Assembly (NCBI GenBank): GCA_903901975.1 | Contig: CAIUTB010000003.1 | Coordinates: 31,063-95,062 of the forward strand | DNA: 64,000 nucleotides | Reading direction: 5' to 3' | Origin: an uncultured Bacteroidales bacterium | GTDB taxonomy: Bacteria > Bacteroidota > Bacteroidia > Bacteroidales > Paludibacteraceae | In this document: positions 1 through 64,000 of the stretch, in pieces | Layout of the letters: each line of letters opens with the position of its first letter | Numbering within the stretch: position 1 is the stretch's first letter | Translations under genes and position numbers: made by a program | Notes under the pieces: generated by a model | Told to the model about the DNA's origin: nothing | What the model saw: the letters and a program-made list of their open reading frames with translations, nothing else | Database searches by the model: none

Positions 1-1
1 C

Positions 2-115
2 GGTATTAGTTCACTGCGCACCGGAATCCTGAATGTGGCTGATATGTCGGTTACTTTTGCTGTTATTTATTTGCTTGTTATTCAATTTAAAACAGATAAA
101 AATCCTGAGAATTAA
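2..115 (+). CDS. lspA: lipoprotein signal peptidase II, C-terminal fragment (5' end lies outside the window)
   Basis: Open frame from the window edge to TAA at 113-115. The tail GISSLRTGILNVADMSVTFAVIYLLV resembles the final N(V/I)AD motif and TM helix of LspA. Only 37 codons are visible. Confidence 0.45.
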   Translation, partial: GISSLRTGILNVADMSVTFAVIYLLVIQFKTDKNPEN

Positions 116-141
116 ACTGTTTTTGAATTTGAAAGTCTCAA

Positions 142-1476
142 TTGGATATGAAACGACAAATTCTCATTTTAACTATTTTATTTATTACAATCCTTTCATT
201 TTCCCAATTTAAGGGCGCATCGGGCGTTTATTATTTGGGAAGTGCTGATATTGCTATTCCTGTCTCAAAATATTCAAATCCATCCATCTCCGGTTTAGTT
301 TGTCGATTTAAATGGGAATCGTGCGAACCAACACCTGGAACATTCAACTGGTCGTACATTGACGGTGAAATTCAAAAAGCCAAAACTGCCCGAAAAAAAA
401 TTTCATTGCAAGCCCTGGCTATTCCGGCATGGATGAAAGACATTCCTAATGTTCAACATTACTATTCTATCGACAATAATCAATACCACAGTACTTTTGG
501 TAAAATAATCATGGATGTAATTCCGTGGAATTCAGCCTATCTGGATCGCGTAAAATTGCTGCTGCAACAACTTTCGGTTAAATACTCAAACGACACAACT
601 GTAGCATATATTAATGCTATTGGTGGACAGATTTCGCGTGGATTACCAGATACAGTTTTGATTGACACGATATTAAAAACAAAAGTAGCATTTTGGAAAG
701 CATTTCCGTATAATGCCGACAATGTTGCAAACGCTATGTTGCCGGTTATTGATTATTATATGAACCTTTTCCCTAAAACAGCACTTTGGTGCTCAGTCGA
801 TTATGTGAGTTTCGAACCCAAAGCATCCGGCAAAACTCCAAATTATCTGGCTTCGCTTTACTGCAATTATGGTATAACAAATTACCCCGACCGTTTTGGT
901 CTTTGGCGTGAAGATATTGCCGGCTGTACCATTTATCCGGCATTGTCGGGCAGTCAGTGGAGAATCATGCAAAATTACCCTGAACGCACGGGCGGTCAAA
1001 TGCTGTGGTCGGTGCAGGATGGACCCACAAGAATGAATAAGTGCGGAATTACTCCAAATACAAAACAGGAAGTGTTGGATTCGGCTGTAAACAAGGGATT
1101 GACTTACGGAATGCGATATGTCGAAATCTATGGTGCCGATATTGATGACAGCTCATTAAGTTCGAGTATTCAAGTTGCTAATAATAAGCTTATTGAGCAT
1201 GGAGAACAACTAAATTCAACCGGAATTGAGAGTGTAAAAACCTCAAGTATTAACATATTTCCAAATCCTGCCAAAGATTATTTTACAGTTGATTTTCCTG
1301 CTCATATAACTGATATTAAGCTTATTGATGTTTCAGATCGGGTTGTGATTTCACAAAAAGCATCTGACACAAGATTTAATGTAAATAGTTCATTTATTTC
1401 GAGTGGAATGTATTTCTTGCAAATAAATAATGAAAAAAATACGATTTCTTTTTCAAAGATAATTGTTTCAAAATGA
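142..1476 (+). CDS. secreted protein with T9SS C-terminal sorting domain; N-terminal part is glycoside-hydrolase-like (TIM-barrel type motif)
   Basis: 444-aa ORF with an N-terminal signal peptide. The motif FKWESCEPTPGTFNWSYIDGEIQKA is typical of GH42/GH5-like enzymes. The C-terminal roughly 80 aa (INIFPNPAKDYFTVDF...MYFLQINNEK...IIVSK) match the Por/T9SS type A CTD pattern. Confidence 0.7.
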   Translation: MDMKRQILILTILFITILSFSQFKGASGVYYLGSADIAIPVSKYSNPSISGLVCRFKWESCEPTPGTFNWSYIDGEIQKAKTARKKISLQALAIPAWMKDIPNVQHYYSIDNNQYHSTFGKIIMDVIPWNSAYLDRVKLLLQQLSVKYSNDTTVAYINAIGGQISRGLPDTVLIDTILKTKVAFWKAFPYNADNVANAMLPVIDYYMNLFPKTALWCSVDYVSFEPKASGKTPNYLASLYCNYGITNYPDRFGLWREDIAGCTIYPALSGSQWRIMQNYPERTGGQMLWSVQDGPTRMNKCGITPNTKQEVLDSAVNKGLTYGMRYVEIYGADIDDSSLSSSIQVANNKLIEHGEQLNSTGIESVKTSSINIFPNPAKDYFTVDFPAHITDIKLIDVSDRVVISQKASDTRFNVNSSFISSGMYFLQINNEKNTISFSKIIVSK

Positions 1477-1660
1477 AACGAGCAGGAATGCAGGCATTCA
1501 CCCGCTCAGCTTTGCCGCTTGGCTTGCCAAGAATTCAGATGAAAATTGAATGCGAGTTCCATGTAACCATTAATAAAAAATTATTTACACATGAAATAGT
1601 TGTTTACTTTCCGAACAAAAATGCCTTGAAATCAGTTAGTTTAATAAACAAAAACTAAAA

Positions 1661-2095
1661 ATGGATTTACAAATAAACGAGTATAAATTCGGCGAAAGAC
1701 CCACAGTAACCCGACCGAATATGGAATTTCTACAATTTTTAGGAGAGGATGGCATTCGCGCGATGGTTAGTCGTCATTACGATTTAATGCGCCAAAGCCC
1801 GATTAAAAAACTTTTTCCGAGTGAAGATGCTGAGTTTGAAAAAGCAAAACTTCGTTCTTCCGATTTTATGATTCAAATACTGGGTGGCCCGGAGCATTAT
1901 AATAGAAATCAGGGACAACCATTGCTTGCTAAACGCCACAGACCATTTACCATCACTTATCCCGGCAGAACCGTCTGGCTTACTTGTTACAAGCAGGCAT
2001 TACTTGAAACTAATGCTCCCGAACACCTTATAGAATCATTTTGGGATTATATTAATGTTTTCTCAATTTGGATGGTCAATATTCCAGACAAATAA
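1661..2095 (+). CDS. globin-like protein (bacterial truncated-haemoglobin / YjbI-like family)
   Basis: 144-aa ORF whose size and motifs (RHYDLM...IKKLFP, FMIQILGGP..Y, RH.PF) fit group II truncated globins. Confidence 0.55.
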   Translation: MDLQINEYKFGERPTVTRPNMEFLQFLGEDGIRAMVSRHYDLMRQSPIKKLFPSEDAEFEKAKLRSSDFMIQILGGPEHYNRNQGQPLLAKRHRPFTITYPGRTVWLTCYKQALLETNAPEHLIESFWDYINVFSIWMVNIPDK

Positions 2096-2112
2096 CCCTT
2101 TAAAATAATATT

Positions 2113-3069
2113 ATGAATCTGCTCGAACAACTCAAAACTTACACCAAAGTGGTGGCCGATACTGGCGATTTTCAATCGATTGATGCTTATAAACCAGCCG
2201 ATGCAACGACCAATCCCTCATTAATTTATGCAGCATCGCAAGATCCGAAATATGCTTCGCTTATTGACGATGCCATTGCGTATGCCAAGGGAATTTCAAC
2301 CGACAAAGCCGTTCAGTTAAGCAAGGCTATGGATAAACTGGCCGTGAATTTCGGACTGGAAATTCTGAAAATCGTTCCGGGTCGGGTTTCTACCGAAGTA
2401 GATGCGCGACTTTCGTTCGACACCGAAGCCAGCATTGCCAAAGCGCGCGAACTCATTGCGCTATATGAAGCCAACGGAATTTCGCGCGAGCGGATTTTGA
2501 TTAAAGTGGCTTCGACCTGGGAGGGAATTAAAGCATCGGAAGCCCTTGAAAAAGAAGGAATTCATGGTAATTTGACCTTGCTTTTTTCCATAGCTCAAGC
2601 AATTCGATGTGCTGAAGCCAATGTAACATTGATTTCTCCATTTGTGGGGAGAATTCTGGATTGGTACAAAAAAGACCGTGGCGTTTCCGAAATTTCTGCC
2701 CCTGAAGATCCGGGTGTATTATCCGTTGGTCAGATTTATAATTACTACAAGAAATTTGGCTACAACACTATTGTAATGGGAGCGAGCTTCCGCAATATTG
2801 GCGAAATTATTGAGCTGGCTGGTTGCGATGCACTGACCATTGCGCCGTCCTTACTCAAAGAACTTGAAAGTACCGAAGGAATTCTGGAAAAGAAATTAGT
2901 TCATGAAACATCGAAAGGACTTGATATTAAGCGAATTCACATGGACGAAAAAACTTTCCGCTGGATGATGAACGAAGATGCCATGGCAACTGAAAAACTC
3001 GCCGAAGGAATCCGGAATTTTACCAAGGATTTAATTAAGCTCGAAACTAAAATTTCGCAACTTCTCTGA
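2113..3069 (+). CDS. tal: transaldolase
   Basis: 318 aa. N-terminus [27 protein letters not shown] and the active-site region [11 protein letters not shown] are hallmark transaldolase B motifs. Confidence 0.95.
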
Positions 3070-3160
3070 AATATTTCCTCCTTTTGATATGTTTCTGATA
3101 TTCGTAGTACAACTTTAAGTTGTGCTAAGAATACATCAGAGCCAGAAATCAAGAACCAAG

Positions 3161-3197
3161 AAAAAAACCAAGACGTTCAATATCGTCTTGGTTTTTT
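3161..3197. terminator. bidirectional intrinsic terminator between convergent tal and SPFH genes
   Basis: AAAAAAACCAAGACG-ttcaatat-CGTCTTGGTTTTTT is a perfect stem flanked by an A-run and a T-run. It is nested inside an outer inverted repeat (3139-3160 / 3212-3226). Confidence 0.75.
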
Positions 3198-3232
3198 CTA
3201 ATTTCTAATATCTTGGTTCTTGGCTCTAAAAT

Positions 3233-4006
3233 CTACTTTTCTTTCTTTTCTACCAACTCAGTAAAACTCTTTGCTGCTTTGGTAAATTCCGAAGGAAGCA
3301 ATACAATGGTCGTAGTGTTATTGTCGATACCGATTTCGGAAAGCATTTGCATACGGCGTAATTCAAGTGCAATCGGGCTACCTTCCATTACAGTTGCGCC
3401 CTGAGTAAGTTTGATAGATGCCTCCAGTTCGGCTTCGGCTTTTACAATACGGGCACGTTTTTCACGAATAGCTTCCGCCTCACGAGCCATAGCGCGTTGC
3501 ATGGCTTCGGGAATTTCCACATCTTTCATTTCCACCATTTCAATTTTAATTCCCCAGGGTTCGGTAACCGAATCCACGTTTTTCTGTAGTGTGGCATTGA
3601 TTTGTTCGCGTTCACGCAGTACTTCATCAAGCGAATGTTGTCCGATAATATTACGTAAGGCCGTTACCGAGAATTGATAAACCGCTTTGTAATAATCGGC
3701 CACCTGAATAATGGCACTTTCGGGATTGGTGATTCTGAACCAAAGCACGGCGTTCACTTTAATGGTTACACTGTCCTTGGTGATGGTTTCCTGTTGTTCC
3801 AAATCAACGGTTTTGGTACGAATATCGACCCGTTGTTGGGCATCAATGAGTGGAATAATCCAGTATAAGCCGGGACCTTTGATTGATTGAAATCGTCCGA
3901 GACGAAAAATAATGGAGCGTTGATACTCCTGAGCAATTCTAAATCCTGAAAGAAGGATGAAAATAACGACACCGATAATAATTTCGGGAATTGGGAGAAT
4001 TTCCAT
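3233..4006 (-). CDS. SPFH/band-7 (stomatin-like, slipin) membrane protein
   Basis: 257 aa with an N-terminal TM helix followed by EYQR.IIFRLGR...GPGL..IIP.ID and a coiled Ala/Glu-rich region typical of stomatin/prohibitin homologues. Confidence 0.9.
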   Translation of the reverse strand: MEILPIPEIIIGVVIFILLSGFRIAQEYQRSIIFRLGRFQSIKGPGLYWIIPLIDAQQRVDIRTKTVDLEQQETITKDSVTIKVNAVLWFRITNPESAIIQVADYYKAVYQFSVTALRNIIGQHSLDEVLREREQINATLQKNVDSVTEPWGIKIEMVEMKDVEIPEAMQRAMAREAEAIREKRARIVKAEAELEASIKLTQGATVMEGSPIALELRRMQMLSEIGIDNNTTTIVLLPSEFTKAAKSFTELVEKKEK

Positions 4007-4052
4007 TTTTGTAGATTTTAAAGGGTTATGAAATTGGGGTTCAAATACGCTT

Positions 4053-4060
4053 CAAATTTA
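4053..4060 (-). promoter_or_regulatory. candidate Bacteroidota sigma-A -7 box (TAAATTTG on minus strand) for the SPFH gene
   Basis: The plus strand reads CAAATTTA, which is TAnnTTTG on the minus strand, about 47 nt upstream of the ATG at 4006. Confidence 0.35.
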
Positions 4061-4153
4061 CATAAATAAATTATTAATAGTGTTGTTTTATACAAAAAAA
4101 AACGATAATAATTCAGTCTTGAACTTCAATCGTTTTTTAATAATTCATGAAAT

Positions 4154-5053
4154 TTATTTTGACCCCAGATACAACAGGAACATTCCAATCAAAACGCCAA
4201 TCATATCGATTAATTTAAGTTTGATATTTTTGTCCTTCATTACAAAAGCGCCGTACAGAAAAGGAACTACCACACCTGAGCGACGAATGGTTGACACGAC
4301 TGATATCATTGATTCAGGTAACGTCAGTGCGTAGAAATATACAAAATCGGCTGTAACCAAAAAAAACGAAATCCAGAAAATAGCCCACTTGAAGCTAAAG
4401 GGAGTGGTTTTCTTGCGGGATGGTGCCCATAAAAACAGGGTGATGAAACCCATGATGATAGCCTGATAAAAAGTATAGTACACCTGAACGGACATTGCGT
4501 CGTATCGCTTCATCAGGTATTTGTCATATAAACCACTAACTGCCCCTGTTAATGTTGCTAAAACAATGAACCAGAACCATTTATTCGTTTTGAATGAAAT
4601 TCCTTCTTTTTTTCCGGCAACCGAAAACAGATAGAACGAAAGCAAGGTGATTCCAACACCTGCAGCCTGAAATCCGTTCAGTTTTTCACCAAAAATAAGC
4701 ATGGCACCCATCACAGTCCAAACCGGCTGAGTAGCTTTGATAGGAGAAGCAAGCGAAAGTGGTAAATGTTTCAATGCAAAATAGGCAAATAGCCAGGAAG
4801 TCAGCACAATAGTAGCTTTCAGCACAAACAATATGTGTGCATGAAAATCAACCCGTGGCACAAAGAATATCGAACTTATAATCGTTTCGGGGAAAAATTC
4901 AGATAGAAAAAGAAATGGTGTAAGCGTTAGGCATGAAAACAATATCGAGACAAAGATAACCGGAATAACCGCATTTTCTTTTAAAGATACCTTTTTAAAA
5001 ACTTCGTACGAACCTAACAGAATAGCAGAAACAAAAGCTAAGAATAACCACAT
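4154..5053 (-). CDS. EamA/DMT-family transporter
   Basis: 299 aa, about 10 predicted TM helices in two EamA-like halves. Confidence 0.8.
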   Translation of the reverse strand: MWLFLAFVSAILLGSYEVFKKVSLKENAVIPVIFVSILFSCLTLTPFLFLSEFFPETIISSIFFVPRVDFHAHILFVLKATIVLTSWLFAYFALKHLPLSLASPIKATQPVWTVMGAMLIFGEKLNGFQAAGVGITLLSFYLFSVAGKKEGISFKTNKWFWFIVLATLTGAVSGLYDKYLMKRYDAMSVQVYYTFYQAIIMGFITLFLWAPSRKKTTPFSFKWAIFWISFFLVTADFVYFYALTLPESMISVVSTIRRSGVVVPFLYGAFVMKDKNIKLKLIDMIGVLIGMFLLYLGSK

Positions 5054-5107
5054 CAGGAATTTACAATTTAAGAATTTACAATTTGGAAAAACGGAATATG
5101 TGGTTTT

Positions 5108-5860
5108 TTACTGGAATAGATTTTCAGGATATTGAATGTCAACTAAATACAAACCCTTTGCCGGAACAGAAACCCCCGCTTTACAACGGTTTTTAGCTTC
5201 GATAACAGCTCTGAATTCGTCGACTGACATTCTATGACGACCCACTTCGAACAATGTACCTACAATTGCCCGCACCATATTTCGCAAAAAACGGTCGGCT
5301 TCGATCGTGAAAACCCACTCATCGCCCTGACATGTCCATTCGGCACGGCTAATGACGCAATTATTCGTTTTTACGTCGGTGTGTAGTTTGCTAAAACTCG
5401 TAAAGTCTCGGTATTCGGATAGAATGGCAGCTGCTAGATTCATCGCTTCAAAATCCAACTTGTCACTCAATCTAGCAGCCAGTTCTGTTTTGAATACATC
5501 TTTTTCGTTAACTATATGATATTCATACCGGCGGGAAACTGCATCAAACCGTGCATGCGTTTCGGGCTGAACTTCAACGATTTTATGAATGGAAATATCG
5601 CATGGTAACACGCTGTTGAGCTTATTCGTCAGATCAAACTCTGCCGGTAATTCTCCTTCAACATCAAAATGCGCAACCATAAGCCGTGCATGAACTCCAG
5701 TGTCGGTTCGGCCGGCTCCGGTAATTTCGGTTTCGATGCGCAAAACAGTGCTCAAAGCCTTCGTCAGTACTTCCTGAACTGAAATTCCGTTGGGCTGAAT
5801 TTGCCAGCCGTGATAAGCGGTTCCCTTGTAGGAGAGGTATATGAAGTATCGTTTTTTCAC
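5108..5860 (-). CDS. truA: tRNA pseudouridine(38-40) synthase
   Basis: 250 aa. Motifs YLSYKGT.YHGWQ.Q and the catalytic [11 protein letters not shown] are present. Confidence 0.95.
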
Positions 5861-5969
5861 GTTGCAAAGATAGGGCTTAATTTACAATTTACGATTTACG
5901 ATTTGATATATTTGTGCCGAATTGAGCTTAAAATTCAGAATGTCAACCACTTATTAAGTCTTAAAAAAC

Positions 5970-6004
5970 AACCGACCCCGTCGTTTAAAGCGACGGGGTC
6001 GGTT
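5970..6004 (-). terminator. intrinsic terminator downstream of the acyl-CoA ligase gene
   Basis: AACCGACCCCGTCG-tttaaag-CGACGGGGTCGGTT is followed on the minus strand by GTTTTTT. It lies 13 nt after the stop at 6017. Confidence 0.8.
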
Positions 6005-6016
6005 AATGTATTTTTA

Positions 6017-7795
6017 TTATGCAAACAATTTCTCAATTTGTTCAGCGTAGAATTCCTCTATTACGTTTCGTTTGATTTTAAGGGTAGGAGAGAGGAAGCC
6101 ATTTTGTTGCGTCCATTCTTCAGCGACAAGCTGGTATTTTTTTACTTTCTCTGTGTCACCGAAATGCTGGTTTTGATGTTTCACTTCGTCGTGTAATCGT
6201 TTCACAACCAGTGGATTTTCAATAATTTCTTCGTTTGTAGTGCATTTAAGTTTGTGCTGCTTGCACCACGATTTAAGGTACACAAAATCAGGTGAAATTA
6301 ATGCGGCGGCAAATTTTTTGTTTTCGCCCACTACAATCATATTTTCGATAAATGGTGACTCAGTGAATCTGGATTCAATTAGTTGAGGATTAACGTATTT
6401 ACCAAATGAAGTCTTGAAAATACTTTTCAACCGACCGGTAATAATCAACTGACCTTCTTTGGTGAACTTGCCTGTATCACCGGTGTGTAACCAACCTTCC
6501 ACATCAATCACTTCTGCAGTAAGTTCAGGATCTTTGTAATAACCCAGCATTACATTATGACCGCGACAACAAATTTCATCACGCTCGCCCAGTTTTACTT
6601 CAACGCCTGGCAATGCTAATCCAACAGTGCCGAATTTTCGACCATTTTTTCCTCGTTGACTTACAGCTATAACCGGAGAAGTTTCACTCAGACCGTAACC
6701 TTCAAAAACCGGCATTCCAATAGCAGAAAAGAATGATGCGATATGCGGTTGAATGGCCGATCCACCCGAAACAACAATATCGAAATTACCACCAATTGCA
6801 GCTCTCCATTTGGAATAAATAAGTTTGTCGGCGAGCTTGAATTTCAGGTTATAATACCAGCCCCGGCCTTCCAACTGATAGTGTGTGGCTAAATTAAACG
6901 CCCAGTAATAAATCATTTTACTGACCAATGGTAGTTTTTTTCCCGACAAGTAAAGTTTATCGTAAATTTTTTCGAGCAAACGTGGAACGCACGACATCAT
7001 AGTCGGGTTGATTTCCTTGATATTGTCGGCAATGGTAGCTAAACTTTCGGCATAATACACCGACATACCGAGGTACTGGTACAGATATACCAGCATACGT
7101 TCATACGCATGGCAAAGCGGCAGAAAACTCAGTGCTGTTTTGCTCCATTTGGCTGGTGTTGCTTCCAGATTTTTAAGTTGATTGACTATATTGCTATGCG
7201 AAAGCATCACACCTTTTGGGAAACCAGTAGTGCCGGAAGTGTAAATGATCGTTGCCAGTGTTTCGGGTTTGATGGCAGCTTTCAGTTTAGTAAGCTTTTC
7301 AAGTTGCAGATTCGCTTTTCCGCTCTCAATCAGTTGGTCGAGGTATTGATAATCATTTTCCTGATTGACAAAGGTGAATATCTGCTTTAGCGTCTTGGTT
7401 TCTTCAAAAATTGGTTTCAGCTTGTTACCAAGTTCTTTGCCTTCGATGAAAATCATTTTCATTTCAGCATGATTCAGAATGTGGCGGTAATCGGCCTGAC
7501 TAATAGTAGGATAGATTGGAATAGAAATGGCTCCGATTTGCATAATGGCAAAGTCAATCATGTTCCACTCGGGGCGGTTGCTGCTAACGATTCCAATTTT
7601 ATCACCCGGTTTGATGCCAAGTTTCAGCATTCCGTAACTGATAAAATTAGTTTGTTCGCTGTATTCCTGAATGCTGAATTTCTTCCATTCACCCTCTCGT
7701 TTACAAGCCAGAGCGGCTTCCTGATTCGGATAACTTTCGAGGTAATTATCCAGAATGTCAAACAATCGTGTTACTTCCATAATACCAATTTTCAA
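6017..7795 (-). CDS. long-chain fatty-acid--CoA ligase (AMP-forming)
   Basis: 592 aa. It has the AMP-binding signature IIYTSGTTGFPKGVMLSH, plus GYGLSETS and TGD..K motifs. Confidence 0.9.
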   Translation of the reverse strand: MKIGIMEVTRLFDILDNYLESYPNQEAALACKREGEWKKFSIQEYSEQTNFISYGMLKLGIKPGDKIGIVSSNRPEWNMIDFAIMQIGAISIPIYPTISQADYRHILNHAEMKMIFIEGKELGNKLKPIFEETKTLKQIFTFVNQENDYQYLDQLIESGKANLQLEKLTKLKAAIKPETLATIIYTSGTTGFPKGVMLSHSNIVNQLKNLEATPAKWSKTALSFLPLCHAYERMLVYLYQYLGMSVYYAESLATIADNIKEINPTMMSCVPRLLEKIYDKLYLSGKKLPLVSKMIYYWAFNLATHYQLEGRGWYYNLKFKLADKLIYSKWRAAIGGNFDIVVSGGSAIQPHIASFFSAIGMPVFEGYGLSETSPVIAVSQRGKNGRKFGTVGLALPGVEVKLGERDEICCRGHNVMLGYYKDPELTAEVIDVEGWLHTGDTGKFTKEGQLIITGRLKSIFKTSFGKYVNPQLIESRFTESPFIENMIVVGENKKFAAALISPDFVYLKSWCKQHKLKCTTNEEIIENPLVVKRLHDEVKHQNQHFGDTEKVKKYQLVAEEWTQQNGFLSPTLKIKRNVIEEFYAEQIEKLFA

Positions 7796-7855
7796 TTATT
7801 CAATTCCCAATTTTCAAATCCTTATGAACATGTCAAGCAATTAACCAATCACCAG

Positions 7856-8725
7856 TTACTGAAAAACAATTGTTCGGTTTTTGTAAGCCAGAATTTTGCG
7901 TTCGATATGTTTTTCAACAGCATGCGAGAGAACAATTTTTTCCAGATCACGACCTTTTTTAATTAGCTCTTCTACTGTGTCTTTGTGCGAAATATGCGTA
8001 ACATCCTGATCGATAATCGGTCCGGCATCCAGGTCGGTGGTAACGTAATGACTCGTTGCACCGATTACCTTCACACCACGTTCGTGGGCTGCATGGTAGG
8101 GTTTTGCACCGGCAAAAGCAGGAAGGAACGAGTGGTGAATATTGATAATGCGGTCGGGATATTGTTCAATGAAATCAGAAGAAAGCACCTGCATATAACG
8201 GGCTAATACACAGAAAGTAACGCCGTTTTCTTTCAGCAAAGCAAGTTGTTTGGCTTCCTGTTCGGCTTTGTTTTCTTTGTTTATAGGGAATACGTGATAA
8301 GGAATATCAAATCGTTTGGCAACACTTTCCATATCGGGATGATTGCTGATAATCAGTGGAATTTCCACGTGCCACTCACCGGCTGCATAGCGTGCCAGTA
8401 AATCATACAAACAATGTGACATTTTGGAAACAAAAATAGCCATTCGTGGTTTCGTGTCCGAAAAATACAATCTGAAAACCATATTGAAACGCCCTGCAAT
8501 AAGGGTTTCGAAATACTCCCCAATTTTTTCTTTTGGAATCTGAAATGTATCAAGTTCCCATTTAACGCGCATGAAAAACACCTTTTCTTCGCGGTTTACG
8601 TATTGATCGAGATATAGAATATTTCCCTTATGCTGATTAATAAATTCTGTAACCACAGCCAGAATACCAGGACGGTCGGGGCAGTGAATCAAAAGTACTG
8701 CCGTATTATCATTTCCTTTCATCAA
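7856..8725 (-). CDS. purU: formyltetrahydrofolate deformylase
   Basis: 289 aa. An N-terminal ACT domain is followed by a formyltransferase core with INIHHSFLPAF.GAKPY..A. Confidence 0.95.
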   Translation of the reverse strand: MMKGNDNTAVLLIHCPDRPGILAVVTEFINQHKGNILYLDQYVNREEKVFFMRVKWELDTFQIPKEKIGEYFETLIAGRFNMVFRLYFSDTKPRMAIFVSKMSHCLYDLLARYAAGEWHVEIPLIISNHPDMESVAKRFDIPYHVFPINKENKAEQEAKQLALLKENGVTFCVLARYMQVLSSDFIEQYPDRIINIHHSFLPAFAGAKPYHAAHERGVKVIGATSHYVTTDLDAGPIIDQDVTHISHKDTVEELIKKGRDLEKIVLSHAVEKHIERKILAYKNRTIVFQ

Positions 8726-8753
8726 ATTTCAATTTAATACTAATTTCAACTTG

Positions 8754-8761
8754 CAAACTTA
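8754..8761 (-). promoter_or_regulatory. candidate -7 box (TAAGTTTG on minus strand) for purU
   Basis: The plus strand reads CAAACTTA, about 29 nt upstream of the purU ATG at 8725. Confidence 0.35.
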
Positions 8762-9202
8762 CATAAAAATCGTTGATTTTAAGCAGTTCAGATAAAAATC
8801 AAGACTACATTTTCTAAAAGTACAGCAAAATTTTTTCCGAAGCTATTAATAAACCTAAAGTTAGAATGAATTTATAGAGGAAAGGATAATAAATATACTA
8901 TTTGTATGTCTTATTTGGTACTTTCATACTACGGTTGTTTTTAGAAGGTTCATTTTTTATGATAAATTGTTTATGTTTAATTTTAAATGTCTGATTAATA
9001 GTTTATTAAATTGATAGTGGTCATTCATGCTTTTTTTTCAATTTTAGGAACGATATTTGTTTATCACTGACTTTTTGTTTGAAAAAGTTTTTTTAAGCAC
9101 AAAAGCATCAAAAAACAGCAGAACATCTTGGACATATATACTTTATTCAGCCAATGAAATGTAAATTTGGAGTACTTTTATGGAAATATGAAAAGAAAAT
9201 TC

Positions 9203-9210
9203 TAATTTTG
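9203..9210 (+). promoter_or_regulatory. candidate -7 box TAATTTTG upstream of the GT4 gene
   Basis: Matches TAnnTTTG and lies 61 nt upstream of the ATG at 9271. Confidence 0.35.
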
Positions 9211-9270
9211 CACTCCCATAGTTCAGTTAAAATAAAGTTTTCAGCAACTCTTTAAGCAAACCAAAAGTAC

Positions 9271-10452
9271 ATGAGCAATACAAATAGCGATGTCTTGAGA
9301 ACAATCGGGATTTTTAACGACAGTTTTCCTCCTATTATGGATGGAGTTTCACTCACAACAAAAAATTACGCTTATTGGCTTCAGCAGAAAAATCAACCCG
9401 TTTGTGTTGTAACCCCCAAATCACCCAATTACTTTGATAATGAGCAGTATCCTATTTACAGGTACACTTCCATTCCAATTTTAATGCGAAAACCCTATCG
9501 GTTTGGTATGCCTGATATTGATTTGTCATACAAAAGGGAAATTAATAAAGTTTCATTTGGACTGGTGCATGCTCATTGTCCGTTTAGCTCCGGTAAAGAA
9601 GCCCTGCGAATTGCGCGAAAACAGAAAATTCCAATAGTTGCGACGTTTCACTCCAAATATAGATCAGATTTTGAACAATCACTCCGAAGTAAATTTATTG
9701 CAGGTTTGATGACAAATGAAGTAATCCGTTTTTATGAAAAAGCCGATGAGGTATGGATTCCACAGGCTTCTGTCGAGGAAACAATTCGTGAATATGGGTA
9801 TAAAGGGAAAGTTGAAATAGTAGATAACGGGAATGATTTTGCTAGTAAGGACCCGATTGTGCCAATTAAAAAGGCAGCACGAAATAAATTGAATATTCCT
9901 GACGAACAATCCATACTTTTGTTTGTAGGCCAGCATATTTGGGAGAAAAACACTCGGTTGATAGTTGAATCGCTGGCTGAAATTAAAGATTTGCCTTTCA
10001 AAATGTTTTTTATTGGTGTGGGTTATGCTGCTTCTGATTTAAAACAATTAGTCACAGACTTAGGATTGAACGATAAAGTTGAATTTTTGGGTATGATTAC
10101 TGAACGTGATACACTAAAACAGTATTATGCCGCAGCCGATTTGTTTTTATTTCCTTCGATTTACGACAATGCTCCGTTGGTAGTTCGTGAGGCAGGTGCA
10201 CTGCATACTCCATCTGTATTAGTTTCCGGTGCATCGTCCGCAGAAAACATAACTGATGGATTTAATGGATTCTTGACTGAAAATTCGGTTGAATCATTTT
10301 CGGCAAAATTACGCGAATTGATTAGTACCCCCGAAAAAATCCATATTGCCGGATTAAATGCTTCGCAAACTATTGCTCGCTCCTGGGAGAGTGTGACTGA
10401 TGAAGTGCTCGACCGCTACAATCACTTAATGATTAGGAAATGGAAGAAATAA
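9271..10452 (+). CDS. family 4 (GT-B) glycosyltransferase
   Basis: 393 aa. The N-terminal IGIFNDSFPPIMDGV and C-terminal FLFPS..D..PLVVREA.A...P motifs are typical of GT4 enzymes. Confidence 0.85.
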   Translation: MSNTNSDVLRTIGIFNDSFPPIMDGVSLTTKNYAYWLQQKNQPVCVVTPKSPNYFDNEQYPIYRYTSIPILMRKPYRFGMPDIDLSYKREINKVSFGLVHAHCPFSSGKEALRIARKQKIPIVATFHSKYRSDFEQSLRSKFIAGLMTNEVIRFYEKADEVWIPQASVEETIREYGYKGKVEIVDNGNDFASKDPIVPIKKAARNKLNIPDEQSILLFVGQHIWEKNTRLIVESLAEIKDLPFKMFFIGVGYAASDLKQLVTDLGLNDKVEFLGMITERDTLKQYYAAADLFLFPSIYDNAPLVVREAGALHTPSVLVSGASSAENITDGFNGFLTENSVESFSAKLRELISTPEKIHIAGLNASQTIARSWESVTDEVLDRYNHLMIRKWKK

Positions 10453-11522
10453 TCCAACAAACAGAAAAAAAAAATTCAAAACCATATAAAACCTATCAGG
10501 TTCTTATACCGGTTTTACTTGGCTTATTTGTTATCGGTTGGCTTTTTCTTGACGAATTTGATACCGATGTTTTCTTATCGTTTAACTTTACTTTTGTCAG
10601 TGCTTTATTTATTGTGTTGGCATTTATACTTATGTTGACACGTGACTTTGGCATGATGTGGCGCTTTAGATTGCTGACAGATAGAGATTTATCCTGGAAG
10701 CAGGCTTTTCATATAAATGTATTGAGCGAATTTACCTCGGCAGTAACTCCTGCAATTGTGGGTGGTTCAAGTTTGGTAGTTATTTTTCTGATCAAAGAGG
10801 GAATCAATGCCGGACGTAGCACTACGATTATGTTTGTCAATTTGTTGTTGGATGAATTGTTCTTTTTAGTCGTTTGTCCATTGGTGTTTTTGTTTATTCC
10901 ATTAAAGGAATTATTTAATTCTTCATCAGTAATTGTATCAACTTTTGCAGTTGTTTTTACAAGTTTGTATTTCACTCGGTTAGTTTGGACAAGTATCATG
11001 TTTATCGGTATTTTCAAGCGTCCAAACTGGATTCGTCAAATGCTACTGACACTTTTTAAATTGCCGGTTTTGCGCCGTTGGTATTCAAAAGTAGATTTGT
11101 TGACTAATAATTTGTTACAAGCATCCAAAGATATAGGTAATCGATCATACTGGTTTTGGATTCAGGCTTTTTGTACCACTTTATTGACCTGGTCAGCACG
11201 TTTTTTGGTTGTAAATGCCGTATTTATGGCATTCAATCCTGAACATATCAATCACTTGATTGTATTTGCACGTCAAATGGTACTTTGGGTTTTTATGGTG
11301 GTAAGTCCTACCCCCGGCGGTAGTGGTGTCACTGAATATGCATTTAAGGAATATTACAGTGATGTTTTTTCGTCTGCCAGTGCCGTTATTTTTGTTACTT
11401 TTGTGTGGAGAATAATTAGTTACTATTTATATTTACTGTTGGGCATTTTGGTAATTCCAAACTGGATAAAAAAATCATTTGGTAAAAATGTAGCAGAATC
11501 TACTCAAAGTACATTAGTCTGA
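10440..11522 (+). CDS. flippase-like membrane protein (lysylphosphatidylglycerol-synthase TM-region / UPF0104 family)
   Basis: 360 aa, polytopic, with the P.PGG.G..E motif (SPTPGGSGVTEY). It overlaps the GT4 stop by 13 nt, suggesting translational coupling. Confidence 0.7.
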   Translation: MEEIIQQTEKKNSKPYKTYQVLIPVLLGLFVIGWLFLDEFDTDVFLSFNFTFVSALFIVLAFILMLTRDFGMMWRFRLLTDRDLSWKQAFHINVLSEFTSAVTPAIVGGSSLVVIFLIKEGINAGRSTTIMFVNLLLDELFFLVVCPLVFLFIPLKELFNSSSVIVSTFAVVFTSLYFTRLVWTSIMFIGIFKRPNWIRQMLLTLFKLPVLRRWYSKVDLLTNNLLQASKDIGNRSYWFWIQAFCTTLLTWSARFLVVNAVFMAFNPEHINHLIVFARQMVLWVFMVVSPTPGGSGVTEYAFKEYYSDVFSSASAVIFVTFVWRIISYYLYLLLGILVIPNWIKKSFGKNVAESTQSTLV

Positions 11523-11549
11523 CTTCTAATTGAATAAACATTTTTCGTT

Positions 11550-13196
11550 ATGATAAAAAAGATATTTCTCACAATTTTGCTTGCACTTTCATTGAATGCC
11601 GGATTTGCCTGTACCAATTTTTTAGTTGGAAAAGCTGCCACACTCGACGGCTCGACGCTGATTTCGTACAATGCTGATTCATATTTTCTTTTTGGTGCGT
11701 TATATCATTATCCGGCAGCCACTTATCCTGTAGGAGCAATGCTGGATATTCACGATTGGGATTCAGGGAAATTACTTGGAAAAATCAAGCAAGTTGAGAA
11801 AACATACTCAGTCATTGGAAACATGAATGAGCACCAACTCAGTATTGGCGAAACAACTTTTGGTGGTCGTGAAGAACTCGTAGATACGACTGCCATAATG
11901 GATTATGGAAGTTTGATTTACGTTACACTACAACGTGCTAAAACTGCTCGCGAAGCTATAAAAGTCATGACTGATTTGGTAGCAGAATATGGTTATTACA
12001 GCGAAGGTGAATCATTTTCCATTGCCGATCCGAATGAGGTTTGGATTATGGAAATGGTTGGGAAAGGTGCTCACAATAAAGGTGCTATTTGGGTAGCCCA
12101 GCGCATTCCTGACGATTGTATCTCGGCACATGCCAATCAGGCTCGAATCACTACTTTTCCTTACGACGATAAAAATGTTTGCATGTATTCGGAAGATGTG
12201 ATTGCATTTGCCCGTGAGAAAGGCTATTTCAAAGGAAAAAACAAAGATTTCAGTTTCTCTGACACCTATGCTCCTCTCGATTATGTGGCCTTACGAGCTT
12301 GTGAAGCTCGTGTATGGGCATTTTTTAGAAAATTCGATCCAACAATTGATAAATATATTTCATACATTAAAGGTGAAACGTTGGAGCGTATTCCCTTGTG
12401 GATAAAACCTTCGGTTAAGCTATCGGCTCAGAAATTGAAAGAATGTATGCGTGACCAATACGAAGGAACTGAATTTGATATGACTAAAGGTATTGCTGCC
12501 GGACCATTTGGCAGTAAATTGCGTTGTAGTCCGCTCACATATAAAGTGGACAGCGTGGAATATGTTCATGAACGTCCAACAGCTACTCAACAAACCGGTT
12601 TTACATTTGTAGCACAAATGCGGAGTTGGATACCCGATTATATTGGCGGAATTCTTTGGTTTGGAGTTGATGATGCTGCCACAGGACTCTATGTGCCTAT
12701 TTATTGTGGCATGGATAAAGTACCGGAATGTTACCGTCAGGATAATGGCAGTTTGTTGGAATATTCTCCCACTTCTGCTTTCTGGATTTATAATTCAGTG
12801 GCAAATTATGCCTACAGCAAATATTCATATATGTATGCCGATATTAAAAAAGTACAAACCAAATGGGAGAACGACTTTAACTCCCTTGTTCCTGCCATTG
12901 ATAAAGTCGCGGTTGGTATGTCCGAAGCAGATGCACGCGTTTTCCTGACCGATTTTAGTGTTGCTCAGGCTGAAAACTCAACGGCTGCGTGGAAGAAATT
13001 GGGTGAATATTTGTTGCTGAAATATATGGACGGGAACATTAAAAAGGAAAAAGATGGAAAGTTTGTTCAAAATGAATATAAAATCCCTACATCCATTATC
13101 CGTGCAGGTTATCCGGAAGAGTTCCTGCGTAAAATGATAAAAGAAAATCCGGGTTTTAAAGTGAAAACTGTAGAAGAAATGAAGAATAGAAAGTAA
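11550..13196 (+). CDS. C69-family dipeptidase
   Basis: 548 aa. A signal peptide is followed directly by the nucleophile Cys in ACTNFLVGK, and the length is typical of C69 enzymes. Confidence 0.9.
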   Translation: MIKKIFLTILLALSLNAGFACTNFLVGKAATLDGSTLISYNADSYFLFGALYHYPAATYPVGAMLDIHDWDSGKLLGKIKQVEKTYSVIGNMNEHQLSIGETTFGGREELVDTTAIMDYGSLIYVTLQRAKTAREAIKVMTDLVAEYGYYSEGESFSIADPNEVWIMEMVGKGAHNKGAIWVAQRIPDDCISAHANQARITTFPYDDKNVCMYSEDVIAFAREKGYFKGKNKDFSFSDTYAPLDYVALRACEARVWAFFRKFDPTIDKYISYIKGETLERIPLWIKPSVKLSAQKLKECMRDQYEGTEFDMTKGIAAGPFGSKLRCSPLTYKVDSVEYVHERPTATQQTGFTFVAQMRSWIPDYIGGILWFGVDDAATGLYVPIYCGMDKVPECYRQDNGSLLEYSPTSAFWIYNSVANYAYSKYSYMYADIKKVQTKWENDFNSLVPAIDKVAVGMSEADARVFLTDFSVAQAENSTAAWKKLGEYLLLKYMDGNIKKEKDGKFVQNEYKIPTSIIRAGYPEEFLRKMIKENPGFKVKTVEEMKNRK

Positions 13197-13220
13197 AGAA
13201 CCTAAGCTGTTTTTTAACAA

Positions 13221-13254
13221 GGGAGAAAATTGTAGAAATTATTCTCCCTTTTTT
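13221..13254 (+). terminator. intrinsic terminator after the dipeptidase gene
   Basis: GGGAGAA-loop-TTCTCCC is followed by TTTTTT. Confidence 0.7.
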
Positions 13255-13330
13255 ATTCACAAAATCAAACATTTTATTAATGTCGAGCGTTTAAAAAATA
13301 ATAGTTGATAACAATAAAATTTAAAAAGGT

Positions 13331-13963
13331 ATGAAAATAGTTGTTTTTGGAGCAACTGGTAAAACCGGTTCTCTTTTGATAGAACAGGCATTGGCAAAAG
13401 GTCATCAGGTGACAGCGTATGTTCGTAATCCGCAATCAATAAAAATTGAAAATCCAAATTTAAAAATTGTGGTTGGTAATCTGAGTGAAACGCTCAAACT
13501 GAAAGATGCGTTGGTAGGAGCTGAGGCTTGTTTTTCAACACTTGGTGGCAATTCGCTTACGAAACGTTCGCCAGATCTTGTTTTGGGGATTGAAAATATT
13601 GTTCAAGTAATGGAGCAGGAAGTTGTGCCTCGCTTTATCTATTTATCGAGTTTTGGTGCGGGTGACAGTAAATTGTTAATGCCCGGAATTTTGAAGTTTT
13701 TTATGGTAGATTTATTTTTACGCGTTCCGCTAGCCGATCATAATATGAACGAGCAACGAATTATGAGCAGTAAGCTTCAATGGACATTAGTGCGTCCCGG
13801 TGGTTTAACCGAGGGACCATTCACCGGAAATATAAGCTTTGGTACTGATGCTTTTAAACAAGGGAAAACCAGCATTTCAAGAGCCGATGTAGCTGCCTTT
13901 ATGCTCAGTCAGTTGGAAGATTCAAGCTATAGTAAAAAAGCCGTCTGGTTGTTTGAAAAGTAA
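13331..13963 (+). CDS. NAD(P)H-binding (atypical SDR / NmrA-BVR-B-like) oxidoreductase
   Basis: 210 aa with the Rossmann motif MKIVVFGATGKTG. Confidence 0.8.
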   Translation: MKIVVFGATGKTGSLLIEQALAKGHQVTAYVRNPQSIKIENPNLKIVVGNLSETLKLKDALVGAEACFSTLGGNSLTKRSPDLVLGIENIVQVMEQEVVPRFIYLSSFGAGDSKLLMPGILKFFMVDLFLRVPLADHNMNEQRIMSSKLQWTLVRPGGLTEGPFTGNISFGTDAFKQGKTSISRADVAAFMLSQLEDSSYSKKAVWLFEK

Positions 13964-14842
13964 TTATTCTTCACGCCAACGTTTGGTCAAATCACCAAAA
14001 CTGTCAATCCGGCGGTCACGGAAAAAAGGCCACATACGCCGAACTGTTTCGCTTCTGTTGAGATCAATTTCAATAATAATATTTTCTTCTTTATCGTTTG
14101 ATGCTTCAACGATAATCTCGCTCTGTGGTCCGACTACGAAACTGTTTCCCCAGAATTGAATGCCATTAGTTACGCCGGATGGATCAGCTTCATAGCCAAT
14201 TCGATTGCAGGTAATAACGTGAAGCCCGTTAGCCACGGCATGACCTCGTTGAACGGTTATCCATGCTTCATTTTGCCTTTGTTTTTCGTCATCTGAATCC
14301 GTGCTTTCCCATCCAATAGCCGTTGGGTAAATCAATATTTCAGCTCCGGCCATCGCCATTAAACGGGCTGCTTCAGGATACCATTGATCCCAACAAACCA
14401 ATACGCCGAGTTTTCCTACCGAAGTCTGAATCGGTTCAAAACCCAAATCTCCGGGAGTAAAATAGAATTTTTCGTAATAAGCCGGATCATCCGGAATGTG
14501 CATTTTGCGGTATTTCCCGGCAATAGTTCCATCTTTTTCAATTACTACTGCGGTATTGTGATACAAGCCTACAGCACGTTTTTCGAATAACGAAAGCACC
14601 AACACAATACCTAATTCTTTCGCCATTTTCCCAAATTTCTCAGTTGAAGTACCGGGAATAGTTTCGGCTTGTTCAAAAACAGTTGGATCTTCAGTCTGAC
14701 AGAAATATAAACCATTATGAAGTTCCTGTAAAACAATTAATTCAGCTCCTTTTGCAGCACACGAACGAATGTTTAGCTCCAGTTTAGCCAAGTTTTCAGT
14801 ATGATTGGCAGTGTTGGATTGTTGGATTAATGCTATTTTCAT
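13964..14842 (-). CDS. aguB: N-carbamoylputrescine amidase (nitrilase superfamily)
   Basis: 292 aa. It has the carbon-nitrogen hydrolase catalytic context LQELH, GKYRK.HIPD and VCWDQWYPE, and it lies next to agmatine deiminase. Confidence 0.9.
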   Translation of the reverse strand: MKIALIQQSNTANHTENLAKLELNIRSCAAKGAELIVLQELHNGLYFCQTEDPTVFEQAETIPGTSTEKFGKMAKELGIVLVLSLFEKRAVGLYHNTAVVIEKDGTIAGKYRKMHIPDDPAYYEKFYFTPGDLGFEPIQTSVGKLGVLVCWDQWYPEAARLMAMAGAEILIYPTAIGWESTDSDDEKQRQNEAWITVQRGHAVANGLHVITCNRIGYEADPSGVTNGIQFWGNSFVVGPQSEIIVEASNDKEENIIIEIDLNRSETVRRMWPFFRDRRIDSFGDLTKRWREE

Positions 14843-14948
14843 GACCCCTCCTGGCCTCCCCTAAAGGGGCGGAATTAAGTTAGTATTGTTTTAAATTTCA
14901 GTGTAAATTATATATTAAACCTCTTTTTCCCCTTTAGGGGCTAGGGGC
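14843..14948. repeat. MITE/Correia-like inverted-repeat element, copy A (aguA-aguB spacer)
   Basis: The left arm contains CCCCTAAAGGGG (14858-14869). The right arm is CCCCTTTAGGGGCTAGGGGC (14929-14948), whose reverse complement is identical over 20/20 nt to the left end of copy C. The interior is AT-rich. Confidence 0.8.
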
Positions 14949-15962
14949 TTTTGGATATTGCATTGTCACACAATGAAGCGAGCCGTGTTGTTTGATTAAA
15001 GCATTACAATTGATGCCAATAATTTCTCTGTCAGGAAAAGCTTTTTGTAACTGTTGTTTTGCAATTTCGTCTTTTGCTGAATTGTATGTTGGCACCAAAA
15101 CTGCTCCATTGATGATTAAAAAATTTGCATACGTTGCCGGAAGGCGTTCGCCTTCAAAATAAATTTCATCAGCCATTGGAAGTGGAATAAGTCGGTAATA
15201 TCTTCCTTCGGGAGTTTTAAACATCCGAAGCTCTTTTTTCATTTTCTTTAATTCCAAAAAATGCTCATCCGCTTCATCTTCACATCTTACATAAGCCATG
15301 GTACTTCTGTCGCATAATCGTACCAATGTGTCCACATGACTGTCAGTATCATCACCCGCCAGATAACCATGTTCTAACCACAAAACCTGTTTCAGTCCGA
15401 AATAATCTTTCAACCGTTCTTCCACATCATCCTCGGACAAATTATTCCTGTTGTCAGAAAGTAAACATTCCGCTGTTGTCAAAATAGTTCCTTCTCCGTC
15501 CGATTCTATGCTGCCGCCTTCCAAAATAAAGTCATAACAGTTTTTATGTCCTGAATCACCAAAGATACCAGCCATATATAGTTTTCGGGTAATCAGATTG
15601 TCATGATTTGCGGCAAATTTCATTCCCCAACCGTTAAACGTAAAATCGTAAACCACGCGTTTATCATCTTCAAAAACCGTTATTCCTCCATGGTCGCGCG
15701 CCCAGGTATCATTGGTTGGCATTTCGGCAAAAGTAATTTTATCCAGTTCATCTTCCATGAAAAATCCTTCCACTTCCTCGGCATCCACACACACAATCAG
15801 CAATTTTTCAAATCTGAGAATGGTTTTGGCAATGTTTACGAAACATTCATTCACTTCGTCGAGCATTTCAACCCAATCAGTATTCGCATGTGGCCAGGTA
15901 AGTTGAACGAATTCTTGTTCAGCCCATTCGGCAGGTAATATTTTTGTCAGAGGTGCTTTCAT
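14934..15962 (-). CDS. aguA: agmatine deiminase
   Basis: 342 aa. Motifs PAEW..Q....L.WPH, WARD.G and the C-terminal catalytic GS(L)HC.T.Q are present. The last 5 codons and the stop lie inside repeat copy A. Confidence 0.9.
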   Translation of the reverse strand: MKAPLTKILPAEWAEQEFVQLTWPHANTDWVEMLDEVNECFVNIAKTILRFEKLLIVCVDAEEVEGFFMEDELDKITFAEMPTNDTWARDHGGITVFEDDKRVVYDFTFNGWGMKFAANHDNLITRKLYMAGIFGDSGHKNCYDFILEGGSIESDGEGTILTTAECLLSDNRNNLSEDDVEERLKDYFGLKQVLWLEHGYLAGDDTDSHVDTLVRLCDRSTMAYVRCEDEADEHFLELKKMKKELRMFKTPEGRYYRLIPLPMADEIYFEGERLPATYANFLIINGAVLVPTYNSAKDEIAKQQLQKAFPDREIIGINCNALIKQHGSLHCVTMQYPKAPSP

Positions 15963-16049
15963 TGGTTTTGCAAAAATACAAAAAAACCTTCATTTTAGAC
16001 CGAAATAACAAAAAGTCATGAATATTGCGAAGATTTGCAGTGTTTTGAC

Positions 16050-16057
16050 TATTTTTG
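16050..16057 (+). promoter_or_regulatory. candidate -7 box TATTTTTG upstream of queC
   Basis: Matches TAnnTTTG and lies 20 nt upstream of the ATG at 16077. Confidence 0.35.
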
Positions 16058-16076
16058 TGCTCCAAAATTTGAAAAT

Positions 16077-16721
16077 ATGAAGGATATTGTAATACTTTAT
16101 TCGGGTGGAATGGATAGTTCGGTGGCTCTTTATCAGCATGCCGACCGAATCCGCCGGGCATTGACCTTTAATTACGGGTCGAAACATAATTTGCGTGAAA
16201 TAGAATATGCAAATAAAAATTGTGAAGCGCTTGGCATTGAACATCATGTGATTGACCTTGATATGAATAAAATGGGTTTTGTGTCCGATTTATTACAATC
16301 GGGTGGGGAAATTCCAAACGGGCATTATGAAGACCAAAATATGATTAAGACGGTTGTTCCGTTTCGTAACGGTATTATGTTGAGTATAGCTGCCGGAATA
16401 GCTGAAAGCATTGGCTGTGATAAACTTATGATTTCAAATCATGCCGGCGATCATGCCATTTATCCGGATTGTCGCGAGGAATTTATCCAGACTATGAGTC
16501 GTGCAATCAGCCTTGGAACATACAATCATTGTGAAATTATGGCACCATACACCAATCTTTCAAAACGAGAAATTGCATTGATTGGTAAAGAAATCGGTGT
16601 GCCATTCGAAGATACTTATTCTTGCTATAATGGACATGAGGTTCACTGCGGAACCTGCGGGACTTGTACTGAACGGAAGGAAGGACTTGCGGGATTTGAT
16701 CCGACAGTTTATGTGCAATAA
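16077..16721 (+). CDS. queC: 7-cyano-7-deazaguanine synthase
   Basis: The start is chosen at MKDIVILYSGGMDSS (PP-loop SGG.DS). The C-terminal zinc cluster C..G....CG.C..C is present. The longer ORF from 16035 would cover the candidate promoter. Confidence 0.9.
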   Translation: MKDIVILYSGGMDSSVALYQHADRIRRALTFNYGSKHNLREIEYANKNCEALGIEHHVIDLDMNKMGFVSDLLQSGGEIPNGHYEDQNMIKTVVPFRNGIMLSIAAGIAESIGCDKLMISNHAGDHAIYPDCREEFIQTMSRAISLGTYNHCEIMAPYTNLSKREIALIGKEIGVPFEDTYSCYNGHEVHCGTCGTCTERKEGLAGFDPTVYVQ

Positions 16722-16763
16722 AAATAGCATGAATAAATATACCTGAATTCGTCAAATAATATC

Positions 16764-16771
16764 TATTTTTG
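16764..16771 (+). promoter_or_regulatory. candidate -7 box TATTTTTG upstream of the carboxy(nor)spermidine dehydrogenase gene
   Basis: Matches TAnnTTTG and lies 46 nt upstream of the ATG at 16817. Confidence 0.35.
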
Positions 16772-16816
16772 TATTGTTCAAAATTGAGAATTGAAAATAA
16801 ATAAATTGATTATAAA

Positions 16817-18019
16817 ATGGGAAAAGTATTGATTATCGGCGCTGGAGGCGTGGGAACTGTTGTACTGAACAAAGTGGCTCAAAATACCGACGTATTTACT
16901 GAAATCATGTTGGCTAGTCGCACCAAATCAAAATGCGATGTTATTGCTGCGGACCTAAAAAAACGCTTTGGCGTTGAAATAAAAACGGCTCAGGTTGACG
17001 CTGATAATGTGCCGGAACTGGTTGCACTACTAAACGATTATAAACCGGAACTTCTTATCAATGTGGCACTTCCATATCAGGATTTGACTATTATGGATGC
17101 TTGTCTGGAAGCGGGTGTAAACTATTTGGATACTGCCAACTATGAACCAAAAGAAGAAGCTCACTTCGAATACAGCTGGCAATGGGCATACAAAGAACGT
17201 TTCGAAAAAGCGGGTCTGACTGCTATTCTTGGTTGCGGTTTCGACCCGGGCGTAACGAGCATTTATACCGCTTATGCAGCCAAACATCATTTCGACGAAA
17301 TTCATTACCTCGACATAGTGGATTGTAATGCCGGTGACCACGGAAAAGCATTTGCTACCAATTTCAATCCGGAAATCAATATCCGTGAGGTATCGCAACG
17401 CGGAAAATACTGGGAAAACGGACAATGGGTGGAAACTGAACCGCATCAAATTCACAAAGCATTAAATTATCCGGAAATAGGACCAAAAGAATCATATGTT
17501 ATTTACCACGAGGAACTTGAATCGTTGGTGAAGAACTATCCAACCATCAAACGTGCGCGTTTTTGGATGACATTTGGTCAGGAATATCTGACGCATTTAC
17601 GTGTTATTCAGAACATTGGTATGGCTCGCATCGACGAAGTGGAATATAATGGACAAAAAATTGTTCCAATTCAGTTTCTGAAAGCTGTTTTGCCAAATCC
17701 GGGCGATTTGGGCGAAAACTATACCGGATGGACTTCCATCGGTTGTCGTATCAAAGGCATCAAAGACGGACAGGAAAAAACATATTACGTGTATAATAAT
17801 TGCAGTCACGAAGCAGCATTTAAAGAAACCGGAGCTCAGGGCGTAAGTTACACCACAGGCGTGCCAGCCATGATTGGTGCCATGATGTTTATGAAAGGTA
17901 TTTGGAAAAAATCCGGCGTGTACAACGTAGAGGAATTCAATCCCGATCCGTTTATGGAACAACTAAATATCCACGGTTTGCCGTGGGTGGAATTGCATAA
18001 TATTGATTTGGAATTGTAA
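16817..18019 (+). CDS. carboxy(nor)spermidine dehydrogenase/synthase (saccharopine-dehydrogenase family)
   Basis: 400 aa with the Rossmann motif LIIGAGGVG. It has saccharopine-dehydrogenase-like length and lies in the same cluster as nspC. Confidence 0.85.
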   Translation: MGKVLIIGAGGVGTVVLNKVAQNTDVFTEIMLASRTKSKCDVIAADLKKRFGVEIKTAQVDADNVPELVALLNDYKPELLINVALPYQDLTIMDACLEAGVNYLDTANYEPKEEAHFEYSWQWAYKERFEKAGLTAILGCGFDPGVTSIYTAYAAKHHFDEIHYLDIVDCNAGDHGKAFATNFNPEINIREVSQRGKYWENGQWVETEPHQIHKALNYPEIGPKESYVIYHEELESLVKNYPTIKRARFWMTFGQEYLTHLRVIQNIGMARIDEVEYNGQKIVPIQFLKAVLPNPGDLGENYTGWTSIGCRIKGIKDGQEKTYYVYNNCSHEAAFKETGAQGVSYTTGVPAMIGAMMFMKGIWKKSGVYNVEEFNPDPFMEQLNIHGLPWVELHNIDLEL

Positions 18020-18113
18020 ACTGTCTGAATTATGATTTATATGATTAAATGATTGTTGTGATTTTTTGATTGCAACAGTCATTTTTCATATAAACGAATA
18101 AAAGAAGTCTATT

Positions 18114-18506
18114 ATGATTGATGAAAAGTACAAGTATTCAAAATTGACTGAAGCCATAATTGGTTGCTCCATGGAAGTTCACAAAATTCTTGGAAATGGT
18201 TTTCAGGAAGTAATTTATCAACGTGCATTAGAAATGGAAATGGGTTTACAAGGACTCAATTTTAGTAGGGAACATGAAATGCCGATTTATTACAAAAATA
18301 AACATATTGGTACCAGACGTGTTGATTTTTTGGTCGAAGGAGTTATTTCTGTTGAGATTAAAGCGGTAATTCAATTGGAAGATGTTCATTTGGCGCAAGC
18401 TATAAATTATTTAGAAGCTTATAATTTAGAAGTCGGATTATTGATTAACTTTGGAGCGAGAAGTTTAGCATTTAAAAGACTAACTAATACAAAGTTTAAA
18501 TTATAA
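18114..18506 (+). CDS. GxxExxY family protein (PD-(D/E)XK nuclease-like fold)
   Basis: 130 aa. It contains the eponymous motif GFQEVIY, the D..VE.K core (RRVDFLVEGVISVEIK) and the C-terminal LLINFG. Confidence 0.85.
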   Translation: MIDEKYKYSKLTEAIIGCSMEVHKILGNGFQEVIYQRALEMEMGLQGLNFSREHEMPIYYKNKHIGTRRVDFLVEGVISVEIKAVIQLEDVHLAQAINYLEAYNLEVGLLINFGARSLAFKRLTNTKFKL

Positions 18507-18547
18507 AGGCTGAATATCATATTAATCATTTAATCACCAAAATCATA

Positions 18548-19678
18548 GTGCAGACACAATTTATACCTTCCCCTTGCTACGTTCTTGACGAAATCGCATT
18601 CCGCAAGAATCTTGAACTCATTAAATCTGTAAAAGATCGTGCAGGTGTTGAAATTATTCTGGCTTTCAAGGCTTTTAGTATGTGGAGTGCTTTTCCCATT
18701 GTGCGGGAATATATTCCGTATTCTACTGCCAGTTCATTGGCCGAGGCCCGACTGGCATATGAGGAAATGGGCAGCAAAGCACATACTTACGGACCGGCTT
18801 ATACTGATCGCGAATTTCCTGAAATCATGCGTTGCAGCAGTCATATCACTTTCAATTCGTTGCAGCAGTTTGAGCGTTTTTATCCTCAAACCCAGTTTGA
18901 AAACATATCCTGCGGATTGCGTATAAATCCTGAATTTTCGGATGTGGAAACCGATTTGTACAATCCCTGCGCTCCCGGTTCACGTTTAGGAATAGTGATT
19001 GATTTATTGGGCGAAAAATTACCGGAAGGAGTGGAAGGTCTTCATTTTCATACACTTTGTGAATCAACTTCTTTCGATTTAGAAAGAACTTTGGCGGTAG
19101 TAGAAGAAAAATTCGGCAAATACTTTTCTCAAATCAAATGGCTCAATATGGGTGGTGGTCATCTGATGACCAAAGAAGGCTATGATACCGAACATTTAAT
19201 TTCGTTGCTAAAAAACTTTCAGGTTAAATATCCTCATCTCCAATTAATACTTGAACCCGGAAGTGCTTTTGCCTGGCGCACCGGTGTGTTGGTTTCAAGT
19301 GTTGTCGATATTGTTGAGAACAAAGGTATTAAAACGGCTATGTTAGATGTTTCATTCTCATGCCACATGCCAGATTGTCTCGAAATGCCCTATAAACCAA
19401 CAATTATTGGAGCAACCGATGCTATATCAGGCAAACCAACGTATCGTATGGGTGGAAACAGCTGTTTATCAGGTGATTTCTACGGTGACTGGTCGTTTGA
19501 TAATGAACTTAAAATCGGCGATAAGCTTGTTTTTGAAGATATGATTCATTACACGATGGTAAAAACCACCATGTTTAATGGCGTTTCGCATCCGTCAATT
19601 GCTATTTGGACTAAGGAAAATGAATTAAAACTTATCAGGGAATTTGGTTACGAAGATTATAAAAACCGTATGTCATGA
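18548..19678 (+). CDS. nspC: carboxy(nor)spermidine decarboxylase
   Basis: 376 aa with a GTG start. The IPSPCYVLDE N-terminus, the PLP-dependent fold-III decarboxylase pattern (LHFHTLCE, EPG) and the pathway context support the call. Confidence 0.9.
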   Translation: MQTQFIPSPCYVLDEIAFRKNLELIKSVKDRAGVEIILAFKAFSMWSAFPIVREYIPYSTASSLAEARLAYEEMGSKAHTYGPAYTDREFPEIMRCSSHITFNSLQQFERFYPQTQFENISCGLRINPEFSDVETDLYNPCAPGSRLGIVIDLLGEKLPEGVEGLHFHTLCESTSFDLERTLAVVEEKFGKYFSQIKWLNMGGGHLMTKEGYDTEHLISLLKNFQVKYPHLQLILEPGSAFAWRTGVLVSSVVDIVENKGIKTAMLDVSFSCHMPDCLEMPYKPTIIGATDAISGKPTYRMGGNSCLSGDFYGDWSFDNELKIGDKLVFEDMIHYTMVKTTMFNGVSHPSIAIWTKENELKLIREFGYEDYKNRMS

Positions 19679-20085
19679 AACTGGAATTAAGAATCGATTG
19701 GAGTGAACTGGATGTACTTGGACATGTAAATAACTTACAGATAATGAAATATGTTCAGGCAGCCCGGGTAAATCATTTGGAGAAGGTTGGAATATCTCAG
19801 TCGCATGCTGAGCAGAATGTTGGAGCTATTTTAGCTTCTATTCACACGCTGTTTTTAAAACCGCTTTTTTATCCCGGAAACCTGTCTGTATTTTCACGCG
19901 TTGAATATATCAAAACTTCAAGCATAAAGATTCACTATGAGATTTATAACGACAAAAATGAACTCGCTGCTGAGGCTCAGGATATTCTCGTATACTACGA
20001 TTTTGATAAAAAACACAAACTTAGCATACCACCTGATTTAAGAAAAAAATTTGAAGATTTAGAAAAAAAGATATTTGATTTATAA
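19675..20085 (+). CDS. hotdog-fold acyl-CoA thioesterase (4HBT/YbgC-like)
   Basis: 136 aa with the motif DVLGHVNN..Y..Y. It overlaps the nspC stop by 4 nt. Confidence 0.75.
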   Translation: MKLELRIDWSELDVLGHVNNLQIMKYVQAARVNHLEKVGISQSHAEQNVGAILASIHTLFLKPLFYPGNLSVFSRVEYIKTSSIKIHYEIYNDKNELAAEAQDILVYYDFDKKHKLSIPPDLRKKFEDLEKKIFDL

Positions 20086-20086
20086 C

Positions 20087-20114
20087 AAAAAACCACCTCG
20101 TGAGGTGGTTTTTT
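20087..20114. terminator. bidirectional intrinsic terminator
   Basis: AAAAAACCACCTC-gtg-AGGTGGTTTTTT lies between convergent genes. Confidence 0.85.
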
Positions 20115-20126
20115 GTTGAGAAGTAA

Positions 20127-20594
20127 TTAGTTAGCAGGAACCGGTGGAGTTGGTGGAGTTTCAGGATGATGATTACCACCTCGTTTTTCACGATGTTCTT
20201 TCATTTTTTCCATTTTTTCAGCCCGCATATCCTGAAGTTTTTTGAATTTTTCAGGACCGATAATTTTGGTCATTTCTTCCTCATTTGCTTTGCGTTCTGC
20301 GTCAAATTTGACCTTCATTTCGGCTTTCATTTTTTCGGCTTTTTCCATTTGTTCTTTGTGCTTTGCATCTTGTTTTTCAAACAATGCCTGAACTTTCGCT
20401 TTTTCAGCAGCACTTAAACTTAATTCCTGAGCCATTTTTTCTGCTCTTTTTTCAGATGATACCATGGGTTTGTCACCTTGATGAAATTCTTTTCTAGGTC
20501 CTCTCTCTCCTTGTGGTTGAGTTGGATTTTGTGCAGAAACGGCTATGCTAAACATAAACGCCACACCCAATACTAACATTCCATACTTTTTCAT
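20127..20594 (-). CDS. periplasmic Lys/Glu-rich helical protein (Spy/CpxP- or DUF4890-like)
   Basis: 155 aa. A signal peptide is followed by charged helical repeats (AEKAKVQALFEKQDAKHKEQMEK...). Confidence 0.55.
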   Translation of the reverse strand: MKKYGMLVLGVAFMFSIAVSAQNPTQPQGERGPRKEFHQGDKPMVSSEKRAEKMAQELSLSAAEKAKVQALFEKQDAKHKEQMEKAEKMKAEMKVKFDAERKANEEEMTKIIGPEKFKKLQDMRAEKMEKMKEHREKRGGNHHPETPPTPPVPAN

Positions 20595-20918
20595 AATGCT
20601 CTAATTTTAATTGTTATTAATAATTTGTTTGTAATCTGTATCTATTGACTTCGAAACTACTGAAGAGTTTAAGCAATCAATTTATTTTTTGAATATTTAA
20701 TAATCTATATGCTTGAATAAATACTCTGTTTTTTTAACTTTCATTTTTTTTCTTGCATAGGTTGTGAGGAGCAATACAAGCATTAAACCGGTAAAAATAT
20801 TTTTCCATTTTTGAGTAATTTTTTTTAGAATTAATTGAAAAAATAGCTATAAATTGAATTGACAAATAAAATCAGACAGTTTCCGGCAAATTTTGAATGA
20901 AAATTTTGAAGAAAAAAG

Positions 20919-20926
20919 TATCTTTG
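20919..20926 (+). promoter_or_regulatory. candidate -7 box TATCTTTG upstream of aroB
   Basis: Matches TAnnTTTG and lies 19 nt upstream of the ATG at 20945. Confidence 0.35.
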
Positions 20927-20944
20927 TAAGCTAAATTTCAAAAG

Positions 20945-21997
20945 ATGAGTAGTTCGAAGACAACGATATGCACTAATTTTATTGCCGAATTGGATGCGGC
21001 AATAGGAACGCAGGCAGCTGAAACCATTTATGTATTGGTTGACACTAATACCGAAAAGCTTTGTTTGCCAACTGTTATGCAGTCTGAAAAACTAATTGGT
21101 TGTCATGTGATAACTATTCCAAGTGGGGATGAAAATAAAAATGTTGAATCGGCTGTCAAAATTTGGCAATATCTGAGTGAAAATGGAGCAACACGTAAAT
21201 CGTTGATGATTAACGTGGGTGGAGGAATGATAACTGATATTGGTGGATTTACAGCTTCAACTTTTAAACGTGGGCTGCGTTATATTAATGTTTCAACAAC
21301 TTTACTTGGTGCTGTGGATGCAGCCACAGGTGGAAAAACCGGAATAAATTTTGGCGGACTGAAAAATGAAATCGGTGTATTTGCTCCGGCTGAAACGGTT
21401 TTGATTAATATCGATTTCTTTAAAACACTGAATGATGCCAATCTACGTTCGGGTTATGCCGAAATGCTGAAACACGCATTGATTGATACCCGCGAAGAAT
21501 GGGATGAAGTATTGAAATTTGATTTAGAAAAATTTGACTTTGATAAGCTTAAAGTCTTGCTTGACAGAAGTTTCAAGATTAAAGAACGTATTGTGGAGCA
21601 AGATCCTTTCGAAGCCAATATCCGTAAAGCGCTTAATTTGGGTCATACTTTTGGTCATGCTTTTGAAAGTTATTCCTATAGAATGAAACGACCAGTTTTA
21701 CATGGTTATGCCGTGATGTGGGGTTTACTTTGCGAGTTATACCTATCGTTTATTAAACTTGGTTTTCCAAAAGCTGATTTGCTAAGATTAAAATACCTTA
21801 TCAAAGAATATTATGGAACATTTGAGTTTAGTTGCAAGGAATATGAAGCATTTTTTGAGTTAATGACACACGATAAAAAAAACGAGACGAAAGAAATTAA
21901 TTTTACACTTTTGGGAAATATTGGTGACATCCAAATCAATCAAACAACATCGAAAGATGTGATTTTTGAATGTTTAGACTGGTTTAGAGAAGGATAA
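20945..21997 (+). CDS. aroB: 3-dehydroquinate synthase
   Basis: 350 aa with the motifs GGG.I.D.GGF.A.T..RG...I.V.TTLL..VDA..GGKTGIN. Confidence 0.95.
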   Translation: MSSSKTTICTNFIAELDAAIGTQAAETIYVLVDTNTEKLCLPTVMQSEKLIGCHVITIPSGDENKNVESAVKIWQYLSENGATRKSLMINVGGGMITDIGGFTASTFKRGLRYINVSTTLLGAVDAATGGKTGINFGGLKNEIGVFAPAETVLINIDFFKTLNDANLRSGYAEMLKHALIDTREEWDEVLKFDLEKFDFDKLKVLLDRSFKIKERIVEQDPFEANIRKALNLGHTFGHAFESYSYRMKRPVLHGYAVMWGLLCELYLSFIKLGFPKADLLRLKYLIKEYYGTFEFSCKEYEAFFELMTHDKKNETKEINFTLLGNIGDIQINQTTSKDVIFECLDWFREG

Positions 21998-22027
21998 GCT
22001 AATTTACAATTTTAGATTGAAATTTAT

Positions 22028-22387
22028 ATGGGAAAAACATTAATAATTGGGGCTAGTAATAATCCAGAACGTTATGCTTATAAAGCTGCGGAACGCTTGA
22101 TGGCTCACGGTTTTGAAATAGAATTAATTGGCAAGCGACCTGAGCTTATTTTCGACAGAACAATTGACACCGAAAAAAAAGAATTTGAAGATATAGACAC
22201 TGTAACGCTCTATATTTCAGATAAATTTCAACCGGAATATTATGATTATATTATTTCATTGAATCCGAACCGTGTCATTTTTAATCCCGGAACTGAAAAT
22301 CCTGAATTTGAGGAATTGCTGATACAGAACGATATACATGTGGAAGAAGCATGTACGCTGGTTTTGCTGGGAACTGGACAGTATTAG
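22028..22387 (+). CDS. CoA-binding domain protein
   Basis: 119 aa. The motif IIGASNNPERYAYKA is typical of small YccU-like CoA-binding proteins. Confidence 0.75.
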   Translation: MGKTLIIGASNNPERYAYKAAERLMAHGFEIELIGKRPELIFDRTIDTEKKEFEDIDTVTLYISDKFQPEYYDYIISLNPNRVIFNPGTENPEFEELLIQNDIHVEEACTLVLLGTGQY

Positions 22388-22429
22388 TGGTTAGTTAATT
22401 AGTTAATTTGTTGAATTGTAATAAGAAAA

Positions 22430-23146
22430 ATGAAAATTGCATTAATTGGATATGGTAAAATGGGTAAAACCATTGAGCGGATTGCACGTGAACGTGGACA
22501 TGAAATTGTGTCGGTAATTGATGTGGATAATCTGGATGACTTCGATTCAGAAGCTTTTAAAAGTGCCGATGTGGCAATAGAATTCACTATTCCCAAAGTA
22601 GCACTGAGCAATTATCGTCGGGCTTTTGCTTCGGGTGTCGCTGTAGTCTCGGGTACAACAGGTTGGACGGAAGAGCTTCCCCAACTCAAAAAAGAAATTG
22701 AAGAAGCTTCCAACACCTTGTTTTGGTCGTCAAATTTCAGCTTGGGAGTTAATATCTTTATGGCTGTAAATAAATACCTGGCTAAAATAATGAATGAATT
22801 TCCAAACTATAACGTCGAAATGACTGAAGTTCATCATACGCAGAAGCTTGATACTCCGAGTGGTACAGCTATTACCTTAGCCGAAGGAATTCTTGAAAAT
22901 ATGGATAGAAAAACCACTTGGACAAAAGAAACTGAAAATAAGCCTGAAGATATGGCCATTAAATCTATTCGAAAAGGACAGATTCCCGGTATTCATACCA
23001 TTCGTTATGAATCGGAAGTGGATTCAATAGAAATTACACACGATGCCAAAAGTCGCGAAGGTTTTGCGCTGGGGGCTGTGGTAGCTGCTGAATTTACTGC
23101 TGGTAAGAAGGGCTTTTTGGGGATGAATGACCTTTTGAATTTCTAA
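22430..23146 (+). CDS. dapB: 4-hydroxy-tetrahydrodipicolinate reductase
   Basis: 238 aa. Motifs MKIALIGYGKMG, E.HH..K.D.PSGTA and the C-terminal H.A.SR..FA.GA are present. Confidence 0.95.
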   Translation: MKIALIGYGKMGKTIERIARERGHEIVSVIDVDNLDDFDSEAFKSADVAIEFTIPKVALSNYRRAFASGVAVVSGTTGWTEELPQLKKEIEEASNTLFWSSNFSLGVNIFMAVNKYLAKIMNEFPNYNVEMTEVHHTQKLDTPSGTAITLAEGILENMDRKTTWTKETENKPEDMAIKSIRKGQIPGIHTIRYESEVDSIEITHDAKSREGFALGAVVAAEFTAGKKGFLGMNDLLNF

Positions 23147-23359
23147 TTAGATATTGATGGTTTTTAATCACATCGTTTAAGACTAATCGATGAATTTGAA
23201 CATTCAATCTCAAAAAGTCAGAAAAATTTACATTTATATTTAAAATATAGTACTATGTATAACAAGGTACTGAAAATATATGTATTTTCGCAAAGTGTTT
23301 AAATAGGAATACATTATACAGGTTCTATAAAAGTTTAATTTTGAAAATTAAAAAAAATC

Positions 23360-24781
23360 ATGAGTGAAGAAAAAGAATCAACGCGTTTCGATAAACCGAT
23401 TAAACAATGGATTAAAGCCGGAATTTGGTGTTTGATTTACATATTGTTTATTGCCTGGGTTGGTAATTATTGGTGGCTATTGGGTTTGCCGGTAGTGTTT
23501 GATGCATTTGTAAGCGGATTTATTCCGTGGACGTGGTGGAAAAAATCTGAAAATAAAGCTGTTTTGGCTATTATGGGTTGGGTTGATGCCATTGTATTTG
23601 CTTTGGTAGCTGTATATTTTATAAATACCTATCTGTTTCAGAATTACCAGATTCCGACTTCTTCGCTTGAAAAAAGCCTGCTGGTTGGAGATTTTTTATT
23701 TGTAAGTAAAGCCAGTTATGGACCTCGTGTGCCGAATACACCACTTTCATTCCCCTTAGTTCAACATACTTTTCCCTTGTTGAATTGCAAATCATTTTTG
23801 GAGTATCCCCAATGGGACTATAAACGTCTGAAAGGTTTTGATACTGTGAAACGCAATGACATTGTAGTGTTTAATTTCCCAACAGGTGATACGGTTTGTG
23901 TAAATCAGCAAAATCCCGATTATTACACCTGGTGTTACTATCGGGGTCGTGAAGCGGTTCGAAATGATAAAGCATTTTTTGGAGATATAGTTTATCGCCC
24001 GGTTGACCGTCAGGAAAATTATGTGAAACGATGCGTTGCCATTGCCGGCGATTGGATGCAGTTGAAAGATAATCAGGTGTATGTAAATGGAAAACCACAG
24101 GAAAACATTCAGGGAATTCAGTTCAATTATTTTGTACAGGTAGCCGGATCGTCGTTGACTAATGAGATGTTTGAAAAACTTCACGTGAGTGTTGAAGACA
24201 GATTGTTGGTTGATGATAATACAGCTAGGATGAATTTTGGTTTTGAAAGTGCTTCTGAGCTTGCTAAAGCATTCAATTTTGATCCGAATCTTCAGATTTA
24301 TCATTTCCCAATGAATGAAGATTCAAAGACTAAAATCATGGAAACTCAGGGGGTTAAAGTCGTTTTGGAAGTTTCTAATCGCAAAGATGTTTTTCCATTA
24401 GGTGGCGGCAAAAATTGGACACGTGATAATTTTGGGCCTATCTGGATTCCGAAAAAAGGAGCAACACTGGCTATAAACAAGTATAATTTGCCGATTTATG
24501 AACGCATTATCCGGGTTTACGAAAAAAATAAGCTGGAAGTGAAAGGAAATGAGTATTTTATCAATGATATACCTGCAAAAACCTATACTTTCAAAATGGA
24601 TTATTACTGGATGATGGGCGATAACCGTCATAATTCAGCTGATTCACGTTATTGGGGTTTTGTTCCTGAAGATCATATAGTTGGTCGCCCGGTACTGGTT
24701 TGGCTCTCGTTGGATAAAGATAAAGGTTGGTTTGATGGAAAAATCCGTTGGAACAGGTTTTTTAGAAATGCAGAAAAGTAA
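23360..24781 (+). CDS. lepB: signal peptidase I (long Bacteroidota form)
   Basis: 473 aa. It has the catalytic boxes SSLEKSLLVGDFLFVSK (the Ser in an S-hydrophobic-E context; classical box B reads SMxPTL), YVKR and GDNR.NS.DSRYWGFVP. Confidence 0.9.
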   Translation: MSEEKESTRFDKPIKQWIKAGIWCLIYILFIAWVGNYWWLLGLPVVFDAFVSGFIPWTWWKKSENKAVLAIMGWVDAIVFALVAVYFINTYLFQNYQIPTSSLEKSLLVGDFLFVSKASYGPRVPNTPLSFPLVQHTFPLLNCKSFLEYPQWDYKRLKGFDTVKRNDIVVFNFPTGDTVCVNQQNPDYYTWCYYRGREAVRNDKAFFGDIVYRPVDRQENYVKRCVAIAGDWMQLKDNQVYVNGKPQENIQGIQFNYFVQVAGSSLTNEMFEKLHVSVEDRLLVDDNTARMNFGFESASELAKAFNFDPNLQIYHFPMNEDSKTKIMETQGVKVVLEVSNRKDVFPLGGGKNWTRDNFGPIWIPKKGATLAINKYNLPIYERIIRVYEKNKLEVKGNEYFINDIPAKTYTFKMDYYWMMGDNRHNSADSRYWGFVPEDHIVGRPVLVWLSLDKDKGWFDGKIRWNRFFRNAEK

Positions 24782-25433
24782 ATCAACAGTAAGCAGTAAG
24801 CAAGCAGTAAGCAGTGATAGAAAATCAGTTTGTTTGACTTCGGCTTATTTAGCTCCGGTAGAATATTATATAGCATTAGCGAATGCTGAAACAGTATATT
24901 TGGAGCAATTTGATTTTTACGAAAAGCAAACTTATCGGAATCGTTGTAATATATTGAGTGCAAATGCTGTCATTGCATTGACAATTCCTGTGGAAAAACC
25001 TTCCGGCGAAAAAATTCTGATATGCGATGTCCGGATTTCGGAACATAATGATTGGCAAATCCAACATTGGCGGTCAATAGAATCGGCTTATAATTCAACT
25101 CCTTTTTTTGAGTATTACAAGGATGATTTTCTTCCGTTTTATGAGAAAAAATGGGATTTTCTATGGGATTTTAATTTTGAACTTCAGTCTAAGGTGCTGG
25201 AATTGTTGGATTTACAACCAAGGATAGAATTTACTGAAAACTATCAGGCAATTTTGAATGAAGGAATGATTGATTTACGAGAAAGTATTCATCCGAAAAA
25301 GATAACTCAAACCGAGAATATGAAATCGTATTATCAGGTTTTTGAACAACGATTTGGTTTTCAGAAAAATCTGAGCATAATAGACTTACTTTTTAATATG
25401 GGGAACGAAAGTCAATTAATTGTTGGCCCCTAA
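24768..25433 (+). CDS. WbqC-like family protein
   Basis: The core ...TSAYLAPVEYY...EKQTYRNRC.I...IPV... matches the WbqC family. The start is uncertain. The ATG at 24768 overlaps lepB by 14 nt, the first roughly 20 codons run through a CAGTAAG heptad repeat, and an in-frame TTG near 24831 is an alternative. The stop codon lies in repeat copy B. Confidence 0.7.
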   Translation: MQKSKSTVSSKQAVSSDRKSVCLTSAYLAPVEYYIALANAETVYLEQFDFYEKQTYRNRCNILSANAVIALTIPVEKPSGEKILICDVRISEHNDWQIQHWRSIESAYNSTPFFEYYKDDFLPFYEKKWDFLWDFNFELQSKVLELLDLQPRIEFTENYQAILNEGMIDLRESIHPKKITQTENMKSYYQVFEQRFGFQKNLSIIDLLFNMGNESQLIVGP

Positions 25434-25549
25434 TTAACTCCCTTTGGTCGTTGACCATTGGTGTCCCCTGAAGGGGACATTAAAAGTTAGTTTCTTATAA
25501 TTTCAAACATATAATTTAATTTAATTCCCCCTTTAGGGGGTTAAGGGGC
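25426..25549. repeat. MITE/Correia-like inverted-repeat element, copy B (wbqC-ilvE spacer)
   Basis: The outer left motif GCCCCTAA (25426-25433) is separated from the inner palindrome CCCCTGAAGGGG (25465-25476). The right arm is CCCCCTTTAGGGGGTTAAGGGGC (25527-25549). The interior resembles copy A (ATTAA(A)AGTTAGT..AATTTCA). Confidence 0.75.
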
Positions 25550-25555
25550 TACAAT

Positions 25556-26575
25556 ATGGAACAAATAGATTGGGCTAATTTGGGTTTCGGTTATTTAAAA
25601 ACTGATTTCAATATTCGTTGCCGGTTTAGCAACGGTGCCTGGAGTGAACTTGAAACACATGATAGTGAGTATATGTCGATACACATGGCGGCAACCAGTA
25701 TTCATTATGGACAAGAAGTATTTGAAGGACTGAAGGCATTTCGAGGACAGGATGGCAAAATCCGTATTTTCCGAATGCGCGATAACGCTTTACGGATGCA
25801 GGACTCCTGTGCCGGAACTATGATGGCTCAACTTCCTGTAGAAATATTTGAAGAAGCAGTTTTGAAAGCTGTGAAACTGAACGAACGATTTATTCCTCCT
25901 TACGAATCCGGTGCTTCGCTTTATATTCGCCCATTCTTATTTGGTGTGGGTGCTCAGGTTGGCGTTCGTCCGGCCGACGAATATTTGTTTATCGTTTTTG
26001 TAACTCCTGTTGGTCCCTATTTCAAAGGTGGTTTCCAGACTACTCCATTTGTAATTATGCGCGAATTCGACCGTTCTGCACCGCTTGGTATGGGAAAATA
26101 CAAAGTTGGTGGAAATTATGCTGCCAGTCTGGTAGCCGGACAAAAAGCACACGAAATGGGCTATTCTAATATATTTTACCTCGATGCCAAAGAAAAGAAA
26201 TATATTGATGAATGTGGTGCTGCTAATTTCTTTGGAATTAAAAATAATACCTACGTTACACCCGAATCGGCATCCATTCTTCCATCCATTACCAATAAAA
26301 GTTTGATGGTACTGGCTCAGGATTTAGGAATGACCGTCGAACAGCGTCATGTACCGGTGGAAGAACTGGCAACTTTTGAAGAAGCCGGTGCTTGCGGTAC
26401 TGCAGCAGTTATCAGTCCGATTGAGCGCATTGACGACTATGATATGAAAATTACCTACATGTTCGCCAAAGATGGCAAACCAGGACCTGTATGTGATAAA
26501 CTCTATCATAAACTACGCGGAATTCAATACGGTGAAGAACCCGATACGCACGGTTGGGTGACTTTGGTTGATTAA
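25556..26575 (+). CDS. ilvE: branched-chain amino-acid aminotransferase
   Basis: 339 aa, fold-type IV PLP enzyme, with the motifs YGQ.VFEGLKA.R, GG.YA and E.GAANFF. Confidence 0.9.
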   Translation: MEQIDWANLGFGYLKTDFNIRCRFSNGAWSELETHDSEYMSIHMAATSIHYGQEVFEGLKAFRGQDGKIRIFRMRDNALRMQDSCAGTMMAQLPVEIFEEAVLKAVKLNERFIPPYESGASLYIRPFLFGVGAQVGVRPADEYLFIVFVTPVGPYFKGGFQTTPFVIMREFDRSAPLGMGKYKVGGNYAASLVAGQKAHEMGYSNIFYLDAKEKKYIDECGAANFFGIKNNTYVTPESASILPSITNKSLMVLAQDLGMTVEQRHVPVEELATFEEAGACGTAAVISPIERIDDYDMKITYMFAKDGKPGPVCDKLYHKLRGIQYGEEPDTHGWVTLVD

Positions 26576-26675
26576 TGTACTAATTTTCAATGTGCTAATG
26601 AGCCAATAAAATGATGGAATTTTAGTATATACTTAATTGGCATATTGGCACATTAACTTATTATCACATTATTCT

Positions 26676-27194
26676 ATGATTCTCAAATCTTCTATTTTTC
26701 CTATAGGACAAATCAACAAAACGCATGGCGTTAATGGTGAGATGTCATTTTCATTTAGCTCCGATATTTTCGATCGGGAAGACGTACCGTATTTTGTCCT
26801 TGAAATTGATGGCATTCTGGTACCTTTTTTTCTGGAGGAATATCGTTTCAAAGGAAGTACCACCGGACTGTTGAAGTTGGACGGAATCACCACAGAAGAA
26901 CAGGCAAGGGCTTTTTATGGATTGACCATTTACCTGCCTAAAAAATTTCTGGAAAATGTAGAAGATACGGAGATTGAATTGGATTATTTTGCCGGATTTA
27001 AATTGGTAGATGCCGAGAAAGGAGAACTAGGAATCATATCGGAAGTCGATCAAACCACTGAAAATGTGCTTTTTGTCATTCCAACTAAAGACGATGAATT
27101 ATTGATTCCTGCCGGTGAGGAATATATTGAAAAAATTGACCACGACAAAAAAATTATTTATGTTCGATTACCGGAAGGATTGCTTGATTTATAG
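26676..27194 (+). CDS. rimM: 16S rRNA processing protein RimM
   Basis: The start is chosen at MILKSS...IGQINKTHGVNGE (the canonical RimM N-terminus G.I.K.HG..GE). A PRC-barrel C-terminal half follows. Confidence 0.85.
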   Translation: MILKSSIFPIGQINKTHGVNGEMSFSFSSDIFDREDVPYFVLEIDGILVPFFLEEYRFKGSTTGLLKLDGITTEEQARAFYGLTIYLPKKFLENVEDTEIELDYFAGFKLVDAEKGELGIISEVDQTTENVLFVIPTKDDELLIPAGEEYIEKIDHDKKIIYVRLPEGLLDL

Positions 27195-27195
27195 C

Positions 27196-27627
27196 TCACC
27201 ACTCTTCCAGCGGTTTGTAAAATTCCCGGTAAGTAGTATCGTTTGAATAAAAGTTGAGGCGGTCGAGCATACCGGCTGAAGTTTTATAACCATAGGCAAG
27301 AATGGCTGTTACTCCGGTTTCGCGGCAAACATTCTCAAATTCCTGATATAGTTTTATCCCTAAAATGCTGTGTTGATATTCGGTTTTTACGGCACAAAAC
27401 CAAATCATAATCGCTCCGCTTACCATTTTTTCGCCACTGATAAAGCCTTTAATCTCTCCTTCGGTTTCATAAATCAAAGTCAGACAGCGGTCATTCAGTA
27501 CCAGTTGTTCAATCCACGATCGGTCATAAGGAACTTTTTCGTTGTATTTGAATGGTTCCATATCCAGGATGTTGTGAATCAAATCTATATCATTCTGATT
27601 TGCCTTGCGAATGGATTGAGTTTTCAT
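27196..27627 (-). CDS. GNAT-family N-acetyltransferase
   Basis: 143 aa with a GNAT-like acetyl-CoA binding segment (...VKTEYQHSILGIKLY...). Confidence 0.75.
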   Translation of the reverse strand: MKTQSIRKANQNDIDLIHNILDMEPFKYNEKVPYDRSWIEQLVLNDRCLTLIYETEGEIKGFISGEKMVSGAIMIWFCAVKTEYQHSILGIKLYQEFENVCRETGVTAILAYGYKTSAGMLDRLNFYSNDTTYREFYKPLEEW

Positions 27628-28445
27628 TTCTTAGCCATTTTGTAAACTATTTCTTTTACCCAGCCTGCCCATTGTTGCTGTGACTTTGATTTGTCGAAAG
27701 TCTCCCACGGAATGGGTTTGCCAATTCTTATGCTGAATTCATTTCCCCGTTGTTTGAAAAGTTCATCCACCAAATACAACATTTCGATATTTATTTTAAT
27801 TTTCAGAAATTTACGAAGATTTGCCAGATTGTAGAAGAAATTAGAATTCCGACCTTCGAAATAAACCGGAACTACATCCCGTTGAAATTCAATGGCTTTT
27901 GAAATAAAATTTTTCTTCCATTCCAAATCCACAATCTTCCCATTTACTTTTCGGGAACACATACCGGCCGGATAAGTAATTAAATGATAATCGGACTCGT
28001 ATAATTCCTTCATTTTTACCGCATGATTTTTACTCTGAGAACCGACTTTATTGACCGGAACAAACATTTCTTTTAATGGTTCTACATTCATTAATAGGTC
28101 GTTCGAGAAAAATTTGATTTTGTCATCATATTCTTTTCCAATAATATAGCCGGTTGTAATTCCATCGAGGCCACCCAGCGGATGATTCCCGACAAAAATA
28201 TATTTCCCCCCTTTGGGCAGATTTTCTTTTCCTTCAATTTTGATCGAAACATGTAAATCATTTAGCGTCGCTTCAATAAACTCAAGATTTTTTAAACCCG
28301 GATATTTCCTGAGGAATTCATTCAATTCATCTTCATGTACAATACGTCGTAAATAATTGACAAGAAATGTTGGAATCTTCGTGTTTGGTGCTTTTTCCTT
28401 CAATACCTGCGCTATATTAATACTGATTATTTTATGCTTGCTCAT
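27624..28445 (-). CDS. lysophospholipid/glycerol acyltransferase-family protein
   Basis: The start is chosen at MSKHKII (ATG at 28445). The acyltransferase block FVGNHPLGGLDG (H-x-D type) and the YPAG block are present. The stop overlaps the GNAT start by 4 nt. Confidence 0.75.
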   Translation of the reverse strand: MSKHKIISINIAQVLKEKAPNTKIPTFLVNYLRRIVHEDELNEFLRKYPGLKNLEFIEATLNDLHVSIKIEGKENLPKGGKYIFVGNHPLGGLDGITTGYIIGKEYDDKIKFFSNDLLMNVEPLKEMFVPVNKVGSQSKNHAVKMKELYESDYHLITYPAGMCSRKVNGKIVDLEWKKNFISKAIEFQRDVVPVYFEGRNSNFFYNLANLRKFLKIKINIEMLYLVDELFKQRGNEFSIRIGKPIPWETFDKSKSQQQWAGWVKEIVYKMAKK

Positions 28446-28732
28446 ATTTTGTTGGTTTTTCGACTTCTGCAAATGTACAAAAAAATGCGAATTAAATGAA
28501 GATGAACAATATTTCTTCATTTCTAGAAAATTTTGGTTGATTTTTTGTCTATGCAATTTTATTTTACTTCCCCACTTTTATGTCATTTTTTTTTATTATT
28601 ATTTATTATGATTTAAATATCTGTATAACAAGTATTTGAAAATGTGTAGATGAAATAAATGAGTTGTTATAATATGTTGAAAAGTAGTTGAAAAGTGCTG
28701 ATTTTAAGATAATAAGCTGTTGATAAATTTTT

Positions 28733-28751
28733 TGTGGGGAAATGTGGGGAA
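28733..28751 (+). promoter_or_regulatory. candidate MraZ operator: two direct TGTGGGGAA repeats with 10-bp period
   Basis: TGTGGGGAAaTGTGGGGAA lies 52-70 nt upstream of the mraZ ATG. A third GTGGGGAA occurs in inverted orientation at 28568-28575. Confidence 0.45.
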
Positions 28752-28802
28752 TTCAAAATTAAATTCTTACTTTTACCGTTGAAAAATTAGACTCAATTCG
28801 AT

Positions 28803-29276
28803 ATGTCAACATTTATAGGAAAATATGAAGCAAAAGCCGATGTAAAAGGAAGAATCTTTATTCCTTCCAATTACCGTAAGTTACTGCCCAATGATGAAAA
28901 AGAACGGGTAGTGATGCGTAAGGATGCCGAAAACGACTGTTTGATTATCTATCCCGAACATGTGTGGAACGAAATGGTTGGTGATTTTAAATCGAAGTTG
29001 GATGAGTGGAATCCTACCGACCAGTTATTGTTGATGCAATTTGTATCCGATGCAGATTGGCTTGATATTGATTCTCAGGGTCGTATTTTGATTTCCAGGA
29101 AAAACCTGCAACTCATTGGAATTGAAAATGCTGAAGTGTTATTTGTCGGAATGTTAGATAAGTTTGCGGTTTGGAGCAAAAGCAGGTATGAACAAAATAA
29201 ATTGTCCTCAACTGATTTTGCTGCTCTTCTAAAAGAGCGAATGATGAAGAAGCCCCTAGCCCCTAAAGGGGAATAA
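28803..29276 (+). CDS. mraZ: division/cell-wall cluster transcriptional regulator MraZ
   Basis: 157 aa with two SpoVT/AbrB-like halves carrying DxxGR motifs (VKGRIFIP, SQGRILIS). It is the first gene of the dcw cluster. The last 8 codons and the stop lie in repeat copy C. Confidence 0.95.
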   Translation: MSTFIGKYEAKADVKGRIFIPSNYRKLLPNDEKERVVMRKDAENDCLIIYPEHVWNEMVGDFKSKLDEWNPTDQLLLMQFVSDADWLDIDSQGRILISRKNLQLIGIENAEVLFVGMLDKFAVWSKSRYEQNKLSSTDFAALLKERMMKKPLAPKGE

Positions 29277-29388
29277 GAACCCCTAATCCCTAAAGGGGGA
29301 TTAAAAGGATTCATTAATTGTAAAATTGAGAATGAAAAAAAATATAACAAACGTAGGTAATTCAGTTCCCCTTCAGGGGTTAGGGGTC
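29252..29388. repeat. MITE/Correia-like inverted-repeat element, copy C (mraZ-rsmH spacer), with duplicated left terminus
   Basis: Left termini are GCCCCTAGCCCCTAAAGGGGA (29252-29272) and CCCCTAATCCCTAAAGGGGGA (29280-29300). The right terminus is TCCCCTTCAGGGGTTAGGGGTC (29367-29388). The interior is AT-rich. Confidence 0.85.
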
Positions 29389-30288
29389 TATCACACTCCT
29401 GCACTGCTGAATGAAACTATTGACGGACTCAATATAAAGCCAGATGGGATTTATGTGGATGTCACTTTTGGCGGTGGCGGTCATTCGAAGGAAATTTTGA
29501 ATAAACTTGGACCGAAAGGCAAATTGCTTGGTTTTGACCAGGATGAAGATGCAGTAAAGAATATTGTTGAAGACTCCCGGTTTATATTTGTTCAGAGCAA
29601 TTTTTTGTATCTAAAAAATTTTCTCCGTTATCACAATATTGAAAAGGTCGACGGTATTTTGGCGGATTTGGGCGTTTCGTCTCACCATTTTGATGTGGCT
29701 GAACGTGGATTTTCGTTTCGATATGATGGAGCACTTGATATGCGTATGAATACTAAATCGCCTCTGACTGCTGCGGTTTTATTGAATACTTATTCTGAAG
29801 AACAATTGGCTGATGTGTTTTATTTGTATGGCGAATTACATAATTCCAGAAAAATAGCCCGAACCATTGTCATTGCTCGTTCCAACGCACTTTTCGATCG
29901 AATTTTTCCTTTTATCGAAGTGTTGAAGCCATTTTTCGGTCGTGAAAAGGAAAAGAAAGATATGGCGCGGGTATTTCAAGCCTTACGCATTGAAGTGAAT
30001 AAGGAAATGAATGTGCTGAAATCACTCTTGTCGCAAAGTCTTGAAGTGCTCCAACCCGGAGGAAGATTGGTGGTTTTGACTTATCATTCGTTGGAAGATA
30101 GATTGGTAAAGAATTTTTTTCGCAGTGGAAACTTCGAAGGTAAATTGGAAAAAGATTTTTACGGCAATATATTATCGCCTATGAAAGCGATTAATAATAA
30201 AGTGATTGTGGCCGACGAGGCGGAAATTGCACGTAATCCGAGAGCAAGAAGTGCCAAACTTCGTATTGCCGAATTGAAGGTTGGTTGA
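29332..30288 (+). CDS. rsmH: 16S rRNA (cytosine1402-N4)-methyltransferase
   Basis: It has YHTPALLNE (the canonical YH.PVL start region), the SAM motif DVTFGGGGHS and the DLGVSS.. motif. The only in-frame ATG upstream of the conserved core is at 29332, inside repeat copy C. The TTG at 29326 is an alternative. Confidence 0.88.
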   Translation: MKKNITNVGNSVPLQGLGVYHTPALLNETIDGLNIKPDGIYVDVTFGGGGHSKEILNKLGPKGKLLGFDQDEDAVKNIVEDSRFIFVQSNFLYLKNFLRYHNIEKVDGILADLGVSSHHFDVAERGFSFRYDGALDMRMNTKSPLTAAVLLNTYSEEQLADVFYLYGELHNSRKIARTIVIARSNALFDRIFPFIEVLKPFFGREKEKKDMARVFQALRIEVNKEMNVLKSLLSQSLEVLQPGGRLVVLTYHSLEDRLVKNFFRSGNFEGKLEKDFYGNILSPMKAINNKVIVADEAEIARNPRARSAKLRIAELKVG

Positions 30289-30343
30289 TTGGGTTGAATG
30301 GTTGATTAAGTAATTGGAAATTGAAAAATTGATAATTGAATAA

Positions 30344-30730
30344 ATGTCCTGGTTTAAAAAAATAGTAGATGCGGTTCGTGGTAGCGAAGATTTTTCGGAT
30401 ATTAAATCCAGTAGTCTTCGCGATATTTTGAACGGAGATATTCTGACCAAGAAATTTTTTCAAAAACAATATGGCTTGGTAATCATGATTGCCGTTTTGG
30501 CTTTTCTGTATATTGATAACCGTTATTATTGCGAAACTCAACTGGCAACTGAAATTGAACTAAAAAAGAAAATTCTGGACGCCAAATATGAATCGTTGAC
30601 CATTTCAGCAGAATTGATGGAAATAAGTCGTCAATCGAATGTAATGAAAGCGGTGAATGACAACGGATTAGGATTAATTGAAAATACAACGCCACCCATT
30701 GTAATTGAAGACAGCATAGCAAAGAAATAA
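30344..30730 (+). CDS. ftsL: FtsL-like cell-division protein (Bacteroidota type)
   Basis: 128 aa with a single TM helix followed by a coiled-coil. It sits between rsmH and ftsI. Confidence 0.65.
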   Translation: MSWFKKIVDAVRGSEDFSDIKSSSLRDILNGDILTKKFFQKQYGLVIMIAVLAFLYIDNRYYCETQLATEIELKKKILDAKYESLTISAELMEISRQSNVMKAVNDNGLGLIENTTPPIVIEDSIAKK

Positions 30731-32854
30731 ATGACTGAAAAACGTAGAAATATTGTCCTGCGGTTTGGCATAGTGTACACCATCATATGTCTCTCATTTG
30801 TTATGGTGCTTTATCGAATTGTAAAGATCCAGTTTGTAGAGCGTAATCAATGGATGGCATTGGCTGCAAAAAGTGTAAAAACCGATATTGTGGTAAAGCC
30901 CAACCGAGGGAATATTTATGCCTGCGATGGTCGATTAATGGCCAGTTCCATTCCTACTTACTACGTTTATATGGATTTACGCGTAGATGCATTACACAAA
31001 GATGAAGGTGCACTTTTTAGTGAGAATATTGATTCATTGTCCATTTATTTGTCCAGCTTTTTTCGTGACAAAACACCTACAAATTATAAATCGATATTGA
31101 CAAAAGCCTATCAATCAGGAGTGGGCGAATTCCAACTTTCCGAAAAGCGAATCTCCTATGCTCAGCTTAAACAACTTAAAACATTACCATTATTTCGTTT
31201 GGGTCGAAACAAAAGTGGTTTGATTACAAAAGAATATTTCAAGCGCGTCAGACCATTTGGATCATTGGCGCAGCGTACCATAGGTGATATTTTTGCGGAT
31301 GAATCGAAAGGTGGGAAAAACGGAATTGAGTTGAGTTTTAATTCCAGCCTGATCGGAACTCCTGGCGTTTCTATTCGTCAGAAAGTGGCAAATAATTACA
31401 TGGAAACTGTTCAGATTGAGCCAATTGATGGTATGGATATAAAATCAACCATTGATATAGATTTACAGGATATTGCCGAAAAAGCCCTGGTTGATGGTGT
31501 GAAACAGTTTGATGCTGCAGTAGGATATGCCATATTAATGGAAGTTCACACCGGTGAGGTGAAAGCCATTGTGAATATGCAGAAAAACAAAGATGGTTCT
31601 TATACTGAAAACAGAAACGGTGCTGTTTCGGATATGACTGAACCGGGTTCAACGTTCAAAGTGGCATCGGTGATGGCTGCGCTGGATGAAGGGAAAGTAA
31701 AAATGTCGGATACAATCAATACTTTTAATGGACAGTATAAGTATGGTAATCGGACCATGACCGACCACAATGCTAATCATGGTGGCTTTCACAAAATTAC
31801 TCTGGTACAGGCAATTTATGGTTCTTCCAATATTGGTGTGTCGCGTGCTATTGTCAAAGCGTATGGAAAAGATCCCGGAGCTTTCGTGAACAAATTGTAT
31901 GCAATGAAACTGAACGAACCTCTGAAACTAGAAATTCCCGGAACAGCCAAACCCTTTATCCGTCATCCGAATGATAAATCGCACGAATGGTCTGTAACCA
32001 CATTACCTTGGATGTCAGTTGGTTATGAAACGCAGGTACCGCCTATTTATACTTTGACTTTTTATAATGCCATTGCCAATGATGGAAAAATGATTCGCCC
32101 ATTTTTTGTGAAATCAATCAGTAAAAATGGTCAATTAGTAAAGGAATACACGACTGAAGTAATTAATCCTGCCATTTGTAAACAAACTACCCTTGCTGAA
32201 ATTCGATCTGCTTTGCTTGGAGTTGTGGAGGATAAAATGGGAACAGGAAAACCTGTTTTCTCAAAATATGTACGTATTGCCGGAAAATCGGGTACGGCAC
32301 AGGTTTGGACAAGCGGAGGAAATACCGGCAAGCATCAGGTGGCATTTTGCGGCTATTTTCCGTACGAAAATCCATTGTACAGTTGTATCGTTGTGATGCG
32401 CGAACCGGGAATCGGTCATGCTTCGGGGGGACACATGAGCGGGTTGGTTTTCAAAAATATAGCCGAGCGTGTTATGGCGTTGAACTCCAATCGCAAACCG
32501 ACACATGTTGGGTTGGATTCTATTAAAGCTGAAGATTTATGTCCGAATACAAAAGTTGGCTATTATAAAGCAATTCAGACTGTTATGTCCGGTTTGAATC
32601 TGCCTTTGGCAGCAAATTCAACTGATTGGGTAAAAACCTATGCAAAACAAAGCCAGACTGCTGTTCAGCCAATTACTGTTTCAAATAGAGTAGTTCCGGA
32701 TTTATGTGGGATGGGAGCAAAGGATGCGGTTTATATTCTAGAGAATATGGGCTTTAATGTTCAGGTTCAGGGTCGTGGAAAAGTTATTTCGCAAAATATG
32801 AAACCGGGAACTTATTTTAAAAAAGGAAGTTCTGTAATGATTAATCTTCAATAA
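30731..32854 (+). CDS. ftsI: penicillin-binding protein (class B transpeptidase, FtsI/PBP3) with C-terminal PASTA domain
   Basis: 707 aa. It has an N-terminal TM helix, the motifs STFK, SSN and KSGT, and a PASTA-like tail (VPDLCGMGAKDAVYILENMGFNVQVQGRGKV). Confidence 0.9.
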   Translation: MTEKRRNIVLRFGIVYTIICLSFVMVLYRIVKIQFVERNQWMALAAKSVKTDIVVKPNRGNIYACDGRLMASSIPTYYVYMDLRVDALHKDEGALFSENIDSLSIYLSSFFRDKTPTNYKSILTKAYQSGVGEFQLSEKRISYAQLKQLKTLPLFRLGRNKSGLITKEYFKRVRPFGSLAQRTIGDIFADESKGGKNGIELSFNSSLIGTPGVSIRQKVANNYMETVQIEPIDGMDIKSTIDIDLQDIAEKALVDGVKQFDAAVGYAILMEVHTGEVKAIVNMQKNKDGSYTENRNGAVSDMTEPGSTFKVASVMAALDEGKVKMSDTINTFNGQYKYGNRTMTDHNANHGGFHKITLVQAIYGSSNIGVSRAIVKAYGKDPGAFVNKLYAMKLNEPLKLEIPGTAKPFIRHPNDKSHEWSVTTLPWMSVGYETQVPPIYTLTFYNAIANDGKMIRPFFVKSISKNGQLVKEYTTEVINPAICKQTTLAEIRSALLGVVEDKMGTGKPVFSKYVRIAGKSGTAQVWTSGGNTGKHQVAFCGYFPYENPLYSCIVVMREPGIGHASGGHMSGLVFKNIAERVMALNSNRKPTHVGLDSIKAEDLCPNTKVGYYKAIQTVMSGLNLPLAANSTDWVKTYAKQSQTAVQPITVSNRVVPDLCGMGAKDAVYILENMGFNVQVQGRGKVISQNMKPGTYFKKGSSVMINLQ

Positions 32855-32869
32855 TTCAATTTGTTACAA

Positions 32870-34324
32870 ATGGCAAATATGATATTAGACGATATACTGC
32901 AAAACGTGATTCTTCAAAAAGTAATTGGAGAAACCGAAATAAGCATTAAAAGTATTCAGTTCGATTCGCGAAAAGTGGAATCGGGGAGTGTTTTTGTTGC
33001 AACTCGTGGAACGGCTTCTGATGGTCATCAATTTATCCCGATGGCTATTGAAAAGGGCGCAAAAGCAATTGTTTGTGAAGAAATTCCAACTGAAATTAAT
33101 TCTGAAGTTAGCTATATAAAAGTAGCCAATAGTGCCGATGCTCTTGGAAAAATGGCTTCTGCCTGGTATGATTTTCCATCTTCCAAAATGACTTTGGTTG
33201 GAGTGACCGGAACAAATGGTAAAACAACAATAGCTACACTTTTGTATCAGCTTTTCCGTCAGTTAGGTTACAAATCAGGTTTATTGTCAACGGTTTGTAA
33301 TTATATTGACGATGTAGCCATTGAAGCAACTCATACAACACCCGATGCGTTGGCATTGAATGATTTACTGGCTCAAATGGTTGATGCCGGATGCGAATAT
33401 GCGTTTATGGAAGTAAGTTCGCATTCGATTGAACAACGACGTATCGCCGGACTGGAATTCGATGGTGGAATTTTCACCAATATCACCCGTGATCATATCG
33501 ATTATCACCTGACTTTTGAAAATTATCTGAAAGCTAAAAAGCAATTTTTCGATGAGCTTTCGGCTGATTCATTTGCACTTACCAATGCCGATGACAAAAA
33601 TGGATTGGTAATGCTTCAGAATTCAAAAGCGAAAAAATACAGCTATTCACTTCGCGGCATGGCCGATTTCAAGACCCGTATTCTCGAACATAGTTTTGAA
33701 GGTATGTTGCTTGATATGAACGATAAAGAAGTGAATGTGGCGTTTATTGGAAAGTTTAATGCCAGTAATTTATCGGCTGTTTTTGGTGCTGCCGTTTTAC
33801 TCGGACAGGATGAATTGGAAGTGTTACGCATTATCAGCTCGTTGCATTCGGTTTCAGGCCGATTCGAAACCTTGCATGCGCCCACAGGTTATACAGCTAT
33901 TGTGGATTATGCTCACACACCTGATGCTTTGACGAATGTAATTGGAACAATAAATCAGATTTTGCAGGGAAACGGACGATTGATTACAGTTGTTGGTTGT
34001 GGTGGAAACCGCGATAAAGGCAAACGCCCGATGATGGCTCGTGAAGCGGTTAATGGTAGTTGGAAAGCCATTCTGACATCGGATAATCCACGTTTTGAAG
34101 AGCCTCAGGATATTTTAAATGATATGTTGGCTGGACTGGATGCAGCAAATAAGGCTAAAAGTCTGACTATTGTTGACCGACGCGAAGCCATTAAAACTGC
34201 TTGTGCATTGGCTCAGGCAGGCGATGTGGTTTTGGTTGCGGGCAAAGGTCACGAAGATTATCAGATTATTCAGGGTGTAAAATACCATTTCGACGATAAA
34301 GAAGAAGTAAGAAAATGTTTTTAA
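32870..34324 (+). CDS. murE: UDP-N-acetylmuramoyl-L-alanyl-D-glutamate--2,6-diaminopimelate ligase
   Basis: It has the [11 protein letters not shown]-loop and the DNPR motif specific to MurE. ATG at 32870 is preferred over the TTG at 32861. Confidence 0.95.
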
Positions 34325-34336
34325 AATAGAACGATT

Positions 34337-35605
34337 ATGATTTATCATTTATTTCAATATTTAGAAAAAATATTCACGTTTCCGGGTTCGCATTTGTTTA
34401 ATTACATTTCGTTCCGAACTGGTTTGGCATTTATATTGGCGCTTTTGCTTTCCACTATGTTTGGTCGGCAGATAATTAATTATTTGCAAAAAAAACAAAT
34501 TGGTGAAACCATACGTGACCTTGGATTGGAAGGTCAAATGAGCAAGAAAGGTACGCCGACAATGGGTGGAATTATCATTATTATTGCCATTTTAGTGCCA
34601 ACACTTTTACTGGCGAATCTGACAAATACCTATGTACTTTTAATGATAATCACTACCGTTTGGTTGGGACTAATTGGTTTTCTGGATGATTATATTAAAG
34701 TTTTTCTAAAAAACAAGGAAGGCCTAAGTGGTCGTTTTAAAATTGTCGGACAGGTTGGGTTGGGTATCATAGTTGGTTTAACCATGTATTTAAGTTCAGA
34801 TGTTGTTATTCGGGAGAATCTTGAAGTGAAAGGTATTACAAGTAATCGTGTTGAATACGTTGTGTATGCCAAACATGATGTAAAATCAACCAAAACGACC
34901 ATCCCATTTGTAAAAAACAATAATTTTAATTATGCTGATGCATTCAATTGGGCAGGTAAAAAAGCCCAACGCTACGGCTGGATATTATTTGTGCTTGTAG
35001 CCATTTTTATTGTTACAGCTGTTTCGAATGGTGCAAATCTGACGGATGGATTAGATGGTCTCGCCACTGGTTCTTCAGCCATTATGGGAGTAATTTTGGG
35101 GATATTGGCCTATGTTTCGGGTAATATGAATTATGCCGGATACCTGAACATTATGTATTTACCAGGCACTGGCGAATTGTTGATATTTGCCGGAGCATTT
35201 ATTGGGGCTACCATCGGATTTCTATGGTACAATGCTTACCCTGCTCAGGTTTTTATGGGCGATACCGGCAGTTTGACCTTGGGTGGAATTATTGCCGTTT
35301 TTGCTATTGTTATCCGAAAGGAATTATTAATCCCCATTTTATGTGGTGTGTTTTTGGTTGAAAGTCTTTCAGTTGTAGTGCAAGTAAGTTATTTTAAATT
35401 GACTAAAAAACGGTTTGGCGAAGGGAAACGCATTTTTAAAATGACACCCTTGCATCATCATTATCAAAAACAGGGGAATGCTGGCATTCAGTCAATATTT
35501 CAACGTCCGATACAAGCCATGCCCGAATCGAGGATTGTAATTCGTTTCTGGATAGTTGGAATTATTTTGGCAGCAGTGACTATTATAACCTTGAAAATCA
35601 GATAA
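34337..35605 (+). CDS. mraY: phospho-N-acetylmuramoyl-pentapeptide transferase
   Basis: 422 aa, polytopic, with the motifs [17 protein letters not shown] and MGDTGS. Confidence 0.95.
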
Positions 35606-36939
35606 TGAAAAGAATAGTTGTACTAGGTGGAGGCGAAAGCGGTGCAGGTGCAGCAGTACTGGCGAAGAAGCAGGGCTTTGATGTTTTTCTGTCCGATTTG
35701 TCGGAAATAATAGCAGAATATAAAGCGTTGCTTGACAGCTATGAAATTGTGTGGGAGGAAAAACAACATAGCGAAGAATTGATTCTGAATGCCGACGAAA
35801 TTATTAAAAGCCCTGGAATTCCGGATAAAGCGCCATTAATCAAGAAATTACATGCAATTGGCACTCCTGTAATTTCCGAAATTGAATTTGCAGGTCGTTA
35901 TACCGATGCTAAAATGATTTGTATAACCGGAAGTAACGGTAAAACCACCACCACGATGCTGGTGTATCATATATTGAAAAATGCAGGATTGAATGTTGGT
36001 TTAGCAGGGAATGTGGGTCAAAGTCTGGCATTGCAGGTGGCAACTGAGAATTTTAGTTATTACGTGTTGGAACTCAGCAGTTTTCAGTTGGATGGAATGA
36101 TCGGATTTAAAGCTGATATTGCCATTTTATTGAATATTACTCCAGATCATTTAGACCGTTACGAGTATAAATTTCAGAATTATGTGGATTCAAAATTCCG
36201 CATCACACAAAATCAAACGGCGAATGATGCCTTTATTTTCTGGGATAATGATCCGGTAATTAAAGCAGAACTGGCAAAACGGAATATTCAGTCAGCCATG
36301 TATCCGTTTGCCATTGAACGAAATGAAAAAACAAAAGCGTTTATCGAAAACGATGAATTGATTATACAAACTCTAAAATCACTATTTACTATGCCAACTA
36401 CAGAATTAGCACTTCAGGGAATGCACAACACCTATAATTCAATGGCAGCAGGACTTGCAGCCTCTATTGTACATGTTCGTAAAGAGAGTATTCGTCAATC
36501 GTTGCAGGATTTTCAGGGTGTGGAACACCGTTTGGAATATGTAGCGACTGTGAAAAATATTCGTTTTATAAATGACTCAAAAGCCACTAACGTTAATTCG
36601 TGCTGGTATGCTTTACAGAGCATTAAAACACCGGTTGTGCTTATTCTTGGAGGAACAGATAAAGGCAATGATTATGCTGAAATTGAAGAGTTGGTAAAAG
36701 GAAAGGTGAAAGGACTGATTTATATGGGGTTGGATAATGCGCCTTTGCATACATTTTTTGATGGAAAAGTTCAGAATATTGTTGATGTGCAGTCGATGGA
36801 AGATGCTGTAAACGCAGCGTATAAAATGGCCGGTGAAGGTGAAACCGTTTTGCTTTCACCTTGCTGTGCAAGTTTCGATTTGTTTAAAAACTACGAAGAC
36901 CGGGGCAAACAGTTTAAAAATTGTGTCAGAAACCTTTAA
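35605..36939 (+). CDS. murD: UDP-N-acetylmuramoylalanine--D-glutamate ligase
   Basis: 444 aa with the motifs GGGESG and ITGSNGKTTT. Confidence 0.95.
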   Translation: MKRIVVLGGGESGAGAAVLAKKQGFDVFLSDLSEIIAEYKALLDSYEIVWEEKQHSEELILNADEIIKSPGIPDKAPLIKKLHAIGTPVISEIEFAGRYTDAKMICITGSNGKTTTTMLVYHILKNAGLNVGLAGNVGQSLALQVATENFSYYVLELSSFQLDGMIGFKADIAILLNITPDHLDRYEYKFQNYVDSKFRITQNQTANDAFIFWDNDPVIKAELAKRNIQSAMYPFAIERNEKTKAFIENDELIIQTLKSLFTMPTTELALQGMHNTYNSMAAGLAASIVHVRKESIRQSLQDFQGVEHRLEYVATVKNIRFINDSKATNVNSCWYALQSIKTPVVLILGGTDKGNDYAEIEELVKGKVKGLIYMGLDNAPLHTFFDGKVQNIVDVQSMEDAVNAAYKMAGEGETVLLSPCCASFDLFKNYEDRGKQFKNCVRNL

Positions 36940-36968
36940 TTAGTTGACAGTTAATAGTTGTCAGTTGT

Positions 36969-38195
36969 ATGGAAACATTATTTAAACGATATTTAAAAGG
37001 CGATAAAATCCTGTGGGTTGTGTTTTTGACATTGTGCATTCTTTCGATTATCGAAATGTACAGCGCTTCAAGCACGCTGGCCTACAAGTCATCTAACCAT
37101 GCAATGCCGGTAATCCGTCACGTCGGATTTCTGACCGGTGGTGTGATTATTGCTTTTATCGTTCACATGATTCCATATCGCTGGATTCGGATTGTATCGT
37201 ATCTGGGACTTGCACTTTCGGCAGTTTTGCTGGTATTTGTACTTTTTAAAGGACATAGCGAGAACGATGCAGCTCGTTGGTTGGTTATTGGTGGAGTGCA
37301 ATTTCAACCTTCAGAATTGGCCAAACTCTCGGTAATTATTGTGGCAGCCGACTTAATATCCAGAATCAGAGACAATACCAAAGACGAATGGATTTATTTC
37401 CGTAATACAATTATCATGTTGATTGCAGTTTGCGGACTTATTTTGCTCGAAAATTTCTCGACAGCAGCCATTTTGTTTATCGTGGTTTTTATTATGATGT
37501 TTATCGGTCGGATTTCGTTCAAATATCTGGGAACATTAGCAGGTGTAATATTAATTTCATTGTTGTTGGGATATGGTGCTGTGAAAGCTATTCCCGAAAC
37601 AGCAATGCCAAAAGCATTTAAGCGTGCTTATACATGGGTTGCCCGTATTGAGCGACATTCCGACAAAGGAGCAAAAGAAAATAAATATGTGATTACGGAT
37701 AAAAACCGTCAGGAAATTTATGGTCAGATTGCCATTGCAAGGGGCGGTATTTTTGGTGTTTTTCCGGGAAACAGTGTAGAACGTGATTATCTTCCGCAAG
37801 CTTATTCCGATTTTATTTATTCTATTATTGTTGAAGAAATGGGTCTGATTGGTGGTATTGGAGTAATTATTTTGTATTTAATTTTGCTTTTTCGTGCCGG
37901 GCGAATTGTTATGAATTGTTCCTCGGTTTTTCCGGCTATTCTGGTTATGGGTTTGTCGCTAATGATTGTACTTCAGACATTTATAAATATGTCAGTGGCT
38001 ACCAGTCTTATTCCGGTTACGGGGCAACCTTTGCCGCTGATTAGTAGGGGAGGTACATCCATCTTGATAACCTGTATTTATTTTGGTATCATTTTGGGAA
38101 TTACTCGCCAGATTGTTGCTGACGAACAACCAAATGATTCTTTTTTAGCTGAGGAGGCAGAACAACTTCCCGTGGTTGAGCTTGAAAGCTTGTAA
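36969..38195 (+). CDS. ftsW: SEDS-family peptidoglycan glycosyltransferase FtsW
   Basis: 408 aa, about 10 TM helices, with the motifs QPSE.AK and PLP..S.GG(T)S. Confidence 0.9.
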   Translation: METLFKRYLKGDKILWVVFLTLCILSIIEMYSASSTLAYKSSNHAMPVIRHVGFLTGGVIIAFIVHMIPYRWIRIVSYLGLALSAVLLVFVLFKGHSENDAARWLVIGGVQFQPSELAKLSVIIVAADLISRIRDNTKDEWIYFRNTIIMLIAVCGLILLENFSTAAILFIVVFIMMFIGRISFKYLGTLAGVILISLLLGYGAVKAIPETAMPKAFKRAYTWVARIERHSDKGAKENKYVITDKNRQEIYGQIAIARGGIFGVFPGNSVERDYLPQAYSDFIYSIIVEEMGLIGGIGVIILYLILLFRAGRIVMNCSSVFPAILVMGLSLMIVLQTFINMSVATSLIPVTGQPLPLISRGGTSILITCIYFGIILGITRQIVADEQPNDSFLAEEAEQLPVVELESL

Positions 38196-38246
38196 TTCAT
38201 TTTAAATTGTGTAAATTTGCGAGTTAAGTCAGAAAAATAAGAAGTT

Positions 38247-39344
38247 ATGAAGCATAAATTTTTAATCAGTGGAGGCGGTACTGGAGGACATATTTTTCCT
38301 GCTATCAGCATTGCCAATGCGTTGAAAAAGCAAGTTCCGGATGCCGAAATTCTCTTTGTTGGAGCTCTAGGACGAATGGAGATGGAACGCGTTCCTGCTG
38401 CAGGTTATCCCATTGAGGGTTTGCCTGTAAGTGGTTTGGATCGTAAAAATATGCTTCGCAATATCAACGTTTTGTGGAATTTAGGTCGAAGTCTGCTATT
38501 AGCACGGAAAATTATTAAGCGATTTAAACCGGATGTGGCTATTGGTGTTGGTGGTTATGCCAGTGCACCTACGCTTCGGGCTGCATCGGCTTTTGGAGTG
38601 CCAACGGTTTTACAGGAACAAAATTCGTATGCAGGAGTAACCAATAAATTACTTGCAAAGAAAGCTAAACGGATTTGCGTGGCATACGAAGGAATGGAAA
38701 AGTTTTTCCCAAAAGAAAAAATAGTCCTAACCGGAAATCCTGTTCGACAGGACTTATTTTCAATTGCACCTAAAACGAGTGAAGCTTATAATTTCTTCAA
38801 TTTAGACCCCAAAAAGAAAACCATCTTAGTTGTTGGAGGAAGTTTGGGAGCGCGAACTATCAATCAAAGCATAATAGCAGGTTTGAATAAATTGGCAAAA
38901 TCTGATGATGTTCAGGTAATCTGGCAAACCGGTAAATTTTATATTAAAGATGCCCGTAAAGCTACTGAATGTCATACAACCATCGGTTTATTGGTTACTG
39001 ATTTTGTCTCACGTATGGATTTGGCATATTCCATTGCCGATTTGGTGGTTTCCCGTGCAGGAGCAAGTTCCATTTCAGAACTGTGTTTGCTCGCAAAACC
39101 GGTCATTTTGGTTCCTTCGCCTAATGTGGCTGAAGATCATCAGACACAAAATGCACTGGCTTTGGTGCGTAAGGATGCAGCAGTAATGATAAAAGATGTT
39201 GATGCCAAAGAACAATTGGTTGATAAAGCACTCGAATTGATTAATAATGAGGCGGAACTGAAGAAGTTGAGTGATAATATTCTGAAAATGGCTGAAAAGG
39301 ATTCAGCTGACAGAATTGCAAATGAAATATTAAAACTAATTTGA
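38247..39344 (+). CDS. murG: undecaprenyldiphospho-muramoylpentapeptide beta-N-acetylglucosaminyltransferase
   Basis: 365 aa with the motifs SGGGTGGHIFPA, GG(Y)AS.P and SRAGASS..E. Confidence 0.95.
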   Translation: MKHKFLISGGGTGGHIFPAISIANALKKQVPDAEILFVGALGRMEMERVPAAGYPIEGLPVSGLDRKNMLRNINVLWNLGRSLLLARKIIKRFKPDVAIGVGGYASAPTLRAASAFGVPTVLQEQNSYAGVTNKLLAKKAKRICVAYEGMEKFFPKEKIVLTGNPVRQDLFSIAPKTSEAYNFFNLDPKKKTILVVGGSLGARTINQSIIAGLNKLAKSDDVQVIWQTGKFYIKDARKATECHTTIGLLVTDFVSRMDLAYSIADLVVSRAGASSISELCLLAKPVILVPSPNVAEDHQTQNALALVRKDAAVMIKDVDAKEQLVDKALELINNEAELKKLSDNILKMAEKDSADRIANEILKLI

Positions 39345-39416
39345 TAATTTCCAATTTCAACCAATGGATAATTGATTGAAAATAATTGCTAATTGAAAAT
39401 TGGAAATTGAATAAAA

Positions 39417-40787
39417 ATGAACAAGTTTACACAATATTATTTTTTGGGAATTGGCGGCATTGGGATGAGCGCATTGGCACGGTATTTCTATACCAAAGGC
39501 TTTCGCGTGGCGGGTTACGACCGAACCGAAACCAAACTTACTTCCGATTTGCAAGCAGAAGGAATTGCAGTTTGTTTTGACGAGGCCGTAAATCAAATTC
39601 CGACAAGATATACCAAACCTGAAAATACACTGGTTGTAATTACACCCGCCATTCCACAAGATCATCCACAACTAAGATACTTTCAGGAGAATAATTTTAC
39701 GATACAAAAGCGCGCTCAGGTATTAGGCAATATTACCCGCCAGAGCAAGGGTATTTGCATAGCCGGAACGCATGGAAAAACAACTACTTCCACCATTACA
39801 GCCCATTTATTGTATCAATCGCAGGTTTCTTGTAATGCGTTTTTAGGCGGTATTGCCAATAATTATAACAGTAATTTGTTGCTTTCATCTGAGAGTAATT
39901 TGGTGGTAATCGAGGCCGATGAGTACGACCGTTCATTTCATCAACTTTCGCCATATATGGCTGTAATCACCTCAGCCGATCCGGATCATTTGGATATTTA
40001 CGAAACAGCCGATGCTTTTCGTGAAAGTTTTGAGCATTTCACTTCGCTGATTCGTGCAGGTGGTGCTTTGATTATGCGAAAAAGGATTGATGTTACACCT
40101 AAATTGCAGAAAGGAGTAAAACTTTATACCTATTCAATGGACGAAGGGGGAGATTTTTGTGCTGAAAATATCCGAACAGAAAAAGCTGAAATACGATTTG
40201 ATTTTGTAACACCAACTGACCGGATTAACGATGTTCGACTTGGAGTTCCTGTTCGTATTAATGTGGAAAATAGTGTGGCAGCAATGGCATTAGCCTGGTT
40301 GAATGGAGTGTCAAGTGATGAGATTCGCACGGGAATATCTTCTTTTTCAGGGATTTATCGCCGGTTTAATGTAGTTTATAAAACGGATAAATTGGTTTTT
40401 ATGGACGATTATGCTCATCACCCCAGTGAGTTGAAGGCTAGTATTTCCTCCATACGAAATTTGTATCCCAATCGGAAAATTACAGGTATTTTCCAACCTC
40501 ATTTATATTCAAGAACCCGTGACTTTGCACCGGCTTTTGCTGAAGCATTGTCGGAATTGGATGACTTGATTTTACTAGACATTTATCCAGCACGTGAATT
40601 GCCGATTGAAGGTGTAGATTCTGAGCTTATTTTACGTGATGTTAAACTAAAAAACAAAACTTTGTGCTCAAAGGAAAATCTATTACCTTTGCTGAAAGAA
40701 AAGAACTTAGATGTGTTGGTTACATTTGGTGCAGGCGATATTGATAAACTTGTGCCGTTGATTAAAGAACAGCTTAGATCAAGATGA
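39417..40787 (+). CDS. murC: UDP-N-acetylmuramate--L-alanine ligase
   Basis: 456 aa with the motifs GIGGIGMSALA and AGTHGKTTT. Confidence 0.95.
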   Translation: MNKFTQYYFLGIGGIGMSALARYFYTKGFRVAGYDRTETKLTSDLQAEGIAVCFDEAVNQIPTRYTKPENTLVVITPAIPQDHPQLRYFQENNFTIQKRAQVLGNITRQSKGICIAGTHGKTTTSTITAHLLYQSQVSCNAFLGGIANNYNSNLLLSSESNLVVIEADEYDRSFHQLSPYMAVITSADPDHLDIYETADAFRESFEHFTSLIRAGGALIMRKRIDVTPKLQKGVKLYTYSMDEGGDFCAENIRTEKAEIRFDFVTPTDRINDVRLGVPVRINVENSVAAMALAWLNGVSSDEIRTGISSFSGIYRRFNVVYKTDKLVFMDDYAHHPSELKASISSIRNLYPNRKITGIFQPHLYSRTRDFAPAFAEALSELDDLILLDIYPARELPIEGVDSELILRDVKLKNKTLCSKENLLPLLKEKNLDVLVTFGAGDIDKLVPLIKEQLRSR

Positions 40788-41611
40788 AACCGGTCTGGAA
40801 ATACATATTGATTTCATTCTTTAGCCTCGTGCTACTGGGATATATTGGGTTCTCAATCTGGTATTTTTCGGGTAGAAATCAGGAGAAAGTTTGCGGACAA
40901 GTGGTTGTCGTATTAGATAAAAGTTTGGGTTCTCAATTGATTACTGAGAAGGAGGTTGTTCAGATTCTGGAAGATAAAGAACTGAATCCAATCGGTAAAA
41001 CGGTGAAACATATACAGACCGAAGCGATTGAACAGTTATTGAGAAAAAACTCAATGATAAAAAGTGCTGAGTGTTATAAGTTAGCATCAGGACGGTTTGA
41101 TATAATCATACAACAAAGGGAACCGAAATTCAGAGTAGTAGGCTTAGGCAGCTATTATATTGATGCTGATAGAAAACCAATGCCAGTTTCACCGAATTTT
41201 GCGGCTTATGTACCGGTCGTTTCAGGTCATGTAACGATTTCGATGGTTAGCGGAAAAATGTATGATTTTGTGCTATTCTTGAAAGAAAACCCGTTTTGGA
41301 ATGCACAAATTGAACAGATTTATGTTCGCGAAGATCAGAAAATTGAACTTGTTCCGAGGGTTGGTGATGCAATCATTTTGTTGGGAACACTTGATAATTA
41401 TCAGAAGAAGCTCGAAAAACTGCGTAAATTGTATGCTAATGGCTTTAATGTTATAGGTTGGAATAAATATAAAGTGATAGATTTGCAGTATAAAGATCAG
41501 GTGGTTTGTAATAAAAAGGAAAATTTATATTTACCGCTTAGAGTTATAGTTGACTCATTGAAAAGGGTAGACAAGTTGAAAAAAGATAGTTTAATTGCCA
41601 AAAAAATATGA
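40784..41611 (+). CDS. ftsQ: cell-division protein FtsQ
   Basis: 275 aa with an N-terminal TM helix followed by a POTRA-like domain. It sits between murC and ftsA with 4-nt overlaps on both sides. Confidence 0.75.
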   Translation: MKPVWKYILISFFSLVLLGYIGFSIWYFSGRNQEKVCGQVVVVLDKSLGSQLITEKEVVQILEDKELNPIGKTVKHIQTEAIEQLLRKNSMIKSAECYKLASGRFDIIIQQREPKFRVVGLGSYYIDADRKPMPVSPNFAAYVPVVSGHVTISMVSGKMYDFVLFLKENPFWNAQIEQIYVREDQKIELVPRVGDAIILLGTLDNYQKKLEKLRKLYANGFNVIGWNKYKVIDLQYKDQVVCNKKENLYLPLRVIVDSLKRVDKLKKDSLIAKKI

Positions 41612-42876
41612 TTTCAAATAAAGTTGTTGCAGTAGATTTTGGAAGCACGCGTATTTCGGTTATGGCAGCCGAAGTTCTCGAAAGCGGAGCTGTGAAAGTG
41701 TTTTCGGAGGAATCAAAACCATCGGATGAAGTGAAATGGGGAATTGTAGAGAAACCTACCGGTGCATCATTTAAAGTGAGTGAATTACTTAAATTACTCA
41801 CTAACAGTTCCAAGATAGGGAGTATTAGTTTGGTTTCGGTTGCTGTCGGAGCAAAAAGTATGAGAATAATTCCGGTAACTGTTAGTCGCTCATTGGGGAA
41901 ACTTTATGAGATTACCGATGAATTATTGCTTGATTTGCTCGACGAATGTAAAAAAAATACAGTCTTATCCAATCTAACATTGTATGAGCTTATTCCAGTG
42001 TCCTATATCATTGATGGAAAACAGATGGATGATCCGGTTGGACAAACTGCTAAACAAATTAGTGCATCTTACAATGTTGTTGTTGGAAATTCAGTTATCA
42101 AGACCGAATTAGAGCGTTGTTTCGATAGGACAGGTGTTTTGATGGAGTATAATCCCTTAGCAATTGAGGCTTTGTCCACTGTAGTTCTCGAGGATAACGA
42201 TAGGGAAGTTGGATGCGCTTTAATTAATCTCGGAGCAACTACTACTACATTGGCAGTATATCACGATGGTATTTTGAAAAATTACATTGTGGTGCCACTT
42301 GGTGCAAACAATATTACAAAAGATATTCAGGAGTTGGGAATTAATGAAACCAATGCTGAGAAACTCAAATGTCTGAAAGGTTTTGCTATGGATTCATTGG
42401 TTGAAGAACCGGTTTATATTCAGGTGGCTGCTGCTGAGGAAGGAGCAAAGCCGGTTAATATTTCAACCAAGTTTTTGGCAACAATAATCGAGGCACGTCT
42501 GGAAGAAATTCTACAACCTGTTTTCGACAGTATTTCAAATCTCTCGTTCACCCTGGAAGCCGGTATTGTGATAACAGGCGGTGGCGCTAAATTAAACAGT
42601 ATAATTGAATTTATTGTTGAAAGAACCGGAATAAATGTACGTCTTGGTGATCATTCAGACTGGTTGTCGGATGATACGGATAAGAAATTCAACGATCCAA
42701 GATTTGCTCAACTAATTGGCACCATCTTGTTAACACATGATAATCGGGTTGAACATCCGGAAGTAGAAATAATTTTGGAAGAAAAAAAGAGAGATAAGAA
42801 ACTTCCCGGTAATGGTTTGATTACTAAACTGACCAAAAGATATACAGATTATTTTAGTGGCGAAATTCCATTTTAA
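41608..42876 (+). CDS. ftsA: cell-division protein FtsA
   Basis: 422 aa, actin-like ATPase, with the motifs VAVDFGST, LINLGATTT and ITGGGAKL. Confidence 0.9.
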   Translation: MISNKVVAVDFGSTRISVMAAEVLESGAVKVFSEESKPSDEVKWGIVEKPTGASFKVSELLKLLTNSSKIGSISLVSVAVGAKSMRIIPVTVSRSLGKLYEITDELLLDLLDECKKNTVLSNLTLYELIPVSYIIDGKQMDDPVGQTAKQISASYNVVVGNSVIKTELERCFDRTGVLMEYNPLAIEALSTVVLEDNDREVGCALINLGATTTTLAVYHDGILKNYIVVPLGANNITKDIQELGINETNAEKLKCLKGFAMDSLVEEPVYIQVAAAEEGAKPVNISTKFLATIIEARLEEILQPVFDSISNLSFTLEAGIVITGGGAKLNSIIEFIVERTGINVRLGDHSDWLSDDTDKKFNDPRFAQLIGTILLTHDNRVEHPEVEIILEEKKRDKKLPGNGLITKLTKRYTDYFSGEIPF

Positions 42877-42944
42877 AAATCAATAGAATTACAATAATAC
42901 TGCATGTCAACTATAAGAAATAATTTCGAATAATAAATAAAAAT

Positions 42945-44306
42945 ATGGGATATTTAGACGAAAGTTTGCCATTGGAATTGCCGCTTGTCGACAGTTCAAT
43001 TATTAAAGTGATTGGTGTAGGCGGTGGTGGCGGAAATGCTGTAAATCACATGTATCGACAAGGAATCACCGATGTATCCTTTGTCGTTTGTAACACCGAT
43101 AATCAGGCCTTGCGGAAATCGCCGGTGCCAATCAAGATACAACTTGGAGCTGATACAACTGAAGGGCTCGGTGCCGGTGGAAAGCCTGAAGTCGCTAAAT
43201 TGGCAGCAGAAGAATCAATAGAAAAGATTCAGGAGCTACTCAAGGATAATACTAAAATGGTTTTTATCACTGCCGGAATGGGCGGTGGTACCGGAACTGG
43301 AGCTTCACCTGTGGTGGCTAAGGCAGCTCACGATTTGGGAATTCTCACCGTTGGTATTGTGACTATTCCATTTGCTTTCGAAGGAAATATGAAAATTCGA
43401 CAGGCATTGGAAGGCGTTGCAGCTTTAAGCGAACATGTTGATGCTATTCTGGTGATAAACAACGAAAAATTGAAACAAATCTATCCCGATTTGGAACTTT
43501 CCAACGCATTCGCCAAAGCAGATGATGTGTTAACCAATGCAGCCAAAGCTATTGCCGAAATAATTACTGTTCCGGGCTATATAAATACTGACTTTGCTGA
43601 TGTGTACAGCATTATGAAAGATGGTCATGTTGCCATTATGAATACTGGTTATGCGTCAGGCGAAAACCGAATCACTAAAGCTATTGAAGATGCATTGAAT
43701 TCACCGTTGCTGAATACCAGCGATGTGAGTGGTGCAAGCAAAATCCTGTTGAGTTTGTATTGTTCCAACAGCGACCAGATTCGTATGGAAGAAGTGGAGC
43801 AAATTCACGAATTTATGTCTAAAGTAGGTCCAAATGTACAAGTTATATGGGGTGCCAGTTTTGATGAGGAATTGAAAGAAAAAGTGAAAATTACCTTGAT
43901 TGCAACCGGTTTTGAAGTGAGTGATATTCCCGGAATGCCGCTTGCTATTGCAAAAGCTCATCCACATAAACCAACTTTGATAAATAGTGAACCATCAGGA
44001 TTCTTTAATTTTGGCAAAAAAGATAAAAAAGATGATGAAACTGAAACAGAATCAGATGATGAAGAACAGGAAGCGCTAAAACCTGACATAGACAAAACGT
44101 TTAATGAATATTACGTGAACTCGCTTCATTCAGAACCTGAAAAAGTTCCGGAACAAGAACCAGAACTTTTTGTTGAACCTGTAGTTGAGACAGAACTGGA
44201 ACCAGAATTAGAATATCCAGTTATTAATCTGGATGATTTGGATGATGAATCTACCTTGAAAAAAGTGGTTAATATTCCTGCTTGGAAGAGAAGGTTGATG
44301 AAGTAA
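42945..44306 (+). CDS. ftsZ: cell-division GTPase FtsZ
   Basis: 453 aa. It has the tubulin signature GGGTGTGA and N.D.Q.L, a long acidic linker and the conserved C-terminal peptide IPAWKRR. Confidence 0.97.
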   Translation: MGYLDESLPLELPLVDSSIIKVIGVGGGGGNAVNHMYRQGITDVSFVVCNTDNQALRKSPVPIKIQLGADTTEGLGAGGKPEVAKLAAEESIEKIQELLKDNTKMVFITAGMGGGTGTGASPVVAKAAHDLGILTVGIVTIPFAFEGNMKIRQALEGVAALSEHVDAILVINNEKLKQIYPDLELSNAFAKADDVLTNAAKAIAEIITVPGYINTDFADVYSIMKDGHVAIMNTGYASGENRITKAIEDALNSPLLNTSDVSGASKILLSLYCSNSDQIRMEEVEQIHEFMSKVGPNVQVIWGASFDEELKEKVKITLIATGFEVSDIPGMPLAIAKAHPHKPTLINSEPSGFFNFGKKDKKDDETETESDDEEQEALKPDIDKTFNEYYVNSLHSEPEKVPEQEPELFVEPVVETELEPELEYPVINLDDLDDESTLKKVVNIPAWKRRLMK

Positions 44307-44358
44307 GAAGTCGGTAGTAAACAGTCGGCAGAAAAGATAAATACTTAATAAACGAACA

Positions 44359-44814
44359 ATGAACGAATTATTTGATAAAGTCAGTGGCGATATAAAAACT
44401 GCCATGTTAGCCCGTGATAAAGTGGCTTTAGAAGCCTTGCGCGGTATGAAAAAAGAATTTTTAGAAGCTAAAACTGCCAAAGGAAGCGATGGTAACCTTT
44501 CCGACGAAGTAGCTGTGAAGATTATTCAGAAAATGCTGAAACAACGCAAGGAATCGGCTCAGATTTACACCGAACAAAACCGGCCGGAGCTGGCTTCAAC
44601 TGAATTGGCAGAGGCTGCCGTTATTGAAAAATACCTACCAGCCCAAATGTCAGATACTGACCTTGAAGCTGCTGTTGCAGCAATAATTGTTCAGGTTGGA
44701 GCTACCGGTCCCCAAGATATGGGAAAAGTGATGGGAGTTGCAAGCAAACAACTTGCCGGTAAAACTGAAGGCCGGTTGATTTCTGAAAAAGTAAAAGTAT
44801 TGTTGGCTAAATAA
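44359..44814 (+). CDS. GatB/YqeY domain protein
   Basis: 151 aa. The motif ...MLARDK..L.ALR..K... is typical of YqeY. Confidence 0.85.
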   Translation: MNELFDKVSGDIKTAMLARDKVALEALRGMKKEFLEAKTAKGSDGNLSDEVAVKIIQKMLKQRKESAQIYTEQNRPELASTELAEAAVIEKYLPAQMSDTDLEAAVAAIIVQVGATGPQDMGKVMGVASKQLAGKTEGRLISEKVKVLLAK

Positions 44815-44833
44815 ACTTTTGGTTGCTTAAGAA

Positions 44834-44876
44834 AATAAACTCCCGCACTTCAATAGAAATGCGGGAGTTTATTTTT
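44834..44876. terminator. bidirectional intrinsic terminator
   Basis: AAATAAACTCCCGCA-loop-TGCGGGAGTTTATTT(TT) lies between convergent genes. Confidence 0.8.
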
Positions 44877-45938
44877 CTATTGTTTCATAATTTCCTGTTG
44901 GTGTCTCACCGATTCTTCGTGAATTGCGACTAAAACATTTTTCATAAACTCTCTATCCATCCCCATTTTTTCGGCTTGTGTAATACGATTTTTCAGAATT
45001 TCATCATAGCGTTGTTCCTGTAGAATAGGCATGTTGTGTTCTTTTTTATAGGTGCCTATTTCTTCGGAAACGCGCATACGGCGTGCCAGTAATTCAAGTA
45101 AACTGTTATCGAGTTCGTCAATTTGTCGACGTAACGCTGTCAGATTTTCAGTTGTTTGCGTCATGTCACGGATAACGAGTGTGCTGAGAATTAAGTCAAG
45201 GACTTCAGGAGTTACCTGTTGAGCTGCATCGCTCCATGCTTTTTCAGGATTACAATGAGATTCAATAATCAATCCATCGAAATTCAAATCCATAGCTTGC
45301 TGACAAAGTGGTGCAATCAATTCTCGTTTTCCACCAATGTGACTTGGATCACAAATTAAAGGTAGGTTCGGAATCTGGCGTTTCAGTTCAATTGGAATAT
45401 GCCATTGTGGGAGATTCCGGTATATCTTTTTGTCGAAGGTACTGAAACCACGATGAATAGCCGCAATACGACGAATACCTGCATTGTGAATACGCTCAAT
45501 AGCTCCTATCCATAAATCTAGATCCGGATTTACCGGGTTTTTTACAAACACAGGAATATCAACGCCTTCTAACGCATCAGCTATTTCTTGTACTGCAAAA
45601 GGATTTGCAGATGTACGTGCGCCAACCCACAGAATATCAACGCCGTGTGCTAAACATTCACGAACGTGAACAGCTGTGGCCACTTCTACCGCAGTATACA
45701 TCCCCAATTCATTATGTACACGTTTCAGCCAAGGTAAACCGATAACACCTATTCCTTCGAAACCACCAGGTTTGGTACGTGGTTTCCATATTCCGGCACG
45801 GAAGATTTTCACCCCACGAGCATGAAGTCGGCGGGCTGTTTCCATAACTTGTTCTTCGGTTTCTGCACTACAAGGTCCGGCTATTATGAGTGGACGCTTG
45901 GCGTCAACACCGGGTAGTAAAATTGATTCGAGTTCCAT
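44877..45938 (-). CDS. bifunctional 3-deoxy-7-phosphoheptulonate (DAHP) synthase (type I-beta) / chorismate mutase
   Basis: 353 aa. The N-terminal part is a KDO8P/DAHP-synthase-like barrel (LIIAGPCS.E, CDPSH). The C-terminal roughly 90 aa form an AroQ chorismate mutase (LR..ID..D..LL.LL..R). Confidence 0.9.
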   Translation of the reverse strand: MELESILLPGVDAKRPLIIAGPCSAETEEQVMETARRLHARGVKIFRAGIWKPRTKPGGFEGIGVIGLPWLKRVHNELGMYTAVEVATAVHVRECLAHGVDILWVGARTSANPFAVQEIADALEGVDIPVFVKNPVNPDLDLWIGAIERIHNAGIRRIAAIHRGFSTFDKKIYRNLPQWHIPIELKRQIPNLPLICDPSHIGGKRELIAPLCQQAMDLNFDGLIIESHCNPEKAWSDAAQQVTPEVLDLILSTLVIRDMTQTTENLTALRRQIDELDNSLLELLARRMRVSEEIGTYKKEHNMPILQEQRYDEILKNRITQAEKMGMDREFMKNVLVAIHEESVRHQQEIMKQ

Positions 45939-45994
45939 GTTTTATTTACTATTTGTTCATTTACTATTTAATAATCAATTAAATGGTCAACAAA

Positions 45995-47161
45995 TCAACC
46001 AATTAACTTTTTTATTCTATTGAGTGCTTCACACAACATTTTATCATTGGCACAAAGTGAAATTCGAATGTAACTGTTTCCTTTGTCACCGAAAATAAAT
46101 CCCGGAGTGATAAATACCTTGGCTTCGTAAAGCACTTTGTCTGCGAGTTCACCACTATCGGCGTACTCTGCCGGAATTTTCCCCCAAAGGAACATTCCCA
46201 CCTGTGTTTCGTCATATGTACAGCCGAGTGTTTTCATTATTTCTTCAGCCAAATGACGACGGTTACGATACAATTCAATGTTCATTTCGCGGTGCCATGC
46301 TTCGGAATTGTTGAGAGCTGCAATGGCAGCAACCTGCATAGGCTTGAACTGTCCACTATCAATATTACTTTTTACCTTGAGTACCCATTCCACAAATTGT
46401 GGATTCGAAGCAAGCATACCCATACGCCAACCCGGCATATTGTGAGATTTGCTCATGGAATTCAACTCAATACAAATATCTTTTGCACCTTCCACCTGAA
46501 GAATGCTGAGCCGGTTGTCATTCAGGATAAAGCTATACGGATTGTCATTACAAATCACAATGCTGTGTTTCTTACCGAAAGCCACCAATTTTTCAAACAA
46601 TACAGGAGTGGCACTTGCTCCGGTTGGCATATTCGGATAGTTTACCCACATCAATTTAACGCCTGTCAAATCCATTTGTTCAAGTGCATCGAAATCAGGT
46701 TGCCAATTGTTGTCTTCATCCAAATCATAAGTCACCACCTTGGCTTGAACCAGATTACTAACCGACGAATAGGTAGGATAGCCGGGATTTGGAACTAACA
46801 CGCCATCTCCCTGATTCAGAAATGCCAGTGAAATATGTAAAATTCCTTCTTTTGAACCAATTAACGGTTGAATTTCGTTTACCGGATTCAATCCAACATT
46901 GAACCATTTTTTATACCAATCAGCCAAGGCTTTACGCAATTCGGGAATTCCTACATAAGGCTGATAACCATGCGTATTGGCTTCGACAGCTGATTTTGTC
47001 AGAGCATCAACCGTTTCTTTCGATGGTGGTAGGTCGGGGCTACCAACGCCAAGGCTGATAACATTCATTCCCTTTGCATTCATCTCCGCCACTTCTTTCA
47101 GTTTCTTTGAAAAATAGTATTCAGAAACAGAATTTAATCTCTCTGCAGGTTTAATAGTCAT
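45995..47161 (-). CDS. class I/II PLP-dependent aminotransferase (probable aromatic/prephenate aminotransferase by context)
   Basis: 388 aa with the motifs NP.NPTG and SKS. The N.PGWR-type lysine region (SMSKSHNMPGWRMG) is present. It lies between pheA and the DAHP synthase gene. Confidence 0.85.
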   Translation of the reverse strand: MTIKPAERLNSVSEYYFSKKLKEVAEMNAKGMNVISLGVGSPDLPPSKETVDALTKSAVEANTHGYQPYVGIPELRKALADWYKKWFNVGLNPVNEIQPLIGSKEGILHISLAFLNQGDGVLVPNPGYPTYSSVSNLVQAKVVTYDLDEDNNWQPDFDALEQMDLTGVKLMWVNYPNMPTGASATPVLFEKLVAFGKKHSIVICNDNPYSFILNDNRLSILQVEGAKDICIELNSMSKSHNMPGWRMGMLASNPQFVEWVLKVKSNIDSGQFKPMQVAAIAALNNSEAWHREMNIELYRNRRHLAEEIMKTLGCTYDETQVGMFLWGKIPAEYADSGELADKVLYEAKVFITPGFIFGDKGNSYIRISLCANDKMLCEALNRIKKLIG

Positions 47162-47204
47162 TTTGTTTATTCTTTCTTTTTACTGATAACTGCTTACTGC
47201 CAAT

Positions 47205-48050
47205 TTATTCTCCCGGTGTTATTCCTTCCGGATATTCTCCCAGGGTTTTTAATTCGTTGATTAAAGGCTTAATAGCCACCAGAGATTGTTTGTATCGTTC
47301 GAGGTCGTCAAATTTAAAATCAACATAGAACTGATACTCCCATTCACGACCTATAATTGGCAACGATTGAATTTTTGTCAGATTGATGCCGTAGAATGAG
47401 AATACCGACAAAACTTTCGAAAGACTTCCTTCGGAGTGGGGCAAGGTGAAAACAACAGATGCTTTATTTATTGCATCATCTTTCTGAATTTCTTCCACTA
47501 CCCACGGGTTTCCAAATATCAGAAAGCGCGTGAAATTTCGTTTGTTCGTTTCAATTCCACGTGCCAGAATGTTCAGTCCGTAAATCTCGGCAGCCCGTTC
47601 ACTGCAAATAGCTGCATTTCCAATCAAATTGTGCTGTTGAATGTCTCGCGCAGCTAATGCAGTATCTTCATGCTCCACCACTTTTACTCCAGGCAAAGTA
47701 CCCAAAAAATCACCACACTGCATCAGCGCTATTGGATGTGATTGGACTTCTTTAATGTCGTGAATTGTTTGTCCGGGTAATGCCGCCAAACAATGAGAAA
47801 TCCGCAGTTTGAATTCACCGGCAATAGGCAACTTATGTTCTTTAAGCAATTCGTAGTTTGGTAATAGACTTCCCGCAATAGTGTTTTCGATAGCCATAAT
47901 TCCTACTACATTCGAGTCTTTTTTAATAGCTGAAAATATATCACGAAAAGTGATACAGGGAATGATTTGTACATCCTCATCCCTGAAGAAAATCTCAGCT
48001 GCAATGCCGTGATAGGCGCCCAAACCTCCCTGAATAGCTACTCGTTTCAT
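47205..48050 (-). CDS. pheA: prephenate dehydratase (with C-terminal ACT domain)
   Basis: 281 aa. It has a PDT domain (VAIQG..GAY...A, TRF.IF motif as NFTRFLIFG) and an ACT domain with ESRP-like region replaced by LTKIQSLP. Confidence 0.9.
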   Translation of the reverse strand: MKRVAIQGGLGAYHGIAAEIFFRDEDVQIIPCITFRDIFSAIKKDSNVVGIMAIENTIAGSLLPNYELLKEHKLPIAGEFKLRISHCLAALPGQTIHDIKEVQSHPIALMQCGDFLGTLPGVKVVEHEDTALAARDIQQHNLIGNAAICSERAAEIYGLNILARGIETNKRNFTRFLIFGNPWVVEEIQKDDAINKASVVFTLPHSEGSLSKVLSVFSFYGINLTKIQSLPIIGREWEYQFYVDFKFDDLERYKQSLVAIKPLINELKTLGEYPEGITPGE

Positions 48051-48087
48051 ACTAGTTTATAGTTGGTAGTAAATAGTTTATAGTTAT

Positions 48088-48120
48088 AAAAAAATCCTGC
48101 TCGTTGTGAAGCAGGATTTT
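48088..48120 (-). terminator. attenuator terminator in the pheA leader
   Basis: The minus-strand RNA reads AAAAUCCUGCU-ucacaacg-AGCAGGAUUUUUUU, an 11-bp stem followed by a 7-U run. It ends 38 nt upstream of the pheA ATG. Confidence 0.7.
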
Positions 48121-48165
48121 CATGTATTTTCTATTGATTATAGTTTTGTTATTTACATAAAGGCT

Positions 48166-48178
48166 ATCCTGCTCTCAC
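48166..48178 (-). promoter_or_regulatory. antiterminator 5' segment of the pheA leader (GUGAGAGCAGGAU), overlapping the leader-peptide stop codon
   Basis: AGCAGGAU is an exact duplicate of the 3' arm of the terminator and is complementary to AUCCUGCU (48110-48117). GUGA is complementary to UCAC (48106-48109). Confidence 0.55.
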
Positions 48179-48228
48179 CTACTAAAGTAAAAGTAAAAAT
48201 AAAAGTATGTAAAAAATCGGTTTACCAT
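48175..48228 (-). CDS. Phe/Tyr-rich leader peptide MVNRFFTYFYFYFYFSR (17 aa)
   Basis: Translated by hand as ATG GTA AAC CGA TTT TTT ACA TAC TTT TAT TTT TAC TTT TAC TTT AGT AGG TGA. Ten of 11 consecutive codons are Phe or Tyr. It lies between a -7 box and the terminator, upstream of a Phe/aromatic biosynthesis operon. Confidence 0.6.
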   Translation of the reverse strand: MVNRFFTYFYFYFYFSR

Positions 48229-48254
48229 AAGAGTTGTCTTTTTCTTAGACGCTG

Positions 48255-48262
48255 CAAAAATA
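48255..48262 (-). promoter_or_regulatory. candidate -7 box TATTTTTG driving the pheA leader
   Basis: The minus strand reads AATACTATTTTTGCAG (48252-48267), a 16-mer identical to the one upstream of the TPR gene at 62042-62057. It lies about 27 nt upstream of the leader ATG. Confidence 0.45.
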
Positions 48263-48370
48263 GTATTATTTTCAACAAATACAACCATATTGTCAAGAAA
48301 AAGTTCAGAAAAATTTCAAATTAAAATTTATCAGACAAAAAATGTCCCAACAAATTGTTTTAGTTGAAAC

Positions 48371-48592
48371 TTATTCCAGGACAATTTTCTTTTTTCTGCC
48401 TGTTAAAATATAAATGATTGGCAGTATTCCAAGCGTATTCAAAAAGGCAATACAAATAAACCATATTACCTGTTTATTTCTGGCCGATTTCCACATAGCG
48501 ATTATTTTCCAGGTGAGATCCCAAAGCACCAACAAAAGAATCGGAATTTCGTAAGGTGCCATTTTCCAATGAAAATTTTCCAGATTATTCAT
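48371..48592 (-). CDS. small two-TM membrane protein (DUF5652-like)
   Basis: 73 aa. The pattern LLVLWDLTWKIIAMWKSARNKQVIWFICIAFLNTLGILPIIYIL resembles the DUF5652 / PLD-N-terminal-like small-protein pattern. Confidence 0.55.
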   Translation of the reverse strand: MNNLENFHWKMAPYEIPILLLVLWDLTWKIIAMWKSARNKQVIWFICIAFLNTLGILPIIYILTGRKKKIVLE

Positions 48593-48735
48593 AAAATTGG
48601 ATTTAAAGTGTGATTAATTGAAGATAACTTGCACTTCCAATAAATCGATAACCATTCACTGGAATTGACACCTCAAAATTACTTATTTTTATTTTAATCC
48701 AACATAATTAAAGAATTATTTCTTTAATTATTATG

Positions 48736-50574
48736 TTAAAGTTTTATGTTAACCCCGACATTGAAATTTATACCCGGCATTGGGTAGCCATAATTAATTT
48801 GATACTGTGTATTTGTAAGGTTACTGCCAACTACAAAAATTTCAAGTTGCTTCATTGGACGGGTTGAAAGACGTGCATTCAGCAGACAATAATCTGCTGT
48901 GCTTTCCATGACAGCTGCAAATGGATTGGTCGTGTTGAGGACGTATAGTTTTTCGATGTATTGAGCTGAAACATTCAGATTCCATATTTTATAGCTATAG
49001 TTAGCGCTAATATTCACTTGCTGACGTGGGGCAGCTACGACCGCTTTTGACAGATCTAAGTAGCTATAATTGGCATGAACGAAAAGGTTTTTACAAACCG
49101 CATATCTTGCCGAGAATTCAATTCCCTGATTATCGAACGAACCTACATTTTGTCGCATGGCCGGAAATGGAGGAACCACCACCTGAATTATGTTATTACC
49201 TTTTACTTTAAAAACAGTCAACTCAATGTTCAGGCGCTTATTCAGCAAGGATTGTAACCAACTGATTTCGTAATTAACCATTCGTTCGGGTTGCAAATTT
49301 GGATTGGGCGCATACAGATAAAGTTCCATAATGGTTGGGCTTCGAAAACCTTTTGAAACCGAAGCTTTGAAAGTTGTTTCGTCAGAGAAATTATATGTCA
49401 GACCGCCAATGGGAATCAATTCATTGCCAAATTTGGAATTGTTTTCCAGCCTCAATCCGGCACTTACTGTCAGTTTTTCGAACAAAGTTTGCTGTGCATA
49501 AGCATAAACTGCCATTTCAGTCAGATTGATAAGCGAATCGTGTTTAAAACCCTGATTGGCAATCCCACCATATTCTTTATAATCAATTCCGGCAGTTATA
49601 TTTGTTCCTGTAGTCAGTTTAAATGTTTGAAAAAGCATCGCACCGGTGTTGTGGTCAGTGGAGCGAAAACCATCCGACAAAATATGAGTCCCGAAATTGT
49701 GATAGAATTTGAATCCACCTTCTGATTTATCAAACTTATTATCCACGGCTAGCGAAGTCTTGCCACGGGTAACATCAATATTGAAAGGAATCGGTGTTGT
49801 AAGATAAATAGATCCGTTGTCGTTGGCATTGAATTTTGCCAGACTGAAATCGGCGGTAACATTAAATTTTTTGCTGAGTTCGTAGCCCATTTTTGCATAT
49901 CCGTTGGTGATATTAAAGTCCGTATTGGCACGAATACCGTCGGTTTGGTCGTGATTTACAGAAGCAAAGGCACTCAGTTTATCTTTTCTGTAACCAATCG
50001 TTCCAAAATACTTCTGTGTGTTGTAAGAGCCATAGGATCCGCCCAGATTAACTTTGAATCCTTCTTCCTTTTGCTTTTTGGTAATGATATTTATTACACC
50101 TGCCATGGCATTCGAACCATACAAAATCGAAGCCGGACCGCGAATAATCTCCAACTTTTCTATATCTGAACTTACATAAGCATCGGCTAGCGGATGACCG
50201 AAAATGCCCTGATATTGTGGATTACCGTCAATCAATACCAGTACATCCGTGTTTGGTGAACTGCTGATACCACGCATGGTGATTGCTCCGGATGCAGTAC
50301 CCGAAACTCCAAATCCAAGCATATTACGTTCGGTGACAAAAATTCCAGGTGTAAAGGTATTTAGTGCCGGAAGGATGTTCATCTGTCCGGTACTTTCTAT
50401 TTCCTGTTTCGAAATTTGTGAAACTGAAAGTGGAACTATCTTGCGTGATATTTCTGTTTTTGAACCGGTTATTACTATGTCGTTGAGTTGTATACTGTCT
50501 TTTTTAGTTGATTGGGCGAAAATTAATTTGGTCGTCATAACCAAAAGTAGAATTACGTGAAGTTTTTGTTTCAT
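48736..50574 (-). CDS. TonB-dependent outer-membrane receptor
   Basis: 612 aa. It has a signal peptide, a plug domain (DIVITGSKTE..., IEIIRGPASILYGSNAMAGVINIITK) and a beta-barrel with a C-terminal aromatic-rich strand. Confidence 0.9.
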   Translation of the reverse strand: MKQKLHVILLLVMTTKLIFAQSTKKDSIQLNDIVITGSKTEISRKIVPLSVSQISKQEIESTGQMNILPALNTFTPGIFVTERNMLGFGVSGTASGAITMRGISSSPNTDVLVLIDGNPQYQGIFGHPLADAYVSSDIEKLEIIRGPASILYGSNAMAGVINIITKKQKEEGFKVNLGGSYGSYNTQKYFGTIGYRKDKLSAFASVNHDQTDGIRANTDFNITNGYAKMGYELSKKFNVTADFSLAKFNANDNGSIYLTTPIPFNIDVTRGKTSLAVDNKFDKSEGGFKFYHNFGTHILSDGFRSTDHNTGAMLFQTFKLTTGTNITAGIDYKEYGGIANQGFKHDSLINLTEMAVYAYAQQTLFEKLTVSAGLRLENNSKFGNELIPIGGLTYNFSDETTFKASVSKGFRSPTIMELYLYAPNPNLQPERMVNYEISWLQSLLNKRLNIELTVFKVKGNNIIQVVVPPFPAMRQNVGSFDNQGIEFSARYAVCKNLFVHANYSYLDLSKAVVAAPRQQVNISANYSYKIWNLNVSAQYIEKLYVLNTTNPFAAVMESTADYCLLNARLSTRPMKQLEIFVVGSNLTNTQYQINYGYPMPGINFNVGVNIKL

Positions 50575-50646
50575 CTGTTTATTATTGTTTTATTATTAAG
50601 TCGTGTTATTCTATTATAAAATCGTGTTACTTTATGGGCAAAAAAA

Positions 50647-51048
50647 TTAATCCACTTTGCTCATAATTAATTTACCGTGTTCTATGCCTTTAATACTTAT
50701 CAGTGCTTCTGAAAGTTCGGTAAGCTTGTGTGAAGGACCTTTTACAGCAATAATTTCGAGCGCTTTTTCGGCTGAGATATAAAAATTCTGAGCTGAAAGA
50801 ATTTCATTGATTGCATTTTTCTTAATCTCTGAAATTTTTACCTGAACCTCATTTTTGTTGTAATTATAAGTGAGAATAATTGCACCTGCAACAATATTGT
50901 TGCATTTCCACTTTTGTTCAACAATATTTTTCTCAATCAAATGGCGAATGGCTTGCGATCTGTTCGGAAATTTATTTTCCTGAACAAACACATCAAGGGC
51001 TTCAAGCAAGTCATTTTCAAGCGAAACTCCAAATCTGGCTACCGGCAT
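50647..51048 (-). CDS. NikR-like ribbon-helix-helix regulator with non-canonical C-terminal domain
   Basis: 133 aa. The N-terminus (RFGVSLENDLLEALD...NRSQAIRHLI) matches the NikR/CopG RHH fold. The C-terminal ACT-like domain aligns to NikR (LEIIAVKG, IKGIEHGKL) but lacks the Ni ligands. Confidence 0.8.
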   Translation of the reverse strand: MPVARFGVSLENDLLEALDVFVQENKFPNRSQAIRHLIEKNIVEQKWKCNNIVAGAIILTYNYNKNEVQVKISEIKKNAINEILSAQNFYISAEKALEIIAVKGPSHKLTELSEALISIKGIEHGKLIMSKVD

Positions 51049-51076
51049 CGTGTTACTTTTATTTATAATAGTGGCA

Positions 51077-51084
51077 CAAAATTA
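51077..51084 (-). promoter_or_regulatory. candidate -7 box TAATTTTG for the nikR-like/TBDR operon
   Basis: The plus strand reads CAAAATTA, about 29 nt upstream of the ATG at 51048. Confidence 0.35.
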
Positions 51085-51257
51085 CGAAAATAGTTGTAAA
51101 TTTCTATACATTTTGTTGGGTTTGATATTGATTTTATGAAATATAATGTAAATTGTTGGCGTAAACGGAAATTATTTTGATATTTTTATGGATAAATAAT
51201 TTACAATAAGACATATTTTTATTACTTTTACGGGCCATAAAAATAATCGTTAATCCA

Positions 51258-52079
51258 ATGAATAAAATTCTCAGTAAAGAGTATTTCTCTGCTAATGTTG
51301 TAAAATTTGAAGTGGAAGCACCATTGATTGCCAAAGCCAGAAAAGCCGGTCATTTTGTTATCTTAAAGGTTGGAGCTAAAGGTGAACGTATTCCGCTTAC
51401 CATTGCCGATGCTGATTTGCAAAAAGGAACTATTACGCTTGTTATACAAAAGATGGGCGTTTCGTCTTCAAAACTTTGTGCGCTCGAAGCAGGTGATTAT
51501 ATAACTGATATGGTAGGACCTTTGGGCAGAGCCACTCATATTGAGAATTTCGGAACAGTTATTTGTGCTTGCGGTGGAGTTGGAACAGCGCCAATGATGC
51601 CGATTGTAGCTGCGTTGAAACAAGCTGGTAATCGTGTGATAACTGTTTTGGCTGCACGCAACAAGGATTTAATTATTCTGGAAGAACAAATGCGTAATTT
51701 GTCTGACGAAGTTATTGTTATGACAGACGATGGTTCGTACGGAACACAGGGTTTAGTGACTAATGGAGTTGAATCGGTGATTAACCGGGAAAAAGTGGAT
51801 TTGTGTGTAACCATTGGACCGGCTATCATGATGAAATTTGTAAGCATTCTGACTAAAAAATACGAAGTACCAACCCTGGCTTCGCTCAATACGATTATGG
51901 TCGATGGGACTGGTATGTGCGGTGCCTGTCGTGTAAGCGTTGGTGGAAAAACAAAGTTTGTGTGTGTAGATGGTCCTGAATTTGATGCTCATCAGGTTGA
52001 TTTTGATGAAATGCTGATGCGCTTGGGTGGATACCGTGACATTGAACGTGAAGAAATGGCAGAATATAGTAAACGCTAG
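51258..52079 (+). CDS. FAD/NAD(P)-binding ferredoxin-reductase-type subunit with [2Fe-2S] site (NfnA / SudB-like)
   Basis: 273 aa with an FNR-like fold (GHFVILK, GGVGTAP) and the C-terminal cluster motif DGTGMCGACRV...C.DGP. Confidence 0.85.
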   Translation: MNKILSKEYFSANVVKFEVEAPLIAKARKAGHFVILKVGAKGERIPLTIADADLQKGTITLVIQKMGVSSSKLCALEAGDYITDMVGPLGRATHIENFGTVICACGGVGTAPMMPIVAALKQAGNRVITVLAARNKDLIILEEQMRNLSDEVIVMTDDGSYGTQGLVTNGVESVINREKVDLCVTIGPAIMMKFVSILTKKYEVPTLASLNTIMVDGTGMCGACRVSVGGKTKFVCVDGPEFDAHQVDFDEMLMRLGGYRDIEREEMAEYSKR

Positions 52080-52163
52080 GCAGTTGCAGTAGGCTGTTCG
52101 GGATTTTCCAATCAACCTAATCACCCAATTACCCAATCATCTAATCAACCGAAAAAAACATAT

Positions 52164-53627
52164 ATGACAATTATAGAAGAAAGAGCAGAACAATGGCGTG
52201 CTGATTTACGCGGATCCATGAAAGCCAAAGAACGTACTGATATTCCCCGTGTTCACATGCCCGAGCTGGATGCTGAATACCGTAGTCACAGCCGTTTAGA
52301 AGAAGTAAACCTCGGTCTAACTGCCGAAATGGCTATGTTGGAAGCTAAACGCTGCCTCGATTGTGCTAACCCGACTTGCATGGAAGGCTGTCCGGTGGGG
52401 ATTTATATTCCTAAATTTGTAAAACATATCGAAAAAGGAGAATTTCTGGAAGCTGCTAAAACCTTGAAAGAAACTTCCGCTTTACCAGCAGTTTGCGGAC
52501 GTGTTTGCCCTCAGGAAAAACAATGTGAAGAACGTTGTATTCACCTGAAAATGAAAAAAGAATCAGTCGCTATTGGTCATTTGGAACGTTTTGCTGCCGA
52601 TTATGAGCGTGAAAGTGGAAATATCTCAGTTCCGGAAGTTGCTACCGCTAATAATATTAAAATTGCTGCTGTAGGTTCAGGGCCTGCAGGACTTGCTTTT
52701 GCAGGTGATATGGCTAAACTGGGGTACGAAGTAGTAGTATTCGAAGCCTTACACGAAATTGGAGGTGTGTTAAAATACGGTATTCCTGAATTCCGTTTAC
52801 CGAATGAAATTGTGGATGTAGAAATCCAAAATCTTCAGGCAATGGGGGTTCATTTTGTTACAAATTGCGTAGTGGGTAAAACCATTTCAATACAGGATTT
52901 GGAAGACGATGGTTATAAAGGAATTTTTGTAGCCAGTGGTGCGGGACTTCCCCGATTTATGAATATCAAAGGTGAGAATCTGGTAGGTGTAATGTCATCG
53001 AATGAATACCTAACCCGTGTTAACCTAATGGATGCTGCCAGTGAAGATTCTGACACTCCGGTTTTCAAAGGCAAGAAAGTAGCCATTATTGGTGGTGGAA
53101 ATACGGCTATGGACTCTGTTCGTACGGCACGCCGATTGGGAGCTGATCGTGCTATGATTGTATATCGCCGTTCTGAAAGTGAAATGCCAGCCCGACTGGA
53201 AGAAGTGAAACACGCCAAAGAAGAAGGAATTGAATTCTGGACATTACATAATCCGATTGAATACATAGGAAACGAACAAGGGCGAGTAACACACATGCTC
53301 TTGCAGGTAATGACACTGGGCGAACCCGATGAATCAGGTCGTCGCTCACCCATTGAAATCCCCGGAAAAACAGAACTGGTGGAAGTTGACGAAGTGGTGG
53401 TAAGTGTTGGCGTTTCGCCAAATCCGCTCATTCCGCAGTCGGTTCAGGGGTTGGAAGTTACCAAATGGGGAACTGTAGTAGTCAATAACGATACAATGCA
53501 ATCAGCTGTGCCAATTATCTTTGCCGGTGGTGATATTGTTCGTGGTGGCGCAACGGTAATCCTTGCTATGGGCGATGGTCGTAAGGCTGCAAAGGCTATG
53601 GACGAATGGATTAATTCGAAGAAGTAG
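52164..53627 (+). CDS. NADPH-dependent glutamate-synthase small-chain-like oxidoreductase (NfnB / GltD family)
   Basis: 487 aa. It has two Fe-S cysteine motifs (C..C....C..GCP; CGRVCP....C...C) and two dinucleotide folds (VGSGPAGL, IIGGGNTAMD). Confidence 0.9.
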   Translation: MTIIEERAEQWRADLRGSMKAKERTDIPRVHMPELDAEYRSHSRLEEVNLGLTAEMAMLEAKRCLDCANPTCMEGCPVGIYIPKFVKHIEKGEFLEAAKTLKETSALPAVCGRVCPQEKQCEERCIHLKMKKESVAIGHLERFAADYERESGNISVPEVATANNIKIAAVGSGPAGLAFAGDMAKLGYEVVVFEALHEIGGVLKYGIPEFRLPNEIVDVEIQNLQAMGVHFVTNCVVGKTISIQDLEDDGYKGIFVASGAGLPRFMNIKGENLVGVMSSNEYLTRVNLMDAASEDSDTPVFKGKKVAIIGGGNTAMDSVRTARRLGADRAMIVYRRSESEMPARLEEVKHAKEEGIEFWTLHNPIEYIGNEQGRVTHMLLQVMTLGEPDESGRRSPIEIPGKTELVEVDEVVVSVGVSPNPLIPQSVQGLEVTKWGTVVVNNDTMQSAVPIIFAGGDIVRGGATVILAMGDGRKAAKAMDEWINSKK

Positions 53628-53660
53628 GCAGTAGCAGTTGGCAGTTTATAGTTTATAAAA

Positions 53661-53691
53661 ATGCGTTTCCCAGTTCGGGAGGCGCATTTTT
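53661..53691 (+). terminator. intrinsic terminator after the nfnB/gltD-like gene
   Basis: ATGCGTTTCCC-agttc-GGGAGGCGCAT is followed by TTTTT. Confidence 0.75.
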
Positions 53692-53703
53692 GTTCTAAGC
53701 CAA

Positions 53704-53736
53704 ATCGACCCCGTCGCTTCGAGCGACGGGGTCGAT
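53704..53736. repeat. GC-rich hairpin sharing its stem with the terminator at 5970-6004
   Basis: ATCGACCCCGTCGC-ttcga-GCGACGGGGTCGAT has the core CGACCCCGTCG / CGACGGGGTCG, identical to the core at 5973-5983 / 5991-6001. Confidence 0.65.
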
Positions 53737-53757
53737 AAAAGATATAAGATAAGATCT

Positions 53758-55881
53758 TTATTGTATATTCAATTCATTAATCAGTCGGGTAGCACCGCCC
53801 ACTTTATCCATAATAAACAGAATATAGCGTACATCCACATTGATGGTGCGTTGCAGGTTGGGTTCAAAAATAATATCGCCACTCATAGCTTCCCAGTTCC
53901 CATCAAAAGCCAACCCCAGCAATTCGCCTTTGGCATTGAAAATGGGACTGCCGGAATTTCCTCCGGTAATATCGTTGTTGCTGAGAAATGCAACATGCAT
54001 TTCGCCCGTTCTTTTATCTAAGTATGCACCGTAGTTATTTGTCTCAATCGCAGTTTTGAGTTTTTCGGGAACTGTGAACTCCTCATCGCCCGCAATTTCC
54101 TTTTGCAAAATACCTTTGGTAGTGGTATAGTACTTATAATCTGTAGCGTCGGCACCATTGTAACCGCCTACTTTTCCGTAAGTCAGACGCATAGTGGAGT
54201 TAGCATCGGGGTACATGGGTTTGCCAGTTTCGGCAGTCATAGCTTTAATTCCACTTTCGTACAAGCGTTCAGCATCGTGAATCCGGTCGGAAAGTTTATC
54301 GTATTCAACTCCACGAATTGTTTCCATTGTCTTTCTTACTTCCTGAGCAAAAAATACAGCCGGATCTTTCGAAAAATCAGTTTTTTTGTGCTCAATAACT
54401 TTGGTTATTTTCTCCAAACTTGTAAAATCAGATTTCTCATACACAAATCGAGCGTAGTTGGCATTATTGCCTTTGAATTTTTTCTGAATCTCGGTATAGA
54501 GTTCAGGAAGTGCATCGGCATCCACCGATTTTTTATAGACTTCCAGCATAGCGACCATAGTGGCCTGATCTACAACCGGATAATAATCCTTGTAGCTTTC
54601 CTTAAGCTGAATCATAAGCGAGTCCTTTGGCATATTCCTTTTGATAAGTTTGCTAATCTGCGAGGCAATGCGTGGCATTTCAACTCCACCTGAGAGAGAT
54701 TCCATCAGATAATTGGCTGCTTTGCTGTAAGGGTAAATGCTGGTATAAGCTTCATCGAGAGTTTTCAACACATTGCCATATTTTGCTTTACGTTCGGGAT
54801 TTGCATTTACCCATTTGCTAAAAGCTTTCTCCTGTTCTTGTTTCTGAGCAATAACGTTTAATTTGCCAATGGCTCTATTCATTCCAATGCTGTTCTTCCA
54901 ATAGTTAGCACTACGGGCAAATTTACTGGCATAGGCTAAATTAACAGCTTCATCCACTCGCATAAACGAATGCCACACATCCTGCTTTGCACCACGCACA
55001 TCGATGCGTGCCTGATTGGTGTTTTTCATGCGGTTATTCACACCCCAAGATGACAAATAGCGGGTTGTGGTTCCGGGATTTCCTAAAATCATGCTGTAAT
55101 CGCCGGGTTGGTATCCTTTGTTGGAGATGCTGGCAAAACGTTTGGGCGAAAAAGCTATATTGTTTTTGGAGTATTTGGCAGGTTTTCCAACTGAATCACT
55201 GTAAACTCTGAAAACTGAAAAGTCGCCGGTATGACGTGGCCACATCCAGTTATCGGTTTCGCCTCCGAACTTACCAATCGCAACGGGTGGTGTAAATGCC
55301 AATCGAATATCGCTATATTCCTGATAAACGAAAAGGTAAAACTCATTTCCTGAATAGAACGAGCGAACCCGTGCCGAAAAACCGTCTTTTTTTGAAACTT
55401 GTTTTTGAATTACTTTAGAAAGTGAATCTATTTTGTCAGTCCGTTTCGTTCCCAGGAGTGTATCGGGAAGTTGAGAAACAATGCGTTCGGTTACATCTTC
55501 AATTCTTGATAGAAACTTCACCGACAAGCCCTGACAAGGGATTTCATCCGATTGTTTTTCAGCTGTAAATCCATTTTTCAGGTAATTATGATCCATTGTG
55601 CTTTGTTTCTGAATGGCATCATACCCGCAATGGTGATTGGTAAATACGAGTCCTTGCGACGAAACCATAACACCGGTACAGCCATTCCCGAAAATTATCA
55701 CGGCATCTTTCAGACTTACATTTTTATCGCTGTAAATCTCATCAGCAGTTAGTGATAAATCCATACCATTCATTTTCTGGATGTTAAGTTTTTGAATCAG
55801 TGGCAACATCCACATACCTTCGTCGGCTTTTAATCCGGCAAATAAGCTGAGTGAAAGCAAAATAACAATTAGTTTTCTCAT
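53758..55881 (-). CDS. S46-family dipeptidyl-peptidase (DPP7/DPP11-like)
   Basis: 707 aa. A signal peptide is followed by DEGMW. The catalytic His is in FTNHHCG and the catalytic Ser in GGNSGSP. Confidence 0.9.
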   Translation of the reverse strand: MRKLIVILLSLSLFAGLKADEGMWMLPLIQKLNIQKMNGMDLSLTADEIYSDKNVSLKDAVIIFGNGCTGVMVSSQGLVFTNHHCGYDAIQKQSTMDHNYLKNGFTAEKQSDEIPCQGLSVKFLSRIEDVTERIVSQLPDTLLGTKRTDKIDSLSKVIQKQVSKKDGFSARVRSFYSGNEFYLFVYQEYSDIRLAFTPPVAIGKFGGETDNWMWPRHTGDFSVFRVYSDSVGKPAKYSKNNIAFSPKRFASISNKGYQPGDYSMILGNPGTTTRYLSSWGVNNRMKNTNQARIDVRGAKQDVWHSFMRVDEAVNLAYASKFARSANYWKNSIGMNRAIGKLNVIAQKQEQEKAFSKWVNANPERKAKYGNVLKTLDEAYTSIYPYSKAANYLMESLSGGVEMPRIASQISKLIKRNMPKDSLMIQLKESYKDYYPVVDQATMVAMLEVYKKSVDADALPELYTEIQKKFKGNNANYARFVYEKSDFTSLEKITKVIEHKKTDFSKDPAVFFAQEVRKTMETIRGVEYDKLSDRIHDAERLYESGIKAMTAETGKPMYPDANSTMRLTYGKVGGYNGADATDYKYYTTTKGILQKEIAGDEEFTVPEKLKTAIETNNYGAYLDKRTGEMHVAFLSNNDITGGNSGSPIFNAKGELLGLAFDGNWEAMSGDIIFEPNLQRTINVDVRYILFIMDKVGGATRLINELNIQ

Positions 55882-56043
55882 TTTTGATTAAAAATATTAA
55901 TGCCCTGTTTTAAGTTGGCAGGGCAGATTATAAATTTGAATATTAATACAGGACAAATGTAAGAAATTAATTTTGAAAATGAATAAAATTGGTTAATAGA
56001 TACAGTAATCTTAAAAAAAATTACTGCATACTTCGCAAAGAAA

Positions 56044-56092
56044 TAAAAAAAAGAGAACCGCAAAGGATGAATTAATATCCTTTGCGGTTCTC
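56044..56092 (-). terminator. intrinsic terminator after the porin-like gene
   Basis: GAGAACCGCAAAGGAT-gaattaat-ATCCTTTGCGGTTCTC is followed on the minus strand by a run of T (the plus-strand A-run at 56044-56052). Confidence 0.8.
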
Positions 56093-56122
56093 AGTGTAAA
56101 CCTTGTTTTCTACACGTTTATT

Positions 56123-57898
56123 TTAAAATGAAACTGCAGCACCCAGCATAAAATTAATTCCCTGCACATCGTAGCCATAGAAATCCTGATACTGACTATT
56201 TATAAGGTTATTTATTTTGGCAAAAGCGCCGAGTTGTTTGTTGTACTGGTAATTCACACTGAGGTTAACATCCATTTTGTCCGGCATTGTGATAGCAACA
56301 CTGCCTAGTTTTGCAAAGCGACCACCTTCATAAAAACCATTAACCGCAACGCTGAAACTCTTATCGATTTTATAGCCTATATTCAGTTCGGCTTCGTATT
56401 TTGGCTTGTTCCAGGCGTATTGTTCAGTAGCCACATTCCAACCGTTATAGGCACCTTTCAACTCCACATTCAGAATATCCTGCCAGTGGTAGCTTATCCT
56501 CGCACCCACTTTTAACAATGTTGAATTACTGTAGATCACATTGAAACGATTGCTGAACAGCGAAGAATCAGCTACTGTCAAAGGTGTTGGAGCATTAATT
56601 AGCTTATATTCTTTATTCACGAAGAAATATTGATTATTTATCTGACGAAAATTCACATACGCATCAACCAACACATTATAAAATGGCTTCGCTTTTACTC
56701 CGGCAAAAAGATTCATAGGCGTGTAGGTATCGTTTACCCTAAGGTCGGAAAACAAATAAGGATTTTCAGCAAGGGTTTTATCCAGCGAATTCAGTTCGTA
56801 ACCGCCTGTTATTCCAGCGTAAACCGTAAGGACTTTCGGAAAAAGTTTCCACTCACCGCTAATATCCGCTGAAGGGCTAAAAATATTTCCTAGAACAAAT
56901 GAAACGGCTGATTTTACACCCAAGCGTACATTCCATTGTTCACGATCAATGCTATAATACGGATTCAGATTCAACACGGAATAAATATTCCAAAAATTGA
57001 AAGCAGGAATAGTGGTCGAATTATAAATCATATTATATAAATCCATATCAAGCCCCATTCGGTCTTTTTTGCTCGGAGAACTGAACTTTGCCACCGTATG
57101 AATCTGATGTTCTGTGAGTCCATTGATGGAACTGAAAAGATTGTACTTTACTTCAGCCTGATACCGAATATCTTTTGCCAAAGCAAGCGATTGTAAACCC
57201 ACCACGGAATTAAGTCGCCAGAACGTGTCGGCGCTCGGATCGGTTGCTAACGCATTTACTGTGTATAAACGGCTGGCTGAATTTACTCCTGTGCGATTTA
57301 TTTCGGAATAAATGGAACCTCCCTGGGTTATTGCTATCGAACTGAAATCTGCAATGGTATCCCGGTTGAAACTATTTCCATAATACTTTACATACTCATG
57401 ACCACCACCCACACCGGCGTAGAGATTAAAGGTTTTGAAAAGTTTTGAAAAAGAAATATCTGCTTTGCTGCTAGTGTGACATCGTTTTGCTTCAAGGGTT
57501 CCCAAATGATTCAAGGTCACATTCAGCAACATATCCGAAGTATTGATAAGCGGAAAAGCCGCATCAACGAGCGTGTTCAGGTAAGTTCCAAATCCAATAC
57601 GGGCAAAATTCTGTTTTCCTAGGTTCTTCTCTGTGGCTAATTCTGCAGCCGGTAGCGTATGAATATTGAAATCAGCATTCAGTGGCAGATTGAAATCACT
57701 GTACTTTGCTGCCATTCTCTCGACTTTGGATTCTAACACCTGAGGCAAAGAATTTATCTTACCAGCATCCTGAATAACTGGACGGTAGACACGTTCCACC
57801 AACACATTTCGGTTCAGAATAGTATCCTGCCCTTTTGCAATAATCCCGGCACCACTTAGAAATAGAAGAATAAGACCTAAATATTTTGAAGTTTTCAT
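56123..57898 (-). CDS. putative outer-membrane beta-barrel (porin-like) protein
   Basis: 591 aa. It has a signal peptide, an alternating beta-strand pattern rich in Y/N/G and a C-terminal ...GAAVSF. It lies 41 nt downstream of the TPR gene. Confidence 0.55.
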   Translation of the reverse strand: MKTSKYLGLILLFLSGAGIIAKGQDTILNRNVLVERVYRPVIQDAGKINSLPQVLESKVERMAAKYSDFNLPLNADFNIHTLPAAELATEKNLGKQNFARIGFGTYLNTLVDAAFPLINTSDMLLNVTLNHLGTLEAKRCHTSSKADISFSKLFKTFNLYAGVGGGHEYVKYYGNSFNRDTIADFSSIAITQGGSIYSEINRTGVNSASRLYTVNALATDPSADTFWRLNSVVGLQSLALAKDIRYQAEVKYNLFSSINGLTEHQIHTVAKFSSPSKKDRMGLDMDLYNMIYNSTTIPAFNFWNIYSVLNLNPYYSIDREQWNVRLGVKSAVSFVLGNIFSPSADISGEWKLFPKVLTVYAGITGGYELNSLDKTLAENPYLFSDLRVNDTYTPMNLFAGVKAKPFYNVLVDAYVNFRQINNQYFFVNKEYKLINAPTPLTVADSSLFSNRFNVIYSNSTLLKVGARISYHWQDILNVELKGAYNGWNVATEQYAWNKPKYEAELNIGYKIDKSFSVAVNGFYEGGRFAKLGSVAITMPDKMDVNLSVNYQYNKQLGAFAKINNLINSQYQDFYGYDVQGINFMLGAAVSF

Positions 57899-57939
57899 TG
57901 ATAGAGTTTTTCAATTGGTAAATGATAATTGGAAATTGA

Positions 57940-60900
57940 TTAATTGATAATGTTTTTCTTTTCCCTTTCATTGATTGCATTCAACCGTTCAGATATAAGT
58001 GTTTGAATCTCATCAACGGGTTTGTAATTTTTCTGCAGACTGAGCAGATATTGTTTGGCCTGAAAATCGTTATTCAGTTTGATATACATATCGGCAAGCA
58101 GTACAAAACTTCGCGCCAGCCAAAATTGATGTGGTGTGTTTTTCTTTGCAAATTCCATTACCGCCTTTTCTACATCGGTCATTTTTCCCTGATCAAAATA
58201 TAGGTTTGCCAGCAGGTAATTGGCTTCAGCACCAGTAGCCAATCGGGTATCAGCCGAAAGTATTTTCAAATCAACCATGGCTTCAGAATATTGATTCAGA
58301 GCCAGATAAGCTTTGGAACGGTTATAAAGAGCTTCTGTTTTCAGTTCATCACCGGAATGCGGATCGGCAGCAATTTCGTTAGCAATTTTCACGGTGGTTT
58401 GATAATCGTTCAGTAAAAAGCAGCAACGTAAAATTCCCAAACGACTGATATTTTTATTATCGGCATATTGTGCTACTGTTTCCAATTGTTTGTAATAAGT
58501 CAGTGCTGAAGCATAATCTTTGCGGTCGTAGGTAATTTCGGAACATCGCAAAGCTGCTTCTTCAGTATATTGATTTCCGTTTATCTTGAGTGCTTCCTGA
58601 TAAGCTTTCAACGCATTCACCTTGTCTTCGGTTACATAATAACTTTCGGCCAGATAGTATTGAGCCATACCCGCATATCGTGCATCCTGACCAAACTGAT
58701 TCAGGTAAGTCTGCAATCCGCTTATGGCTTTTGGATAATTCGCATTCATGTATTGATGCTCGGCAGCGATGTATGAGATTGAATCTTCTGTGCCCGATTT
58801 CGTTCCCATGCCCAGCGTTTTGATATAAGTCATATATTTTGAGACTTCATTGTTTTCGATTGAAACCGTTTGCAGGCTTTCGAGAGCTGTGTTAGCTTCT
58901 TCCGTACCCGGATAGTTGGCTATCACATTTTTATAAGCTGCAATTGCATGGTCGTAGTTTTTGTCGTTGAAATAAATCATACCGATTTCCAGAGCTGCTT
59001 TGCGGGCTAAATCAGCGCCTGGTTTCAGTTCGAGTAAACGTTGATACGTTGCAATGGCTTTCGCATTATTTTCGAGCATCAGCCAGGCTCGCCCAATTTC
59101 ATAAAGCGCATTATCTACATATCCCGAGCTTGGAAACTGACTTATCAGACTTTCCAGTTTGCTTATTTTGAATTCATAATTTTTCTGTAATCCCGTCACA
59201 TAAGCAGCCTGAAACAAGGAATAATCAGCTGAGGCAGGGCTAGTCGATGCCGCTTTGCTGTAAAATGTCTGTGCTTTGCCAAAATTGCGGTTATTAAAAT
59301 AACAATCACCAATGCGGTTCATCGCGTCGGGATAACTTGTGGCCTTCATATTGTTTTCGCCGTCAATATATTTCAAAAACCAGTTGAGTGATTCGCTGTA
59401 GTTTTTCTTTGAAAAATAGGAATAAGCCATCAAGTAATTGGCCATAACCTGATTCGCACTCGAGTTCAGGTTGCTGTTATTGAAAAATGTTTTCAAATCG
59501 CCTATAGCCTGCTCAGGTTGGTTTATGCGATACTTACTTTCGGCACGCCAGTACAGACATTCAGCTGAATACTTTCCGGCAGGAGCAAATTCCAACGCCA
59601 GCGTAAAACGACTGATGGCTTTTTCAAAATTATTCTGAACAAAAGCTTCCGTACCTAATTGATATAGAATGTATTGTTTGGTTTCAAGGAATGCAGCACT
59701 GGCCGATTTAATTTTCTGAACGGACTGATAGGCAACTTCATAGTTTTTGGTAGTCAGATAAACGGTTGACAAATAATCGAAAGCTTTTTCGGCGTGTTTC
59801 GAATTCGGAAATTCATTCAGAAACTGTTCAAAAGCCGAAATGGACTCACCAAAAGCCGAAGTTGATTCGTAGCAAGTCAATGCGTAATTAAACAGAGCTT
59901 CTTCCCGAACGGATGTATTGAAATTACTTATCAGTGAAGCTTCAAAAGCCAGTTTGGCATTTGCAAAATCTTTTAGTTTAAGGCATGCATTTCCCAAATG
60001 CATATAGGCATTCTCGGTCATTTCATCTTTTTCATTCGTAGCCTTCGACAAGTACTGAACAGCATTGCTGTAATTTTTGGTTTGAAAATACGATAATCCC
60101 AATAAATACATATCGTTTCGAAGTACTTGTGAGAATAGTTTTTCATAACTTTTCAGGTAACTGATCGCTTTTTCATAATTCTGTTTTCGGTAGGCAATTT
60201 CGCCGGCAATGCGGTATATTTCAGCATTATTCTTATTCTCCGGATTGTTTTTAAGCAGAATATCTGCGCGGTCATTCAGTTTTTCATAGTCCTTTTGCGC
60301 ATAATAAATCTGCACTATGTAATAAGCAACGATGGTTTTATACTGTGGATTGTTTTCAAGTTTTAGAAACTCCGCCAAAGCTGCAGTATAATTTTTCAGA
60401 CAATATTCCGAGTAAGCAAAATAATAAGCTGATGAAAACTTGTATGCAGTATCCTGTTCCTTCAAATTTTTATAGATGGTCGAAGCAGTGGAGTAATTTT
60501 TCGTTTGAATGGCAGCATAAGCCTTTGAAAACAAACATTCTGTCTGACTATTTTGTCCCAAATGAGTTGTATTCACCTGATTAAAATATTGCATGGCGAG
60601 TACGAAGTTTTTAGTATCCGCTACCATCCGTCCGAGCCGGTAATTTACTTCATCCGCAAAAACTGTATTCGGGTATTTTGTCAAAAACACTTTCAACAGA
60701 TTAGCAGCATTCTGTTGATGCAATTCATAAGCATTAGCAGCAAAATAAAATTCAGCTTCTTCTAACTGACCGGCCTGTTCTATCTCAGCATTTTTTAAGA
60801 ATTCAACAAAACAAGGATACGAAGCAGCAAATTTGCCCTGAGCAAAAAGCTCTTTTCCTTTGATAAACTGTGCATCGGGATGTGTAAACACCTGACCATG

Positions 60901-60963
60901 TTGAGCAAAACCAGTGACCAAACATGTGATAAACAGCAGGTTTATAATTATTATTTTTCTCAT
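57940..60963 (-). CDS. large secreted tetratricopeptide-repeat protein
   Basis: 1007 aa. A signal peptide is followed by many 34-residue TPR-like units (A..Y..A....NY..A...Y). Confidence 0.85.
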   Translation of the reverse strand: MRKIIIINLLFITCLVTGFAQHGQVFTHPDAQFIKGKELFAQGKFAASYPCFVEFLKNAEIEQAGQLEEAEFYFAANAYELHQQNAANLLKVFLTKYPNTVFADEVNYRLGRMVADTKNFVLAMQYFNQVNTTHLGQNSQTECLFSKAYAAIQTKNYSTASTIYKNLKEQDTAYKFSSAYYFAYSEYCLKNYTAALAEFLKLENNPQYKTIVAYYIVQIYYAQKDYEKLNDRADILLKNNPENKNNAEIYRIAGEIAYRKQNYEKAISYLKSYEKLFSQVLRNDMYLLGLSYFQTKNYSNAVQYLSKATNEKDEMTENAYMHLGNACLKLKDFANAKLAFEASLISNFNTSVREEALFNYALTCYESTSAFGESISAFEQFLNEFPNSKHAEKAFDYLSTVYLTTKNYEVAYQSVQKIKSASAAFLETKQYILYQLGTEAFVQNNFEKAISRFTLALEFAPAGKYSAECLYWRAESKYRINQPEQAIGDLKTFFNNSNLNSSANQVMANYLMAYSYFSKKNYSESLNWFLKYIDGENNMKATSYPDAMNRIGDCYFNNRNFGKAQTFYSKAASTSPASADYSLFQAAYVTGLQKNYEFKISKLESLISQFPSSGYVDNALYEIGRAWLMLENNAKAIATYQRLLELKPGADLARKAALEIGMIYFNDKNYDHAIAAYKNVIANYPGTEEANTALESLQTVSIENNEVSKYMTYIKTLGMGTKSGTEDSISYIAAEHQYMNANYPKAISGLQTYLNQFGQDARYAGMAQYYLAESYYVTEDKVNALKAYQEALKINGNQYTEEAALRCSEITYDRKDYASALTYYKQLETVAQYADNKNISRLGILRCCFLLNDYQTTVKIANEIAADPHSGDELKTEALYNRSKAYLALNQYSEAMVDLKILSADTRLATGAEANYLLANLYFDQGKMTDVEKAVMEFAKKNTPHQFWLARSFVLLADMYIKLNNDFQAKQYLLSLQKNYKPVDEIQTLISERLNAINEREKKNIIN

Positions 60964-60982
60964 TGTATAATTAGAATTAGAA

Positions 60983-61086
60983 GCCCCTAAATCCCCTAAA
61001 GGGGACTTTGAGAATACTTTTGATTTTAATATTTTCGTTGATTAGACACCATAATACTTGTCATTCCCCTTTAGAGGTTAGTGGTC
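60983..61086. repeat. MITE/Correia-like inverted-repeat element, copy D (nudix-TPR spacer)
   Basis: The left terminus is GCCCCTAAATCCCCTAAAGGGGA (60983-61005). The right terminus is the degenerate TCCCCTTTAGAGGTTAGTGGTC (61065-61086). The interior is AT-rich. Confidence 0.8.
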
Positions 61087-61600
61087 GTTTTTCTAAAAAT
61101 ATTCCCACAGCTTTCTGAATGGAATTCAACCCGAAAAGTTCCGGCTTTAATTCCTTTAAGGGCACAAACCAACAATCTTCGACATCGTCAGCAGGTTTCA
61201 GATTTTCGATGCTTTCCAACTTGCAGCTAAAAAACAGATCAAGCGTTGGAACGCTTAAGCCGCTGTAAAGATATTCGTTCGGCAACGAAAATTTATAAGT
61301 AACTTCAATGACTTTAGCTCCCAATTCTTCCTCAATTTCACGAATGATGGCTTCTTCGGCACTTTCATTTTCATCCACAAATCCGCCGGGTAAATCCAGT
61401 GTCCCTTTTTCCGGTTCTTTCCCTCGTTTACAAACCAGCAATTCGTTTACATCATTCTGAATAAAACCCGCCACTGCAGCTGATGCGTTCATATAGAAAA
61501 CAAAATCACAGGATTCACAACGTTTAGATTTGCTGTTGTTTAAAACATATTTTTCTGAACCACAAGCCGGACAGTGCGTAAATAAGCTTGAAAAATGCAT
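61061..61600 (-). CDS. NUDIX hydrolase with N-terminal zinc ribbon (NudC-like)
   Basis: 179 aa with CPACGS...CESCDF and the Nudix box GGFVDENESAEEAIIREIEEELG. The last 8 codons and the stop lie inside repeat copy D. Confidence 0.85.
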   Translation of the reverse strand: MHFSSLFTHCPACGSEKYVLNNSKSKRCESCDFVFYMNASAAVAGFIQNDVNELLVCKRGKEPEKGTLDLPGGFVDENESAEEAIIREIEEELGAKVIEVTYKFSLPNEYLYSGLSVPTLDLFFSCKLESIENLKPADDVEDCWFVPLKELKPELFGLNSIQKAVGIFLEKRPLTSKGE

Positions 61601-61628
61601 AGAATAGCTGTTTATTCGTTGGTAGTAG

Positions 61629-61636
61629 CAAAGATA
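61629..61636 (-). promoter_or_regulatory. candidate -7 box TATCTTTG for the Nudix gene
   Basis: The plus strand reads CAAAGATA, 29 nt upstream of the ATG at 61600. Confidence 0.35.
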
Positions 61637-61677
61637 CTATTTTTTAGTTTAGAGTTCAACGGTTAGGTTGGCATTTT

Positions 61678-61910
61678 GGTTGAATGGGTTGATTAAGTTG
61701 AATTAAGTTGACTGGGTTGAATAAGTTGAATAAGTTTATTGAGTTGAATGGGTTGATTAGGGTTATTAGGTAAAAGGCAAATTTGTTGGAACATTTTTGA
61801 CTTGAATAATTTTCACGCAAAGAACATAACTATAATAACCCAGTAACCTTAATGAACTTATTCAACTTATTCAACCTAGTCAACTAAATCAACCCAATCA
61901 ACTCAATAAC
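61678..61910. repeat. large imperfect palindrome built from GTTGAWTRR words
   Basis: Positions 61707-61740 and 61851-61884 are reverse complements with 32/34 matches. Pairing extends outward to about 61678 and 61910 with one 10-nt bulge. About 12 direct word units lie on the left and about 9 inverted units on the right. Confidence 0.8.
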
Positions 61911-62046
61911 TATATAAACTTCTGACTAAACAAATATCATTCCTAAAACGAAAAAACTCACTTATTGGTATGTGAAAAATCTCTTTCTATGTCTTTTGCT
62001 GTTAATAACTTTTTGCTAAACGGTTTATTTATTGCATTTAAAATAC

Positions 62047-62054
62047 TATTTTTG
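62047..62054 (+). promoter_or_regulatory. candidate -7 box TATTTTTG upstream of the TPR gene
   Basis: It lies within AATACTATTTTTGCAG (62042-62057), 17 nt upstream of the ATG at 62071. Confidence 0.45.
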
Positions 62055-62070
62055 CAGAAAATAAAAAGAT

Positions 62071-63450
62071 ATGAGCCGCAAATTATCTTTTTCAATGGAT
62101 GATGAATCCGGTGATTTAGTACAGCGATATGAACAATTTCTTTCCGGAAAAGCCAATGGCTATTTCGATGTGGAAGAATTGGAAAATATCGTGGAATACT
62201 ATCTCCGTCGTGGTCGTACTAAAGATTGCAATAAAGCCATTGATTTGGGCCTACAACTGCATCCCAACAACAGCGCTTTGAAAACTAAACGCGCTAAAAT
62301 CTACCTGATAACCGGTGACGATCAGAAAGCATTCCGTGTGCTGGATTCTCTGGCCGAATCAACAGATTACGAAGTTGTTTTGCTGAAAATTGAAGTGTTG
62401 TTAAAGTTGGGAAGGCTTGTTGATGCCAGTCAGCTGACAGATAGATTACTTGCTGATGAGTCTGAGGATTTGGATAATGTTTACCTCGATATTGCTTATT
62501 TATATCTTGGTCAGAGCGATAATGAAACCGCGCTGGGATTACTCGAAAAAGGTTTTAATTTCAACAACCAAAATCCCGAATTACTTTACGAATTGGCTTT
62601 TTGCTACGAACAGCAGGAAAATTTTGATAAGGCCATTGATATTAACCATCAAATAATTGACATTGATCCTTTTGCAAATGAGGCCTGGTTTAACCTTGGT
62701 CAGTTATATTTCGCTCAGATGGATTTTCCAAAAGCCCTAGAAGCTTATGAATATGCATTGGCAGTGGATGAAAATGATTCCCTGACTTGTATTCAAAAAG
62801 CTCATGTACACTTTCAACTCAACCAATTTGAAGAAGCCATTGAAACCTATCTTGAGTACAAGAAATTAACGAATTACGGGCATTGGCAAACAGACATTTT
62901 TATTGCCGAAAGCTATGAAAAACTCGAAAAATTTGATGACGCAATTGTTTATTACAGAAAATCACTGGAAGAACAACCCGAAAACTATGAAGCCCTGACC
63001 GGAATTGCTATTTGTCTGCTCGAACAGGAACGCTTTGTAGAAAGTATGCCCTATATTGAAAAAGCCTTAGTTATAAACCCTGATGCTCCTGATGCATGGG
63101 TTTATATGGCTGAAACATATATTGGATTAGATGACGTTGATAAAGCCTTATTGGCTTATATTAAGTCTGTTTCGATTGACCCTGAACAACCTGATACACT
63201 TATGGCCATAGCGAATATATGCCTCGAAAAAGCAGAGTTTGAACTGGCTATCAAATACTATTTTGCTGCTCGCGAACTCGATGAATACCTTGAGTTTGTC
63301 AATCTTTTTATTGCTGTTTCCTGGTTCAAGCTAGGTGATCTACACAAAGCAGCGGAATATCTACACAAAGCAGTTGAGATGGATAAAGACGCCAACATCC
63401 TGTTTTTGGAGCTATGTCCCGAGGCCGAACATCTTGATAATCTACTTTAA
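62071..63450 (+). CDS. cytoplasmic tetratricopeptide-repeat protein
   Basis: 459 aa with repeated TPR units (A...Y..AL..DP....A....). Confidence 0.85.
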   Translation: MSRKLSFSMDDESGDLVQRYEQFLSGKANGYFDVEELENIVEYYLRRGRTKDCNKAIDLGLQLHPNNSALKTKRAKIYLITGDDQKAFRVLDSLAESTDYEVVLLKIEVLLKLGRLVDASQLTDRLLADESEDLDNVYLDIAYLYLGQSDNETALGLLEKGFNFNNQNPELLYELAFCYEQQENFDKAIDINHQIIDIDPFANEAWFNLGQLYFAQMDFPKALEAYEYALAVDENDSLTCIQKAHVHFQLNQFEEAIETYLEYKKLTNYGHWQTDIFIAESYEKLEKFDDAIVYYRKSLEEQPENYEALTGIAICLLEQERFVESMPYIEKALVINPDAPDAWVYMAETYIGLDDVDKALLAYIKSVSIDPEQPDTLMAIANICLEKAEFELAIKYYFAARELDEYLEFVNLFIAVSWFKLGDLHKAAEYLHKAVEMDKDANILFLELCPEAEHLDNLL

Positions 63451-63465
63451 TTTTACACAATATCT

Positions 63466-64000
63466 ATGACTAAGAATATTCTCATCATTTTATTTCTCAT
63501 TTTATCATTTTTCAAGGGAAATGCTGCAGAACAGCTACAATCTGGTCAACTGGCACAAACTACTATCAAATCGCTAAGTTTTATTCAGCATATTGAATCC
63601 TGGTATAAAGAAAATACTAATTATTACAGTATTACGGTATTGATGGCATGCGAAAGTTCCATTTTACCTGTGCCCTCGGAAATGGTAATTCCACCTGCCG
63701 TTTATGTAGCAATGGAACCGGACAGTAAATTGAGTATCTTTTGGATTATCATTTTCGGAACGATTGGGGCATTAATTGGGGCATCGTTTAATTACGTGAT
63801 GTCAATGTGGTTAGGACGTCTGGTAGTCTATAAATTTGCCGACAGCAAATTGGGAAAAGTGTTTTTGTTAAGTAGTCAGAAAATACAAAAGTCAGAAGCC
63901 TATTTCAACGAACATGGAAAAACATCTACTTTTGTTGGACGATTTATCCCTGTAATCCGTCACCTTATTTCCATTCCTGCCGGGCTAGCTAAAATGAATT
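63466..64000 (+). CDS. DedA/SNARE-associated family membrane protein, N-terminal part (3' end outside the window)
   Basis: Translated by hand from the ATG at 63466 and open to the window end. It contains ...ESSILPVPSE...FGT.GAL.GA..NY... and the DedA signature GRFIPVIRHLISIPAG. Confidence 0.8.
   Translation, partial: MTKNILIILFLILSFFKGNAAEQLQSGQLAQTTIKSLSFIQHIESWYKENTNYYSITVLMACESSILPVPSEMVIPPAVYVAMEPDSKLSIFWIIIFGTIGALIGASFNYVMSMWLGRLVVYKFADSKLGKVFLLSSQKIQKSEAYFNEHGKTSTFVGRFIPVIRHLISIPAGLAKMN

Follow-up and report, generated by a model that had tools for sequence, protein, structure and literature searches.

What are the short repeats with inverted ends that recur at gene junctions of this 64-kb window (the whole stretch of DNA analysed here), and what could have spread them? 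Small palindromic repeats are a long-standing puzzle, and to our knowledge an enzyme is known only for the REP-RAYT pair. A sequence-only reading had listed four MITE/Correia-like sites, and all four were present in the window, part of a Paludibacter sp. metagenome contig, at the coordinates listed below. We found exactly four elements of 104-137 bp, with nine termini of the form RCCCCTA(A/G)-CCCCT(A/G)AAGGGG-A, where chance would yield none. The sequence CCCCTNAAGGGG occurred 7 times in the window versus 0 in 100 dinucleotide-preserving shuffles, and at <=2 mismatches it gave 16 strand-hits versus 2.2 expected. Scanning with nhmmer, using a profile HMM built from 22 Paludibacter-type termini, recovered nine termini that made up the four copies (2+2+3+2), with no other match in the window at E<=10. 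The copies, their termini and the coding signals they touch are arranged as follows.

14843..14948, minus strand: copy A, separating the minus-strand genes aguA (PAD_porph) and aguB (CN_hydrolase).
14927..14948, minus strand: copy A upstream terminus, GCCCCTAGCCCCTAAAGGGGAA (nhmmer E 7.6e-07).
14934-14936, minus strand: aguA stop TAA, which is the hairpin loop of the copy A upstream terminus; the protein ends ..KAPSP*.
14843..14871, minus strand: copy A downstream terminus, a degenerate one that reads CCCCTTTAGGGGAGGCCAGGAGGGGTC in transcribed-strand letters (nhmmer E 0.0011).
14840-14842, minus strand: aguB ATG, immediately adjoining the copy A downstream terminus.
25426..25549, plus strand: copy B, between wbqC and an ilvE-like aminotransferase gene.
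25426..25476, plus strand: copy B left terminus, comprising the outer tag GCCCCTAA, an insert of ~30 nt with its own small hairpin, and then the inner hairpin.
25465-25476, plus strand: copy B inner hairpin CCCCTGAAGGGG, within the left terminus.
25431-25433, plus strand: wbqC stop TAA, provided by the copy B outer tag.
25526..25549, plus strand: copy B right terminus, TTCCCCCTTTAGGGGGTTAAGGGGC, 6 nt ahead of the ilvE ATG (25556).
29252..29388, plus strand: copy C, the copy flagged initially, separating mraZ from rsmH where the dcw cluster begins.
29252..29276, plus strand: copy C left terminus 1, GCCCCTAGCCCCTAAAGGGGAATAA (nhmmer E 4.4e-07).
29274-29276, plus strand: mraZ stop; left terminus 1 encodes the last residues of MraZ and its stop, ..KKPLAPKGE*.
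29279..29306, plus strand: copy C left terminus 2, the tandem duplicate, ACCCCTAATCCCTAAAGGGGGATTAAAA (nhmmer E 3e-06).
29332..29388, plus strand: rsmH start ATG (29332) and the open frame leaving through the right terminus, inside copy C.
29366-29388, plus strand: copy C right terminus, GTTCCCCTTCAGGGGTTAGGGGTC, read through by the rsmH frame.
60983..61086, minus strand: copy D, between a NUDIX gene and a TPR gene, both on the minus strand.
61064..61086, minus strand: copy D upstream terminus, also degenerate, reading GACCACTAACCTCTAAAGGGGAA in transcribed-strand letters (nhmmer E 1.5e-05).
61061-61063, minus strand: NUDIX stop TGA, after the copy D upstream terminus, which encodes the C-terminus ..RPLTSKGE.
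60983..61005, minus strand: copy D downstream terminus, GCCCCTAAATCCCCTAAAGGGGA in plus-strand letters (nhmmer E 1.3e-05).
60961-60963, minus strand: ATG of the TPR gene, 19 nt past the copy D downstream terminus.

Each end consists of a conserved tag (R-CCCC(C)-TA-R) beside a small G+C hairpin (CCCC-TRAA-GGGG). Several termini are degenerate versions of the form that had been proposed: in copy A the promoter-distal one reads GACCCCTCCTGGCCT-CCCCTAAAGGGG, and one terminus of copy D carries CCTCTAAAGGGG/GTGG. Copy B has ~30 nt inserted between outer tag and hairpin. The 20-mer that copy C has in common with copy A read in reverse complement was confirmed and stretches to a 29-nt match at 97%, and the left terminus of copy C is indeed duplicated in tandem (29253-29279 versus 29280-29306, 81% identical). 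The 12-bp palindrome attributed to each terminus did not hold up, as CCCCTAAAGGGG is imperfect (its reverse complement is CCCCTTTAGGGG) and folds as a 4-5 bp stem with a 2-4 nt loop. Conservation is confined to ~25-40 nt at each end; the interiors barely align (mean column identity 54%). End-to-end folding, suggested earlier as a possibility, was supported by predicted RNA MFE z-scores of -1.9 to -6.9 for the window copies. The termini are inverted and 22-27 nt long, like the terminal inverted repeats of MITEs; the elements lie within the MITE size range (<~300 bp) and have no transposase coding capacity, only a leader ATG. They equally present two REP-like units inverted as a doublet, as REPINs do.

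Pfam bore out the names given to the flanking genes (PAD_porph (agmatine deiminase)>CN_hydrolase, WbqC>class IV aminotransferase, MraZ>RsmH and NUDIX>TPR), and all four pairs are co-directional, with the elements inside operons. The copies had been described as intergenic; they do lie at gene junctions, but they are not purely intergenic and overlap coding ends. The stop codons of aguA, wbqC, mraZ and the NUDIX gene fall inside or directly after a terminus, and copy C provides the RsmH start codon together with ~19 N-terminal residues, an extension (MKKNITNVGNSVPLQGLGV) that precedes the conserved YHTPALL. The left terminus carries stop codons in all three frames and the A-rich interior holds an ATG whose frame exits through the right terminus, so the element can replace a stop-spacer-start junction with both genes intact, and such a replacement was seen at mraZ-rsmH. 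Copies were always found at stop/start junctions of co-directional genes. Judged at the sequence level, they are coding-compatible stop/restart spacers.

Searching beyond the window, we found the terminus pattern in at least 120 loci of species-representative genomes and in at least 120 loci of viral contigs. Under a uniform-composition model, ~100 chance matches of the 18-base pattern are expected in 596 Gb, so the raw hit count is no evidence; the evidence is the taxonomic skew, with ~113 of the 120 matches listed for species representatives belonging to named Bacteroidota of many orders, and the paired architecture, with an inverted partner 11-180 nt away for about half of the termini. The termini are near-identical across orders. 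The small elements with inverted ends do form a multi-copy family, as proposed, with many further copies elsewhere; it extends through the phylum and is not peculiar to one genome. Other hairpins following the tag (CCGTCAGCTGACGG in loci L105a, L005b and L004) were considered as evidence of structure recognition and set aside as rare.

Empty sites of the kind envisaged by the sequence-only reading were found in related Paludibacter genomes, which showed insertion polymorphism at the same operon junctions in both directions. At mraZ-rsmH, L124 lacks an element and the window and L126 carry one, and the wbqC-ilvE junction is empty in the Paludibacter MAG L127, with a 21-nt spacer; conversely, L128 and L129 are filled where the window is empty (CoA-binding gene/dapB and murD/ftsW). 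Among 120 close RsmH homologues, ~40 keep the short ancestral N-terminus M(I/T)EP(I/A)-YH, and in ~80 the N-terminus is lengthened by residues that stem from a terminus (..NSVPLQGLGV-YH or ..NSPLGVGG..-YH), with decay in some cases. Between the window and L126, orthologous copies have conserved termini and drifting interiors. No clean insertion junction appeared in the filled/empty pairs, where the element fills the whole stop-to-start spacer. Target-site duplications, a further feature that had been put forward, were absent from the flanks of 17 complete copies, where the bases beside the ends are complementary, not repeated, and they were also absent from the filled/empty pairs, which come from diverged genomes. 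No recent transposition was caught among copies, the interiors of which have diverged. That the elements may be mobile rests on presence and absence between diverged genomes.

An enzyme candidate first surfaced in a search for termini pairs 0.3-4 kb apart. Longer units, ~0.45-0.7 kb in length and with these termini at their ends, contain the gene of a DUF559 (Vsr-like PD-(D/E)xK) endonuclease of ~120 aa that matches Pfam PF04480 at E 1e-35, and at motif-selected loci every DUF559 ORF found adjoins a terminus (L025, L039, L055, L102; L027 is partial). For an independent test, we picked 80 metagenome loci by DUF559 peptide patterns only, 75 of which had both flanks. A left-type terminus lay upstream in 38/75 and a right-type terminus downstream in 35/75; both matched termini were present in 28/75 and at least one side in 45/75, leaving about 40% of loci with no terminus by regex. 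The background terminus density of 0.088 per kb (both strands) corresponds to about 1% per flank by chance, and distant control ORFs had a terminus in 0/9 cases. Left and right termini of one unit co-vary (e.g. CCCCCTGTCCCCC...GGGGGACAGGGGG). These results showed that the association of DUF559 with the termini is specific.

Two architectures were recognised, L-ORF-R in Chitinophagia/Sphingobacteriia and [L..R]-ORF-[L..R] in Paludibacter. Within the Paludibacter lineage the units occupy three different operon junctions (L282/L330, L333 and L335), and ~100/120 Paludibacter-type DUF559 homologues bear the same terminus-derived N-terminal peptides as the window RsmH. Comparison of L282 with L330 showed the DUF559 gene conserved at about the rate of its neighbours, as if vertically inherited, and an identical protein on 24 contigs occurred in a single genomic context only, so this sample gave no sign of recent mobility of the unit. 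The RND-ABC junction of L330 was considered as an empty site for the L335 unit and dropped, as the adaptor proteins differ at their C-termini and may not be orthologues. Across 28 diverse members the catalytic E-x-D-G-x-x-H residues never vary, and the closest solved structure is 3HRL (E 4.5e-16). The clade also holds Vsr and the homing endonuclease I-Bth0305I (3R3P) (PMC3424549), and the long relatives of the window elements thereby carry an ORF of a homing-endonuclease fold (PF04480, 3HRL, clade in common with 3R3P); the window has no such ORF, and neither tblastn nor regex detected a DUF559 gene in its 64 kb. DUF559 also lies at conserved housekeeping junctions, for example hisA-hisF in 5/87 loci. 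Public sources mislabel DUF559 ORFs as 'cyclase/HisF' or 'leucyl-tRNA synthetase'.

The statement that the window contains no transposase was corroborated for Y1-type genes, by tblastn and regex. A Y1/HUH-like (RAYT) ORF was likewise not found in 2.38 Mb of element-bearing loci by tblastn and HUH/Y-motif regex, a search of low sensitivity; its tblastn queries were E. coli RAYT and IS608 TnpA sequences, and the result is weak evidence against a RAYT. No cognate IS or transposase with matching ends, as had been suggested, was detected in the loci scanned: wherever two termini lay 0.3-4 kb from each other, the ORFs between them were DUF559, TrpG or unrelated. Nor did a name emerge, in keeping with the earlier failure to recognise a family. 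Rfam gave 0 window matches at gathering score, a permissive scan of L105 gave only sub-threshold generic long-hairpin matches (plant miRNA-precursor hairpins and WsnRNA46), and in the searchable literature the motif strings occurred only in irrelevant papers. Literature searches on DUF559 found nothing on repeats or mobility, and those on Vsr-like homing endonucleases with inverted repeats found no match.

Strict REPINs would be REP doublets mobilised on single-stranded DNA by a single-copy RAYT/TnpA-REP located elsewhere, probably of Bacteroidetes subclass 2.6, with DUF559 a bystander or a secondary invader of REP clusters. TnpA-REP genes of that subclass are mostly from Bacteroidetes and are flanked by atypical structures without GTAG, and their REP feet, (G)CT[AG]G in Table S1, share their tetranucleotide with the CTAG/CTAA before the hairpin here (Quentin et al. 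2018). A hairpin with a conserved foot tag, inverted doublets, missing target-site duplications, intergenic position and long persistence agree with this origin as well. We nevertheless judged it unlikely: the Table S1 REPs were rejected as a source family since none resembles the motif, no listed subclass 2.6 REP resembling CCCCTAAAGGGG; the low-sensitivity scan of 2.38 Mb gave no Y1/HUH-like ORF against DUF559 five times beside termini; and REP families are normally species- or genus-specific, unlike termini that barely change between orders. Still less probable are classical MITEs, internally deleted IS copies moved by the DDE transposase of that IS, as Correia/NEMIS are in Neisseria. Such an origin would suit elements that are small and ORF-less, carry terminal inverted repeats, sit inside operons and fold end to end, and in a census the MITE clusters of Bacteroidota numbered tens of thousands, some common to phages (PMC11602168), just as the termini here extend to viral contigs. 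Yet the 17 complete copies show no target-site duplication, the long termini pairs enclose only DUF559, TrpG or unrelated ORFs, and interiors differ between copies; Correia-like membership, with neither duplication nor matching-end IS or transposase, was not supported.

Host-selected operon punctuation would need no dedicated mobilising enzyme active today: structured RNA/DNA modules, arising by local duplication or recombination and kept by selection, would stabilise or process polycistronic mRNA or tune downstream translation. The confinement of copies to co-directional stop/start junctions, the stop codons and start codon they give, the stable predicted hairpins, and the persistence of copies over species-level divergence, with termini kept while interiors drift between the window and L126, agree with this account. 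Many relatives, however, thrive without an element at the same junction, right termini decay once within coding sequence, viral contigs and different orders have these termini in common, Rfam has no matching family, and the tight DUF559 association is left unexplained, which makes this account improbable.

The window copies may well be ORF-less members of a Bacteroidota-wide, nuclease-associated, REPIN/MITE-like selfish element with DUF559 as mobiliser, a reading to which we give about as much credence as doubt. The longer, DUF559-bearing and transposase-less relatives hint at an undescribed spreading route for such DNA. We infer both the mobilising role of DUF559 and the manner in which a new copy arises. 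With its inverted ends, the 100-150-nt element can form a single long hairpin when it is RNA or single-stranded DNA; the nuclease, encoded by one resident copy or a few and acting in trans, would recognise the structured or palindromic termini and cut, and host repair or recombination would then copy the elements, much as with RAYT and REPINs or with a homing endonuclease and its target. Copies surviving in tight operons would be those built as a stop/restart spacer. We know of no strand-transfer activity in a 120-aa nuclease, which counts against mobilisation by DUF559. Given the two architectures, the ORF may just as well be an independent homing gene with the repeats as its target, rather than a gene that belongs to them. 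More tentatively, and with doubt outweighing confidence, we propose a phylum-wide selfish DNA with a ~120-aa Vsr-like DUF559 endonuclease as its sole gene and no DDE, HUH, serine or tyrosine recombinase, in which the nuclease would act on REP-like hairpin termini and maintain many ORF-less derivatives that insert at operon junctions as stop/restart spacers.

DUF559 (PF04480) is a very small nuclease of an orphan family with thousands of members. Its statistical tie to an abundant unnamed repeat family over much of Bacteroidota, in gut-relevant and environmental lineages and their viruses, makes its role, and whether a nuclease alone sustains a repeat population, directly testable; if the more tentative reading is true, this would be a first function for DUF559 and a second partnership of the REPIN-RAYT kind, with an unrelated enzyme at its core. 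For annotation, the termini add predictable peptides to housekeeping proteins (..PL(A/T)(P/S)KGE* at the C-terminus, MK..NSVPLQGLGV.. or ..NSPLGVGG.. at the N-terminus), shift start and stop codons in Bacteroidota and cause misnaming of DUF559 ORFs. For gene expression, the mraZ-rsmH element stands at the head of the cell-division (dcw) operon.

Compared with known systems, the elements resemble REP/REPIN-RAYT in the short hairpin with a conserved foot tag, the inverted pairs in ~100-nt doublets that fold as long hairpins, the lack of target-site duplication, the many ORF-less copies beside few gene-bearing loci, and a gene itself flanked by repeats ('REPtron'-like). They differ in that the gene encodes a DUF559 PD-(D/E)xK endonuclease, not an HUH/Y1 transposase, that the tag is CCCCTA(A/G) (CTAG/CTAA at the foot) rather than the GT(A/G)G that marks the 5' foot of a REP, a 20-40-nt imperfect palindrome, that the stem is only 4-5 bp, and that near-identical termini span whole orders instead of being lineage-specific. 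Correia/NEMIS and other MITEs (ERIC, RUP, Nezha) are also 100-150 bp long with terminal inverted repeats, lie within operons and are co-transcribed, are predicted to form long RNA hairpins and show insertion polymorphism between strains, whereas here neither a TA nor any other target duplication was observed, nor a parent IS or transposase, and the interior is not conserved. Vsr-like homing endonuclease genes (I-Bth0305I, PDB 3R3P; the 'fractured genes' family, PMC2677866) share a small same-clade PD-(D/E)xK ORF at conserved housekeeping junctions; the DUF559 units, in contrast, lie outside any intron or intein, are bounded by inverted hairpin termini, and have a large ORF-less derivative population at unrelated sites with no cognate empty target defined. 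Finally, Rickettsia palindromic elements (RPE) and enterobacterial RU/ERIC-type in-frame repeats are likewise palindromic repeats translated into protein, as in the element-derived ..PLAPKGE* or ..PLTSKGE* at C-termini and ..NSVPLQGLGV.. or ..NSPLGVGG.. at N-termini, but the elements described here replace gene boundaries (stop, spacer, start) instead of interiors, and bring their own stop and start codons.

Re-examination of the 64-kb window bore out the repeat family described by a sequence-only reading: all four short elements were present, and the genes named around them were correct, as follows.

Copy A, 14843-14948, between aguA and aguB
Copy B, 25426-25549, between wbqC and an ilvE-like gene
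Copy C, 29252-29388, between mraZ and rsmH
Copy D, 60983-61086, between a NUDIX gene and a TPR gene

CCCCTNAAGGGG occurred seven times in the window versus 0 in 100 shuffles. A profile HMM trained on 22 Paludibacter-type termini recovered nine termini, exactly those of copies A-D with three in copy C, and found none beyond these in the window at E<=10. Each terminus comprises a tag, R-CCCC-TA-(A/G), then 0-3 nt, a hairpin, CCCC-T(A/G)AA-GGGG, and A-A/C; the left (L) and right (R) termini are mutually inverted and bound elements of 104-137 nt, whose AT-rich interiors can barely be aligned between copies. Predicted end-to-end RNA folds had minimum free energies of -30 to -57 kcal/mol (z-scores for the four elements: -1.9, -4.5, -6.9, -3.5), and searching the window against Rfam gave no family match. 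That the repeat family is real is virtually certain. The contig belongs to a Paludibacter from freshwater metagenomes (JGI 3300009502 and ENA BUCK21), and RsmH homologues were labelled "MAG: Paludibacter sp.".

The window also holds other repeats. Two copies, 84% alike, of a 37-nt G+C-rich perfect hairpin, AACCGACCCCGTCGTTTAAAGCGACGGGGTCGGTTAA (5970-6006 and 53703-53739), one amid co-directional and the other amid convergent genes, may represent either a terminator or another REP-type family. Upstream of the NUDIX gene, a dense array of GTTGAATGGGTTGATTAAGTTGAAT-type repeats with a 9-nt period (61665-61910) contains a 53-nt inverted pair (arms 61702-61754 and 61837-61889, 87% complementary), and a 34-mer resembling this array follows rsmH (30278-30311). 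TAATTGGAAATTGA(A/T)(A/T)AATTGATAAT-like repeats sit in short spacers within operons, at rsmH-ftsL (30311-30336), at murG-murC (39383-39414) and ahead of the TPR gene (57913-57951), and might serve as a common promoter or translation-leader motif.

The elements have a coding-compatible stop/restart anatomy. The upstream stop codon lies inside the element at all four window copies: AguA ends ..KAPSP-TAA with its stop in the hairpin loop of copy A, the WbqC stop is the TAA of GCCCCTAA in copy B, and copies C and D encode the C-termini of MraZ (..KKPLAPKGE-TAA) and the NUDIX protein (..RPLTSKGE-TGA). All three reading frames meet a stop in the left terminus. Downstream, the aguB ATG directly abuts copy A, and the next ATG is 6 nt from copy B and 19 nt from copy D. 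The rsmH gene is called from ATG 29332 within copy C, its product beginning MKKNITNVGNSVPLQGLGV-YH, and no start codon lies between the right terminus of this copy and YHTPALL, the conserved RsmH motif.

Of 120 RsmH proteins closely related to that of the window (81-100% identity), about 40 begin with a short N-terminus, M(I/T)EP(I/A)-YH, which is typical of RsmH in other Bacteroidales, and about 80 carry extensions, some visibly decayed, that are translated right termini (..NSVPLQGLGV or ..NSPLGVGG..). One related locus (L124) is empty at mraZ-rsmH, with mraZ ending ..RMMKK-TAG, a 39-nt spacer and ATG ATC GAG CCA ATT TAT CAT; the copies there in the window and L126 have diverged, their termini being much better conserved than their interiors. 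The wbqC-ilvE junction of L127 has no element, and elements occupy the CoA-binding gene/dapB junction in L128 and the murD/ftsW junction in L129, where the window has plain spacers of 42 and 29 nt. Occupancy at these four junctions thus differs in both directions between related genomes, and this polymorphism indicates that the elements quite probably are, or were, mobile. At all filled sites the element spans the stop codon to a few nucleotides before the ATG, and the native spacer is unrecognisable. No target duplication was seen in filled sites or filled/empty pairs among the window, L124 and L126-L129; because these genomes have diverged, insertion chemistry is unreadable from the pairs. 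In L128 (Paludibacter MAG GCA_047600405.1; 17710-18935 and 4583-5249), ftsW is called in three pieces and wbqC is absent from its usual place, which could reflect assembly error or pseudogenisation.

The family, with its REP-like termini, is phylum-wide. CCCCTA-N1-3-CCCCTRAAGGGG matched at least 120 loci in a species-representative genome collection (596 Gb), and about 113 of the 120 matches listed were named Bacteroidota (Paludibacter, Prolixibacteraceae, Mucilaginibacter, Pedobacter, Chitinophagaceae, Saprospiraceae, Spirosoma, Larkinella, Dyadobacter, Flavobacteriaceae and others). By our own estimate about 100 chance matches are possible in 596 Gb, so the case rests on taxonomic skew and architecture: among the matches listed, about half of the termini had an inverted partner 11-182 nt away. 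Three terminus subtypes were distinguished, namely RCCCCTAAATCCCCTRAAGGGGACTT, a five-C form and the Paludibacter form; 57-60 of 62 copies retained the last four bases of RCCCCTAAATCCCCTRAAGGGGACTT, although these lay outside the query pattern. Four consecutive spacers of a sugar-catabolic operon in Paludibacter sp. ELA132 are each filled by an element in a single orientation, with conserved subterminal sequences GGGGAATTATGCAAGTA... and ...ACTAACTTAGTTCCCC. Viral contigs carried the same terminus pattern at at least 120 loci.

Rarely overall, the CCCC-TAAA-GGGG hairpin is swapped for CCGTCAGCTGACGG or CCGCCAGCTGGCGG with the outer tag CTAGGGGTTCT retained (Paludibacter loci L105 470-500, L005 7340-7370 and L004 7920-7950). 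Tandem 22-nt units, GGGGTACCCCTAGACCCCTGAA, in viral contig IMGVR_UViG_3300034102_003873 (L155 5700-5800) match the terminus pattern four times running and are probably a different, possibly coding, repeat. In Mucilaginibacter and a related MAG (L106 2811-3604 and L116), a five-C right terminus has given a TrpG-like gene extra N-terminal sequence, MTDNIDIQAHSPFRGPGG-ILIIDNYDSF.., which shows that start-codon donation by the element occurs outside Paludibacter as well.

A nuclease gene, DUF559 (Pfam PF04480, E 1e-35), surfaced through widely separated termini and then through the motif FRRQHP..Y..DF in motif-selected loci, where every DUF559 ORF adjoins a terminus. The units are arranged as follows.

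L055 (Sediminibacterium): TAG of the upstream gene, CCCCCTAGCCCCCTGAAGGGGG, about 50 nt, DUF559 ORF, CCCCCTTTAGGGGGCAGGGGGG, AAC, ATG of the next gene
L282 and L330 (Paludibacter lineage): unit at the SpoIID gene/BT1 transporter junction
L333 (Paludibacter lineage): unit at the trpB/trpE junction
L335 (Paludibacter lineage): unit at the RND adaptor/ABC ATPase junction

As an independent test, 80 metagenome loci were selected by the peptides [YF][IV][VAL]DFYCH and [YV]KFRRQHP with the DNA motif ignored. In the 75 with both flanks, 38 had a left-type terminus no more than 220 nt upstream and 35 had a right-type one no more than 140 nt downstream; both were present in 28 and either in 45. Elsewhere in these loci the same regex gave 0.088 matches per kb (both strands), or about 1% per flank, and none of 9 distant control ORFs had a match. 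The two ends of a single unit co-vary, and terminus-derived tails (..NNPL, ..IPPLGG, ..SPFRGQGG) occur on about one-third of 120 Chitinophagia-type homologues. The association is strong and specific, and we are highly confident that it is real. DUF559 was present in 5 of the 120 motif-selected genome loci listed, copies lacking the ORF greatly outnumbering those bearing it. Five of 87 DUF559 loci (L039, L252, L253, L259, L265; Sphingobacteriia/Chitinophagia) lie at hisA-hisF, where the downstream HisF reads ..SPLRGGGG-LSKRIIPCLD; the JGI names "cyclase" or "HisF" borne by many DUF559 proteins probably stem from this position. A DUF559 protein of P. propionicigenes is entered as "leucyl-tRNA synthetase".

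In Paludibacter the ORF has a complete short element on each side, giving the order [L..leader ATG..R]-ATG DUF559 stop-[L remnant..leader..R]-next gene. Each side thereby carries a direct copy of the "leader + R" half, of about 70-80 nt (e.g. ATGAATCAACAAGAAAATATAGAAAAC...; L330 4884-5500, L333 2760-3600), the copies being similar within a locus and different between the two loci; they might represent a long target duplication or the product of gene conversion between neighbouring copies. The L330 protein is identical to a P. propionicigenes WB4 entry, and the upstream element of L282 shares the duplicated left terminus and CCCCTTCAGGGGTTAGGGGTC right terminus of copy C. Called N-terminal extensions (..NSPLGVRG.. 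or ..NSVPLQGLGV..) in about 100 of 120 Paludibacter-type homologues, and C-tails (..PLTPKGE or ..TPNP) in about 35, are the same peptides that window elements give RsmH, MraZ and the NUDIX protein.

Among solved structures, the DUF559 protein is closest to 3HRL (E 4.5e-16), described as an "endonuclease-like protein", and 28 of 28 diverse members share the E-x-D-G-x-x-H positions without variation. VSR, DUF559 and DUF2726 form a single PD-(D/E)xK clade with 1CW0 (Vsr), 3HRL and 3R3P, the last a group I intron homing endonuclease (Steczkiewicz et al. 2012, PMC3424549). Our literature search on DUF559 found no published link to repeats or mobility. The nuclease, acting in trans, might drive or maintain the repeats; that it is the mobilising enzyme is a tentative proposal, to which we give somewhat less than even weight. 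It could be the elements' own gene, with short copies as deletion derivatives, or a homing-type gene resident in a palindromic context supplied by the repeats; L-ORF-R and R-ORF-L units are alike centred within an inverted pair, and both variants fit the data.

A possible, though unlikely, reading as REPINs with a Y1 transposase (RAYT) partner would fit the CTAG/CTAA foot, which resembles CT[AG]G, the foot of subclass 2.6 REPs in Bacteroidetes (Quentin et al. 2018); however, none of the published REPs (Table S1 therein) resembles these termini, and a low-sensitivity search (regex, and tblastn with E. coli RAYT and IS608 TnpA) saw no Y1 gene in 2.38 Mb of element-bearing loci. Derivation of the short copies from a parent IS, as DDE-type MITEs, is very unlikely: 17 complete copies showed no target duplication, and no parent IS emerged between termini 0.3-4 kb apart. 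The original description of the elements as MITE-like and unnamed is supported in part. Among known systems, the family is best filed with elements of the REPIN/MITE kind, having a DUF559 nuclease as its partner.

What the first reader, a model, noticed from the sequence alone, without database searches (positions are those of the whole stretch)
48088..48288. Phe/Tyr-rich leader peptide with alternative hairpins: a ribosome-mediated attenuator for the pheA-aminotransferase-DAHPS/CM operon
**What the sequence shows (minus strand):**
- A -7 box TATTTTTG at 48255-48262 is followed by a 17-codon ORF at 48228-48175, encoding MVNRFFTYFYFYFYFSR*. Ten of 11 consecutive codons (48216-48184) are Phe or Tyr.
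- The stop codon UGA is embedded in GUGAGAGCAGGAU (48178-48166). This segment can pair with AUCCUGCUUCAC (48117-48106) as 8 + 4 bp with one bulged G.
- The same AUCCUGCU is the 5' arm of a perfect terminator, AAAAUCCUGCU-ucacaacg-AGCAGGAUUUUUUU (48120-48088), which ends 38 nt before the pheA ATG.
- AGCAGGAU therefore occurs twice, competing for one partner. This is the classic antiterminator/terminator geometry.

**Inferred mechanism:**
- A ribosome reaching the stop codon would occlude the antiterminator and favour termination.
- A ribosome stalled on Phe/Tyr codons would leave the antiterminator free and allow read-through.
- The downstream operon makes prephenate dehydratase, an aminotransferase and DAHP synthase/chorismate mutase, so dual Phe + Tyr sensing is logical.

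**Context and caveat:**
- Leader-peptide attenuation is textbook for proteobacterial pheA/pheST, and only computational predictions exist for Bacteroidota as far as I know.
- An in-frame upstream ATG at 48288 would give a 37-aa version, but it overlaps the predicted promoter.
Basis: partly seen in the sequence, partly recalled or inferred. Interest (0 to 1): 0.8.

Follow-up and report, generated by a model that had tools for sequence, protein, structure and literature searches.

The report
Phe/Tyr leader-peptide attenuator of pheA operon
A 17-codon mini-gene full of phenylalanine and tyrosine codons, followed by competing RNA hairpins, sits in front of the phenylalanine/tyrosine biosynthesis operon and almost certainly works as a classic ribosome-sensed on/off switch; it is real and conserved across Bacteroidales, but the mechanism is textbook and the same element was already noted in a Flavobacterium.

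Summary
Comparison with relatives shows it is a conserved functional element.

- **Conservation:** the F/Y-rich uORF, a TAnnTTTG promoter box, region 2, region 3 and an intrinsic terminator occur upstream of pheA in about 77 of 79 related genome loci. These span Paludibacter, Dysgonomonas, Proteiniphilum, Parabacteroides, Bacteroides and Azobacteroides. About 40 metagenome contigs carry it too.
- **Linkage:** the element always lies in front of pheA–aminotransferase–DAHPS/CM, whatever gene is upstream.
- **Reading frame:** an in-frame ATG opens the FYFYF frame in 63 of 64 leaders, against 1 and 0 for the other two frames. Other loci use GTG or TTG.
- **Base pairing:** terminator and antiterminator are supported by three-way compensatory changes.
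- **Third helix:** This completes the classical 1:2 / 2:3 / 3:4 scheme.
- **Tyr logic:** in most relatives tyrA follows DAHPS/CM, which fits mixed Phe and Tyr codons.
- **Prior art:** the element is absent from Rfam. An orthologous pheA leader with a mapped TSS and conditional read-through was reported for Flavobacterium psychrophilum in 2021.

Verdict: interpretation supported. It is a new member of a known kind, of modest interest.

The parts
48255..48262 (-). Bacteroidota sigma-A '-7' promoter box TATTTTTG (TAnnTTTG). The inferred TSS is about 6 nt downstream (~48249), giving a ~21-nt A-rich 5' UTR without a Shine-Dalgarno sequence.
   Evidence: Sequence read. TAnnTTTG is present in 62 of 64 aligned leaders, 18-32 nt (mode 27-28) before the start codon. 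The 20 nt before the start are 55% A (median), and SD-like motifs occur in 2 of 64. In the F. psychrophilum homologue the mapped TSS lies 6 nt after the box, and the box-to-ATG distance is 25 nt against 26 nt here. The TSS in the window is inferred, not measured.
48175..48228 (-). Leader peptide ORF: 17 codons plus UGA, MVNRFFTYFYFYFYFSR* (6 Phe, 4 Tyr).
   Evidence: Conserved F/Y-rich uORF in 65 of 79 genome loci with an ATG start, and 10-11 more with an in-frame GTG or TTG. An in-frame ATG opens the FYF frame in 63 of 64 leaders, against 1 of 64 and 0 of 64 for the other frames.
48185..48213 (-). Region 1: the regulatory F/Y codon block (codons 6-15, UUUACAUACUUUUAUUUUUACUUUUACUU). It is the 5' strand of the anti-antiterminator.
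   Evidence: MFE of the leader. Helices at columns 108-116/128-136 are 96.4% paired, against 62-65% when slid by one column and lower at larger slides. Helices at columns 85-92/149-156 are 93% paired, with 3 pairs showing compensatory change. RNAalifold predicts both independently.
48152..48180 (-). Region 2: AGGUGAGAGCAGGAUAGCCUUUAUGUAAA. It contains the stop codon and the first AGCAGGAU copy (48173-48166), and pairs either with region 1 or with region 3.
   Evidence: The core pairs with the F/Y block (mean pair probability above 0.5) in 64 of 64 leaders before region 3 is transcribed. It pairs with region 3 in 62 of 64 when the F/Y block is masked.
48106..48126 (-). Region 3: UACAUGAAAAUCCUGCUUCAC. 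It is the 3' strand of the antiterminator and the 5' arm of the terminator.
   Evidence: The antiterminator core (columns 134-142/219-227) is 90.8% paired, with compensatory changes at 4 pairs: 135/226 GC21/AU16, 136/225 GC35/AU21/GU8, 138/223 AU59/GC4, and 134/227, which is poorly paired overall. The 2:3 duplex has a median of 15 bp and -19.6 kcal/mol, against -6.8 for shuffled region 2.
48088..48121 (-). Intrinsic terminator (attenuator): a 13-bp stem, GAAAAUCCUGCUU / GAGCAGGAUUUUU, with a 6-nt loop and a 7-U tract ending at 48088.
   Evidence: A terminator is present in all 64 aligned leaders. Columns 217-227/239-249 are 98.7% paired, with 5 pairs and 96 cells showing compensatory change, against 36-55% paired when slid. 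Predicted by RNAalifold.
47205..48050 (-). pheA, prephenate dehydratase: the first structural gene of the regulated operon.
   Evidence: Pfam PF00800, E = 2e-52. The nearest relatives are Paludibacter (97% identity, 99%).
45995..47161 (-). Class I/II aminotransferase: the second gene of the operon.
   Evidence: Pfam PF00155, E = 1e-59. Follows pheA in 78 of the 80 loci.
44877..45938 (-). Bifunctional DAHP synthase / chorismate mutase: the third and last gene of the operon in this lineage.
   Evidence: Pfam PF00793 and PF01817. Conserved position in relatives. The next gene (YqeY, 44359-44814) is on the opposite strand.

Best explanation
This is a ribosome-mediated (leader-peptide) transcription attenuator controlling the pheA–aminotransferase–DAHPS/chorismate mutase operon of a Paludibacter-like Bacteroidales bacterium.

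**Proposed sequence of events**
- Transcription starts just downstream of a TAnnTTTG promoter box.
- The 5' leader encodes a 17-residue peptide with 10 Phe/Tyr codons.
- These codons (region 1) pair with region 2, which spans the stop codon, AGCAGGAU and UUUAUGUA.
- Region 2 can alternatively pair with region 3 (UACAUGAA..AUCCUGCU), forming the antiterminator.
- Region 3 can alternatively pair with region 4 (AGCAGGAU plus U7), forming the intrinsic terminator.

**With ample Phe-tRNA and Tyr-tRNA**
- The ribosome runs to the UGA. Assuming a footprint that reaches about 12 nt 3' of the A-site codon (a literature value, not measured here), it covers to about 48165. That is exactly the AGCAGGAU copy at 48173-48166.
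- After ribosome release, or with no translation at all, hairpin 1:2 re-forms.
- In both cases region 3 is free, the terminator forms, and transcription stops 38 nt before pheA.

**With scarce Phe or Tyr**
- The ribosome stalls on the F/Y codons and melts hairpin 1:2, leaving region 2 exposed.
- Antiterminator 2:3 forms as soon as region 3 emerges, and RNA polymerase reads into pheA.

**Status of the steps**
- Shown here: all sequence elements; their mutual exclusivity; their conservation and covariation; frame conservation of the uORF; linkage to the operon.
- Inferred: the transcription start site; translation of the uORF; stalling; coupling to RNA polymerase; the physiological signal (Phe and Tyr together versus Phe alone).
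For: **Anatomy in the window**
- All elements are present at the stated coordinates.

**Conservation of the uORF**
- 65 of 79 pheA loci from Paludibacter to Bacteroides carry an ATG-initiated F/Y-rich uORF.
- 10-11 more carry the same uORF with a GTG or TTG start. Two are truncated by contig ends but show parts of the element.
- An in-frame ATG exists for the FYF frame in 63 of 64 leaders, against 1 and 0 for the other frames.
- Synonymous variation is present: TTT 352 / TTC 48 and TAC 154 / TAT 82.

**Structure**
- Terminator: 98.7% paired, with 5 pairs covarying.
- Antiterminator core: 90.8% paired, with 4 pairs covarying. Regions 2, 3 and 4 change in step.
- Hairpin 1:2: 96.4% and 93% paired in its two helices.
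- RNAalifold predicts 1:2 plus the terminator de novo.

**Logic test on 64 leaders**
- The antiterminator is in the MFE in 62 of 64 when the F/Y block is masked.
- The terminator is in the MFE in 64 of 64 when region 2 is masked or the RNA is free.
- The region 2 core pairs with the F/Y block in 64 of 64 before region 3 exists.

**Linkage**
- pheA–AT–DAHPS/CM is conserved in essentially all 80 genome loci, while the upstream TonB-receptor gene is present in only 4.
- All ~40 credible metagenomic leaders with enough flanking DNA precede the same operon.

**Pathway logic**
- The operon encodes PDT, an aminotransferase and DAHPS+CM.
- tyrA (PF02153) follows in at least 40 relatives.

**Homologue with transcriptome data**
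- The F. psychrophilum pheA leader (MNTNNTFYSNNSFYFYWNIGRDCYMVI) has the same architecture.
- It has a mapped TSS, read-through under specific conditions and maximal operon expression in minimal medium (PMC9723704).
Against: - There are no expression, Term-seq or ribosome-profiling data for this organism or any Bacteroidales member. The TSS, the short terminated transcript and uORF translation are all inferred.
- The UUUUACUUUUACUUU block is almost invariant at the nucleotide level. Part of the apparent peptide conservation therefore reflects RNA pairing constraints rather than coding.
- Hairpin 1:2 is built largely of U-A and U-G pairs, which covary weakly. Its exact 9-bp register is in the MFE of only about half of the leaders.
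- In 39 of 64 leaders the antiterminator is already the MFE of the free nascent transcript. The outcome therefore depends on folding kinetics that were not modelled.
- Bacteroidota mRNAs lack Shine-Dalgarno sequences, and ribosome-RNA polymerase coupling has not been demonstrated in this phylum (my own background knowledge, not tested here).
Confidence: 0.87

Rival explanations
1. The attenuator has the same architecture but senses phenylalanine only. On this reading the Tyr codons (UAC/UAU) are there because their C or A supplies the base pairs that hold region 1 to region 2, not because Tyr-tRNA is sensed.
For: C108 and C114 of the two UAC codons pair with G residues of region 2 in nearly all leaders: C-G in 58-60 of 64. 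The UUUUACUUUUACUUU block is near-invariant at the nucleotide level. The first gene, pheA, is Phe-specific. In this lineage tyrA is not in the operon or anywhere in the window.
Against: Tyr codons are also conserved outside the paired block, with a median of 4 Y per peptide and both UAU and UAC used. UUC could supply a C without changing the amino acid. The operon in most relatives ends with tyrA, and it includes DAHPS/CM and an aminotransferase that serve both branches. The Flavobacterium homologue keeps F3/Y4 despite a different nucleotide sequence.
Confidence: 0.25
2. The leader is a translation-independent RNA switch (riboswitch-like, protein-binding or tRNA-binding), or simply a 5' UTR-derived small RNA. 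On this reading the short ORF is a by-product of a U-rich structured RNA.
For: Nucleotide-level conservation of the F/Y block exceeds what coding alone requires. The whole block is part of a conserved helix. There is no direct evidence of translation. Terminated attenuator RNAs can act in trans in other bacteria, as rnTrpL does in Sinorhizobium (abstracts listed).
Against: A start codon in the FYF frame is present in 63 of 64 leaders, against 1 and 0 in the other frames. Start-codon replacements are ATG to GTG or TTG at the same position. Length differences between the start codon and the F/Y block keep the FYF frame. The N-terminal codons vary freely while the frame is kept, and a stop always follows within a narrow window. 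There is no Rfam riboswitch or T-box hit in the window or in 12 relatives. The codon identity matches the operon's end products.
Confidence: 0.05
3. The hairpin plus U-tract is merely the terminator of the upstream transcription unit (DUF5652 / TonB receptor / NikR genes on the same strand). On this reading the F/Y ORF is a chance ORF in AT-rich spacer DNA.
For: The upstream genes are on the same strand, and the DUF5652 ORF ends at 48371, about 250 nt before the hairpin. AT-rich DNA yields U-rich ORFs easily.
Against: A conserved promoter box lies between the upstream gene and the uORF. The upstream TonB-receptor gene is present in only 4 of 80 related loci, while the leader plus terminator accompanies pheA in about 77 of 79. 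Chance matches to the DNA motif in metagenomes lack the start codon, short ORF and pheA context. An F/Y run of this density occurs once in the window.
Confidence: 0.02

Closest known systems
Flavobacterium psychrophilum pheA-aspC3 leader peptide attenuation element (THC0290_N_0195; Guerin et al. 2021, ISME Commun, PMC9723704, SI Appendix D9 and Table S7)
   Same: Same phylum and same operon head (pheA followed by an aminotransferase). The TAnnTTTG promoter lies about 25 nt before the ATG, against 26 nt here. The uORF is F/Y-rich (…SFYFYW…). Region 2 (GGGAUUGUUAUAUG), region 3 (AUAUACAAUCCCGUC) and the terminator (AAUCCCGUC..GGCGGGAUUUUUUUUU) align to the Bacteroidales profile (nhmmer 19.9 bits) and fold into the same three alternative helices. 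It therefore looks like an orthologue (inference).
   Different: The peptide is longer (27 aa) and runs through region 2, as in Parabacteroides. It has fewer Phe codons and one Trp codon. It comes from a different class (Flavobacteriia) and shares little nucleotide identity in region 1. That element has TSS and expression data, whereas the window element has none.
Escherichia coli pheL-pheA attenuator (Rfam Phe_leader RF01859)
   Same: A leader peptide rich in Phe codons lies in front of pheA. The terminator/antiterminator/1:2 logic is the same, and the size is similar (~125-160 nt).
   Different: It is not a sequence or structure homologue by Rfam criteria: 26.2 bits against a gathering score of 55, E = 0.16. 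pheL has Phe codons only ([15 protein letters not shown], from memory). The element here alternates Phe and Tyr. It uses a Bacteroidota promoter and has no Shine-Dalgarno sequence. The operon also contains DAHPS/CM and, ancestrally, tyrA.
Escherichia coli trp operon attenuator (canonical 1:2 / 2:3 / 3:4 model)
   Same: The layout is a four-segment one in which the regulatory codons lie in segment 1 and the stop codon abuts segment 2. Segments 2 and 4 both complement segment 3. The terminator is the default structure of the free RNA.
   Different: The amino acids sensed are different. Region 1 here consists almost wholly of regulatory codons. The position of the stop codon relative to region 2 varies between lineages, lying before or after it.
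Bacteroid-trp leader (Rfam RF01692; Weinberg et al. 2010, PMC2864571)
   Same: It is a predicted leader-peptide attenuator of an aromatic amino-acid operon in Bacteroidota, recognised by conserved regulatory codons plus a hairpin.
   Different: It has Trp codons and sits upstream of trpB/trpE. No match appears in the window or in 12 relatives. It is an unrelated sequence.
Lactococcus leu/phe leader (Rfam RF01743)
   Same: It is a leader-peptide attenuator outside Proteobacteria.
   Different: It comes from a different phylum and has a different sequence. There is no Rfam hit here.

Membership tests
Ribosome-mediated (leader-peptide) transcription attenuators of amino-acid biosynthesis operons | A short ORF with start and stop codons lies in the 5' leader, between the promoter and the first structural gene. 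| tested here: met
   The ORF spans 48228-48175 and has 17 codons. It is conserved with ATG, GTG or TTG starts in about 76 of 79 loci. Frame test: 63/64 against 1/64 and 0/64.
Ribosome-mediated (leader-peptide) transcription attenuators of amino-acid biosynthesis operons | The leader ORF is enriched in codons for the amino acid(s) made by the downstream operon. | tested here: met
   10 of 17 codons are Phe or Tyr. The median across the family is 6 F and 4 Y. The operon encodes PDT, an aminotransferase and DAHPS+CM, plus tyrA in at least 40 relatives.
Ribosome-mediated (leader-peptide) transcription attenuators of amino-acid biosynthesis operons | An intrinsic terminator (GC-containing hairpin plus U-tract) lies between the leader ORF and the first gene. 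| tested here: met
   A 13-bp stem plus U7 lies at 48121-48088. It is present in 64 of 64 leaders, is 98.7% paired, and 5 pairs covary.
Ribosome-mediated (leader-peptide) transcription attenuators of amino-acid biosynthesis operons | An antiterminator helix is mutually exclusive with the terminator and is placed so that a ribosome at the stop codon blocks it. | tested here: met
   Helix 2:3 shares columns 219-227 with the terminator and is 90.8% paired with 4 covarying pairs. It forms in 62 of 64 leaders when the F/Y block is masked. The stop codon at 48177-48175 lies 2 nt before AGCAGGAU. Occlusion by the ribosome is inferred from a typical footprint size.
Ribosome-mediated (leader-peptide) transcription attenuators of amino-acid biosynthesis operons | An anti-antiterminator (1:2) hairpin involves the regulatory codons, so a stalled ribosome frees region 2. 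| tested here: met
   (64 of 64).
Ribosome-mediated (leader-peptide) transcription attenuators of amino-acid biosynthesis operons | The leader is translated, and termination or read-through responds to the supply of the cognate charged tRNA. | not testable with these tools
   Only indirect evidence exists. The F. psychrophilum homologue shows read-through under specific conditions and maximal expression in minimal medium.
Rfam Phe_leader (RF01859, enterobacterial pheL) | A covariance-model score at or above the gathering threshold of 55 bits. | tested here: not met
   The score is 26.2 bits, E = 0.16. There is no hit at gathering threshold in the window or in 12 relatives.
Rfam Bacteroid-trp leader (RF01692) | A covariance-model match, Trp codons, and a position upstream of trp genes. 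| tested here: not met
   It is not among the hits up to E = 10 in 47000-49500. There are no Trp codons in the window peptide.
Bacteroidota pheA leader element as described in F. psychrophilum (PMC9723704) | A TAnnTTTG promoter lies about 25 nt before an F/Y-rich uORF. A GGGAU/AUCCC-type antiterminator/terminator follows. The element is located directly upstream of pheA–aminotransferase. | tested here: met
   The window has the box 26 nt before the ATG. The published sequence aligns to the A1 profile across region 2, region 3 and the terminator, and folds alike. The operon head is the same. Common descent is inferred from this similarity and was not tested phylogenetically.

The most novel reading that the evidence does not exclude
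The element could be more than a Phe attenuator. It could be a phylum-wide, multi-input sensor of aromatic amino-acid charging that gates the entry step of the pathway (DAHPS/CM) together with both terminal branches.

- It carries Phe and Tyr codons everywhere, plus a Trp codon at a fixed position in the Proteiniphilum clade and in Flavobacterium.
- Bacteroidota initiate translation without Shine-Dalgarno pairing. A strictly conserved attenuator would therefore imply tight ribosome-RNA polymerase coupling in this phylum, and would give a handle to test that coupling.
- In addition, the abundant terminated leader RNA or the invariant …FYFYF-x-(R/K) peptide might act in trans, as rnTrpL/peTrpL do in Sinorhizobium.
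Probability: 0.15. Interest if true: 0.55.

Novelty: new member of a known kind. Interest (0 to 1): 0.3.

Why it matters
**Annotation value**
- The element gives a correct annotation for an unannotated ~190-nt region. That region controls aromatic amino-acid biosynthesis in Paludibacter, and by homology in Dysgonomonas, Proteiniphilum, Parabacteroides and Bacteroides, which include abundant gut and digester bacteria.
- The family is not in Rfam. The 64-sequence alignment with three covarying helices made here could seed a model.

**Conceptual value**
- The gain is modest, because the mechanism is textbook and an orthologue was already flagged in Flavobacterium.
- The useful angle is that a conserved ribosome-dependent attenuator exists in a phylum without Shine-Dalgarno-led initiation. 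This offers a simple reporter for testing transcription-translation coupling, and for testing whether one leader integrates Phe and Tyr (and perhaps Trp) signals.

Tried and rejected
- **Rfam.** An E-value scan of 47000-49500 gave only sub-threshold look-alikes: Phe_leader 26 bits, Thr_leader 21 bits, and sRNAs matching the terminator. Gathering-threshold scans of the whole window and of 12 relatives found nothing relevant.
- **The search for homologous proteins with PheA.** It listed only close relatives (83-99% identity), so it did not extend the taxonomic range.
- **Breadth outside Bacteroidales.** This comes only from the published Flavobacterium sequence.
- **Literature.** Vitreschak et al. 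2004 (PMID 15135544) is not held. From memory, its abstract mentions attenuators in Bacteroidetes/Chlorobi, but I could not check whether pheA is among them. The B. thetaiotaomicron transcriptome paper mentions leader-peptide-like sORFs, but its held supplements have no pheA entry. Naville & Gautheret 2010 and Korolev 2016 do not treat this element.
- **Metagenome pattern scan.** It returned many chance matches in AT-rich DNA. Only those with a start codon and a short ORF were leaders. No second target operon was found.
- **Other leader peptides in the window.** A scan for mono-amino-acid-rich short ORFs found nothing convincing. No second copy of the F/Y block exists in the window.
- **Single fixed register for hairpin 1:2.** The exact 9-bp register is in the MFE of only 30-32 of 64 leaders. 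I replaced that test with pair probabilities and with the outer helix.
- **37-aa version starting at 48288.** Rejected as the main product, because that ATG lies upstream of the conserved -7 box.
- **+ strand features.** The 72-aa ORF at 48106-48324 and the + strand terminator call are mirror images of the same hairpin, with no + strand gene to serve.
Full report
**1. Observation**

- The TATTTTTG box lies at 48262-48255.
- The ORF runs from the ATG at 48228 to the UGA at 48177-48175 and encodes MVNRFFTYFYFYFYFSR*. Ten of the 11 codons at 48216-48184 are Phe or Tyr.
- AGCAGGAU occurs twice, at 48173-48166 and 48101-48094. Its complement AUCCUGCU occurs once, at 48117-48110.
- A perfect hairpin followed by seven U ends at 48088, 38 nt before the pheA ATG at 48050.

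The feature is more than chance.
- The leader RNA folds far better than shuffled versions (-37.2 against -21.4 +/- 3.1 kcal/mol, z = -5.2).
- An F/Y run of this density occurs once in the six frames of the 64-kb window.
- Truncating the RNA before the terminator 3' arm makes the proposed antiterminator the minimum-energy structure.

**2. Context**

- The three downstream genes on the same strand are prephenate dehydratase, a class I/II aminotransferase and a DAHP synthase–chorismate mutase fusion. The next gene is on the other strand.
- Upstream on the same strand are a 73-aa DUF5652 membrane protein (48592-48371), a TonB-dependent receptor and a NikR-like regulator. This is an unrelated unit.
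- The closest PheA proteins belong to Paludibacter (97% identity in a genome, 99% in a metagenome).

**3. Conservation of the uORF**

- I fetched the 80 closest pheA loci from one-genome-per-species GTDB contigs. They cover Paludibacter, Dysgonomonas, Seramator, Proteiniphilum, Fermentimonas, Petrimonas, Parabacteroides, Bacteroides, Azobacteroides and Symbiothrix.
- Of the 79 loci with any upstream sequence, 65 have an ATG-initiated ORF of 16-32 codons with 8-12 F/Y residues. All contain …FYFYF… and lie 150-335 nt before pheA.
- Of the 14 apparent exceptions, 10-11 have the same peptide opened by an in-frame GTG or TTG. Two are cut by the contig end but still show the peptide or the terminator. 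One has only 150 nt of upstream sequence and no sign of the element.
- In the 64 distinct aligned leaders, the FYF frame has an in-frame upstream ATG with no intervening stop in 63. The +1 frame has one in 1 leader and the +2 frame in none.
- The N-terminal residues vary freely (MVNR, MASR, MTR, MKNFS, MNNSV…). Length differences keep the frame, and both synonymous codons are used (TTT 352 / TTC 48; TAC 154 / TAT 82). This behaviour fits a translated ORF and does not fit a purely structural RNA.
- The position of the stop codon varies. In Paludibacter it lies just 5' of region 2. In Parabacteroides, some Dysgonomonas and Bacteroides the peptide reads through region 2 (…SRVKAGVCM*). Both positions put a terminating ribosome on region 2.

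**4. Promoter and initiation region**

- TAnnTTTG, the Bacteroidota sigma-A -7 motif, is present in 62 of 64 leaders, 18-32 nt (mode 27-28) before the start codon.
- The 20 nt before the start are A-rich (median 55%). SD-like motifs occur in 2 of 64.
- The window's TSS is inferred, not measured.

**5. Structures and covariation (alignment A1)**

| Helix | Columns | Cells paired | Pairs with compensatory change | Slid controls |
|---|---|---|---|---|
| Terminator | 217-227 / 239-249 | 98.7% | 5 pairs (96 cells) | 36-55% |
| Antiterminator core | 134-142 / 219-227 | 90.8% | 4 pairs | 27-45% |
| Hairpin 1:2, inner | 108-116 / 128-136 | 96.4% | 2 pairs (mostly U-A to U-G changes) | 47-66% |
| Hairpin 1:2, outer (UUUACAUA / UAUGUAAA) | 85-92 / 149-156 | 93% | 3 pairs | 21-67% |

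- In the antiterminator core, pair 135/226 is G-C in 21 leaders and A-U in 16. Pair 136/225 is G-C in 35, A-U in 21 and G-U in 8. Pair 138/223 is A-U in 59 and G-C in 4. The fourth varying pair, 134/227, is poorly paired overall.
- The same region-3 columns covary with region 4. Regions 2, 3 and 4 therefore change together, as expected if region 3 must pair with either partner.
In it the F/Y codons (CUUUUACUU) pair with AGGUGAGAG, and the Phe-Thr-Tyr codons (UUUACAUA) pair with UAUGUAAA just 3' of AGCAGGAU.
- In the outer helix, pair 88/153 is A-U in 33 leaders, G-C in 13 and G-U in 6.
- RNAalifold, run without any input structure, predicts exactly these 1:2 helices plus the terminator. Nine of its 27 pairs show compensatory change.
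- Caveats: the sequences are related, so shuffle controls overstate significance. The 1:2 helix is U-rich and therefore carries little information.

**6. Logic test across 64 leaders**

- Before region 3 is transcribed, the region 2 core pairs with the F/Y block, with mean pair probability above 0.5 in 64 of 64 leaders.
- With the F/Y block masked (stalled ribosome), the MFE of the nascent RNA up to the end of region 3 contains the antiterminator core in 62 of 64.
- With region 2 masked (ribosome at or over the stop codon), or with free full-length RNA, the terminator forms in 64 of 64.
- The 2:3 duplex has a median of 15 bp and -19.6 kcal/mol, against -6.8 for shuffled region 2 (z about -5.6). 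The terminator hairpin has a median of -16 kcal/mol.
- Geometry in the window rests on an assumed footprint reaching about 12 nt 3' of the A-site codon. That figure is established knowledge, not measured here.
  - A ribosome with UGA in the A site then covers to about 48165, which is exactly the AGCAGGAU copy at 48173-48166.
  - A ribosome with the last Phe codon in the A site covers only to about 48174, leaving that copy free.

**7. Linkage and pathway logic**

- pheA–aminotransferase–DAHPS/CM follows the leader in 78 of the 80 genome loci. The window's upstream TonB-receptor gene is present in only 4.
- An exact-pattern scan of metagenome contigs returned many chance hits and about 40 true leaders. 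Every true leader with enough downstream DNA lies 86-145 nt (one at 322 nt) before the same operon, with PheA identity of 48-99%. No second target operon was seen.
- In at least 40 genome loci a prephenate dehydrogenase gene (PF02153) follows DAHPS/CM by about 9 nt. The ancestral operon therefore makes both Phe and Tyr, which fits the mixed F/Y leader.
- In the Paludibacter lineage, and anywhere in this window, tyrA is absent. The Tyr codons are retained all the same.

**8. Comparison with known systems**

- The mechanism is the classical trp/phe/his type of attenuation.
- By Rfam's own criterion the element is not a member of Phe_leader (26.2 bits against 55), nor of any other family.
- Weinberg et al. 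(PMC2864571) described a Bacteroidetes Trp leader and stated that none had been reported in that phylum before.
- Ryan et al. (PMC7366714) noted leader-like sORFs in B. thetaiotaomicron without validation.
- Most relevant is Guerin et al. [quoted passage not shown]
  - It has a mapped TSS and a 170-nt 5' transcribed region.
  - It shows read-through under specific conditions and maximal operon expression in minimal medium.
  - The authors drew terminator and antiterminator hairpins, and found no Rfam hit.
- That published sequence has the same box-to-ATG spacing (25 nt against 26 nt). It aligns to the Bacteroidales profile over region 2, region 3 and the terminator, and folds into the same alternatives. 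I infer that it is an orthologue.

**9. Rival explanations**

- **Phe-only sensing, with Tyr codons kept for base pairing.** This is not excluded (about 0.25). The operon content and the conservation of Tyr outside the paired block argue for dual sensing.
- **Translation-independent RNA switch.** This is unlikely given the start-codon and frame evidence (about 0.05).
- **Terminator of the upstream unit plus a chance ORF.** This is excluded for practical purposes by synteny and the intervening promoter (about 0.02).

**10. Verdict**

- What remains inferred is everything that needs an experiment: the TSS, the short transcript, uORF translation, and the response to Phe and Tyr.
- The element is a new, well-documented member of a known kind. 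It is absent from Rfam but anticipated by a Flavobacterium report, so its interest is modest (0.3).

Noticed in passing
window 48371-48592 (-), with 48736-50574 (-) and 50647-51048 (-): A 73-aa DUF5652 membrane-protein ORF (Pfam E = 8.5e-25) lies between the TonB-dependent receptor gene and the pheA leader. With the NikR-like regulator upstream, this looks like a metal (nickel?) uptake cluster. It is unrelated to the attenuator and is present upstream of pheA in only 4 of 80 relatives.
   Followed up: partly
L019-L080 (e.g. L072:4979-5722, L026:6456-6824) and L087:4809-5588; window (absent): A prephenate dehydrogenase gene (tyrA, PF02153) directly follows DAHPS/CM in at least 40 related genome loci. 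It is missing from the operon in Paludibacter-type loci and from the whole 64-kb window. This lineage seems to have moved or lost tyrA from the operon while keeping the Tyr codons in the leader.
   Followed up: partly
L041, L043, L044, L046, L050, L051, L053, L056, L059, L060 (leader peptides): In the Proteiniphilum/Fermentimonas clade the leader has a Trp codon at a fixed position (…SFWFYFYFSR). Sister sequences have Gly or Cys there (…SFGFYFYF, …SFCFYFYF). The Flavobacterium homologue also has one Trp (…FYFYW…). This could mean a third aromatic input, or it could be only an RNA-pairing constraint.
   Followed up: no
L148 (oriented to the leader strand; ~150-320 nt after the uORF stop): In a distant metagenomic relative (PheA 48% identical) the leader terminator is followed by about 200 nt of extra sequence. 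That sequence carries a second strong terminator-like hairpin (GCGUCCCGGAGAAAUCUGGGACGCUUUUUUU) before pheA. It may be a tandem attenuator or an inserted element.
   Followed up: no
L020, L022, L024, L025, L029-L033, L035, L049, L052 (between the aminotransferase and DAHPS/CM genes): Several loci, mostly Dysgonomonas, have gaps of about 0.5-1.1 kb between the aminotransferase and DAHPS/CM genes. The window has 56 nt there. The gaps suggest an inserted gene or element inside the operon.
   Followed up: no
window 48091-48120 (+): The attenuator hairpin is flanked by an A-tract on its 5' side, so the simple scan also calls it a terminator on the + strand. No + strand gene runs into it, so this is probably a by-product of the A/U-extended stem.
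   Followed up: yes
alignment A1 columns 106-117 (window 48195-48184): UACUUUUACUUU (Tyr-Phe-Tyr-Phe) is almost invariant at the nucleotide level, including the synonymous third positions, across families whose PheA proteins are only 62-70% identical. This is a clear case of overlapping coding and RNA-pairing constraints.
   Followed up: partly
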